Positions 1 through 42,184 of a stretch of 42,184 nucleotides of DNA are shown here, in pieces. Under the pieces are notes generated by a model. It was not told where the DNA came from, searched no databases, and saw only the letters and a list, made by a program, of their open reading frames with translations. The DNA lies in the NCBI GenBank assembly GCA_013115125.1, contig JABANN010000290.1:1-42184 (forward strand). Reading direction: 5' to 3'. A program made the translations under genes and the position numbers. The DNA is from Perkinsus olseni (lineage: Eukaryota). Positions within the stretch are counted from its first letter, which is position 1; each line of letters opens with the position of its first letter.

Positions 1-603
1 GGGTCCTTCCCCGCTCGGGCCGCTACATTTGTGAGGTACCCCGCATAGAGCGAGGCCTCCGTCCACCGAGGAGCTCACCGAAATGGAGCTCTTCAAAGAC
101 GATGTCATGCTGGAGGATCTCACTCAACGGTACGCGGTGCCCGCCACTCGTTCATTATCAATAACGATAACAAATGATCGCATCGCTATCATTTTGCTCA
201 GATTGCAGCTTATGCAACAGGGCTTAGGATGGATCAACAGATTCGATCCAGCTCAGTATAACCAAGATCCTAAATGGCGACGTGACTGCATCAGAGAAGT
301 TTCCAAGCGTCTTACTGAGCTGCTGAAAGCCAGGGATAAATTAAGCATGGCAACCCGGGTTAGCGCAAGTGTACTCAAGTATTTTAGTTCGGGAGGTGAG
401 TTGAGCGCCACTCGGCCGTGTTTCGGTTTATTCCTGAAGGCCCGATGGACCAAGACTTCGAAACGTGGAGGCAAATGGACGCAGCCGCTTATTGGTCGAT
501 ACACCGGGACGTTGATGAACTCTCTTCATTCCTGCATGCCTGTACAATAGCGCCGTGCAGCATCACCAGGGCTTTGGAGCTGATGGACGGGATCGAGAGG
601 TGA
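1..603 (+). CDS. 3' part of a spliced gene, hypothetical protein (5' end unresolved or outside window)
   Basis: GT-AG introns at 130-201 and 396-439 join ...MELFKDDVMLEDLTQR/LQLMQQGLGWINRFDP...YFSSG/GPMDQDFETWRQ...LMDGIER to TGA at 601-603. No recognisable domain. Confidence 0.6.
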
Positions 604-1604
604 TAGGGACATCATCCGGGACATGTGCTAGTAACTTGAGATTTCACATTTTCGTTCCTCAGGCTTCAAGATACGTTGTTCCAGGATACAGTCGTAAGGT
701 GGTACCATTCGGGGGTGTCAACCGGTCCTAGGGAACGCCGAGCTGCATCCAACCTGATCGATCTCCGTTCGCCGCCCAAGCGCGTCCGCTCTCCTACTGT
801 GCCGCCCGAATCAGACTGCACCCGAGTCTGTAGGAGGGAGTAGTGAATCAGTACTAGTGATCGCTGAGCAAACATTGCTCAGTTGTTACTACCGAATTGG
901 TGCCTCGCACAGTGCGAGTCGCACTTTAATTTCTTTATGCTCATGCCGGATGAGTCATGCCGCATGACTCATGCGGTATAGCCGTAGTAGGATACCTGTT
1001 ATACCAGTCCCCTTTTCGAGCGCACAGACCTCGACTGTGGGTTGTGTTGTCACTAAGGAGTGTTGCGGGACTAACTTTGGGGTTTTATTAACCTGGAACG
1101 CGGGGCGGAATTTCCAAAAGGAAAAACATCCAATAAACATGCCATTCCACGGTGGAAAGGAAGATTATTGCATGTTTTCCCTTTTTTTCGCGCGCTTCGC
1201 GCGCGCCCTATATGGTTCGTCGGACTAACGAGTGTCTTTGGTTCGATCCCCAGGCCCTCCATTTTTCCACATTTTTTAATTGTTTCATTGTTGTGCGAGC
1301 AATTATTTCTTTCCTTCAAAACTAAAAACTTTTCGAAAGGAAATAATTCGTCGGCGCGCGTCTGGGAAACCCTGCTACCGACGATAGGACGATTTATTTT
1401 AGTTACAGGCTCGGTAGTCGCACGCCATACCGTTGGCAGTGGCTGTACACAGCGGGAGACCTCTGCGTCTTTTGCCAAGGGACTTGTGCGATAGCATTCC
1501 AAGCACGAATGTTGGGACAACTGGGGTTCAGATCACGAGACGCATTCGCTGCGTAAGTGTTGTTGAACCTTTCAAGTTAAAAGCATCTAAAACCGTCTTT
1601 CGTG

Positions 1605-2723
1605 ATGCCCCAGCTAATCAACTCGTGGAACATTCTGGCTTCTATCATTCTTCTGGCTGCCAATGGCCAGATCATGAGGCTACTGACGCACTACGCTGAC
1701 TCACCCCCCTATGGCTTCGGATTGTTCCACACTCTGGCCAACGGTCGTGGACAGCGCACGACCGCTCTCGTCGACACTGGGTCCGACTTCTTCTTCTTTG
1801 TCTGGAAGGATTGGTACGAAGCGGCGACTAAGAGGAGTTGCAGTACTATTGCCGCCGGCTGCTTCAAGTGCGAGGGTCCTTGTGCGCCTAAGCAACCGAT
1901 AAAACAGGGCGAGTATGAAGATGGTGTCAAAATCAAGGTTTTCCAGCACAAAGAGAAGATAAAGGTTGGCCAGACCTACGTCAACGACCTCGTCTTCGGG
2001 TTGATATTCGACCAGGCCCCTCCTCCAACTCAGGAGTCTCCGATCAGCATACTCGGTCTTGCCCCAGATGAGGGTGATCCGAACTTTCCCTCTCTGATGA
2101 AGCAGCTCCGGGCGAAGGGGTTTATCGGGAGCAGTATCTTCGCTCTTTATCTCTTCCCGTCCAGTCTGCCCTTACTTGACGGTGGTCTACTCCTAGGAGG
2201 AGGTGACCCGAGTTTGCATATGAACCCGATGCATTTCACCGAGCTGCGGACTGGTGATGGTTATTATATGGTCAAACTTGGTACCCTACAAGTTGGTGAT
2301 GCGCATAAAACTATCGGCATCAACGAAGACGTCACCCTTGATACCGGCACCAATTTTCTATACGTCTCGAAGCTCTATTACGACACAGTCATAAAGGATA
2401 TCAAAGCTCAGGCTAACAAGGCTGCCCGCAAGACAGTCCCGATCACGTTCGATTCTGGCAGAGACGTGTGGACTTTCCCTTGCCAATACCTGACCGTCAT
2501 GCCCCCACTGGCTTTCGGGCTGAGCGCCAAGGGAACTGTCCCATTGACGATGACCTATATGAACTATGCCAGGAACGACGAAGGTTACTGTCACTTCATT
2601 ATCAAGAAAGAAGACGATAATTCTTGGACGTTCCCTGATCGTATGCTTATTGGGAACTATTTCGAATTCCAACCTGACCAACGCCGGGTTGGAATCGCAC
2701 GACTGGCGGGCAACCGAGAGTAG
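1605..2723 (+). CDS. Secreted pepsin-like (A1) aspartic protease, intronless
   Basis: Hydrophobic signal peptide, two catalytic motifs (LVDTGS, TLDTGT), flap Tyr (GEYEDG), ILGL, LLLGG and C-terminal RVGIA. First ATG is at 1605; the ORF track starts at GTG 1602. Confidence 0.92.
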   Translation: MPQLINSWNILASIILLAANGQIMRLLTHYADSPPYGFGLFHTLANGRGQRTTALVDTGSDFFFFVWKDWYEAATKRSCSTIAAGCFKCEGPCAPKQPIKQGEYEDGVKIKVFQHKEKIKVGQTYVNDLVFGLIFDQAPPPTQESPISILGLAPDEGDPNFPSLMKQLRAKGFIGSSIFALYLFPSSLPLLDGGLLLGGGDPSLHMNPMHFTELRTGDGYYMVKLGTLQVGDAHKTIGINEDVTLDTGTNFLYVSKLYYDTVIKDIKAQANKAARKTVPITFDSGRDVWTFPCQYLTVMPPLAFGLSAKGTVPLTMTYMNYARNDEGYCHFIIKKEDDNSWTFPDRMLIGNYFEFQPDQRRVGIARLAGNRE

Positions 2724-3670
2724 CCCACCTAGTGGCTCCAGAGTTGGTGATCATTCGAGCTTCGTCCATGAGTGTTGAATTGGGATAATGAACTGAGGAG
2801 AAATCTTTCAATCTCCCCTTTGTTGCTGTTCATTCCGCTTAGTCGGAGAAATCTTATCATAACTTTATATCAAACACGGCCGGAGGACCTGGATTCTCTT
2901 GAGCCAAATATCAGGCACGACTAGCCTGTCGTGTTGAGTGAAAGGGGGCTGAGTTGTTGTCATCAGTTTTTGGCAGTGCGATTATTCAGCTGTCACCGTT
3001 ATACTCAGTGCAGCATGCGTTCACAAAGGGTTTCGCCTTCTAATGTTCCGCTAGAGACCGTTTCGTGATGAAACTTTCATCACCGCTAACCAATCACTGA
3101 TTTCACGTGGAGTTTCTCAAGTTTCCCTAGCTGTCTTTCCTCTAGGACAGTGGGAACCAACTCGAAAAACTGAAAATGAAAATGTTTTTTTGTTTACGAG
3201 TTTTTATGAAAATCGCAAAAACTGAGGTTTCTCGATCAAAAGATTCTGGCGATTTGCATAACGGTTTGACTCCAGAGTCCAGACTAGGTTCAGGATCGGA
3301 TCTTGAGAATCCCGACCGACCCCAAAGGGGTCGCTGTCGCACAAAAGGAGACAGTGGAACAAGTGGAACGCAACGCAGACTGAGAGTGAAGGTCTCGCAA
3401 GAGAGCAAGTTCAAGCAAGTGCACGAATGATGGAAGAAAGGGAGTGCTCTGGTACCGCAACCGCATTGTCGAGTACCGGCGTACTAGGGCTTCCATAGCC
3501 ATAGTGTGCGGCAAGTCAGACTTGCCAAGTCTCACTGCGATCGCTGATTTGCCACTGTCTTTTTCTGTATCAAGTTGGTTGGGGCCCCCAACCAACTTGA
3601 TACAACCGGGGCAGAGAGGCAGGCGGTTCCGAATAAGGGAACAGGCCTTGAATTACTGGAGGACATAATA

Positions 3671-3739
3671 ATTAGGGAAACTTAAGAAAGTATAAGTGTG
3701 ATAACTTATCACACTTATACTTTCTTGAGTTTCCCTGAT
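3671..3739. repeat. Palindrome, 34-bp arms, 1-nt centre
   Basis: attagggaaacttaagaaagtataagtgtgataa-c-ttatcacacttatactttcttgagtttccctgat, two mismatches. Confidence 0.9.
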
Positions 3740-4964
3740 AAGTGATTAGTGGGAAATAAGTCCAAGTGGACTTATTTCCTATTTCTTATTTTCCTTATTT
3801 CTTATATAAAAAATTGGGGGGCTTGTTTCAATGGGGAAGAATGCATTCTTTCTTCCCGGCTAATAGCCGGCGGCTATATTCCCGGGAATGTCCGAAAATT
3901 CCCGGGAATGGCAAGAATGATTCATTCTTCCCACTTTTGGGCCACCCTGAATTACGTACTGGCCGGGCGTCTGGGTAGATCTAACGTCGAGACACGTAGA
4001 GATCTTGCAAGAGCAAGAATGCCGTTCAAGTTGAGCAAGCTCGGGACTCTCCAGCGGGGAGAGATCAACCTCAGACTAGCCTACAGACTGTAGGCTTATT
4101 ACTACCTTAGTTGAGCGTGCAGTGACTATCAATGATAGTCACATGATAGTATATCATGTGAACATCACCTCAGGCCTCGGCATGGCTCGCATAGCCGTTA
4201 AACGGGACCCGTTTCTCTTTGGATTCATGGAGCTGCCATGAGTCCACATGGAGCTGCCATGAGCCCATGACAGAGAATCGCCTCCCAGCTGATATTACTA
4301 CACGCAATGCTATCAGAAAGTGTCACGAAGCCGTTGCTGTTCGGCACTACTAACAAGCACTCTATGATCCATGCCTCTGGAGGCTATACGGGATGCACTA
4401 TTGATGGGGTAAACTGGAGCGCTTCGTCCCCGACGCACGCTCGTTCACCACTCATCATCGTCCGACTCTGTAGCCATCTCTTTTCCTCTAACGGCTGGAG
4501 CCGAGTCCAACAGTCCCGAGTAGGCAGTAGAACTGAACGCCGGTGGTAGAGGAATTCGCTGCGATGACCATCTTACCTCGCAAGTCTGTCCACGATGGCC
4601 TCGGCACTTGCCGAGTTTCTCCCCTCGCCTTCATCGTCGAGATCAGGCAAGTGGTTGTAATCCTCAGCCGTGCCAGGAAGGGTCCAAACCTATGCAAACC
4701 AGAGGGGCTTCCAAACCGATACGAAAGATACGCGGATTCCTACGAGCTCGAACCGACCCCCACCTTAATTCTGCCTTCCTCCGTCCCAGTATAAATCCGA
4801 TCGGCCTCTCCGACATCTCCTCCAGTGGAAGGAGTCCAAATGATAGCCGTCACGTCAGCTACCTCGGGATGGGTCACCAAGCGAGCGGCGCTCATTATAG
4901 GGGAGTCCTCGGGCTGAGCAGCAGGGGCATTATTCGGTGCGACAGCGAAGGAAAGAAGTCTCCG

Positions 4965-7674
4965 TCAGCACACTCTAATGAAAGCACTCAGCCAATGACC
5001 TGTTACCGCGGCGCTGAGGCTCCAGAGCGCCACCACTCCCGAGGTGTAGCCGGCCGCGACCATTCTGCGTTCCGTGTTGAAGGCTACGCACGAGACCCTC
5101 CCAGCCGAGCTCCGCTTGGTGTACTCTGGAGGAACGAACCTTGAGGAACTCCGATACTGTGCAGTAGAAAGCACAGATCACAGACGCTGCCGGAGTCCGG
5201 CAGCCGGACTCGGTCGAATCGCGGCACAGCTCTACCAATGTTTGAATTACCGACGACTGGTCCACAACCAGTCGTCGAAGAAATGGGTCAAAGCTACAGC
5301 GATAAGCCGCCAGGATTGTGAAGCAAACGAATCTTCATACTGCCAAATCTTTGATGGCTCGACCAGAGCCGACTGAAATCGCTGATGGAAGTAGCGGGGA
5401 GTATGCCGCCTAGGTGATCGATTAATGCCGACCACCTAGGATGGTGGGCCATCATCCTCAGAAAGACTAACGGGGAGCCGTATTATAAGGTCTTTTTAAA
5501 ATTACTTTTTCAGTCGGAGCATCCTTTTTTCATATCCCGGATTCTGTATATCATACATCGACACGCAGGCGTCATGAGCCACCAGTAACACTGTTGAGGG
5601 ATCAGATGAGTTCAGTGAGCGCGGGATGCACTGAGACAAACAGAAGACTCCCCTCGCACATCCGAGGTCGCTCCAACTTATGCTGATCGCAAATCCCGTC
5701 GTAGACATGAAAGTCTTGCTTTATTATCCCACGCTCACCAGCGCGGCAACTCCTGAGCCATCGTGGCTGCTGAATTGATGAAGGAAAGTCGGTTTGGGCG
5801 CGGTCGTCGTGTCAAAGATGAAGACCTCTCCGCCACTGCTACCAATGTAAGCTCGACCATACGAGTCGACAACCTGAGGTTGGGGAGTGTTCCAAATCTT
5901 GCATTCTTGCATTTCCTCAACGCAATTTGCTTACAACAGATGTGAGGTATGCTGATCCCTTCAGACGTTTGTTTAGCCTCCCCCCAGAGTACAGCTGGCC
6001 GCTTGGCGTCGGCTTCAACACGACGTCGACTACCCTCACCTGCCAAGACTCAATCGGGGCAGCTCAGTAGAGAAGCACCCGTAGAGGATGCAGCCTGAAG
6101 TCTCAAGCAGTGTGAAGATGCTTTCTTGCTTCGCCGTAGGAGACAATGTATACAGCATGGAAGGGCAGGGACTCCCTCTCGTTTGCGTGTACCCATGCTC
6201 AGCTTAGCCGAGAGCTCCGTCAGGGAGCACACGAGCAAAGCATTCGACTCGTGGACGCATGAGGAGGCCTCGGCCGACAAGACTTCACCAGACACCCACC
6301 GCGTTATCCAATCCAACAGTGACTATCCTTCCCGCCTCCCCAAGTGCTATCGCCGTGACGGGATGAGGCCCATGGGCGTCAAGTCGCCAAAGTAGCTTGG
6401 GCTCAGGCTGCTGCGTAGACGGTAGCGAGTACCCGACCAAAGTCCCCGACTCCGTACCTGCTGCGACACAGTCGCCCCCGAGAGACTCCAAGATCGGACT
6501 CTCAAATCGAGACCTAGCATGCCGCTCCTGAATGCCGGGTGAACACGCACACTCGAGGACTAATGAACGAGCACACAATAATGTTAGCACACAATAGGAA
6601 GCGCTGCTAGCTGAAGTATGGCCTCTTTACTCGTTGCAGCCAATAGTGTTTGACTCTCTTTTTTTATCCCCAACGGGAGAGGCTAAGGGCCGCTAAGAGA
6701 ATGTTTCCCACGAGAGTACAATGCTCAATGTTATTAGTGACGGCGGGAGGCTCCCGCCGGGAGCTCGGGCATTAGTGCAGGGCTCACCGATAACGAACTG
6801 CCTCGCCGCTTCCACTGTAGCAACAACCCTCATCTTCACGGAAGACGTCTCTCGCATTATGCACTTCCACCTGAGAGGGTTTACTCACAAGCTTCGCTCC
6901 GCCATGCCACCGGGACGGTTTTGGCGATACTATATTTATCACATTCTATTAGAATGTGAGAGGTTGTACGAAAGCGTCATGTCGGCCATACAGCCGCAGT
7001 CCGGCGTCTACCTGCCCCTTCCCTCGTACGGCGGAGGTCCACCGGTGGACTTCACTCGGTGGTAGACATTCACCGACCCCAGCTCGTCCGGTTCCACGAC
7101 TGACCAGACTCGACCGAGACGTGCCATAGCAGTTGAATCCTAAAGACCACACCGTCCCGACGGCGATTTGCCGTTGAACGAATTGCGCGGTATCAATCAG
7201 ATCATAGCGGAGGAGAGCATCCTCAGTACAACCCCCAAGCCAACTCCTACTTCGTGAGCAGCGATAATAATAGTTTGTGTAGAGTTCACTTGCATGCCAC
7301 TAACCGCGAATCTGAGTGTGTGGAGACTGCGTGAGTATCTTCCTCATGTATGTCGAAGCTCGCCTGGGATCATCCAGCTTAGCCTGGTCATCTCCAGCGT
7401 CATCGGCTATTTTTAGCTGCAGCGGTGACGCGTAGGCAACGTCAGTGTGCTTTTCAAACTCAATGAATCTAATCGAGATGAGAGTTCACTCACGGCAGAC
7501 GATGGAGTAGCGTCTCTCAGATTCGACCTGAGTAGTGGCAGGCTCGATCGAGTGTCTGGCCGTTGGATGAGTCGACGTAGCAGTACGTGAAGCACATGAG
7601 TTCGAGTCCCTGAAATTGCCGTCACTGAGACATGTGAGAGTTGGTAACTCACTTATCGTATCAGAGCTTGCCAT
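4965..7674 (-). CDS. Multi-exon WD40/beta-propeller protein (ends approximate)
   Basis: Exon fragments with WD-like repeats: AHGPHPVTAIALGEAGRIVTVGLDNAVGVW, YIGSSGGEVFIFD, HDACVSMYD, VSCVAFNTERRMVAAGYTSGVVALWS. Candidate start MASSDTI at 7674 is followed by a GTGAGT donor. Linkage of the 5' exons and the true stop are uncertain. Confidence 0.65.
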
Positions 7675-8956
7675 TGGTGCCTTGACAAATGTCTTTGGGG
7701 GGAGAGGCGGGAGGAAGGCAAGCCCGCATCCCGTCAGCTGAAGCAGCATGGAAGTGCTGTAGCCGCGCAGCAGTCAACAGCCACATAGCACAATGGAACT
7801 GTGTGTTCACCAGCTTCGTACTAGCGTCCCATCATTAATTCTCTATTTCTCTCGACTGCTCCCAGGTCTATTTGGCTTTCTTCCGTTTACTGTCATTTCA
7901 ATCTACTCGTAGTGGTCTACCACATTTCCCACAACCTCTAGGCTACAACGATACAATCTATCCGACCCTGGGGCGCCTTCGAGCCACCAACTTGGGTCAT
8001 GGAGACGCTCACATCGAGGCGGTAACGGTGGGAAACGGCAAGAGATGATCGCCGCAATGGCCCAAGCTCTCAAGTCGTCGACAGACCTCTGGAGTCAATC
8101 TAGCTTTCCCTCGAGATAGCGCACCTTACTTCCATCATTAAGGAATCGAACTCTGAGAACCTCCTATAAACGGTCCAGGACAGGGACTGGTACCTATCCT
8201 CGGACAAATATCATGATACCAGCCCAGATTGGCGCGACTAGGCCTACGTAACATCAACCTTGAACCTGACGGTGCTCTCATCTTCAACAGGGGTTGAGCC
8301 GGTTATGGAGGTCCGAATGCCGCTGGTCGGACTTCGACGGTGCAAGAGTCCACTGGTGACGATCACCATGATAGTGGAGTTATCAGCACGTAACTGCACC
8401 CCATGCGTCGTGATGCGCAGCTGGTGACAACTTTCAGGACGATTGTGGGGACTTTCTGAACGATGATTGGAACCTACTATAGGGAAGGTTCCCGAGCGAA
8501 AAACAAAGTGTCAGCGAAGCTCGCTGAGCGAACCAGTGCCCAAAGGCCGCTGAGGAAGCGAAGTTCGCTGAGTGGAGGGTCTCGACGCCAAAAGATGCGG
8601 GAGACCATACAGCACTCAACACGACAATGAAAAACCATCGGAGAAATCTGCTATTGCAACCGTTACGTCGCCGGCTTAGAAGCTGAAGACGCTACACGAG
8701 AAAGATTTCGGGAGAATCTTGCTAGTCACTCAAGAGCTCACAATCGCCACCACAAGATGGCTCGGATGGGTTTAATGAAACGATATCTTCACAAGGAGCC
8801 GTCTGTCGGTCCGAGGAGGCAGCTTGACCTCTCACCTGCACGCGACCACACAGGTTTAGCGCTCACATTGAAACTGCCCTACGTACATGACGCAGATTAT
8901 CGATGGCTTTCTCGGAAGCTTCGCCAACGACTCTCTTGAGAATGCTATCAAGAGCC

Positions 8957-9220
8957 TCTCCGAAGGTTCTATCAACAGCTTCTTTGAGGGTTCTGTCAAC
9001 AGCTTCTTTCAGGGTTCTGTCAACAGCTTCCTCGAGGGTTCTGTCAACAGCTTCCTCGAGGGTTCTGTCAACAACTTCCTCGAGGGTTCTGTCAACAACT
9101 TCCTCGAGGGTTCTGTCAACAACTTCTTTGAGATTTCTGTCAACAGCTTCTTTGAGGACTCTGTCAAGAGCTTCTCCGAGGACTCTGTCGAGAGCTTTCT
9201 CGAGAGCTCTCTCGAGAGCT
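8957..9220. repeat. Tandem repeat, 24-bp unit, about 11 copies decaying at both ends
   Basis: Core unit ctcgagggttctgtcaaca(a/g)cttc. Reads EE(A/V)VDRTL on the minus strand and LEGSVNNF or SSRVLSTT on the plus strand. Confidence 0.92.
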
Positions 9221-9499
9221 CCATCAATATTTCCCCTCACGGCCTTCTGGATGCAGCCCTCGAGCACTCCACTGCCGCCCTCCCATAAGTCAACCTGATA
9301 ATAAAGGGAAGGAGCACGTCGAAGGTTGTTTCGATGTACTTGTTGGATCCTGTAGGGAAGGCTTACCTGATGCCTCGGACTCTCGTCTCGATCCGACTCA
9401 CATCGAGAAGGACCGCTAGATCCACCAGAGGCACCAGGTGATACCTGGGAAAAAGGGCCGTGGCTCAGCAACGAACGAGTTGTAACGAGTAACGGTTAT

Positions 9500-10147
9500 T
9501 CAATAACCTACTCGACTCTTAGCCGGTCGGCTGAGTGCGGCTGTCTTCCTGCGGGCCTGAGGGCTCCCAGCAGACGGGCTGCCGTCTGGCGCGTCGATCA
9601 CAGAGGGCCTCCTCGATTTAGAAGAGGTTGAAGACCTGGTGGTCCGAGTTGAATTGCTCGGACTTCTGGCTGTCGTCGGAATGCACATACGTAAGTGCTT
9701 GTCACACCAGGAAGAGTAATCAGCTCCCAACCTCGTCGCCGCCGACCTCACTTTATTCAAATCAGTTTTTCTAACTGCTAGGCCCAGAAGGTTATCACTC
9801 GTATGCTCAGTAAGACGCAGCTTGATGATGCTCGTCCAGCGTCGAGAAATTTCACATTGCATACAGGGAGAGAGGGCTTGCAGTATTTGCCGCTCTACAT
9901 CGTTCACGATGTAACCGGTATCAGAGATCGCCTTGTCGAGGGCCCTCAAGGAGTTTCCTTTCTTAGCAGACCATCGACCCCTACGCCTTCCAGCCCTACG
10001 GGAGCCAGTAGGGGCAGCCATTAAATCTGGAGATGACAAAACTGATAGTACGACTACCAGAATCGCACATGAGCCAGCCGAACGCAAGAATTCTTTCCTA
10101 TCTTGCGGCAAGATAGGGGAGAGTTCAGCAGACATTAGAAAATTCAA
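9500..10147 (-). CDS. Hypothetical ORF, basic and Ser/Arg-rich; may continue by frameshift into 8863-9471 and may be repeat-derived
   Basis: 215-aa intronless ORF directly upstream of the repeat-containing ORF on the same strand. No recognised domain. Confidence 0.3.
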   Translation of the reverse strand: MNFLMSAELSPILPQDRKEFLRSAGSCAILVVVLSVLSSPDLMAAPTGSRRAGRRRGRWSAKKGNSLRALDKAISDTGYIVNDVERQILQALSPCMQCEISRRWTSIIKLRLTEHTSDNLLGLAVRKTDLNKVRSAATRLGADYSSWCDKHLRMCIPTTARSPSNSTRTTRSSTSSKSRRPSVIDAPDGSPSAGSPQARRKTAALSRPAKSRVGY

Positions 10148-11127
10148 TTTGCCAAATTGTTATGTCCCCTGGGGCCGGTGCTCCTAGCCGTTCAGCGCAC
10201 GAGCTATCGTCCAATTCCGTAAAAGTGACGATTTTCAAGGTTAGAAACCTCACCTCACGAAGCTGAGCAAGTTGTAGGATCGTTTTACAGTCCCTCCAGT
10301 TTTTTTACTTCCTTTCTTTTTCTCTTTTCTTTGCGAAGACTTCAAAAGTTTTCCTAAATTTTCTAAAACGCGCAAGTCAGGCAAATAACACCGCGCAGCA
10401 GATTCTTAGCAACTCTAGTTTTTCAGCATCCTATCGTCTCAGGGAACTGTCTAGCAGCGAGGCCTCGCTTAACTGTTTAGCCTAAACATCATCACATATT
10501 CCACTGGAGATAATCTCCGATTATGAAGTCTGAACTCGCGATGGTTGACGAGAACTGCAAAATTCACCCTATCAGCACGTTACAAGTTCTTAGCAACTCA
10601 CGGCGGCTGTAGCAAAATCGTTCATTCTAGCTGCGAAGTATATTCCTCATTTCAGGTCCATGCAAGACTCTCGCAGCGAGAGGCTTGGTGGAACCGAGAG
10701 GGCATCTTGTGAATACTCCATCCCAAAAATATCAGACCCAGGACTATGAACCTAGCAACGCTCGAGAGCACACCACAAGTACTGCAGTGTCTGGGCCCTA
10801 GCCACAAGGGACCAACGTCTTGAGACTCCCTTCCGCGCAAGGGTGCCTTTTCACCCCTTCGCCCGCCGCATGACACAGAGACGGCGCGAAATTGGACGTT
10901 TTTGTGCAGCAGAACTTTCCAGAGGTCCCCGGAAACCCGGGGCCCTATTTCCAACGGCGCTGAGAGAGGTTACGAGCTGTTATAGGTATACCATCTTGCT
11001 TATCGCAGCCTTCTTGCATACAGCTAGGCTTGGAATGGGGTTCGGGGTGTGCCAACAAGCCTTGTTGGCCTTGTTGAACAAGGGAGACCCGGAACAGATC
11101 TTTCCCGATATCCATGCCGCATGGACC

Positions 11128-12420
11128 ATGCGTGCCTTCGGAATTGGCTTATTCGTCGTCCTGCCTCAACAGGCCCTCGGAAGCAGTTTCCGCCAGAAGG
11201 TGCGTTCTCCGCACTATGGCTCTACCGTTGCGAGCTCTCGCCTTCTTTACACATGTTCCTCTCGTAGAGTTCGCTTAAGGCTGATAATAAACAAGAAGGA
11301 AGGTGCATACTCAGTACGAAAGACGTCAAAGGGAAAGGGAAATACGACCGTCCATACGGAGAGACTGAAACCGCCATATTCACGCCCGTACGTTAAGTCG
11401 AGAGGGTCTGAGAAGGTTTCCACTTCCTTTCAGCATGGGGCCTCAGTGGGCGCTATTTACGACCAAGATTCCAACAGCTACTTCGTGGACTACACTTCGA
11501 TTGAGCTCACGTAGGGTCAATTTCTCTGTGTTTCATTGTGAGATTTTGCCGACAGCCATGTCTCAGAGCAAAGAACGAAGCAAGCACGCAACAAAGGGTC
11601 CATCATTTCATCAGCCCCGGTGAACCAGGATTCGAGAACATGCAGAGCTTCACTCTTGGAGATAGCCGCGATTGCCAAGACAGTATCGTCGAGGGAGCGA
11701 GGCGTGTACTCAAGGAAGGCCGTGCACCCAACGGCATAACAAGCAAGCTTGCCAAGGAGTTCACCAAAAACTCTAAGAGTCTCTCGCCTCTGATTATATC
11801 CCGCTTCATCGAAGAGTCACTAGTGCCTGAGCCAACTGATGATGAATCTGAGCCGACCGATGATGAGGATGAGCCGGCCGACGATGAGGACAGAAAATGG
11901 CAAATAGCTGATAACGGAAACATCTATACTGAGGTGAGTTTTGCGGCCGGCTCTCGTCTGTTGTATTAGCTCAATGTTCAAGGTACAACCGGTCTCGATG
12001 TTCAGCGTATTCTGGAGTGATGAGCTCAACTACGCTTACATGAACAGCGTGATCTTCGTGGACTCAGAAGCAAAAAAACCCTTCCAGTAGGAGAACGGTA
12101 TCGTCGCACATTCCCCGATTCCACGCGTTATCAGGCTTCCGCTCTCCCCACAAGGCCTGGATCTTGTTCGCTCTGCCTTCAAAAAGGTCACTTATGGCAA
12201 ACGTGAAATGTTCCAAAAGAAATTCGAAGAAACCGTGCTAGAGGTCAGCAAAGAACTCATGGAAAGCTCTGACGCTAAGAGGATGGCTGGCGACAAGGAC
12301 TGGGATGCCGTTATGAAAAAAGCCGCGGAGGGAGGAGAACTTTTCAGCGAGACGCTGGTTCTCGCCGTAGCCACCGGCTGGAATAAGAAGATGAAGTCTT
12401 ATATCCCTTACAGAGATTGA
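11128..12420 (+). CDS. Secreted hypothetical protein, paralog 1
   Basis: MRAFGIGLFVVLPQQALG signal-like start. Several short introns (e.g. 11388-11433). Motifs YFVDYTSIEL, HFISPGE, SPLIISRFIEE, LNYAYMNS, ETLVLAVATGWNKK. Stop at 12418-12420. Confidence 0.75.
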
Positions 12421-13469
12421 GTCGGACTGCTGACTACAACTTGACGTTACGGTGTTCGCCTCATTTACCCCATTGATAAAGACGTATTAGCATGCTGTAT
12501 GTAAAGATGTTGTGTGTATCATCAGTTTTCTGCGTTTATAGTGACCCGCTCTGGAAGTAAGCCTTCCGTGAATGGACGGCTGAGCCTCAGCCTACCGCTT
12601 GCAGAAACCGACAACCGTACTTGTCAAGTGACACTCTTCACGTCCGCTCACAACGTTATGAGATCATGGAGCACGGTCTCCTACACTGGTCGGTCCGACT
12701 GCTCAGGAATCTGACGGGTCAGATTGCTCCGGAGCAATCTAACCCGCGACTTCCGGCGGTACTTTGCGGTAGTCTACCGCAGAGCCTAGGCCCAGGCTGG
12801 GCCGCCCAGCAACCCTGCTTCGGATACGGCGAGTTCTCTTCGCCCGCCGCATGTTGTGCACTTTGTCGAAAGTAGTGGGTAATACCCACTGGGTATTCGT
12901 GCGGTGACAACTTCCACCGCCACCGCTGGCTTCGAGTTCGAGGGCGTGGCTCAGGTGGGACCGTGTAAGCCGCAGTAGCTCCGTGAAACCGCGCTTCAAT
13001 GACCACCGTGAGGGGCTAAGTGCACGTTAAACCTCGCCCCATATCGGGAATCATAAAACGGGTCAGGAAATAGATTAGACATCGACCAGCGTCTCAATGC
13101 ATGATTCATGCAGTTCCCTCGGTCATTAATGCGCGAGTTCAGCATCGGCTTCATCGCCGTCCTGCTGCATGAACAGGTCCAAGGGAGTGACTTCCGCGAG
13201 GTGAGCACTCCACGACGTATTCAATCCGTCCCTCCTCAGCCTAGCTGAGCAGTGGTCCACTGCTCATCCAGTGCCAGTGGATAATCCGCTGTGGATTGCC
13301 TAGTGCCAGTAGCTCGGAGCTACTAGCTCCCCTTTGCGATAACTGCTCTGCACTGGTAGTTTACACAGCACAAATATCTATTAGCTTTCTCAACCAAATA
13401 TTCAATCTTCGATCGCCGCGAGGATCTCGGTCCTGGAATGGTCATCTCGCGTTCGTTTTTCACTTGTAG

Positions 13470-14928
13470 GCTGCACTGAGAGCCGGGGCTGAAAGCACTT
13501 GCAAACTTGAGGGTAACGGCTTCAGAGGGAAAGTAGAATACTGTCGCCCATTCAGTGGAGATGGAGGAATCGCCAAGTGCTCAGCAGTGAGTGAGGACGG
13601 TAAGGTTAGATGTAACTGCCCACTCGTTGCAGAGCAAGGCCACCGTGGCTGCAACTTATGACCCGAAGACCAGGCATTACTTCGTGGACTATGCTTCGAT
13701 CGAGCTTATGTAAGTGCCGACTGCGGGGTTTCTCGTAAACTTGTTGACTCAACAAGTCTATGAGAAACCCCGCAGTCTCACTCAACAATGTTGAGTCACT
13801 CAACTTGAGTGAGACTATGAATACCCGAGTAAATAGCTATAGATACACGGCTATGCGATTTGCCCAATGGACACAAGAGGTTAGAGACCGGTATTCTAAG
13901 CCGGTCTCGAGCCTATCGGCAGCCTATTATGTGCTCTTGCGTTGAAAAATCGCGGCAGAATGGCGATTAAATCGCCAAATCGCCGCGATTTGCGTCACGG
14001 TCTTTCCGCCACTCTCAACTAGTCTGGGGTTGGATCGAGGCTCCGCTTATGAGTGTGACCCCTTTTGCCTCAGGGAAACGTCCGAGGGAGCCACGGAGCC
14101 TGTGGTTCGTCACTATCTCAGCCCCGGCGAAACCGATGGGGCGGGGATGGGAGAATACGCTCTAGGATCTTCTAGACGATGCGAAGAAAGCATCATCAAA
14201 GGGGCGAAGAATTTGCTAAAGGACGGCGGGCTCAGTGGATTCTATCGAAAACTGCAGAAATACTTTGAAGATAACTCCAAGAGGTTTTCACCGTTGATCA
14301 TAGCTCGTTATCTCGAAGAAGCGATGGAGCAAGTGCCAAACGAAGAAGAATGTCAAACAGCCTTCAATGGCAACATAGTGAAGGTGAGTCAGCAGTTATG
14401 GAAAAAGGCCACTGCGACACTTGAAGTGTCACACTTCAGGAGCACCCGGTCTCCATCGCCACAGTGCTCTGGAGTCACAGGCTTGATTACGCTTACATGA
14501 ACTCCATGATGTTCGTGGGAACGAAGTCAATGAAGCCTTTCGGGTCAGTCTCGCGACACGGGCAATATCTCGAGGTCCTTATCATGTTCTCACACTTCAG
14601 GCTCACACCTTCCCCTAGTGGTCTGGCACTAGTCAGGGCTGCATGGAAGAAGATGAGTCTCGGAAACTACGAAAGATTCTCACAAAGTTTCAACGAGATC
14701 TTGCTGGATGTTGCCAAGGAGTTGTTGAGACATGCGAGCGTGAGATCTATGGCCAACCGGAAGGACTGGAATCTCGAGATCAAGAGAGGTGCGGATGCAA
14801 TGTTCTTCGCCGAGATGCTGATCGTCGCTGTCGCGACCGACTGGGATAAGAAGTTGAAGCAATTCTTACCAAGGCAGTACGGAGTTGAAATCGTGAGAGT
14901 CGACAGCTGTTTTAGTGTATGGAGGTAA
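13470..14928 (+). CDS. Hypothetical protein, paralog 2 (first exon not resolved)
   Basis: Same exon phases and motifs as paralog 1: YFVDYASIEL, HYLSPGE, SPLIIARYLEE, LDYAYMNS, EMLIVAVATDWDKK. Homologous 46-nt intron at 13587-13632. Confidence 0.7.
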
Positions 14929-15892
14929 GTCAAATTGGTTTGTTATGTGCGACGGTGTAACAGATGTCAGCCTCTCGCGTTAGTTCCGGAAATCTCTCGA
15001 GAAATTCCCGAGTGGTTCCCCAATGGATGTCTCCGAATCCTCTCTACCGCTATCATACTTGGCTGAGACACTAGCGAGCTCATTAAATAAGCTCTGTGGC
15101 TTCTCTCGGACATGAACAACGTTGATCGGTCCTGGGATACACGTAGTCACACTGTGTGACTCACACACGATTACTATCATAGTTTCGCCGCATTTACCAG
15201 CCTTCCCTTTCCATCTTATCCAGCCGAGCGTCGGTACTCAATGGAGATGCCAGATGGTCTCCACACTACGCTGCTCGAAATTACACTTCTGGCAAAAGCC
15301 CTTTGTCGGGCAAGCTCAGGCTAAGAGCAACTCCCTCTGATCGACAACGGGTGCCACTGGCTAAGCCAGTCGGTGCTCCGATCGGTAAGCATAATACAGT
15401 TCTCGGCGAAGACTCTTCGCCAATTATTACAGTGTACTTACCGATCACAGTCTACTCACTGAGTAGACTCTACTGCTTCTGCACTGCAGGTTCTGCAGTG
15501 CAGAACCTGCACTACACCGACTTTCAATAAACCCTACTTTCACGTTGACTTACTCAGTCAGGTTCGGTTCTGATCACTTTAACCTAACTCTCTACATTCT
15601 CATTTTCTCATGGGTTTTCGATGGGCTGCTGCCTCTCCTGTATCTCCGGAGCGCTCCCACGGTTGAATTTATCGTGTGAGTGATGATCCTAGGGGCGCTC
15701 TTCTCGGAACTCAGGAGAGGCAGCAGTCTATTCAGCACGCGGTCTTTTTCAATCCAGAACCCTATCCCTGAGCGGTGGTGATTGATTGATGCGCAAACTC
15801 AATCATAGAGAACAACTCAGCCGTTCATGAGAAATCTCAACATGTGACAGTTTTGAGAAAATGCTATCGCAGCTCGGGTGCGTATGAACAGC

Positions 15893-17050
15893 TCAAACAG
15901 AGTTGTTCTCTGATTGTTGAGTTGGTGCCGCTATCGGTTTGAAAATAGCCCAATCGTGAGCACCTCGGCATTCTGATCTATCACTGGCATGATCCAATAG
16001 GATTAGTTCACTGGGCGAGCGAGATTCCTTCGCAAACTCCACCACTGCCGAGCGAACTCCGATTGGCTTCTCTGGCGCGTCACTATCAACTGAAAGACGA
16101 CATTCTACACACTGTGTGTCGTTCCATTGTCTTCTATAACCACTACAGGACGAGTGCACACCTGTCGTATCAAAGGTATACGATCTCATCGCGTATACAC
16201 TTCATACATTATTTGCGTGAGCTATTTCGAACGCTTCGGTAATGTCAATGGGAGTGTATGTGTAGAGCCTCAGCGAATAACTGCTGGTAGTTGCTGAGTC
16301 CTCGCGTTGAACAGTCTCGCTCTCTCTAGATTGCGCGTGGTGTGAACTTCACATTGATGATCAGGATCTGTCATCTGCGATCAACTGTGATCTGTTCTAA
16401 AGACTTCACACTGTGAAGTGTTGAGGACAGATCGTTATCAGGGAATGCTCTAGCATGAAAGCGAATCTTTTTCGTGAGCGCAGATCCTACAGAAGCAGCT
16501 TCCACTGAGGATACCGCCAGTCGCCAAGATGGGCCACCAAAGGTCCAAGTCTCTTCGTACTGCTGTGTACGATGGATTGCCATCCACGTATCTATACCGT
16601 CATGATACCATCTCCGGAATGCACTTTCTGCGATTCGACATTGCTGGGATTTGTAACAAAAACCGGAGTTCTATCGTAGGAGCTGACATGAGGAATTCTC
16701 GTTCGGCAGGCGATTGATCTTGATACGATTCGTATCATACGAGCAATCGGCCGGTGACCGATTGTTCAAGTAGTTAGTAGTATTAACTTGACGAAACGAG
16801 TGTGGTACTAACTTAGTATCACACTCGTTTCGTCACCAGTTGGGTGACTGTTATAGGGTTGATAAGATCTACTCTATTACAACAGTGACGACGAGACCGG
16901 ACCGAGGCAACCGAAAAGACAGTGATCGCAGACACAAAGAACGATCTCACATGAAGGTTGGGCGAGGCAGGTCCTTCGTCTGCCACCAAGGCGCCAAGGA
17001 GAACGAGAAGTCCCTGAGGAGGGACTATCGCCGACCGAAATGGGAAAGGC
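15893..17050 (-). pseudogene. Class I SAM-dependent methyltransferase (Methyltransf_24-like), C-terminal half, apparent in-frame stop
   Basis: Spliced exons give LSHFGRR*SLLRDFSFSLAPWWQTKDLPRPTFI/YVDGNPSYTAVRRDLDLWWPILATGGILSGSCF/FDSDAPEKPIGVRSAVVEFAK...HDWAIFKP. TAG at 17025-17027. The N-terminal SAM-binding motif was not found. Confidence 0.55.
16789..16835. repeat. Palindrome, 23-bp arms, 1-nt centre
   Basis: tgacgaaacgagtgtggtactaa-c-ttagtatcacactcgtttcgtca, one mismatch; intronic. Confidence 0.9.
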
Positions 17051-17862
17051 TTTTAGTGAGCGTGAGGCTCACTGAAAGCTCCTTTGGCTCTCTCCTCAGT
17101 GAGGCTTAGCCTCACTGTGCGGCCCTCACCAAATTCCGCATCACTTGAAGGTGAGTCAATTCCCAGTCATTGCAAATGGAAACTAAGACGAGAGCGGAAC
17201 GAAGCCTGACTCTGGCTGCCAGGGCTTCGAATTGCATTTTGACTGCCAGAATGCAGTCCGAAGAAAAGCTACTTCACTCGAACTATTGATCTCAGCTTGT
17301 GATCGTTAGCCTGCCAAATTGGCAGCGCCAACCGGCGTGGAAATCGCGAGCTAGTGATCGTTAATGGCCGAACTCATGGTTGCGGCAGAGCGTCAGTGAT
17401 ATGACGAGGCCCTCAACTCGAAGGGCCTTCGACGAAGGCATTACACAGAGCTCGCCCGGCGAGCCTCGCCGGGCAGTGGCGCCGCCCAACAACAAGATAT
17501 CTGCCTACCTCATGAACGCATACTTCCAATCTGGTATGGAGGGGGAGTAGTGAAGGTCGTTGCGGAGCTGCTCGAATCTGAGCAACCGAGGAGCATGACT
17601 CCTGAAGCAGATCCTAGTTTTTTCAGTTTATTTATTCCGTGTGGAAGGGTGTCAGAAAGCAACCCATATATGCAAGAAAGACCAAATTTCTGTTTGTCTC
17701 ATCCGCCATCCACAGCTAGCTCGTCTTCTTCGCCATGCTGCGTAAACTAGCTTGTCCAGAAGCGGGATTTAGGCGCGGTAAGCCAAATGGGGTTATAGGG
17801 GCAAAATAGCCGGTAACCAGTACGGTTATATAAAACCGCGCGCGACCACCCCGAAAAAACCC

Positions 17863-17872
17863 NNNNNNNNNN
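17863..17872. other. Assembly gap (10 N)
   Basis: Run of n flanked by C-rich, low-quality-looking sequence. Confidence 1.
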
Positions 17873-19375
17873 CCACCCCCACCCCACTGCCCCGCGCTTT
17901 CTCTGCCCTGGGGCCTTACATTCTGTGCCCACTTCGCTTTTTTCCCCCTACCCCCCAATTTGCTTTTCCGGGCCTAAATCGCGCGTTACGCAAGTCCTTT
18001 CATATCCTCGCTCGAGCATCCTCCGATACTTCCCAGCTTCCACTCAGGCTGTTTCGGAAGAGGTGGTTCTGGGAACAACTGCAGTAACGGCCTTTCGAGC
18101 AAGATATCAGCACGCATGCACAGAGCGCGACAAGGAACCTCGGATACATTCAACGCTAGCCACCATCAAAGGCTGTTGCACAATCCGTCCCCCCTCGACT
18201 TTTTGACTTCGAAAGGCTCAAGTTTCTCTCCACGGAGAAGCGTAGGCATCAGATCACGGAGAGCGCAGCCCACTATACGTGAGCTACAATCGTGCCGCTG
18301 AGCACGCCTAGAGTTCACCTCAACTGATGGTCCCTGTCACTGAGGTTGTTATCAGGGTCATCATACCCCTTCCAAATGTGGATGTAGGGGTCTACCAGGT
18401 ACACACCTGAGGGCGCAGTGGACACGGCCTGAGTCGGTGCTAACAGCTACAGGACGGCTCATCGTACCGGGCGCAATTCTGGAGTGTTAAGTCGTGCTGG
18501 CAGAATTATACGGAAAGTATCGAGGCGCATGAAAAAGCGGAAAAGATGGCCGCGAGGAGGAAGTAAGGGCGCGTAGAGATTCTCTACGCGATCCCATTCA
18601 AACTCTTTCCCTAAGCTATTCTCAACTGGAGAACGCTCGACCTCAACGGGCATCCGAATTGAAAATATGAGCATGAGGAATTCCCAATCTTGGAGTTCCC
18701 GCGGCAGCAGCCTGCTAGTCTCCAATTACGCCTTTCACGTCATACCACCGCCCGCTACCAGCTGAGTCCTTCCACTCTGTCAAAAGCTTTTTCACGAAGT
18801 GGCCCTCGCCGACCCCCAGCACCACCTACTCAGGCTGCTATGATGGATAGCAGCGAGATTACCTTACCCCGAGGCCATTCGGCTGTTGATGGTTGAGGAA
18901 ATCTATCACACTGCTGTTGTTGATCAGGACAGGGAAGAAGGACGATGGTAGTGGCGGCAAAGTAGCGTTAGCGAGACCTGCCAGGGCGCCATGGCCGATT
19001 CTCCCTAGCTTGATCTCTATCGGGACAGACTGTGTTACAATTTCTCGTGCGTTTGTCTTCTCAACTACGGTGGACTCAACTCTCAGCTAGGAAAATAGCG
19101 CATTACTCCCTTATTTCTATCGCTAATTTTCCGTGTACAATTACGCCTGAGATTAGCGAGAGCTCCAGTAGACAGTCGAGTGCTCCGCCCCCTGCCGGCT
19201 TATACCCCGTGATCGCGGCTCAGAGCAAACACGCAACTCGGCTCGAGACCACTTGGACCAGAACTCGCAGCCGGCATGGCCAAAAGCGACCGATTCCGTG
19301 AGGTCTTATTGTCAACATGTGGATATACAGTACCCACTACTACCACAGACCCTGTCTGGCGAGGGCATCATCACT

Positions 19376-19501
19376 AGACTGACTGCGCGCGGCGCTTCCA
19401 CGTTGTCCTCATACCACTCCTTCCCCAACCCCTGTACCAGCCAGCACTTGCCCGTTGACGGCTGCCATACCCACCCTTCACAACCTAATAATTACACGTA
19501 C
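19376..19501 (-). pseudogene. PAN/apple-like exon fragment, copy A of a 126-bp direct repeat
   Basis: ttag acceptor followed by (G)CEGWVWQPSTGKCWLVQGLGKEWYEDNVEAPRAVS. About 94% identical to 23441-23566. Confidence 0.5.
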
Positions 19502-20324
19502 CCCTCGCTCTCTTGTCTCTGGTACTGTGACCGGTTACGAAGACTAGACTAGTTTCTGCATTACTTTGTTCTGTAATTACACACTACATCAACCCGTCGA
19601 TACCCCCTTACCTCGCGAGTCGATACATCTCCAACAGCAGCCATCGACGGTAGTCGGGGAGTCGTTAACCTCAGCATTACAGCACGCCGACCCTTCGACG
19701 TGTGTGCCAATCGACAACTCTGTAAATTGAGTGTCGGTATGAAACTATCAAGAACAGCAGCTTCGCTTCGCCTTCTCCGAGAGCCTTACATTGCTCGGCT
19801 CGCAACCACCGATAGCGACGTCGTTCTGTGCAGCCTGCGCGGCAACCTAAGATACACTATGGTATCCTAGGTGAAGGCCTTGAGGGCTCATCACCTCGGC
19901 AAAGGGGCTCAAGGAGGTAATTAACCTGGGAAGAAGCCTCATGCGCAGTTAAAATACGTGTGGACTAATCCACTTTGGGAATAATTCAAATACGACACCT
20001 CGAAGATCCGTACGCTGTGCCGATTTTCCCTTTTCCCTTTTGAATTGTGTGTGGGTGGTCAGGGGGCGGGAATGTTTTCCAGTGGCGAGCTTCCTATCTC
20101 GCCATTCCATCAAAGAACTTTGAGGCCTTTAGCAGCGGCCCTTGTGCTTGCGTGCGGCTCCTGTAGTGCACGCGCGCACAAACTGCGTCGTGCGCCCCAT
20201 ACAGTGTATGGCATACACATCGTACGGAGCCTCGATCCTAACACCTCAGAACGTTGGGCAGAGTGGATGTCACCTCGAAGATCCGTTCCCTTTCCCTATG
20301 TGCTTTTCCGCCCACCGTGAATTC

Positions 20325-20375
20325 AGTTTGTGTGAATTCATTCGTGGGTGACCCACGAATGAATTCACACAAACT
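20325..20375. repeat. Perfect palindrome, 25-bp arms, 1-nt centre
   Basis: agtttgtgtgaattcattcgtgggt-g-acccacgaatgaattcacacaaact. Confidence 0.95.
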
Positions 20376-20643
20376 CGCTTCGACTACTTCGACATATACA
20401 AGGGGTCCCCGGCTGGACGAATCCAGTATTTGGGTGCCCTGTTGTTTCCTGGCCTCTTGTCCTCAGAGGCGCGTAACACATGTCCTGACAGGGCAGCCCT
20501 GTTAAGGTATACTATAGTCGTCCCTAATAGGGACTCCCTATGTCCCAGTACCCGCAGTCAGAGGTTTCATCCTCCTCGAGGAAAAGCTCTAAAAACCCTA
20601 AAGAGCTACTGTATATGCCCTCGGGCGCTAAGCTTCGTGGCTT

Positions 20644-20679
20644 CCCTATGTATGTCCCTATGTATGTCCCTATGTATGT
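20644..20679. repeat. 12-bp tandem repeat x3
   Basis: (ccctatgtatgt)3. Confidence 0.85.
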
Positions 20680-21321
20680 CCTCCTGGGCCAATTGTCTTA
20701 CCAAGTCAACACTAGCATATTGTTTGGAGTGCTAGAAATGTAGTTGAAAGCAGGTGATGCCGAGTGCCACCAGGGCTTATTGGCGGGTGGCCGTAGTCAC
20801 AGTATTGCTACTGCAACGATTCGTCAGTAACGAAGTTGTTATGAGAACAAGAATGTCAGAGCAGCGAACCCGGACTCGATGGCGCGTAAAAAGGCTAAAC
20901 TCTGTGAGCTTTGAAAATTGCGTCCTAGCACTGACTGGATCACGCTCAAAGCATTCTTCAGACACAACCCTCTACATCGTGACGAGCATCGTGCTGAGAA
21001 TGCAGTATAGAGCGTCAATACCTCCAGTAGGGTAACGGCCTTGTCGTAACGACAAGGTCGTTACGCACCGTAACGAGTGACAGAAGTCGTTAATTACGAC
21101 GACGTTGTATCAGGCAACATATCATAATGAAATGTGTGGCATACAGCATCACAGCGTAGGCCGAGAGACAGAATAGTGCTTGCGTGCACCGCGAAAAAGG
21201 CGATCTGCTGAATAGATCAACGACCTATAGAAGCATAGAACTATAGACTCACACTGTGAAGCCCTTAAAGCAGAGACATCACAGCAACGAAGGCAACAGC
21301 ATCACAGCAATATGACTTGTG

Positions 21322-22041
21322 TTATATCGCAGTGAGAGTTAAGCGCTGACCTCTGAGCTCAGTGAAGGACGTCGTGGGGGTAGCGTACGCCACGGTCATG
21401 AAGTCATACGCCTCCAGTTCCACACCGCAAACAGTCAACAGTCCATCCTTGAACTCGTCGTAAGCCTCGATACCATCCCACCCGATAACGAACTGAGCAA
21501 ACGAACCACGGCTCCCGTCGGGCTCGAAGAGAAGGACGCCAGTGACCTCTTGGACTCCACACACCACCGTCACTTTCACCGAATCAGACTCAAGCACATA
21601 CCATTCGATCTCTAAGCCAAAATATGTAGAATTGTACGGAATGAGGTTGCTGTTGTCAATCCTCGAAACGGTTGTCGTGAAATTTCGTAACGAAGTTGTT
21701 AGAGCATCACCCTCAGAGGTGAAATTGAGCTTGTGAAGGTCACCATCAACGAAGCCTACATCAGGGCAGCGCTGGCTCATCAGATCGAGTATGTTGCTTC
21801 CGGGACTTGAACTGTTTCCGATAGTGTACTCGTTTTCGCCAGACCCGGGGCGCAGCTGATAAGGCCCGGCGAGGTAAACTCTAGGGGTCAGACACCTGTA
21901 GATTACATAGACACTGTTGTCTTCCTTGACATAGATTGTGAACTCAGAGCCCGAACGAACGTAGTATTTGCCAGCAAATTTGGCAGCGTCTACTGTGATA
22001 AGCAGGAGGACTGAAACGAGCCACCATAGGATGAAAGCCAT
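21322..22041 (-). CDS. Intronless secreted protein with two internal ~105-aa repeats
   Basis: Signal peptide MAFILWWLVSVLLLITVDA from ATG 22041. The two halves share YV-x-E-x-D/S-SV-x-V-x3-C and a later C...D(L/F)...T-x-LR...T pattern. Confidence 0.75.
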   Translation of the reverse strand: MAFILWWLVSVLLLITVDAAKFAGKYYVRSGSEFTIYVKEDNSVYVIYRCLTPRVYLAGPYQLRPGSGENEYTIGNSSSPGSNILDLMSQRCPDVGFVDGDLHKLNFTSEGDALTTSLRNFTTTVSRIDNSNLIPYNSTYFGLEIEWYVLESDSVKVTVVCGVQEVTGVLLFEPDGSRGSFAQFVIGWDGIEAYDEFKDGLLTVCGVELEAYDFMTVAYATPTTSFTELRGQRLTLTAI

Positions 22042-23440
22042 AGAAAAAAATGACGCCGTACAGAAGCTGCCCGCGAAGTTGGGAGTACCGCATGCCACGG
22101 TGGGAGTAGAGGAATTCGCGATGTAGGGAACAACCGTTGTTCAGCAACGCGATGCAAGACTGTGGCTATAGTCACAGCTTTCAGTGCTACCGCAGCGTCA
22201 CTGGCAAGTTAGCTGAGCACGCGTATGCGCTAGAGAGGGACAGCTTTCCAGATTAGCGGACGGTCGGAGTAGACGGCACACTCTGAAGAGAGTGCATTGT
22301 CGCGAGTAGGAGGACGAAAGATGGGAGCTGGGAAGCGTGAGCTCTAGGCAAGACAAATGCCTTAGCAGCCGGGGACTGAGGCCTGTAACAGGTCCAGAAC
22401 ATCGCCGCCGCCGGCCAGCCGTCCCTGTCCGTCCCCATTTAGCCCGTCACGTACGCGGGGGACACCTCATCGGGAGCGGCTCTCGAGCCAGATTTTAGCA
22501 CGCATGCACAAGGAGCAATTGCAAACCTCGGATACACTCCACTGCAATATCCCTTTTTCCATCTCGGCCCGGTGGGCCGGCCAACTTGGGCGATGGCGAA
22601 GCGCTGTTTACTGCTAAAGGCGTACATCACTGAGGACTTGTGTGGTCAACCTTTTTTTCACTCGTTGCAGTCCCACAGCTACACAGTGTAGGCTACAGAG
22701 TAGCCGCTACACCCTTCCGGGTAGGCTACGCCGTGTAGCTCAGTGAGCTGAGCTGTCATGTGAGCTAAGCTCACATTACACCGAGTGGGAGCAAAAATCA
22801 TCGGGCAGTCTGAGGCTGAAAATGCCTAGACGCCCCGCTAACGACACTACAACCCCAAACGCGTAGACTGGATGCTCCGTATGAGCTACAGTAGGCGAGG
22901 TTTGACCAGAGTCTGATTTGTGCCAGTTTTCTGACAAGTGCCATATGATCTATCGCTCTCCGTAGATGCTCTCTATTATACAAGCTGTGGCGCTGTGCTG
23001 TGATGATTCTTCCAGTGTCCCACTCATTCATTGAGTGGAGTCTCATTGTGCATCGCTCCGCTACTGTGTCCAGCTTTAATTCAGCCTAGCGTCCAACCAC
23101 CCGAAATGGATCGTTCCAATTGTGTATGATAAGATGAGTATCCTATTTACTGATTCTGTCGTGTTCTACCCGGTTCCAGTGTCAATGGGGTATTGGAATC
23201 AGCACAGTGCTAGTCTAGCAGTACTAGATATACAGCGCTAGTAACGGGGCTGATGTAGTTAACCATTACTATTATAACTATCCAACCGGACTTTTCATCT
23301 TTAACGATGTCAAAAAAAGATCCTACCGAGGTACCCGATGACGGCATACTTGAGGCCCGTCACACCTCGCCATTCTGCAAAGGATGATAGTCAACATGTA
23401 GCCACTTCCCTAAGGTCCCATAGTCAACATGAGGATATGC

Positions 23441-23566
23441 AGACTAACTGCGCGCGGCGCTTCCACGTTGTCCTCATACCACTCCTTCCCCAACCCCTGT
23501 ACCAGCCAGCACTTCCCCTTTGACGGCTGTCATACCCATCCTTCACAACCTAACAATTGCACGTAC
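23441..23566 (-). pseudogene. PAN/apple-like exon fragment, copy B, with TGG>TGA stop
   Basis: Direct repeat of 19376-19501. Reads CEGWV*QPSKGKCWLVQG, stop at 23530-23532. Confidence 0.5.
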
Positions 23567-24567
23567 GGCATTATTATTCACTATAGCCTGCGCCGCAACC
23601 GAAGACACGCTAGGGTATCTTGAGCTAGAGAGGCTTATCACCTCGACCAGGTGCTCAACTCAATTCCATTCAATTTGAACTCAATTGCCGAGCAATGCCT
23701 CTGCCGTCGCCGGCAGGCATTCTAAGCTCGAAGCTTATCGCCCTTCACACGACCCGCGCTAGCGGATCTCCATATGGTTAGTCTATCGCCCATCATCAGC
23801 ACGGAGGGTCTCCGGTGGAACTTGGGCAGAACCACTTCGGACAGCCAGCCACACAGGCCTCAGAGTATGCGGGCGTGCGTGAGGCGACAAGAGGATTAAC
23901 TAGGCCCATGAGCTGCCACACAAGAGACGAAAGACGCCAGTGTTGATGGTGTGAAGGTGGCGATGGAGTGAAAAAGTATATTGGGAATCCATAAGACATA
24001 CAGTACCGCAAAGGTGATTAGATGGTGATAAGGTCAACAGTAGGGCCGTCCAAGCAATACCGAGTCACCAGCCAGAGGGGCGTATGGGTATGGCAGATTC
24101 GATCTCTACTTCGTACGGGGGAATCTCGGCCGCCCTCACGCGACGTTGACGCGTAGAGACTGGAAGGGGTATGGACGCCGCGAAGAAGAGAAATGCGCAG
24201 TTTAATCTCGAGCTAGCTAATCCACTTTCGGAATAATTCACGCACGGTGTGATATTGTTCACCCACCGATAATCGTTGAGGCTAAGCGTTTTTCAACTTC
24301 TCCTATCCATCTTCGTGGTAATCGTCGGTGCCCCTCCGTTCTACAGCGTCCACAGAGACAGGTTTCTTCCCGTTTTACGATAATTCAATCAGAATCTTGC
24401 CCTGAGGCTTCAGCACTTGCCTCGGCTATCCATTGCCTGAATTAGGCTGCAAGGGACAGCCTCTTGCACAACAGCAGTCGGCGAATCCGAGGTTGAACCT
24501 CGTGTTAGATAGAGGGCAAAGATTCTCGTAGTTTTCATCGTTAGTGATAGCTTTTAATTGATTAGTC

Positions 24568-26961
24568 ATGGACCGTACCAAAGTGAACGAACTCAAGGGC
24601 TTCATCGACACCATCAAGGCCCGTCCGGAGTTGCTTCAGTTCCCTGAGCTCGGATTTTTCAAGTATGCCGGGGTATCTTTTCTGCTTGCATCTTCCTAGG
24701 GTCAACCTCGGATACGGATCCAACATCGCCGTCTTTCGTCAGGTCTTATTTAGAGAGTCTCGGCGCCACCATTCCTGAAGTGGAGAAACCTTCCTCGGAG
24801 GAAACATCGTCTTCAGAGGACGAGAAGGTAGCACGATAGCTCCAGAGGGGAGGGGTTTGCTCCTTGACCTACTTCGTATCTTGCAGGGGTCAACCTAAGA
24901 TGTGTATTCGCTCAGATGCCTCGGACGCATGAGACTCACGGCGAAAACTCTCCCAAGCAAGCAGCCGAAGAGGAGGAGGAAGAAGAGGAAGAGGAGCCGA
25001 TTGTGGTAATTCCTTAGGAATCTTAGGTTGAAGCGTGCACATTACACATCATCAGGATCCCCCCAAGCCCGACGAGTCCATCTTCAACGACCCCTCCGAC
25101 CCCGAGCGCCTGGAGCCCGAGTCAGAGCCCGTCCTGTCGACCGGTCCCGCGGACAAGGTGAGGGGCTGCAGCGGCCGTCGGTTGCTTACAAGAGGAGTGC
25201 CTTTCAGGAGCTCAATGACGATGAGATGGAGGAGCAAGCTGGACTGAAACAGGAGGCGACGGAGGCGATGGAGGACGGGGATCTTCAGAAGGCCCTCGAG
25301 AAGTAACAAGGGCCTCGTCGAAATCTCGTCGGAAGAATGTGGAATGCTAGTAGTAGTATCACCCTCTCTCTAACCGACTTTATTGGGTCTTTCAGCGATA
25401 CTACGATGATAATAGCGGGGCGTGTGAGGATACTCTGATGGGGTGTCTCAGTCTTGGCAATAGAATCGTGATCGTATGAATCTTCTCTTTGTCCCGTGTT
25501 GCTGCTGCTCAAGTTTCGTTCTGTAAAGGTACACCGAGGCGATCAATATGGGCGGTGCGACGGCCCTCCTCTTCGCTCGAAGGGCGGCAGTGCTGTTGAA
25601 GTTGAAGAGACCCTTGGCTGCTATCAGTGATGCTGATGCCGCACTGTAAGATGAGAGAATCTTTGCTGTGCGCAAGGAGTATCTTTTATTCTTGACAGGA
25701 AATTGAATCCTGATAGCGGTAGAGCGTACAGGATTCGCGGTGTGGCGAACCGCAGGCTGCAGAGGTAGGCCCGGGGGCGTGCGCTGAAGGCACGTGGTCA
25801 TTTTTTCTGTTGTGAAAATCGGAATCTGGAATTGATTTTAACATGTAAAATACGGTGTCCCGAATCGATTTTGGGTTTGAGAATTGGTTTATTGAACGAA
25901 CCCATCATCGGTTACTTGCAGGTGGGAAGAAGCCCATTCGGATTTGGCGGCTGCCCAGAACATAGATTTTGATGATGCCACGGAGGAAGTTCACAGGTCG
26001 GTGCTGGTCGGCGGGGCTGTTCGCGGTGGGTGTGGACTTCAAGTCCGGCTTAGTTAGACTAGCACCGATAAATCCTTGGTCCAGGCAAATTCTATTGTGC
26101 TAGTTCATCGTGCCTTCTGTTCTGTTTCACACGGGTGTGGATGATTTTGAGAGTGTTCTTACAGGCGAGGAACGTGTGTGTGGCGATGAAAATCGAGCTA
26201 CCGCAGAGACATTTCCTTCATTTGAATGTCGTCAGGTTTGTGGACGAGAAGTGGACGAAGATAGCACAGCTGAGGAGAGACTACCAGAATGAAATTGAAG
26301 AGAAAGAGAGGTTGCGCAAGGAGAGGGAGATCAAGAAGCGCAGGTAACAAGCTGCCGACGGTTATGAGTTCTCTATGGTGAGGCTGCCTACAGGATGGCA
26401 GCCCAGAAGGCGTATGATGCTCAGAAGGCGGAGGAATCCTCGTCCAGCTCGGCATCAGCGGAGGGGATGCCGAGTGGAGGCATGCCTGGGGGAATGCCTG
26501 GTAAGAGGGAGAGACGCAGTCCTGAGGTCTTTGCGGTACTGAGCTAGAGGCTCCAAGGCCCGATCCAAGCTCGTGAGGGTTTGAATGAATATGGCGCTGT
26601 TCTTCACGGAGAGATAGTTCGGCAGCTATCGAGCTTCGCTCCGCCTTTTTTGCTGAACTTTTTTGTCAGGTGGCATGCCGGACATGAGCGACCCAGATTT
26701 GCAGGCTGCGTTTAGCAACCCGAAGGTCATGGCTGCCATGCAGGATATGATGCAGAACCCAGCCAACATGATGAAGTAGGGATTTATTCACAGCGGAGCG
26801 AAGCGATTTTTGTTTTATGTTTTTCGTTGCTCAGGTACATGAGCGACCCCGAGATTGGTCCTCTACTTCAAAAACTGATGTCTAAGGTCGGCGGAGCGAT
26901 GCCCGGCGGAATGCCCGGCGGTATGCCCGGCGGCTTCCCTGGCGCGCAACAGCCGCACTAA
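24568..26961 (+). CDS. ST13: Hsp70/Hsc70-interacting protein (HIP/ST13), multi-exon
   Basis: N-terminal dimerisation motif ELKGFIDTIKARPELLQFPELGFFK/SYLESLGATIP, acidic linker, TPRs (ALEKYTEAI...RAAVLLKLKRPLAAISDADAAL/KLNPDSGRAYRIRGVANRRL), charged coiled coil, GGMP repeats and STI1/DP domain (DPDLQAAFSNPKVMAAMQDMMQNPANMMKYMSDP). TAA at 26959-26961. Confidence 0.95.
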
Positions 26962-27076
26962 ACACACTCAAATTGACTCGCCATTTTTATATGTCATCCC
27001 GGAGCTTCGATTTGCCCAGTTTTGGCGTTATCGGTTGTAGCTGGCATTGTAGCATAAAATAGCTTTTATTAATAAC

Positions 27077-28831
27077 ATGGACGCACTACACCCCGAAGAA
27101 GCCAGAGTGAAGGAAGGAGAGTATCCTTCTAATGAACATCCACTTGAAACCGCTTGGACTTTCTGGTAAGCTCTGGCCTCCCCTCCCGCTCGAAGCTCGA
27201 TTCAAGCTTTTCTTAACATCGTGCTGTACTCGGTATAATCGCCACGTCTCTGCACGAAGGGCGCCGCCACCGGCTGTCATCACGCCAATTTCGCACAGCC
27301 CTTACTCGGAGGTTATCGATCATCATTTTCAGGTTTGACCGCAAATCAGGAGATCGTCGTGAATCGGATGCTTATGTGGAAGGCCTGAAGCAGGCTGGCA
27401 CCTTCAACACTGTCGAAGGATTCTATAGACATTATTCGTAATAAGCACGCATCGACCTAAGATGTGCAATTTCATCATCAGGCACTGCGTTCGCCCTAAC
27501 GAGCTGCCTCCTAATGTTAATGTTCATTTATTCCGAAAGTAGGGGAAAGTAATTTTATGCTACTTTCTTGACCGTAACCGCTTTTAGGGGATACAAACCG
27601 ATGTGGGAGGAGTTCCCTGACGGTGGCTGCTGGATTTTGAGGATCAAGAAGAAGAGTGCCAGGAACCATTTGGGACAGCTCTGGGAGGCTCTCGTCATGG
27701 CCTGCATCGGTAGGTCTCTTCACGTTGCCATAGAGTTACTGTAGTCGTTCGAGAAAAAAAGGTATCGTAATGATGATTTTGAGTAAAATAATTTTAGCAC
27801 ATTTCATGGTGATAAAAAAGAAAAAAAGTCGACATGTTTCGTCCGGACTGCATTCTATCAATCCATATTTCTCGTAAAATGGCGATCTGCGGGTTGTTGG
27901 GATCGATTCCTAAAAACTTCCTCACCGGTTATTCCAGTACCCTCGCTTCAACTCGCTAGTACTGGAGAGTTTTTTTCTCTCAGGTGAGCTTTTCGAAGTT
28001 CCTGATGTCGTCGGCTGTGTCCTCTCCACCCGCTATAAGGATGACATCATTTCCATCTGGAACTACTCCAACGCCACCAACCCTCAAGTCAGGTTCAGGT
28101 GAGGATTCTTTTCTTTCTGTCGATTCTCTGATGGTTGTATTCTTCAGGATCTGCGAGAAGTTCCGAGAAATCCTAGGCCTCAACCTTTCGACTGTGGTGC
28201 AGTACAAGGAGCATATGGGCTCGATGCAAGATGGCTCTACGTAAGTCCGGCTCAACGGCTTCGCTCCGCTCAACGCCGCGACCACAGTGTTACGGTCAAA
28301 GTCCTAGTAATCATTTTACGTGAGGAGGCCCTCCCTGTCCTTCGGAAACTCTTTTAGAGTAGATAATTTCCCCGACATCACGCTGCGGTCCCCTCTCAAG
28401 TATTTCTTCCCGAACAACTCAATAGACACATTCAAGCCCGCTGTATCATCGTAAAACTTAACAAGAGAAAACTTAGAAAATTGTGGAGCTTTTCTCTACA
28501 GAAAACCACTTCCCGTACTGTTCCCATTTCTCTGCCGACCCAGGTTGATGATTGTGATTTTTCTGCTCAGTTACCGCAACGCCCGCAGCTACACCTTCTC
28601 GGTCACTCCCAGCACAGAGCCGGCCGATGCTGCGGCTCTGGCTAGCGGTCTCTCGGTAGGGAAGGACTAACGGCCCGAGGATGCCGAGGATTGTTTGTCT
28701 TACCTCAGGACCAGATCCTGCCTCCTGCTGCCACTGGGGAGCACGCCGCCCCGCCTGCTGCTGCTGAGGAAGGTGAGACAGGTAGTGAGTGTTTCCTGGG
28801 GGTGTTTTCAGTATTACCGAGGTCATGCTAG
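27077..28831 (+). CDS. eIF4E: eIF4E family cap-binding protein (class II/4EHP-like features), multi-exon
   Basis: HPLETAWTF/WFD...FNTVEGFYRHYS/HCVRPNELP...HLFRK/GYKPMWEEFPDGGCWILRI...LWEALVMACIG/ELF...VVGCVLSTR...IISIWN...YKEH...DGST/YRNA. Stop TAG at 28829-28831. Confidence 0.92.
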
Positions 28832-30055
28832 AAAGAGACTTCTAATCTTTAAACTCAGGTTTTCTGTATTTCTCAGACCATATTCATTTTCAATTTTCGT
28901 GTTCTCATCATTTTGTTTTTCTTGTATAGAAGTAGTGTAGTCACAACAGTGCAGTGATCGCTAATTAGATTGTACGATCGCTCTTGATGGGAATCCTAGA
29001 TTCTGCGCAGTCCTCGAGTCAACCTCACACAATTGAAAACAGTACGGCATGCTTCGCTCTTCGCGTTGCCGTGGCATTTTCCTACTGGCTTCATTTCTTT
29101 TCAGCAACCAGCAAGAAGACCGAAGAAACCGAGAAAAAGTGAAGACACAGCGAAGCCGAAACTTTGACTGGCGTGTGCTGCTGCTGCTACTACCAGTCGC
29201 GGCCTTGCACACTATAGAGCGACGGCGGTCGTGGTTGTTGTTGCAGATGTCTGCATATTGCCGATGTTACATTTTCTATTCCAATACTAATAAAAGAAGA
29301 AGATTTATATCCTTTGAATAACGAGGGTTACTGCAAACGCGGCGACGGTTTAGGTGATGTTGCGGCGGAGTTATGGTATTCCTGAGGTTTCATAAGGAAT
29401 TCTGAACTCGTGTTCGTCAGTTTACAGAGGAACGGGAGTAGCACAGGTATTGAAAGGCAGTGAGTTCGAGCTACTCGGATAACACGTGTGATGTTGGGGA
29501 AGAGTGGTATTGATGACGTCTTTCCCTCACCGCGTTGGAAAGCGTAGACTACCGTGTTACTATATCCTAATATTATCGCATTTTAATATTATTACCACCG
29601 GAATGAGAATGCATCCCGGAATGTCGATGGCCTCCTCCCTGTAAGAGCAACACTCTTTGGCTTGATGAACAGGCTAAACTGACCCCCCCCCCACGGAAAG
29701 GTACATCGGTGCTAGTCTGACTAAGCCGTACTGTCGTAGGCGTTGGACTTTGAACTCACACACACGAGAATGAATTTTCGATAACCACGTTAGGTGAATT
29801 GGTCAGCTAACCGCTGGGTACCGCGATTGTTTTGGGAATCGCCTTGGGTGAGAAAAATGCGGTTAATACGTCAAGACTTGACGGTGACCTCTGCGGTGCC
29901 TTATCCAGTTAGTCCAATTGCTGCTACTGCGAAGAGCGGAGGTGAAACTATTATCAGAATGGAGTACAACGCAAAAAGCACGGGGAAGTAACACATCATT
30001 GCCACCAAAATTGTTTCAACAATCGTGGGCAGTGAACATGACTTAGCAAGCACGC

Positions 30056-33000
30056 TCACTCCATCCTGAGAACCAGGACAGGAAAAAGGAGCGCGACGAG
30101 GCAAAAGCCCACCTCATTCGTTTGTAGTGGTGGTGAAGAATCTGCGGTCGAAGCTTCTCAAGAAGGACTACGAACTGATCGATCGTGTCGTTGTTGAATC
30201 CTATCAACCTGAGGACGTCAATTTCTGCCATAAAATCGTGGACTGCAACGGGCGTCCACCTGAGACACTTCTGAATGTTCAGGAAAAAGCAATCCAGGTG
30301 GTAGTCGGTCATCGCAACGATCTCGTGGACCTCCTCGAGGCTCCTTCCTTTGTACTCACTCGGACCTCCAAAAATCTAAAGCGCGATGCTCAGGTAAACA
30401 GCCCAGTGCTGGCAACCTGGATCACTCCGATGAAGTAGTCCGTCTGTGCCTTCTTTATCGCCTGCAATTTAGCCTCGCCCTCAAAAAACATGTGAATTCG
30501 CTTATCGCGCTCCACACACTCGTACCTTCGACAAGCTAACCTCGGTGCCCGCGGTGGGCACCATCACCCTCGACGTGTCCTTACAGTTGATCCACGAATT
30601 TCTCCACGCCTTGGATCTTCCCGATTCTTCGGAATAATTCGTCAACGCCGTCCTCATTATTCCTTCGCTCCGCTGCATCCATGCGTACGCGAGAGCCTGA
30701 TTCCTCCAGATGAGAAGACCCACCGTTACGATGATGAAAACCCACCTGTTATTATCTCAGAGCGCACAGAGTTGAGTATCCGCAGCGAGTCGGGTATCAC
30801 CTACCAGTAAGAGCGCTCGAACTCGAGTTGATTTCCGTGATATCGGCTGGCCATGTTTCAAGCCACGATATTCAATGCCCCTACGTTAATTTCTTTCTCT
30901 TCATACAGTTATACAATACTTCGTTTTCACTTTCGTTTACTTGAATTTTTGGTCCTCAGTGACCGAGCGGATTTCGGAACAAATGCTAGGCCTCACGTCT
31001 TCATCTATCTCCTCGAGCTCCTCCGCGCTTTTAACGAAGCATTCAAGGACGGCATCGAAATGGTAATCGGAGATGTTCATGTCATAGTGGGTAGGTTTGA
31101 GGTTGTCTTGGTCGTATCTGGCGAGGCTCGTGGATCGGGTACGGAGCGAAAGCCGGGCTGGATTACTGTACAAGTCCGCCGAAGGCTCCTGAGAGGAACT
31201 GATAGAGTTTGGTAGTTATAGAACGTTCCTTGGCTTTGTTCTTATCGAAGTGGAATCTGAAACACATTCAGAGCCCGATTAGTTCAGCTGGATAGAATGT
31301 CTGCCTACGGAGCAGATGGTCGTAGGTTCGAATCCTGCATCGGGTATTTCACGTCATGTCTTACTTGATGCGGCTATCTTCCGTAAAGTACTGAAACATC
31401 CCCTCCGCCACCGCTTCCAGATTGCTATCACCCCCGATGCGTTCAAGTAAGTTGAGCCCATTACGGGGCTCTATCACTATCTCCGACTGCCGATCCAGCA
31501 CCGCATTGCGGACCTGAGGCGACGTGTATGGCCGCGGACTCCGACTCTCGGAAGGGCCTCTCACTGAGTCTAGCGTAATGATGACTTCATCCACCAGGCT
31601 GTCCTCATGGCCTTGGGAAAGCAGAGCCCTCGACATGTTCGACAAGAAGGCGTCAAAGTGATAGTCCGTGATCCCCAATGGTTCGTGAATATCTGCGATC
31701 GAAGAGGGTAGGCGGCCCTTTCAGCGCCACTCTCACCTGTGAGGTCTCGCCCTTCATACTCGGGAGGGCCACCGAACAGTTCTACGAAGAAACTGAACAG
31801 AACCACTAGGAAGGTAGAAGCGGTTGCTGCTTACACTATCGTTGCTTCCTTTATGAACTGAATACTGTCCGCGGGGAAGAAGTCTTTGATTCTGTTGTCT
31901 TTGGCGATGAGGTGGAAGAGGGAGTCCATCAGCCGGGTGATGCCTTCCCACTCGACTGCACAACACGAGCATGCGCGATAGCGTCGCAAGCAGACAGTGT
32001 CCTACAGAGCCGCTCGTAGAGCCCCTCGCCTTCTTCGCTCCGGGCAAGGTTTTGGCGAGCCATCTCGCGACGAACTGTGCATCCGGTTGTTATCTCTGGC
32101 CGCAGTTTCTGTAGTATCTACCAAGCGTTCCATAACGGTGGATGCGGCAGTGGGCTGCTCGTCTGAGTTTATTCTATCAGCCAAGCCTTGGGGTCACCGG
32201 AACGTCACAAAGACCAGAGGCGAGTCATGATGGTCAGTGTCATTGATAGTGCTAGACCGACGATAAAGTCGAACTGCTGACGACCTACCGAAAGGAGCTC
32301 GTCAAGATCTGCCGAACTGATATGGAGAGCTTCGCCGGCCTGTCTGATGAGACATATAACGGCGTCGAAGTGGAAGTCTGTGATGTTCATGGAATAGTGT
32401 GACGGTTTCAAGTCCGCTAGATCGTATCTGGATGGTCACCTCCCGTAGGGGCTTCGAGAGCTCTCGAGGAGGGCTACTGTTTCGATCCTCCGGTTACAGT
32501 TCCTATCAACTGAGTGATCTTTTTCTTGATGGTAGCTATCTTCGCCTTGTTCTTCTCGAAGAAGCTTCTTGTACCTGACCGTACACCCTCCTCCGGCGGC
32601 ACGGCAAGACACCACGGGGAGATATCACTCGGGGTGCCCTAGGGATGCAGAAAGCCGGCGATTCGGCCGTCTAACAAGGGGAGCAGCTCCCGGCTGCCTA
32701 CTGCTGGAATGAGGCGAGCGTCAGGGCTACAGGTAACGGCGTGGTGATTAGTGGGCGGGATGTTTGGAGTATATTCAGAGCCTGATTAGTTCAGCTGGAT
32801 AGAATGTCTGCCTACGGAGCAGATGGTCGTAGGTTCGAATCCTGCATCGGGTATTTTCGCACCCTACTAGCGACTTGGACTCGACAAAAACACCGCCCTT
32901 CGTACGTGAATCCTCCATCGCCTCAGCATAGAATATGTCCGATAGTTTAGCTATCGACATTTCGCCACCAAGTCGCTCATACAGAGGCTTCTTGTTCGCC

Positions 33001-36000
33001 ATCGCTTGAGCTCGTCTCACCTGAGCCACTGATACCCGCCGCCGCCGCCGGCCATTCACCGGCCGTTCAGGCTCCCTTACATCATGATCAGCCGGTTTGA
33101 CTATCTGGGAACGGCACGTCTCCATTAGTATAACGCAGGAGTCTATTGTCTCAGGGTCTTGGTCAGCCTCCTCTAGAACTGAACGGCACGAAGCAACGGA
33201 ACCATCGGTGATACGTCTAACGGATGTATAGATCTCGACTCGGGCATATCATATGGGATGAGTTTCGCGGTTTGTCCTTGAGGGGAACGACCCAGACAGA
33301 AACAAGAAGAAATTCGGAATTGCCGTATTTCGTTGCATACCAATATGTGTGAAGCTATTGATCTGAAATTTTCCTACTACTTGGCCGATTTGACATCCGT
33401 GGATGCATAAACTCTAAGAATCAGCCGGTAATGATGGCTCCCCTCGCTAAGCAAGGACTTCGTATTCACAGCCTCTATCGAGTGCGCGTTACAGCAAGTA
33501 GGGAGGGGGCAGTTATAAGAGCTGACATCCAGTCAACTTATTTAAGGATGACTTCTCCCTCCCAAAGCGTTGATCGTTCCTCACCCGTCTTCATCAGATT
33601 CACGAAGGCGTCCATATGGTAGTCATATATGTCGATCATCTGATGGATCCGTTTGAGGTCTCGTCCCTTGTACCTGGAAACACGAGGATGATATCTTCGC
33701 CAGCTCAGTGTCTGTCAGAGGAAGAAGCCTATCCCGGTGAGGACAATCTCCAATCTTTCTGTGTGGGAGCTCCCATTCCAACGCGCGCACCGGTTCGGTG
33801 AGACTCTCGCCGATGCGTTCAGTTAAAGGCTCTCGGGAGCGATTGATATGCAGTGCGGTTACGATGTGCTCAGGACTTTTCGGACGAAGCGCTGAGTTTT
33901 TAGGATTTCCCCGCACTGAGTCTGCAAAACAGCCTCCGTGTTTTCCCCAACGGACTCTCTAGGTGAGCTAACCTACTCCTCCGCTCCACCGAACAGGTGT
34001 GTTAGGAACTTAGTCTGAGCTCGGGCAATGGCGCCCAGCTTCGCTCCGCTCAAAAATGGAGATAGTCGTTCATCTTTGTCCACTTGCCTGAGTTAACAAC
34101 ATCGTGAAGGGCTCGGGCGAGACCGGTGTCTCACTCGTAAAGTCGTTCCACTGCCTTCGCGATACCCTGCTCTCCCCCGAGCTGTTTGAAGAGCCCCTCC
34201 GTGCCTTTCAAAAGACACGGCCGTGAGGGAACTCCAGCAACACGTCATGTAGCACAGAAAAAGGTAGCTGCGCACCCCCACCTCCAATCTCAGTCCGCCT
34301 CTTGGCGAGCTCTAACCGGACTGTGCAGCCGGCTGTGATGATCCCTCGGACATGAGACACACACGCCAGGAAGTCCACCTTTGCCTGAGGAAGTCGCGGC
34401 AGTGGTATGTAGGCATCCATCCACCTTCCCATGGACGAGAAGCCACGAGCGTCGCCATTTAGCACGACGATGGACAGGGATAATGCGATCAATTTCGAAG
34501 TAGCAATGAAAGACAGCGCTCTAGTACGCTCCTCGCAAGAAGACAGAGTGATCATTGATGCCTCCTGTCGACACACAAAGACCCTCACCGTCTTCTCAAT
34601 CTCCATCAGCTCGCAGGCTACCTTCATATTCTCCATCAGCGCGTCGAAGTGATAGTCAGTAATGTTGATACCTGTCAGTAGGCGCATCGCTCAGCTCACC
34701 ACAGACAAGGCAGACCTCGGTGCATCTCCTTCAGCGCTTTGACGTCAAAGTGGACCTCGGGGGCTCCTGTTATCATCGACAGGAAAGTACACATCCTCTC
34801 CTTTATCTGCTCAACCTACAACAGAACCGCTATGATCCGTCGGTACACAGCTGATTAAGATCGACAATCTCAAAGCACCAATCTCCTGGTTGAGGCGCTC
34901 TATGCCATTCCGGTGGAGGCAGTTACAACTACCTCTATTTCGATTGCTCCCATATCGGAATAGCAAGAAGCAGGAGTGTGGTCATTCTCTCAACGGAAGA
35001 GGCCTTTCCTGCCCACTCACTCGGTCCTTCGGCAGATCGAAGAAGAACTTGATGCGTGGATCCAGCAGGGCTCCGCTGTACATCGTCTCCACGACAGCCT
35101 CCAGGTTCATGTCTCCACCAATTCGCTCAAATATAGTCGCGCCTGAGTTCCCAACGGCTCCCACTAACCGGACTGTTAGAAAGGTCTCTCACCATCCACG
35201 AGTTTGAACTGGGACAGTTGGTCCCTCTTCCTGTTCAGGACATTCGGGCGAGCGAACTCGAGAGTGATCAGCACCTGCGATATCTCCGGTCGCGCTGAGG
35301 TGACGCCGTCACGCTGGACGCACCTCGGCGATGATATCCTCGTCTACCCCAAGTCCGTGGAGAGCCTTCTCCGCGTTCATCAGGAAACAGTCGAAGTAGA
35401 AGTCGTCCAGGCCTGAATAGGAGGGCGGTAGCGCTTTGAAGTCGTTATTCCGGGGCTTTCCAGGGAGGGCTTTTTCGAAATCATGTACTCGGATGAGGTC
35501 TCACAATGCTCGGCAAGCTACAGAGGATATACATAAGCAGCCCGTCTAGCTCAGTCGGTAGAGCGCAAGGCTCTTAACCTTGTGGTCGTGGGTTCGAGCC
35601 CCACGGTGGGTGCATTTCACGAAACACACTCAATTATCCTCGGATAATGTATGGTAGAGTAGAACAGCCTCCTAGAGAACCCTCCTCACCAAGCCCTCTA
35701 TGTATTTCCTCCAATTCTCGACCCTTGTACTCCTTCGGACCACCAAAACGCTCCGTCAAGTAGGCTCGGAGGGCGGTACGGATTCGGTGTAGGTCTCTGC
35801 CTGTTTACAATCAACGCAGTCGTACCAACTCACCGGGGGCACCTCCTCACCTTGAAAGAACTTCTTCAACCTCCGGTCGACTTTGCTCAAGTCGAAGAGC
35901 CTCTTAATAAAGTCTTCGAGCCCTTCGCCATAACCCACCTTAACGAACATCATGTCCGTACCTGAGCTCGAGGCGCGCGCTTCCGTAGGAGCGCGTGAGA

Positions 36001-38583
36001 GGCACGGCACACGAGGGGCAAGACACGTACCCGTCTCTTCATTCTTCTTGGCGACTTCCATACGAACAGTACAGCCCGTGGTTATCAACTTACGACAACG
36101 CCCGAGCTCAGCCAGGCCATCGGTGATCGCATTCGGATGGATATCTGGAGAACTTCTGATACTCCCGTACAGCGAAGCGACCGAGAGAGCCGATCAAGCG
36201 CGCAAGATAGAAACTAGACTTGGTTACCTAGCTCGTTGAAGACCTGCTGAAACATCTCCAGGACTGCATCAAAGTGATAGTCGGTGATGTTCATGTGGTA
36301 GTGCACCGGCTGGATATTCTCTTCGTCATACCTTGAAGAAAGAGGAGCTCTGGGAGCTCTGGGTGGCCGAACTGGCGATGGGTCGTCGTGAGAGCTCCCT
36401 ACGACGTTGTACACACAGGACGTTATAGTGCTCGTAGCATTCCCCACAGGAGAGAACGTCTAATTACTGAGAATGGAATTATTTCGGTCGCTTAGTACGC
36501 CAGGTGACGGAGAGCCGCGGGTCTGGGCCAGACCGTCTGGCAAACCCCAGCAGAACCTCCAACAACCACGAGGGCCCGTCCAAGAGCTGATCTCGCGACT
36601 CACGTTTTCGGACCGCCAAAGAGTCCGGTAACGAAGCTGCACATCTTCGCCTTAATGGAGTCCATCTTCTTCTGATTCTTCTCGAAGTGGGCTCGTGTGC
36701 GAGGGTCTCTCACTGCCTTCTCGTATACCTGCCAATCCCCTCTCCGACCTAGCGATCTCGAAATCGGCAGTGGGAGTGATAGAAATATTATGCTCAGATA
36801 TCAACTAGCACTGCTCAGTAATGACGTCCAAGCCAGCTTCGACAGGCGATCAATGTACAGTAGAAGCTAGATCGTTCTCAAGGTCCGTAGATGGCTCACT
36901 ATAAGATACTCAACACGCGTAAGAATAAATCCGACCAAGCGCGCATCAAGGCAAACTCACCAGCTCTATCGCTGTCTCCAAGTTGAGATCTCCGCCAAGC
37001 CGCTCAAACCTGAGCAACAGAAAAGCTTTATAACATTCATTATGCAGCTCATTGAGCATATAATGCCCTGTGGCCGCTGATGGCGCCTAATGACGCTCAC
37101 TCCGAGCTACCGAGGGCAGTAGTAGCTCCCCTAGGTCATAATTACGTCAAGACGGGATCCTCAAACATCCTCAAAGCTCTACGAAGCGCGAAGTCGCCGA
37201 GGACGAGAGCCTTCACAATCTACTCACAGAGACTGCTTCGGATCATCCACCTTCTCCCTCCCACGAAGGCCGTCTGCTCCATCACCCTCGCCAGCCTGCT
37301 GAGTCTTGGCCGCCACCTCGTCTATCTGATGTCACCGAAGATATCTCTATCGATACTAAGCGCACGGTGCTTCATACCAAGTATCGGAATTTGTTGATGT
37401 TAATTTTCGCTTTGACCATCTGGTCCACCAACCTCTCCTTGGGTACATCTGTTGTCCCTGAAAGTTCACATTCTACGTGTCCTCCTGCTTTGGTTACTGC
37501 TACAAGTTAATGCGTGCCGGCCGCACGGTACGAACTGGTATGAAACCCCTTGGGAAGAGATTCCAACAACTTTCAGATCGTCATTCCGGCTGCACGAGGC
37601 AAACAATGAGATCAATACATACTCCTATATACCCACCAACATGGGGCCACCCAAAGAAAGCAGTCTAACGATATGCATAGTACTCACACTAGCAACAATC
37701 TTATAATAATATCATCATCATAAGATTTATCATTGGAACATAGGGTGGGCCTCTTGGTAGGTATATAGGGGGATGTATTGATCCCATAGTTTGCCTTGTG
37801 CAGCCGCAATGACGATCTGAGAGTTGTTCGGATTCCTTCCCGAGGCTTCCATACCGGTTGATGATACCGTGAGTCCGACACAAGAATAGCGAAATTAAAA
37901 ATATTTCCTAACGATACATCTTCGAATCGATACTTCGATTATCCTGGAGAATAATAATCGACCTTCTGATGTATCATTACCGCATCGAGCTCAAAGATCA
38001 GGAATTGTATTATTGCTGAGAACATCTCTCAAGATTTCACTAGAAAATGGAATATTGAAATAAATTGATATTTGATAGGCTTAATAATGGCCCAATGGGA
38101 CCCCGAGTGTGTGTGAGTTTGTACTCCAACGCTGGCGATTCCAGCTTAGTTAGACTCTTGCCGATGTGCTCAGTTGGAGAGTCTCCAATGGAGACTCTCT
38201 GTAGCGTTGACATTCAATGCAATCAGGCAGATTATCGAGACGACCCGAGTGTGCAGCTTACCCTTTCCCTTAGAGTTCGGCATCGCAGTCTCGACAGCCT
38301 GCCGCAGATAGTTCATTTGAACGCTGACAAAGAAGGCGGCTCCCCTGCAATGCTCTCCGATCTCGAGGATACATACACTAGCTTTGCCACACGGTCCTTG
38401 ATGAAGACCATATCGCTATGCGCTTTCGATATACCTGAACAGCAGCACCAATACCAATATCAGGCGATGGGCCCTGGGAGAGATGGTACTGTCATTCAGC
38501 TTGTTTGCCTGATCGGACTTGGAGAGGAGAGTTTCATAGGGTGCTGGTCGGCTCTCCGCAGCTGTTCTCTCGACAGCAGACAT
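30056..38583 (-). CDS. Multidomain group I truncated hemoglobin: N-terminal coiled coil plus 8 tandem 2/2 globin domains, (A-B)x4
   Basis: Phase-consistent GT-AG splicing from ATG 38583 (MSAVERT) to TGA 30056-30058. Eight repeats of L(F/Y)ERxGG...(Y/F)...DxR...FF...GG...Y...H(F8)...ITDxHFD. The globin exons are well supported; the 5'-most exons are less certain. Confidence 0.88.
31273..31346 (+). tRNA. tRNA-Arg(ACG), antisense within globin intron 31257-31364
   Basis: Full cloverleaf: GCCCGAT/ATCGGGT acceptor stem, TCTGC-CTACGGA-GCAGA anticodon arm, GGTTCGAATCC T-loop. Confidence 0.96.
32780..32853 (+). tRNA. tRNA-Arg(ACG), antisense within globin intron 32575-32905
   Basis: Same as 31273-31346 except one C>T change giving a U-G acceptor pair; followed by TTTT. 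Confidence 0.95.
35540..35612 (+). tRNA. tRNA-Lys(CTT), antisense within globin intron 35413-35689
   Basis: GCCCGTCTAGCTCAGTCGGTAGAGCGCAAGGCTCTTAACCTTGTGGTCGTGGGTTCGAGCCCCACGGTGGGTG, a canonical eukaryotic Lys-CTT cloverleaf. Confidence 0.96.
37524..37871. repeat. Foldback/MITE-like inverted repeat, ~130-bp arms, ~90-bp spacer
   Basis: 37524-37652 matches the reverse complement of 37743-37871 (e.g. aacaactYtcagatcgtcattScggctgcacRaggcaaac), roughly 80% by eye. Lies in the modelled globin intron 37458-38261. Confidence 0.85.
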
Positions 38584-38931
38584 GTCGAGAGAAACAAACA
38601 ACTGCCATTCGGGAGTCCAATCGCCTACAATCGGAAGTGTGACCTGCTAGAAATTCGAAGATGGTGACTTCGAGGTGTAATGACAATGCAATTAGAGTAT
38701 AGCTGATCCAATGTCTTGGTAAGATGGGCTGGAAGACGTAGCCCAAGAGAAGGCGCTTCCCGTCCATCACGCTCAGCTGAGCTGCACCCGGCTTGGGGTG
38801 TGTGAGAAAAGACGCTAAGCGGGCCTCCGCGAGCTTCAACATCAAATGGCAGTGTACGTGACGTCTCACGATGCGTCCAAGTAGCCAGTTGACCCTCCAT
38901 CGCATTGAGGAGTAACTCATAATCACATCTC

Positions 38932-39003
38932 GGTTCTATGGTGTAACGGTTAGCACTCCAGACTCTGAATCTGGCGATCTGGGTTCAAATCCCGGTAGAA
39001 CCT
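38932..39003 (+). tRNA. tRNA-Gln(CTG)
   Basis: GGTTCTA/TAGAACC acceptor stem, CCAGA-CTCTGAA-TCTGG anticodon arm, GGTTCAAATCC T-loop, TTTT terminator. Confidence 0.96.
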
Positions 39004-39297
39004 TTTTGACCACTACCCCTCCATCTCGAAAACCAAAGTGCGGTTGCAATTTCGGGTCTCGCGCATGGGTCATGCTCATGTGCTGCACTGCTGTTTATAC
39101 CGAGTACACTAAGTGATACTCATAGAGGCGCAGCGAGACGCTAGGATTAGGAACCTAGTTGGCCATCTATCCATGCAACCCCGAGCCTCACCCGAGTACT
39201 ACCTACACTCCCCCTTCCCCACCATTACAAAACTCCACTCCACACAGTTTAATAAGAAACGCTTATGAAACTCGCAGAAACCCAAGCTCATCCTCCC

Positions 39298-42043
39298 TCA
39301 CGCGAGCATTGTCATGTTCCCTCCCTGTGCATTGTCCAAGAGTGCTCGCATGGAGCTCTCATTGAGGCCCTCCAGCATCCCACGGCACCTCCGACTGTTC
39401 AGCGCAATCACATCCCAACCGCGCTCCTGCCACTTGACCGTGCAGCCGAGCAGGGCGTGAAGATCCTACCTTCATGTGCCGCACCTGAATCGCTGCCGAG
39501 CCTATAGGTTCGTCAGAGTTTCGCGCAAACTCGGAGAGTATCTGAAGGCCACAAAACCCTCAAGCGAGCCCGTTAGCGGCGTGCCGGCGACGAGCACAGC
39601 CACGCGTGGTTCATTCTTTATACCACTCTCTCAGCAAATCACCAGGCATAAAGCGGGTGCGTGTTTCGCTCTCAAACTACGTGCTTTACGATGCACCACA
39701 CTGTACTGTCCAGTTCAGTAGAGTTGATACAAGATTCCCAATAAGATTCTTTGAAGCACGTCTCTTCGCCCCAAACCTCCCTCTCCTTTACTACAGCAAT
39801 GCACCGCTTCTGCACACCGTCCGTCAACACGATGTCCACAACGTAGGGAGTGTCCTCGATGTGAACACAGGTTTCGTGGGGTACCTGAAGACCACCGACA
39901 GGAGCAAAAACATGGCAACTTTCAGGTCCGAGAACCAGGCGAGGCCGATGGGAAGTTCAGATCCAAGACTGAGCCGTCGCTGAGCTTAGAGGCCTATTGC
40001 GATTATAGCGGAGTCTCTGTAGCTTCAAATTGGGCCAACGTGATTAAAGTAGAGTGGACGTTTCTGTGATGGTCCGATCGAGGAATCCTATTTCACGCGG
40101 GGTTCTAGCGCTCAGCACTTTGACTCCGGGAGTCCCATTTCAATGAGGAGAAGCTGTGTTCCCGGCTGACTCAGAATGTTACCATGTGATAGTGAGAAGC
40201 CGGTACAACAGCCCGCAGCGGCGGCTACTGCTAGTACTACCTCATATGCCATGAGGACCTTCGAAAGTTCCTGGCAGAGGAATGGAAACGGAACCGAGTA
40301 GCCCTCCCTGAGACGAGAAACTACTCAATGCCACGTTCTGGTCCACAATACAGCATCGCTTCCCGTTGAGGAATGGCAAGAGACCAAGATACGGACTACA
40401 CCACTATCGAGAACTCCTCTCAACGATAGCTTTTGTTCTCCGAAAAGCAATACCCCTGCCTGAGGATGATACCACCTAGACTTGATCCATTCTCGTATAC
40501 AATCAGCAGCGAAGGGCTTCGGTATGACATGCTCGACGTAAGGGAAGTCCATCGCCTGGCAGATCCACATCCATCCAACTCTGAGCTTCTCAGACTCCCA
40601 TGCAGTACCTGCCAAGCCACCTCACTTGCGTAATATATATATAGATCAAGTTTAGATAAAAGTGCTATCGGGAGAGAGCCGACCGGCGGATCTCCTGTCA
40701 CAAAATGGCACCAGCAAATAACACTGCTAGCGCACCGGGAGGGCTGCGTAGCCTAGAAAACCGTTACTCACATCGTACTAGTTCATCTGTAGCGAAATAC
40801 AGCACTATATAGTCTTTACCGAGAAAAATGGAACAGTGAAAAGGGAGACTACTATGCCACAGGCGAGATGATGTACATCAAAATACGTTACTATACAGTG
40901 CATTACTTCACTAGCATCACCAGAGTCCAGCCAAGACCACCGCCCATGCCCCGCGAAGTAACTTACCGCTGCACAGTTTCCGTAGGAGCAGTGTCATGTC
41001 GTACTCGTGTCGAGACTGCAGCTCTGGCATCATACATAGAGCCCATAGGACTTTAACTGAGGTGACACCACGGGCAACTCAAAGACGCCTATTACTCTTC
41101 CGCGAGTACGCGAGTATTTTTCTACTGATACCAAAGCTTAGCATCTAGTGTTTAGTTCATCTTAGTTCGAATTCCACCAACGCTCTGATCTACGTAGGTG
41201 GTGAGTTCAAAGGCGAAAGTGCTGTGATTTACTGATGCGAGAACCTGCCCTGAGGCCTCCCCGTGGTGTTCCTGGGAACTCGCTCTCCCAGAGGAGAATT
41301 TTTTTGATATCCCAGAAACGACTGCGATGCACTTCCACGATAGAAGAACAGAATGTGTTACGGTGGCCTGCAGCTGAACAGTCCCCTCCTTTACTAGCTG
41401 TCTCCTCTTGTACGTAGTCCACATGCTGTACCATATACTCCACTATTGGGGAGTACTGGGTCATGGCCTGAGGGAAAGACCTGCCGTTCTCCAGTTGTTC
41501 AGGGTTCAACGACCCGCTCAATTTGTCCTCTAAGCTCGAGCTTCAAAAACGACGAAGAGCCACGGTCATAATACCGCAGACTAGAACTCGATTGCTGCTG
41601 CAGTGAAGAGGGCGATGAATCAACGAGATCGAGGCAACGCTTCAGGGGCAGCAGCAGGGTATAGCTAATACCCTGATACGTGGTATAGTTCACGGTTAAG
41701 ACTGCCGAATCTGTTGTGTAGTAATATTTCGTGAGAGACAGTTCGGGTAATCATAGCATACGCAGTAGAGTCACTCGTGTAGCATATCTTCTATCTTCAC
41801 CCGAACTACCCGACCCGCCCCCCACGCGCCATGGTCTACAATCAGAGACCACCCCGCCTTACATCTCCAACTCCGAAATTAGCGCATGCTTGGAGAAGAT
41901 CACCAAAGCTCGTTAGACCAATCTGATAGTCATTCATGATGACAGCGCGGCGGGACAGCACTGCTCACCACGTGGCCCATGGGCTCGCCCCAGGTGAGGC
42001 CCTCCTCAGCGACGGGGACACACGACTGCAGGACCTTGGTCAT
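39298..42043 (-). CDS. Multi-exon protein, possibly TLDc-domain (Rtc5-like)
   Basis: ATG 42043 MTKVLQSC...GHV/IGLTSFGDLLQACANFGVGD/KICYTS... with canonical splice sites. The later fragment WQVLHGSLR...WTSLTSSMSYRSPSLLIVYEN and the C-terminal KWQER...SRR...MRALLDNAQGG resemble TLDc/Rtc5 motifs. Middle exons are not fully resolved. Confidence 0.45.
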
Positions 42044-42112
42044 TGCCCTAGGATGTGCTAGTTGATGATTATCGAGTGCAGTAACGATGGCTGAAGAAGG
42101 TCACGAATATCT

Positions 42113-42184
42113 GGTTCTATGGTGTAACGGTTAGCACTCCAGACTCTGAATCTGGCGATCTGGGTTCAAATCCCGGTAGAACCT
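42113..42184 (+). tRNA. tRNA-Gln(CTG), identical to 38932-39003
   Basis: Exact 72-nt copy; the window ends at its last base. Confidence 0.95.

What the first reader, a model, noticed from the sequence alone, without database searches (positions are those of the whole stretch)
30056..38583. Eight-domain truncated hemoglobin built as a didomain repeated four times
Seen: splicing yields 8 globin domains at roughly D1 37010-36080, D2 35955-35230, D3 35140-34330, D4 34200-33095, D5 32990-32085, D6 32015-31490, D7 31455-30745 and D8 30640-30110. Odd domains share ERxGG(D/E)xxxE/A and (M/I)NI(T/S)DxHFD followed by a G(C/S)xVR linker. Even domains share FGG(P/A)xEYxGRxLxx(I/V)H. A His is at the proximal F8 position in all eight (PVH, EIH, EMH, RIH, PSH, DIH, PTH, EVH). 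Known: group I 2/2 globins (trHbN/GlbN) are typically ~120-aa single domains acting in NO dioxygenation or O2 binding, and the classic concatenated giant hemoglobins (Artemia, molluscs) use the 3/3 fold. Inference: a polypeptide of roughly 1100-1200 aa binding up to 8 hemes, a convergent giant hemoglobin possibly for NO/O2 handling inside a host. The ORF track hides it because of dense introns. I cannot check whether homologs are already described.
Basis: partly seen in the sequence, partly recalled or inferred. Interest (0 to 1): 0.9.

Follow-up and report, generated by a model that had tools for sequence, protein, structure and literature searches.

The report
Eight-domain truncated hemoglobin gene of Perkinsus
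An intron-rich gene of the shellfish parasite Perkinsus encodes one long protein made of eight small "truncated" hemoglobin units in an alternating two-type pattern; such multi-unit globins were already listed from genome surveys but none has been studied at the bench.

Summary
On the minus strand, 38583..30056, I built a 37-exon, 36-intron (all GT..AG) gene with an open 1189-codon frame. It encodes a 127-residue helical leader and eight group I truncated-hemoglobin domains.

The product is 1144 of 1188 aligned residues identical to a GenBank "hypothetical protein" of Perkinsus olseni. That protein gives 8 Pfam Bac_globin stretches, E 2.4e-95.

Spliced contigs of one public run confirm 13 of the 36 introns, including two first exons that the GenBank model misses.

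Odd and even domains form two clades with 100/100 support. Each position groups with the same position in paralogs and environmental relatives, so leader + (odd-even)x4 is an old, conserved architecture. P. olseni also has 14- and 16-domain models.

Only D4 and D8 carry the Mycobacterium HbN-like TyrB10/GlnE11 site. Odd-type domains favour Met at E11.

The function (NO dioxygenation or O2 binding) is inferred, not shown. Multi-unit 2/2 globins were reported in silico in 2017 (review passage), so this is a new member of a known kind.

The parts
30056..38583 (-). Coding region of the eight-domain globin gene: 37 exons, 36 GT..AG introns, 1189 codons + TGA. Exons (window coordinates, 5'->3' on the minus strand): 38583-38490;38434-38377;38323-38262;37457-37378;37325-37228;37009-36961;36728-36604;36331-36228;36144-36031;35961-35851;35800-35690;35412-35324;35274-35193;35142-35021;34815-34716;34671-34589;34384-34282;34204-34135;34087-33977;33673-33585;33178-33081;33020-32906;32574-32478;32427-32289;32117-32006;31955-31835;31792-31737;31692-31565;31513-31365;31256-31167;31117-30997;30800-30746;30696-30585;30525-30426;30375-30260;30208-30113;30065-30056
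   Evidence: Model built. 1144 of 1188 aligned residues are identical to P0001. 13 of 36 introns coincide with spliced joints in contigs of run X1.
37239..38583 (-). N-terminal leader, aa 1-127 (5 exons): two predicted amphipathic helices, a Pro/Gly/Ser loop and an acidic stretch ending in DDPKQS just before D1
   Evidence: Homologous leaders of about 105-130 aa precede the first domain in 8 other family members aligned (consensus in A2). No Pfam family was found and there was no Atlas hit. The exons are joined to each other and to D1 by RNA joints.
36080..37238 (-). D1, odd type (aa 128-245); B10 Tyr, E7 Ile, E11 Met, F8 His199 (codon 36303-36301)
   Evidence: The first exon 37009-36961 is confirmed by joints 37007>37226 and 36726>36959 and is missing from the GenBank model P0001.
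35960..36079 (-). Odd-to-even linker 1 (aa 246-262, ITTGCTVRMEVAKKNEE...), with the conserved R-x5-G-x3-R pattern
   Evidence: Invariant R246/G252/R256/A260 in A2. Mean conservation is 0.72 against 0.52 for the whole protein.
35236..35959 (-). D2, even type (aa 263-378); B10 Phe, E7 Ile, E11 Leu, F8 His332 (35702-35700)
   Evidence: The 50-nt intron 35850-35801 was chosen by homology with D4/D6/D8 and the P. marinus model. P0001 reads this stretch differently.
34334..35193 (-). D3, odd type (aa 393-511); B10 Tyr, E7 Ile, E11 Met, F8 His465 (34722-34720); the EF motif is G-A instead of G-G
   Evidence: Best PDB match is the Tetrahymena group 1 trHb 3aq5, E 6.9e-14. Joints 34669>34714 and 34383>34588.
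33099..34202 (-). D4, even type (aa 530-645); B10 Tyr, E7 Ile, E11 Gln, F8 His599 (33645-33643)
   Evidence: The first exon 34204-34135 is confirmed by joints 34203>34281 and 34086>34134 and is mis-annotated in P0001.
32088..32993 (-). D5, odd type (aa 661-778); B10 Tyr, E7 Ile, E11 Ile, F8 His732 (32399-32397)
   Evidence: Joint 33018>33079 links the D4 end to the D5 start.
31496..32030 (-). D6, even type (aa 798-913); B10 Phe, E7 Ile, E11 Thr, F8 His867 (31687-31685)
   Evidence: The single exon 32117-32006 encodes the end of D5, the linker and the start of D6.
30750..31459 (-). D7, odd type (aa 926-1044); B10 Phe, E7 Ile, E11 Leu, F8 His997 (31089-31087)
   Evidence: The single exon 31513-31365 encodes the end of D6, the linker and the start of D7.
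30136..30646 (-). D8, even type (aa 1063-1179); B10 Tyr, E7 Ile, E11 Gln, E15 Phe, F8 His1133 (30327-30325)
   Evidence: Ungapped phmmer alignments of the allele P0003 to Tetrahymena trHb (Tyr25, Gln46, Gln50) and M. tuberculosis HbN (Tyr33, Leu54, Gln58, Phe62)..

Best explanation
This is a single, expressed, intron-rich nuclear gene of Perkinsus olseni or a very close relative. It encodes a 1189-aa soluble protein made of a conserved helical leader of about 127 aa followed by eight group I (trHbN-type) 2/2 globin domains. The domains are arranged as four odd-even didomains. Within a didomain the two globins are joined by a conserved, probably helical connector of about 20 residues. Between didomains the linkers are looser.

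Shown: the gene structure, the eight domains, the two domain classes, the positional conservation and the transcription with splicing.

Inferred: each domain binds one heme b through its F8 histidine, giving up to 8 hemes. The protein works intact in the parasite's cytosol as a multi-heme ligand-handling protein. The most likely chemistry is O2-dependent NO dioxygenation at the even-type, HbN-like sites (TyrB10/GlnE11/PheE15; here D4 and D8). The other six sites, with Met, Ile, Leu or Thr at E11 and Phe at B10 in three of them, would have different and probably weaker ligand stabilisation. They could act as O2 reservoirs or redox partners.

My confidence is about 0.95 for the architecture and about 0.4 for the NO/O2 function. 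The figure given is a blend.
For: Gene and frame: 36 of 36 introns are GT..AG and the frame is open for 1189 codons. 13 of the 15 joints shown for run X1 have CT..AC ends, and all 13 coincide with model introns.

One polypeptide: RNA joints link leader-D1, D3-D4 and D4-D5. Single exons span D5|D6 and D6|D7. The introns in the remaining three boundaries are 49-69 nt.

Family: Pfam finds 8 Bac_globin stretches in P0001, E 2.4e-95. The closest solved proteins are all group I trHbs: 3aq5 at 6.9e-14 and 1idr at 7.2e-10, against 3.6e-4 for the group II protein YjbI. The AlphaFold model of the allele fragment P0003 has pLDDT 87.8 and pTM 0.74. It matches group I trHbs at TM 0.85-0.91.

Heme ligand: His F8 is present in 8 of 8 window domains and in 102 of 102 domain rows from 12 family proteins.

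Two classes: identity is 38% odd-odd, 36% even-even and 26% odd-even. The split has 100/100 support. E11 is Met in 39 of 51 odd-type rows and Gln in 39 of 51 even-type rows.

Intact function: position labels need 9 changes on the tree (minimum 7, shuffled mean 33.7), so the order of the eight domains is old. Against the P. marinus model, the domains it covers fully are 83-93% identical and the linkers 88-100%. Odd-to-even linkers are conserved at or above the protein mean.
Against: No heme, ligand or activity data exist. Only 2 of 8 domains (D4, D8) have the TyrB10/GlnE11 pair, and D2, D6 and D7 have Phe at B10 with apolar or Thr E11. There is no reductase domain.

The RNA evidence is thin. 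It comes from one run whose type is only guessed ('RNA?'), with k-mer depth mostly 2-10. The same run holds unspliced contigs (30036-30522, 32254-32732, 33150-33576, 36302-36572). One contig that is spliced at five introns still keeps intron 33674-33976, which would end the frame after 'LFGGAEE'. 15 further joints were not displayed, so 23 of 36 introns rest on homology and GT..AG alone.

The full-length model of a paralog (P0162) gave only pLDDT 72.7 and pTM 0.51, so no defined eight-domain assembly is predicted. The cytosolic location rests only on my reading of the N-terminus, which has no hydrophobic stretch.
Confidence: 0.6

Rival explanations
1. Polyprotein precursor: the 1189-aa product is cut after translation into four didomains or eight single globins, as dinoflagellates (the sister lineage) do with several tandem-unit proteins. 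That comparison is recalled knowledge, not checked here.
For: Even-to-odd linkers are predicted as coil with dips in pLDDT (residues 221-238 of the P0003 model). They are the least conserved segments, at 0.36-0.51 against 0.52. Two of them contain basic pairs (NRKRD, DVRRAQ). The full-length paralog model has no well-defined global arrangement (pTM 0.51).
Against: The three even-to-odd linkers share no motif. The units are only 20-44% identical to one another, yet each is closest to the same position in paralogs. That pattern fits fixed, non-equivalent positions rather than interchangeable released units. Linkers are 88-100% identical between P. olseni and P. marinus.
Confidence: 0.12
2. It is an oxygen (or heme) store or buffer rather than an enzyme. 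On this view the many hemes with graded affinity keep O2 available to a parasite living in bivalve tissue that becomes hypoxic when the valves close, or they sequester heme.
For: Eight heme sites have four different B10/E11 combinations, which fits graded affinities. No reductase or other catalytic domain is attached. The family has expanded to 14-16 domains in the same species, which looks like selection for capacity.
Against: Even-type domains keep the HbN-like Tyr/Gln/Phe set in most family members: Gln E11 in 39 of 51 rows. Nothing here measures affinity. This rival overlaps with the best explanation and cannot be separated from it by sequence.
Confidence: 0.2
3. Several neighbouring 1-2 domain genes, or a decaying repeat array, have been wrongly merged by gene prediction.
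For: Unspliced contigs and one retained intron with a stop occur in run X1. The database models of this family are visibly error-prone: P0001 is mis-spliced at three places, the P. marinus model P0002 carries duplicated blocks, and P0155 may be two 8-domain genes fused.
Against: The frame is open through all 37 exons. Two exons and three RNA joints cross domain boundaries. The other boundary introns are 49-69 nt, too short to hold gene ends. All eight F8 His and the fold motifs are kept. The same 8-domain order occurs in independent relatives.
Confidence: 0.03

Closest known systems
Single-domain group I truncated hemoglobins (trHbN/GlbN): Tetrahymena pyriformis trHb (3aq5), Mycobacterium tuberculosis HbN (1idr), Chlamydomonas THB1 (4xdi/6cii), Paramecium trHb (1dlw)
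   Same: Same Pfam family and the same 2/2 fold, with TM 0.85-0.91 to these chains. His F8, Phe CD1 and the EF Gly-Gly motif are present. D4 and D8 share Tyr B10, an apolar E7, Gln E11 and Phe E15 with M. tuberculosis HbN.
   Different: Here eight domains sit in one chain behind a 127-aa leader. Six of the eight distal sites lack the Tyr/Gln pair. Odd-type domains carry a derived F-G region (..YDxxxLKPxHYxMNITDxHFD) and mostly Met at E11 in the family. All trHb chains listed among the 50 best structural matches were single-domain.
Multi-unit truncated hemoglobins reported in silico (Hade, Kaur, Chakraborti, Dikshit, IUBMB Life 2017;69:479)
   Same: Tandem repeats of 2/2 globin units in one predicted protein. 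The review PMC7475203 (section 6, passage read) says that multi-unit T globins were identified in silico. It also says that T1 multi-unit sequences occur in 'ciliated protozoan parasites'.
   Different: I could not read the paper itself. I therefore cannot say whether Perkinsus proteins, the odd/even alternation, the leader or the E11 Met/Gln dichotomy are described there.
Paralogs and relatives found here: P. olseni P0155 (2375 aa, 16 domains), P0158 (14 domains), P0162/P0163 (8 domains); P. marinus PMAR024501 (P0012); dinoflagellate Biecheleria cincta P0066 (4 domains); diplonemid Lacrimia lanifica P0020 (12 domains); unnamed metagenome proteins P0007, P0013, P0015
   Same: The Perkinsus paralogs and P0007/P0013/P0015 show the same alternating odd-even pattern, and where the N-terminus is complete the same leader + 8-domain plan. 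Domains group by position.
   Different: They are 30-53% identical per domain. The domain number varies from 4 to 16. More distant relatives are runs of one type by my two-HMM labelling, which is crude for distant sequences.
Classical multi-domain 'giant' hemoglobins of animals (Artemia nine-domain chains, two-domain clam and Daphnia hemoglobins); recalled, not searched here
   Same: Several covalently linked heme-globin units in one polypeptide, which raises heme capacity per molecule.
   Different: Those use the 3/3 fold and are mostly extracellular oxygen carriers. This protein has the 2/2 fold, shows no signal-like N-terminus (my reading) and comes from a unicellular parasite.
Flavohemoglobin and the raphidophyte nitrate reductase-trHbN fusion (NR2-2/2HbN; seen only as an abstract listing for PMC9837059)
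   Same: A globin fused into a larger chain for NO conversion.
   Different: Those carry their own reductase or flavin domains. Here Pfam finds nothing but globin domains.

Membership tests
Group I truncated hemoglobin (Pfam PF01152 Bac_globin, trHbN/T1) | Match to the family profile above the curated cut-off, once per domain | tested here: met
   P0001 (1144 of 1188 aligned residues identical to the window product) gives 8 stretches, 315.5 bits against a cut-off of 21, E 2.4e-95. The spliced window product itself could not be handed to the tool. Of 10 single ORFs of the window, 7 hit the family at E <= 0.12.
Group I truncated hemoglobin (Pfam PF01152 Bac_globin, trHbN/T1) | 2-on-2 helical fold | tested here: met
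   The AlphaFold model of the allele fragment P0003 (part of D5, plus D6-D8) has pLDDT 87.8. The best Foldseek matches are group I trHbs with TM (target) 0.85-0.91 and rmsd 1.3-4.0. D1-D4 of this gene were not folded; the paralog P0162 is all-helical with the same pattern.
Group I truncated hemoglobin (Pfam PF01152 Bac_globin, trHbN/T1) | Proximal His F8 | tested here: met
   8 of 8 window domains, and 102 of 102 domain rows of 12 family proteins.
Group I truncated hemoglobin (Pfam PF01152 Bac_globin, trHbN/T1) | Gly-Gly motifs in the AB and EF corners (feature recalled from the trHb literature) | tested here: inconclusive
   EF corner: GG in 7 of 8 domains and GA in D3. AB corner: GG in D1, D3, D4, D5 and D7, but GY-GEG, FEWEG and GKIQG in D2, D6 and D8.
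Group I truncated hemoglobin (Pfam PF01152 Bac_globin, trHbN/T1) | Group I rather than group II or III | tested here: met
   The best solved relatives are group I at E 6.9e-14 to 1.1e-6. The group II protein YjbI (1ux8) scores only 3.6e-4.
Group I truncated hemoglobin (Pfam PF01152 Bac_globin, trHbN/T1) | Binds heme b | not testable with these tools
   Inferred from the conserved His F8, Phe CD1 (7 of 8 domains) and the fold.
HbN-type NO dioxygenase (M. tuberculosis HbN) | Tyr B10 / Gln E11 distal pair with an apolar E7 and Phe E15 | tested here: inconclusive
   Met in D8, shown by ungapped alignment to 1idr at Tyr33/Leu54/Gln58/Phe62, and in D4 by alignment of the domains. Not met in D1, D2, D3, D5, D6 and D7.
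HbN-type NO dioxygenase (M. tuberculosis HbN) | NO dioxygenase activity with a reductase partner | not testable with these tools
   No assay was possible and no reductase domain is in the chain.
Multi-unit truncated hemoglobins (in silico class, Hade et al. 2017) | Two or more 2/2 globin units in one polypeptide | tested here: met
   Eight units lie in one open frame. Boundaries are crossed by two exons and three RNA joints.
Cleaved tandem-unit polyprotein (dinoflagellate type; features recalled) | Near-identical units separated by a repeated cleavage motif | tested here: not met
   The units are 20-44% identical. No motif is shared by the three even-to-odd linkers. Processing itself cannot be tested here.
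Animal giant multi-domain hemoglobins | 3/3 globin fold, secreted | tested here: not met
   The fold matches are 2/2 globins. No signal-peptide program was run; the N-terminus is polar.

The most novel reading that the evidence does not exclude
The odd-even didomain is a division of labour in cis. Even-type domains (TyrB10/GlnE11/PheE15) would be the NO-dioxygenase sites. Odd-type domains, whose family consensus is TyrB10 with Met at E11, would be six-coordinate or low-affinity hemes. They would feed electrons or O2 to their even partner through the conserved helical connector. If so, the leader + (odd-even)x4 protein would be a self-contained eight-heme relay. This would be a kind of 2/2-fold 'giant hemoglobin' conserved in perkinsids and present in dinoflagellates, with no characterised counterpart that I know of.
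Probability: 0.12. Interest if true: 0.75.

Novelty: new member of a known kind. Interest (0 to 1): 0.45.

Why it matters
Perkinsus species cause major mollusc diseases and survive inside host hemocytes. A large family of 8-16-heme globins is a plausible part of how they cope with host nitric oxide and with hypoxia, but that is untested.

For globin biology, the family offers a natural experiment. Two diverged 2/2 domain types are held in a fixed alternating order over long evolutionary time, with a systematic Met-versus-Gln difference at the key distal position E11.

On the practical side, the work corrects three splice errors in the public gene model. It also shows that leader + 8 domains is the conserved unit of the family.

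The existence of multi-unit 2/2 globins is not new, so the value lies in the detail and in making bench tests easy to design.

Tried and rejected
- Whole-genome search: no genome is held for this window.
- Sequencing runs: one holder, X1, was listed and its type is only guessed ('RNA?'). No RNA holder is on record.
- Leader self-association: complex prediction with two copies of residues 1-131 gave 'no answer' (score 0.17, mark 0.32; the alignment was not used). This is no evidence either way.
- ESM Atlas search with the leader: no usable hit.
- Rfam at E <= 1 on 37400-38700, for the very deeply covered spot in the first long intron: 0 matches.
- Intron positions as a test of the duplication history: uninformative. 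One phase-2 position is shared by D1, D4, D5 and D7, across both classes. D3 and D7 share a phase-0 position. The rest differ.
- AU tests of pairings: 1+5 (p 0.365), 3+7 (0.408), 4+8 (0.301), 1+3 (0.197), 5+7 (0.172) and 1+7 (0.052). None is rejected, so the order of duplications stays open except for 2+6.
- First, quick tree: it included P0015, whose long branches and shifted numbering blurred the labels, so I dropped P0015. Of the nine proteins extracted, P0162, P0017 and P0008 were not used in either tree.
- Full-length fold of paralog P0162: pTM 0.51, no defined global shape.
- Conserved Cys in the TGCTVR linker as a functional residue: rejected, because relatives have Tyr or Trp there (consensus of A2).
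- Literature: 'Perkinsus' with 'truncated hemoglobin' gave 2 papers (1 listed, irrelevant). 'Perkinsus' with 'globin' gave 6 papers (5 listed, none on Perkinsus globins). One search gave nothing on parasite globins. One search was badly chosen and useless. Hade et al. 2017 is not held. Supplements of papers are closed and were not consulted.
- Neighbouring ORFs: only an aspartyl protease (1581-2723, +) and a weak DUF445 hit were found, with no functional link.

Full report
What the window is. GC content is about 50% throughout. The stop-to-stop ORFs on the minus strand between 30.0 and 37.1 kb carry obvious globin motifs in all three frames. A search with the last large exon found four Perkinsus proteins:
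- P0001, 'hypothetical protein FOZ60_015921 [Perkinsus olseni]', 1219 aa;
- P0002, P. marinus PMAR024802, 1505 aa;
- P0003, a 498-aa partial P. olseni protein;
- P0004, a 600-aa partial P. chesapeaki protein.
P0001 matches the window exon by exon. The window is therefore P. olseni or a very close relative. No whole genome is held for it.

Gene model. I placed the exon cores from exact matches to P0001. Each junction was solved by requiring GT/GC..AG, an open frame and agreement with the homologs. The last small intron and the stop were found by reading the sequence.
- The result is 37 exons and 36 introns, all GT..AG, of 42-804 nt (median 57). The CDS runs 38583..30056 and encodes 1189 aa without a stop.
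- 1144 of 1188 aligned residues equal P0001.
- Most of the differences sit at three places where the GenBank model is evidently mis-spliced: the first exon of D1, a 50-nt intron in D2, and the first exon of D4.

RNA evidence. One public run (X1, stored as contigs, type only guessed as RNA) holds 56% of the sampled words of the region.
- Laid on the region, it showed 15 joints, with 15 more not displayed. Of the 15 shown, 13 have CT..AC ends, which is GT..AG on the minus strand. All 13 coincide with model introns.
They also link the leader exons to D1, D3 to D4, and D4 to D5.
- Against this, the same run contains unspliced contigs (30036-30522, 32254-32732, 33150-33576, 36302-36572). One 1621-nt contig is spliced at five introns but keeps intron 33674-33976, which would stop the frame. 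Depth is low.
- The run therefore shows that spliced transcripts exist. It does not show a single full-length mRNA.
- Independent of RNA, exon 32117-32006 spans D5|D6 and exon 31513-31365 spans D6|D7. The introns at the remaining boundaries are only 49-69 nt.

Domains.
- Pfam gives 8 Bac_globin stretches for P0001 (E 2.4e-95), 6 for P0002, 3 for P0003 and 4 for P0004.
- The eight window domains align over about 118 columns with almost no gaps.
- The nearest solved proteins are all group I trHbs: Tetrahymena 3aq5 (E 6.9e-14), M. tuberculosis HbN 1idr, Synechococcus GlbN and Chlamydomonas THB1. Group II YjbI is far weaker.
- An AlphaFold model of P0003, the allele of the C-terminal 498 residues, has pLDDT 87.8 and pTM 0.74 and is all-helical. 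Foldseek matches it to group I trHbs at TM 0.85-0.91. The trHb chains among the 50 best matches are single-domain.

Two classes in a fixed order.
- Mean identity is 38% among odd domains, 36% among even domains and 26% between the classes.
- I built a maximum-likelihood tree of 47 domain rows from the window product, P0155, P0163, P0007 and P0013. P0015 was dropped after the first tree for long branches. P0162, P0017 and P0008 were extracted but not used.
- The odd|even split has 100/100 support, and D2+D6 form a clade (97/97).
- The eight position labels need only 9 changes (minimum 7; shuffled mean 33.7; as low in 0 of 200 shuffles). Each window domain is therefore closest to the domain at the same position in paralogs and in unnamed environmental relatives.
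- AU tests did not reject 1+5, 3+7, 4+8, 1+3, 5+7 or 1+7, so the order of duplications beyond 2+6 is open.
- Intron positions did not help.

Leader and linkers.
- Residues 1-127 align with the N-termini of eight other family members. The alignment shows two amphipathic helical segments, a loop and an acidic stretch ending DDxSKPL(I/F)ERLGG.
- Residues 1182-1316 of the 2375-aa P. olseni model P0155 align with this leader. P0155 looks like two leader + 8-domain units in tandem: either two genes merged by annotation or a true 16-domain chain.
- Odd-to-even linkers carry an invariant R-x5-G-x3-R pattern. They are predicted as helices of 21-22 residues (84-105 and 350-370 of P0003). Their conservation is 0.49-0.73 against a protein-wide 0.52.
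- Even-to-odd linkers are coil, with conservation 0.36-0.51.
- Against the P. marinus model, the five domains it covers fully are 83-93% identical and the linkers 88-100%.

Heme pockets.
- I counted back from the EF Gly-Gly motif. I checked the mapping with ungapped phmmer alignments of D8 to Tetrahymena trHb (Tyr25, Gln46, Gln50) and to M. tuberculosis HbN (Tyr33, Leu54, Gln58, Phe62). The PDB titles of the mutants name these positions.
- The window domains read B10/E7/E11 as: D1 Y/I/M, D2 F/I/L, D3 Y/I/M, D4 Y/I/Q, D5 Y/I/I, D6 F/I/T, D7 F/I/L, D8 Y/I/Q. His F8 is present in all eight.
- Over 102 domain rows of 12 family proteins, F8 is His in 102. E11 is Met in 39 of 51 odd-type rows and Gln in 39 of 51 even-type rows.
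- The odd/even labels of these rows come from two HMMs built on the window's own domains. The labelling is circular for close relatives and crude for distant ones.

How wide the family is.
- An exhaustive HMMER search with P0004 found 1524 representatives at E <= 1e-3, 194 at E <= 1e-10 and 38 at E <= 1e-30.
- Among the best 150, my domain HMM counts 2 or more domains in 144, 3 or more in 80, and 7 or more in 9. Ranking by summed score favours multi-domain proteins, and partial hits are included.
- Named members are P. olseni paralogs (8, 14 and 16 domains), a P. marinus paralog, the dinoflagellate Biecheleria cincta (4 domains in 1461 aa) and the diplonemid Lacrimia lanifica (12 domains). The rest are unnamed metagenome proteins.

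What is in print.
- Searches for Perkinsus with 'truncated hemoglobin' or 'globin' found nothing on the parasite's globins.
- A review (PMC7475203, section 6, passage read) states that multi-unit T globins consisting of multiple 2/2 repeats were identified in silico (Hade et al. 2017). It also states that T1 multi-unit sequences occur in 'ciliated protozoan parasites'.
- The 2017 paper is not held. I cannot tell whether Perkinsus or the alternating pattern is covered. Supplements were closed.

Mechanism.
- Shown: the gene, the domains, the classes and the conservation.
- Inferred: one heme per domain; an intact cytosolic protein; NO dioxygenation or O2 binding at the HbN-like even sites; a different role for the odd sites.
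- The polyprotein rival is disfavoured by the low identity between units, their positional conservation and the conserved linkers. It is not excluded.
- Host NO production against Perkinsus is recalled knowledge and was not verified here.
- The test of leader self-association gave no answer. The full-length paralog model gave pTM 0.51. No quaternary or global arrangement can be claimed.

Verdict. It is a well-preserved member of an already noticed but experimentally untouched class. The new points are the odd/even didomain with its Met/Gln E11 dichotomy, the conserved leader + 8 plan, and the corrected gene model.

Noticed in passing
window 31273-31346 (+), 32780-32853 (+), 35540-35613 (+): Three tRNA genes (Arg-ACG twice, Lys-CTT) lie antisense inside introns of the globin gene. 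The first fills most of the 108-nt intron 31257-31364 in D7. The second lies in intron 32575-32905 in D5, at a nearly equivalent place in the domain. The two Arg genes differ at one base and share about 10 nt of flank (84 nt at 98.8%).
   Followed up: partly
window 38932-39003 and 42113-42184 (+): There are two identical tRNA-Gln(CTG) genes 3181 nt apart. The first is about 350 nt upstream of the globin start codon. No longer repeat surrounds them.
   Followed up: partly
window 38132-38425 (inside the 804-nt first long intron 37458-38261 and exon 3): Contig depth in run X1 jumps to about 440 against 2-25 elsewhere. Many loose ends fall at 38136-38185, and one odd joint runs 31339>38139. A 23-nt palindrome lies at 38177-38199. 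Rfam finds nothing. It could be a dispersed repeat or an unknown small RNA.
   Followed up: partly
window 33674-33976: A 1621-nt contig of run X1 is spliced at five neighbouring introns but retains this 303-nt intron, which puts a stop right after 'LFGGAEE' in D4. This could be intron retention, pre-mRNA or an assembly path.
   Followed up: no
P0001 (GenBank model of this gene) against window 37009-36961, 35850-35801, 34204-34135: The public gene model is mis-spliced at three places. It lacks the first exon of D1, reads through or around the 50-nt intron in D2, and replaces the first exon of D4. Two of the three corrections are backed by RNA joints.
   Followed up: yes
P0155, P0158, P0163 (P. 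olseni paralogs, not in the window): The models have 16, 14 and 8 alternating globin domains. P0155 contains a second leader-like segment at residues 1182-1316, so it may be two tandem 8-domain genes merged.
   Followed up: partly
window 1581-2723 (+): A 380-aa open frame matches the eukaryotic aspartyl protease family (PF00026, E 2.1e-22).
   Followed up: no
window 17863-17872: A run of 10 N, which is an assembly gap.
   Followed up: no

What the first reader, a model, noticed from the sequence alone, without database searches (positions are those of the whole stretch)
31257..35689. Three intact tRNA genes nested antisense in introns of the globin gene
Seen: Arg(ACG) at 31273 and 32780 and Lys(CTT) at 35540 are all on the + strand inside introns of the - strand gene. 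In the 108-nt intron 31257-31364 the 74-nt tRNA fills most of it, leaving 16 nt to the splice acceptor and 18 nt to the donor, so the branch-point region probably overlaps the antisense tRNA sequence. Inference: dual constraint on the sequence, and convergent Pol III/Pol II transcription that could couple globin expression or splicing to Pol III activity.
Basis: partly seen in the sequence, partly recalled or inferred. Interest (0 to 1): 0.72.

Follow-up and report, generated by a model that had tools for sequence, protein, structure and literature searches.

The report
Three tRNA genes inside globin introns
Three intact tRNA genes sit backwards inside introns of an eight-domain globin gene of a Perkinsus parasite; the arrangement is real, but it is a kind already well known from other eukaryotes.

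Summary
ARAGORN and Rfam both find tRNA-Arg(ACG) at 31273-31346 and 32780-32853 and tRNA-Lys(CTT) at 35540-35613, all on the + strand. Each lies wholly inside a GT..AG intron (31257-31364, 32575-32905, 35413-35689) of a minus-strand gene. The host is a Perkinsus olseni-type gene of eight tandem truncated-haemoglobin domains with at least 35 introns, most of them 42-60 nt. Removing the three introns gives a protein that aligns without gaps to an intronless homologue from a metagenome. No spliced RNA contig over these three introns was seen.

The tRNAs look like ordinary multi-copy Pol III genes. Tested new point: the two Arg copies are an 84-nt unit, 99% alike. They sit 7 nt apart at the homologous site of two globin domains that diverged before the split from the intronless relative. 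They therefore share an origin and have been kept while everything around them decayed.

Intron-nested tRNA genes in either orientation are common in C. elegans (44% of 609). Pol III/Pol II interference from an antisense intronic unit is documented (Polr3e). Interest is modest.

The parts
31273..31346 (+). tRNA-Arg(ACG) copy 1, canonical cloverleaf, B box GGTTCGAATCC, TTT directly after the discriminator base
31257..31364 (-). 108-nt GT..AG intron (phase 2) in globin domain D7. It leaves 16 nt between tRNA and acceptor and 18 nt between tRNA and donor. Without the tRNA only 34 nt remain, less than the shortest intron of the gene (42 nt).
   Evidence: gap-free alignment to the intronless homologue
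32780..32853 (+). tRNA-Arg(ACG) copy 2, 73 of 74 identical to copy 1. The one change turns C4-G69 into U4.G69, so the pair is kept. TTTT follows directly.
32575..32905 (-). 331-nt GT..AG intron (phase 1) in globin domain D5, 7 nt from the homologous position of the D7 intron
35540..35613 (+). tRNA-Lys(CTT), canonical cloverleaf, TTT 1 nt after the end
35413..35689 (-). 277-nt GT..AG intron (phase 1) in globin domain D2. Domain D3 has a tRNA-free 44-nt intron two codons away in the domain alignment.
30040..38583 (-). Host gene: eight tandem truncated-haemoglobin (Bac_globin) domains after a ~130-aa N-terminal part. ATG at 38583, at least 35 introns. The 3' end (about 30040-30112) is not refined.
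31266..31349 (+). 84-nt unit (7 nt ATTCAGA + tRNA + TTT) shared at 99% with 32773-32856. No similarity beyond it.
38932..39003 (+). tRNA-Gln(CTG), same strand, about 350 nt upstream of the globin ATG. Not intronic; part of the same-strand run of tRNA genes.
42113..42184 (+). Second, identical tRNA-Gln(CTG) at the window edge. Its relation to the upstream minus-strand gene is undetermined.

Best explanation
These are ordinary nuclear tRNA genes with internal A/B-box Pol III promoters and a short T-run terminator. They belong to large multi-copy families and are lodged in antisense orientation in true spliceosomal introns of an eight-domain truncated-haemoglobin gene of a Perkinsus olseni-type genome. 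Pol III makes the tRNAs from the + strand. Pol II reads the minus strand, and the antisense tRNA sequence leaves the globin pre-mRNA with the intron. Inferred: introns are simply the places inside a compact, intron-rich genome where an inserted tRNA gene does no harm, so the nesting is a tolerated by-product and not a device. The two Arg copies descend from one copy and have been kept alike by selection on the tRNA, possibly with gene conversion between the two copies 1.5 kb apart. Any head-on Pol II/Pol III interference or slower splicing of these introns would be a side effect.
For: The tRNAs are intact. Scores are 59.6-64.7 bits for the three and the cloverleaves are canonical. The only Arg1/Arg2 difference keeps the 4:69 pair. 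A T-run starts 0-1 nt after each of the 4 tRNAs that have downstream sequence.

The tRNAs are multi-copy. The contigs of DNA run X1 break at each of the three tRNAs (records 29722-31297, 31320-32809, 32829-35567, 35584-37500). [quoted passage not shown]

The introns are real. All 35 have GT..AG ends. Of the 8 joints shown for run X7, 7 are CT..AC, coincide with model introns and are absent from DNA runs X1 and X8. The spliced protein aligns to an intronless 1166-aa homologue (L001, 42% identity) with no gap at 31 of 31 junctions of the globin part, including the three tRNA introns. Retention would give a stop at once (Arg1), after about 43 codons (Arg2) or after about 18 codons (Lys).

Introns act as safe harbours. 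Of the 35 introns, 19 are 42-60 nt. The long ones hold insertions: the three tRNAs, and in the 804-nt intron a 92-nt inverted-repeat element and a piece of a high-copy repeat.

There is precedent. In C. elegans 44% of 609 tRNA genes are intronic, which is no more than chance, and 56% of those are co-oriented with the host (PMC4999229, passages).
Against: No RNA contig joining across any of the three tRNA introns is among the 15 joints shown (20 more were not shown). At the Arg2 intron the X7 contigs shown run from exon into intron. Record 20 (32826-33018, then spliced to 33079-33179) and record 19 (32254-32732) are unspliced at this intron, although record 20 is spliced at the next intron. X7 is RNA only by a guess, and it also holds unspliced contigs over tRNA-free introns (33150-33576, 36302-36572). 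So this shows neither poor splicing nor good splicing.

Arg1 and Lys are followed by only TTT, with no run of four T within 400 nt, so termination is assumed and not shown. Expression of these particular loci was not tested. No genome is held, so the genome-wide frequency and orientation of intronic tRNAs in Perkinsus is unknown. All 5 tRNAs share a strand opposite to the genes, which a purely random model gives with p about 0.06-0.12.
Confidence: 0.7

Rival explanations
1. Selected regulatory coupling. Pol III complexes on the antisense tRNA genes act as roadblocks or splicing modulators, so that globin output follows Pol III activity.
For: The orientation is head-on for 3 of 3 tRNAs. One tRNA fills its intron and sits 16-18 nt from both splice sites. 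The X7 contigs shown at the Arg2 intron are unspliced there but spliced next door. Precedents exist: the antisense MIR in Polr3e lowers host expression by transcriptional interference (PMC5358760, abstract and outline), and nuclear tRNAs placed in a reporter intron lowered mRNA (PMC7722341, passage).
Against: Nothing links a globin to Pol III activity. The other long introns carry unrelated insertions. The antisense tRNA gives the intron RNA no unusual stability (z -0.29). X7 also shows unspliced contigs over tRNA-free introns. In C. elegans intronic placement is at chance level.
Confidence: 0.12
2. The intron and the tRNA are one evolutionary unit. Insertion of the Arg tRNA gene created this intron, or the intron with its tRNA was copied from one globin domain to the homologous site of another.
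For: The same isoacceptor, in the same orientation, lies 7 nt apart at the homologous site of D5 and D7. No other domain has an intron within 4 codons of it. The copies share 7 nt of 5' flank, which the consensus flank of other genomic copies does not show (loose ends at 31273). D5 and D7 separated before the split from the intronless relative: joining W_D5 and W_D7 as sisters is rejected (p-AU 0.024), and orthologous domains cluster. The intron is only 34 nt without the tRNA. GTAC-starting words stand at both ends of the D5 intron.
Against: Domain-specific intron positions are the rule in this gene and nearly all lack tRNAs. The sequences between the tRNA and the splice sites are unrelated in the two copies. 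A D5+D7 clade is not rejected (p-AU 0.088), so a single old acquisition followed by duplication remains possible. Intron positions shared by odd and even domains show that introns predate the duplications. There is no conversion tract in the flanking exons (50% nt identity).
Confidence: 0.08
3. The intronic copies are silent relics: intact-looking but not transcribed, or not terminated properly.
For: There is only TTT after Arg1 and Lys. The region upstream of Arg1 that a Pol III initiation factor would occupy is coding sequence of the host. Intronic tRNAs in C. elegans show lower Pol III occupancy (PMC4999229).
Against: The two Arg copies are 73 of 74 identical, with a pair-preserving change, while the surrounding intron is unalignable and the flanking exons are 50% identical. 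Neutral relics would have decayed. Short T-runs also follow other genomic copies (loose ends at 32853 and 35602). Contigs of the diverged DNA run X8 stop inside Arg1 (at 31292, restarting at 31320) and about 20 nt into Arg2, as in X1. This fits the tRNAs being present there too.
Confidence: 0.08
4. Gene-model artefact: these stretches are not introns but gaps between separate small globin genes.
For: No RNA joint over these three introns was shown. The models of the three Perkinsus species are predictions.
Against: Each tRNA interrupts a single Bac_globin domain. Exons bridge the domain boundaries. The intronless homologue is one 1166-aa ORF collinear with the model. Seven other introns of the same gene are spliced in X7.
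Confidence: 0.02

Closest known systems
Intron-nested tRNA genes of Caenorhabditis elegans (e.g. sup-7 in C03B1.2; Sagi et al. 2016, PMC4999229, passages read)
   Same: [quoted passage not shown] Pairing with the host gene is conserved between species, and the host promoter influences the tRNA.
   Different: Here the host is a multi-domain gene of an alveolate parasite. One intron is barely longer than the tRNA. Two copies occupy homologous introns of internal repeats. No expression data are available.
Antisense MIR in intron 1 of mammalian Polr3e (Yeganeh et al. 2017, PMC5358760, abstract and outline seen)
   Same: A Pol III unit is nested antisense in an intron of a Pol II gene.
   Different: That unit is a SINE relic in a gene for a Pol III subunit, which makes a feedback loop. 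Here the units are true tRNA genes in a globin gene, and no functional link is evident or tested.
nimtRNAs, intronic tRNA look-alikes of mitochondrial origin that enhance splicing (Hoser et al. 2020, PMC7722341, passages read)
   Same: A tRNA-shaped sequence in an intron, also in reverse-complement orientation, can act on splicing of the host.
   Different: Those are mitochondrial-derived and act as RNA elements of the pre-mRNA. In the same study nuclear tRNAs lowered mRNA. The intron RNA here shows no special stability.
Introners and other transposon-derived introns (Gozashti et al. 2022, PMC9860276, search listing only)
   Same: An inserted DNA element becomes, or defines, a spliceosomal intron. 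This would apply only under the novel reading.
   Different: Introners are multi-copy elements whose own ends supply the splice sites. Here the stretches between the tRNA and the splice sites are unrelated in the two copies.
Expanded tRNA gene families of Perkinsus marinus, targets of Dada transposons (Kojima and Jurka 2013, PMC3706591, passages read)
   Same: Same genus. There are very many tRNA gene copies, so nested copies are expected.
   Different: That paper concerns Ile, Leu, Gly and Tyr genes and transposons inserted into them. It says nothing in the passages read about tRNA genes in introns.

Membership tests
Nuclear tRNA gene (Pol III type 2) | Cloverleaf and sequence profile above the curated threshold | tested here: met
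   RF00005 59.6-64.7 bits against 29; ARAGORN cloverleaves
Nuclear tRNA gene (Pol III type 2) | Internal A and B boxes | tested here: met
   Read directly from the sequence: the T-arm has GGTTCGAATCC (Arg) and GGTTCGAGCCC (Lys), and the D-arm has TAGTTCAGCTGG and TAGCTCAGTCGG. The consensus they are compared with is recalled, not from a call.
Nuclear tRNA gene (Pol III type 2) | Oligo-T terminator just downstream | tested here: inconclusive
   TTT (Arg1, Lys) or TTTT (Arg2, Gln1) starts 0-1 nt after the gene, and there is no T4 within 400 nt for Arg1 and Lys. Whether T3 suffices in Perkinsus is unknown.
Nuclear tRNA gene (Pol III type 2) | Transcribed and processed to a mature tRNA | not testable with these tools
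   No raw RNA reads were available and only contigs were laid. Multi-copy sequence cannot be assigned to a locus, apart from the U4 variant.
Intron-nested tRNA gene | [quoted passage not shown] | tested here: met
   Intron borders. Alignment to the intronless homologue is gap-free at all three junctions.
Intron-nested tRNA gene | Host intron is removed from the mRNA | tested here: inconclusive
   Seven other introns are spliced in X7. No joint over the three tRNA introns is among the 15 shown, and the contigs at the Arg2 borders are unspliced.
Intron-nested tRNA gene | tRNA-host pairing conserved in relatives | tested here: inconclusive
   Contigs of the diverged run X8 break at Arg1 and Arg2 as in X1. 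DNA of other Perkinsus species was not available. The distant intronless relative L001 has 0 tRNAs in 13.8 kb.
Pol III/Pol II interference unit (Polr3e-MIR type) | Antisense Pol III unit inside an intron of an expressed Pol II gene | tested here: met
Pol III/Pol II interference unit (Polr3e-MIR type) | Pol III occupancy, and a change of host expression when the unit is removed | not testable with these tools
   Needs ChIP and deletion.
tRNA-derived SINE or tRNA pseudogene | Degenerate tRNA head joined to a tRNA-unrelated body or tail shared between copies | tested here: not met
   Similarity between the Arg copies ends 7 nt upstream and 3 nt downstream of an intact tRNA. The permissive Rfam scan finds no further tRNA-like remnants in 29000-42184.
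Introner-type intron-generating element | Copies share sequence up to the splice sites | tested here: not met
   The stretches between tRNA and splice sites are unalignable, and the intron lengths are 108 and 331 nt.
Truncated (2-on-2) haemoglobin, Pfam Bac_globin PF01152 (host gene) | Profile match above the curated cut-off | tested here: met
   P0002 has 8 stretches, 315.5 bits against 21. The exon 31361-31720 alone scores 23.2 bits.

The most novel reading that the evidence does not exclude
The Arg-ACG tRNA gene and its intron are a single heritable unit. Either the tRNA insertion itself created the intron, or the intron with its tRNA was copied to the homologous site of a paralogous globin domain. 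Alternatively, the pair has persisted since before the globin domains duplicated, which is longer ago than the split from an intronless relative. In the 108-nt intron the tRNA would now be indispensable filler, because only 34 nt remain without it and the shortest intron in the gene is 42 nt. That would lock gene and tRNA together.
Probability: 0.08. Interest if true: 0.7.

Novelty: new member of a known kind. Interest (0 to 1): 0.3.

Why it matters
If only the ordinary reading holds, this is a clean, well-mapped example of intron-nested tRNA genes in Perkinsus. I found no report of them in that genus. It is also a caution for gene prediction, since the three species' models differ at these exons. 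The tested extra point is that two copies of one tRNA sit at the homologous intron site of anciently diverged internal repeats, 99% alike amid saturated divergence. This gives a natural marker for how long a tRNA gene can stay tied to one intron. It also offers a compact natural test case for head-on Pol II/Pol III conflict next to splice sites.

Tried and rejected
RNA evidence.
- No RNA holder is listed for the stretch. X7 is RNA only by a guess.
- Several places inside short introns have no X7 cover (for example 31122-31131 and 36579-36597). I draw nothing from that.
So splicing of the three tRNA introns stays open at the RNA level.

Genome-wide frequency.
- No genome is held.
- An exact-match scan of metagenome contigs for the Arg tRNA gave 0 hits.

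Remnant tRNAs or other RNA genes in the other long introns: the Rfam scan at E up to 1 over 29000-42184 gave only the five tRNAs and weak overlaps on the Gln genes.

Structure of the antisense tRNA in the intron RNA: MFE -23.3 kcal/mol, z -0.29, and 73 of 200 shuffles fold as well. There is no sign of a selected structure.

Branch site: no enriched motif in the last 38 nt of the 35 introns. YTNAY candidates occur in a minority.

Recent gene conversion between D5 and D7 exons: nucleotide identity is 50% overall. The local maximum of 70% near the intron equals that of D1 against D5, which has no such intron. Rejected.

Gln pair as a segmental duplication: only the tRNA itself (77 nt) is shared.

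Codon match between host and tRNAs: the host uses CGT/CGC/CGA for 48 of 82 Arg codons and AAG for 56 of 84 Lys codons. This is unremarkable and was not pursued.

Literature.
- Perkinsus + tRNA genes + introns: 18 papers, 15 listed, none on this topic by title.
- P. olseni + genome assembly + tRNA: 2 papers, both unrelated.
- Perkinsus + truncated hemoglobin: 2 papers, 1 listed, unrelated.
- Supplementary files were not consulted. S3 Fig of PMC4999229 holds the orientation breakdown that I cite from the main text.


Full report
OBSERVATION. ARAGORN finds five tRNA genes in the window, all on the + strand: Arg(ACG) at 31273-31346 and 32780-32853, Lys(CTT) at 35540-35613, and Gln(CTG) at 38932-39003 and 42113-42184. 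Rfam's tRNA model finds the same five at 59.6-65.9 bits against a gathering score of 29. A permissive scan of 29000-42184 adds nothing else of substance. The cloverleaves are canonical.

THE HOST GENE. The minus strand between about 30040 and 38583 carries repeated truncated-haemoglobin signatures, and single exons already hit Pfam Bac_globin. The longest exon finds multi-domain proteins of Perkinsus olseni, P. marinus and P. chesapeaki. The P. olseni model P0002 (1219 aa) has 8 Bac_globin stretches (E 2.4e-95) and maps collinearly on the window in exact-word blocks. My spliced model is 98.4% identical to the partial P. olseni model P0003, 93.8% to P0002, 83.9% to P. chesapeaki and 74.6% to P. 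marinus. The window is therefore from P. olseni or a very close relative. The model has 35 introns, all GT..AG. Of these, 19 are 42-60 nt and 13 are 100 nt or more. Introns sum to 4911 nt, which is 58% of the span. The 3' end was not refined, so one more intron is possible.

THE THREE INTRONS. For the first Arg gene, the only frame-preserving GT..AG solution is intron 31257-31364. The Lys intron is 35413-35689 (277 nt). The second Arg intron is 32575-32905 (331 nt) with the splice pair that reproduces the P. olseni annotation. Each intron interrupts one globin domain (D7, D5 and D2).

ARE THEY REALLY SPLICED OUT? Three lines of evidence bear on this.
- (a) Run X7, which is RNA only by the tool's guess, has 8 joints in the table shown. 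Seven are CT..AC and coincide with model introns: 33021-33080, 33179-33584, 34088-34134, 36332-36603, 36729-36960, 37010-37227 and 37326-37377. They are absent from DNA runs X1 and X8. The eighth lies in a repeat outside the gene and also stands in DNA.
- (b) A metagenome contig (L001) from an unidentified eukaryote encodes two tandem intronless homologues. The 1166-aa ORF is 42% identical and collinear with P0002 over residues 31-1209. My spliced protein aligns to it with no relative gap at 31 of 31 junctions of the globin part, including the three tRNA introns.
- (c) Retention would end the reading frame at once (Arg1), after about 43 codons (Arg2) or after about 18 codons (Lys).

Against this, no joint across any of the three tRNA introns is among the 15 joints shown (20 were not shown). 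The X7 contigs shown at the Arg2 intron run from exon into intron. One of them is spliced at the neighbouring 60-nt intron (records 19 and 20). X7 also holds unspliced contigs over tRNA-free introns, so this is neither proof of retention nor of splicing.

THE tRNA GENES. The T-arm and D-arm sequences have the form of internal Pol III promoter boxes. This is read, and the consensus is recalled. A T-run starts 0-1 nt after each gene: TTT for Arg1 and Lys, TTTT for Arg2 and Gln1. Arg1 and Lys have no run of four T within 400 nt. Flanks of other genomic copies, seen as loose ends, also show short T-runs. The contigs of DNA runs X1 and X8 break at the tRNAs, as expected for sequence repeated elsewhere in the genome. 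[quoted passage not shown]

THE TWO ARG COPIES. They form an 84-nt unit made of 7 nt ATTCAGA, the tRNA and TTT. The two units are 99% identical and 1507 nt apart, with no similarity beyond them. The single difference keeps pair 4:69. In the alignment of the eight domains, the two introns lie 7 nt apart at the same site, after the conserved EDSR. No other domain has an intron within 4 codons of it.

The domains fall into an odd clade and an even clade (100/99 and 100/100). With the domains of L001 added, orthologous domains cluster across the two organisms (D1 98/94, D3 91/89, D5 86/88). Making the window's D5 and D7 sisters is rejected (p-AU 0.024). A D5+D7 clade including the L001 orthologues is not rejected (p-AU 0.088), and D1+D5 fits as well as the free tree (p 0.515). 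D5 and D7 exons are 50% identical at the nucleotide level, with no conversion tract.

The two tRNA copies therefore share an origin. Chance placement of the same isoacceptor, in the same orientation, within 7 nt of homologous sites and with 7 shared flank bases is negligible. They have also been held constant while intron and exons around them diverged to saturation. Whether the pair is as old as the domain duplication, or was copied later between domains, is open.

CONTEXT. The base intron size in this gene is about 50 nt. The long introns are those with insertions: the three tRNAs, and in the 804-nt intron a 92-nt-arm inverted repeat and a fragment of a high-copy element. The Lys intron lies two codons from a tRNA-free 44-nt intron of domain D3, which fits insertion into an existing intron. 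Without its tRNA the Arg1 intron would be 34 nt, below the 42-nt minimum seen here. By inference, the tRNA may now be needed as filler.

MECHANISM. Best supported (0.70): these are ordinary Pol III tRNA genes tolerated in introns of a compact, intron-rich genome, and they are removed from the host pre-mRNA with the intron.
- Shown: intact genes, true intron placement, common origin and conservation of the Arg pair.
- Inferred: transcription, termination at T3, and neutrality for the host.

The rivals are:
- selected Pol III/Pol II coupling (0.12);
- intron and tRNA as one unit of gain or spread (0.08);
- silent relics (0.08);
- model artefact (0.02).

COMPARISON. In C. elegans 44% of 609 tRNA genes lie in introns, which is no more than chance, and 56% of those are co-oriented with the host. 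Host promoters affect them, and tRNA-host pairs are conserved between species (PMC4999229, passages). An antisense Pol III-occupied MIR in Polr3e intron 1 lowers host expression by transcriptional interference (PMC5358760, abstract and outline). tRNA-like elements in introns can change splicing, and nuclear tRNAs in a reporter intron lowered mRNA (PMC7722341, passages). The kind is therefore known. What is new is its description in Perkinsus, the near-minimal intron, and the paired copies in internal repeats. I found no paper on intronic tRNAs in Perkinsus.

LIMITS.

VERDICT. This is a new member of a known kind, with interest 0.30.

Noticed in passing
window 30040-38583 (-); L001 328-4239 and 4333-7833 (+): The host is a single polypeptide of eight truncated-haemoglobin domains of two alternating types. 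Odd and even domains form two clades with 100/100 support. A metagenomic eukaryote (its neighbours are Mito_carr and MCM genes) has two tandem, completely intronless versions (1303 and 1166 aa, 42% identity). The octa-domain architecture is therefore old, and one lineage gained or lost about 35 introns. I found no paper on Perkinsus truncated haemoglobins.
   Followed up: partly
window 29650-29767: A high-copy element with a poly-C tract lies just beyond the 3' end of the globin gene. Summed depth in DNA run X1 is about 5400 in that bin, against about 200 for bins without a tRNA. A 26-nt piece recurs, inverted, at 38107-38132 in the 804-nt intron. One X1 contig joins it directly to a Lys-tRNA-like sequence elsewhere (joint 29767 to 35541). 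There is no Rfam match.
   Followed up: partly
window 37548-37845: An inverted repeat with 92-nt arms (86% complementary, 114 nt apart) lies inside the largest intron (37458-38261). It looks like a MITE-type insertion.
   Followed up: no
window 38932-39003 and 42113-42184: Two identical tRNA-Gln(CTG) genes lie on the same strand as the three intronic tRNAs, so five tRNA genes in 11 kb all oppose the protein-coding strand. Gln copy 1 lies only about 350 nt upstream of the globin start codon, in the likely promoter or leader region.
   Followed up: partly
window 36961-37009, 35800-35851, 34204-34282: The public P. olseni model P0002 mis-models parts of domains D1, D2 and D4. Spliced X7 contigs support an exon at 36961-37009 that encodes the start of D1, which P0002 replaces with other sequence. 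The P. marinus model fuses the upstream gene and skips the exon after the Arg1 intron.
   Followed up: partly
window 32906 / 32574: The D5 intron lies 7 nt from the D7 position. The words at its two ends both start with GTAC (GTACGAAG at the donor, GTACAAGAAG after the acceptor). P. marinus and P. chesapeaki models read K where P. olseni reads R at this joint. This looks like a 7-nt slide of both splice sites.
   Followed up: partly
window 31273, 32780, 35540: Both Arg copies and the Lys tRNA start with a G1.U72 wobble pair at the top of the acceptor stem. The Gln genes have G1-C72.
   Followed up: no
window 17863-17872: A run of 10 N (assembly gap).
   Followed up: no
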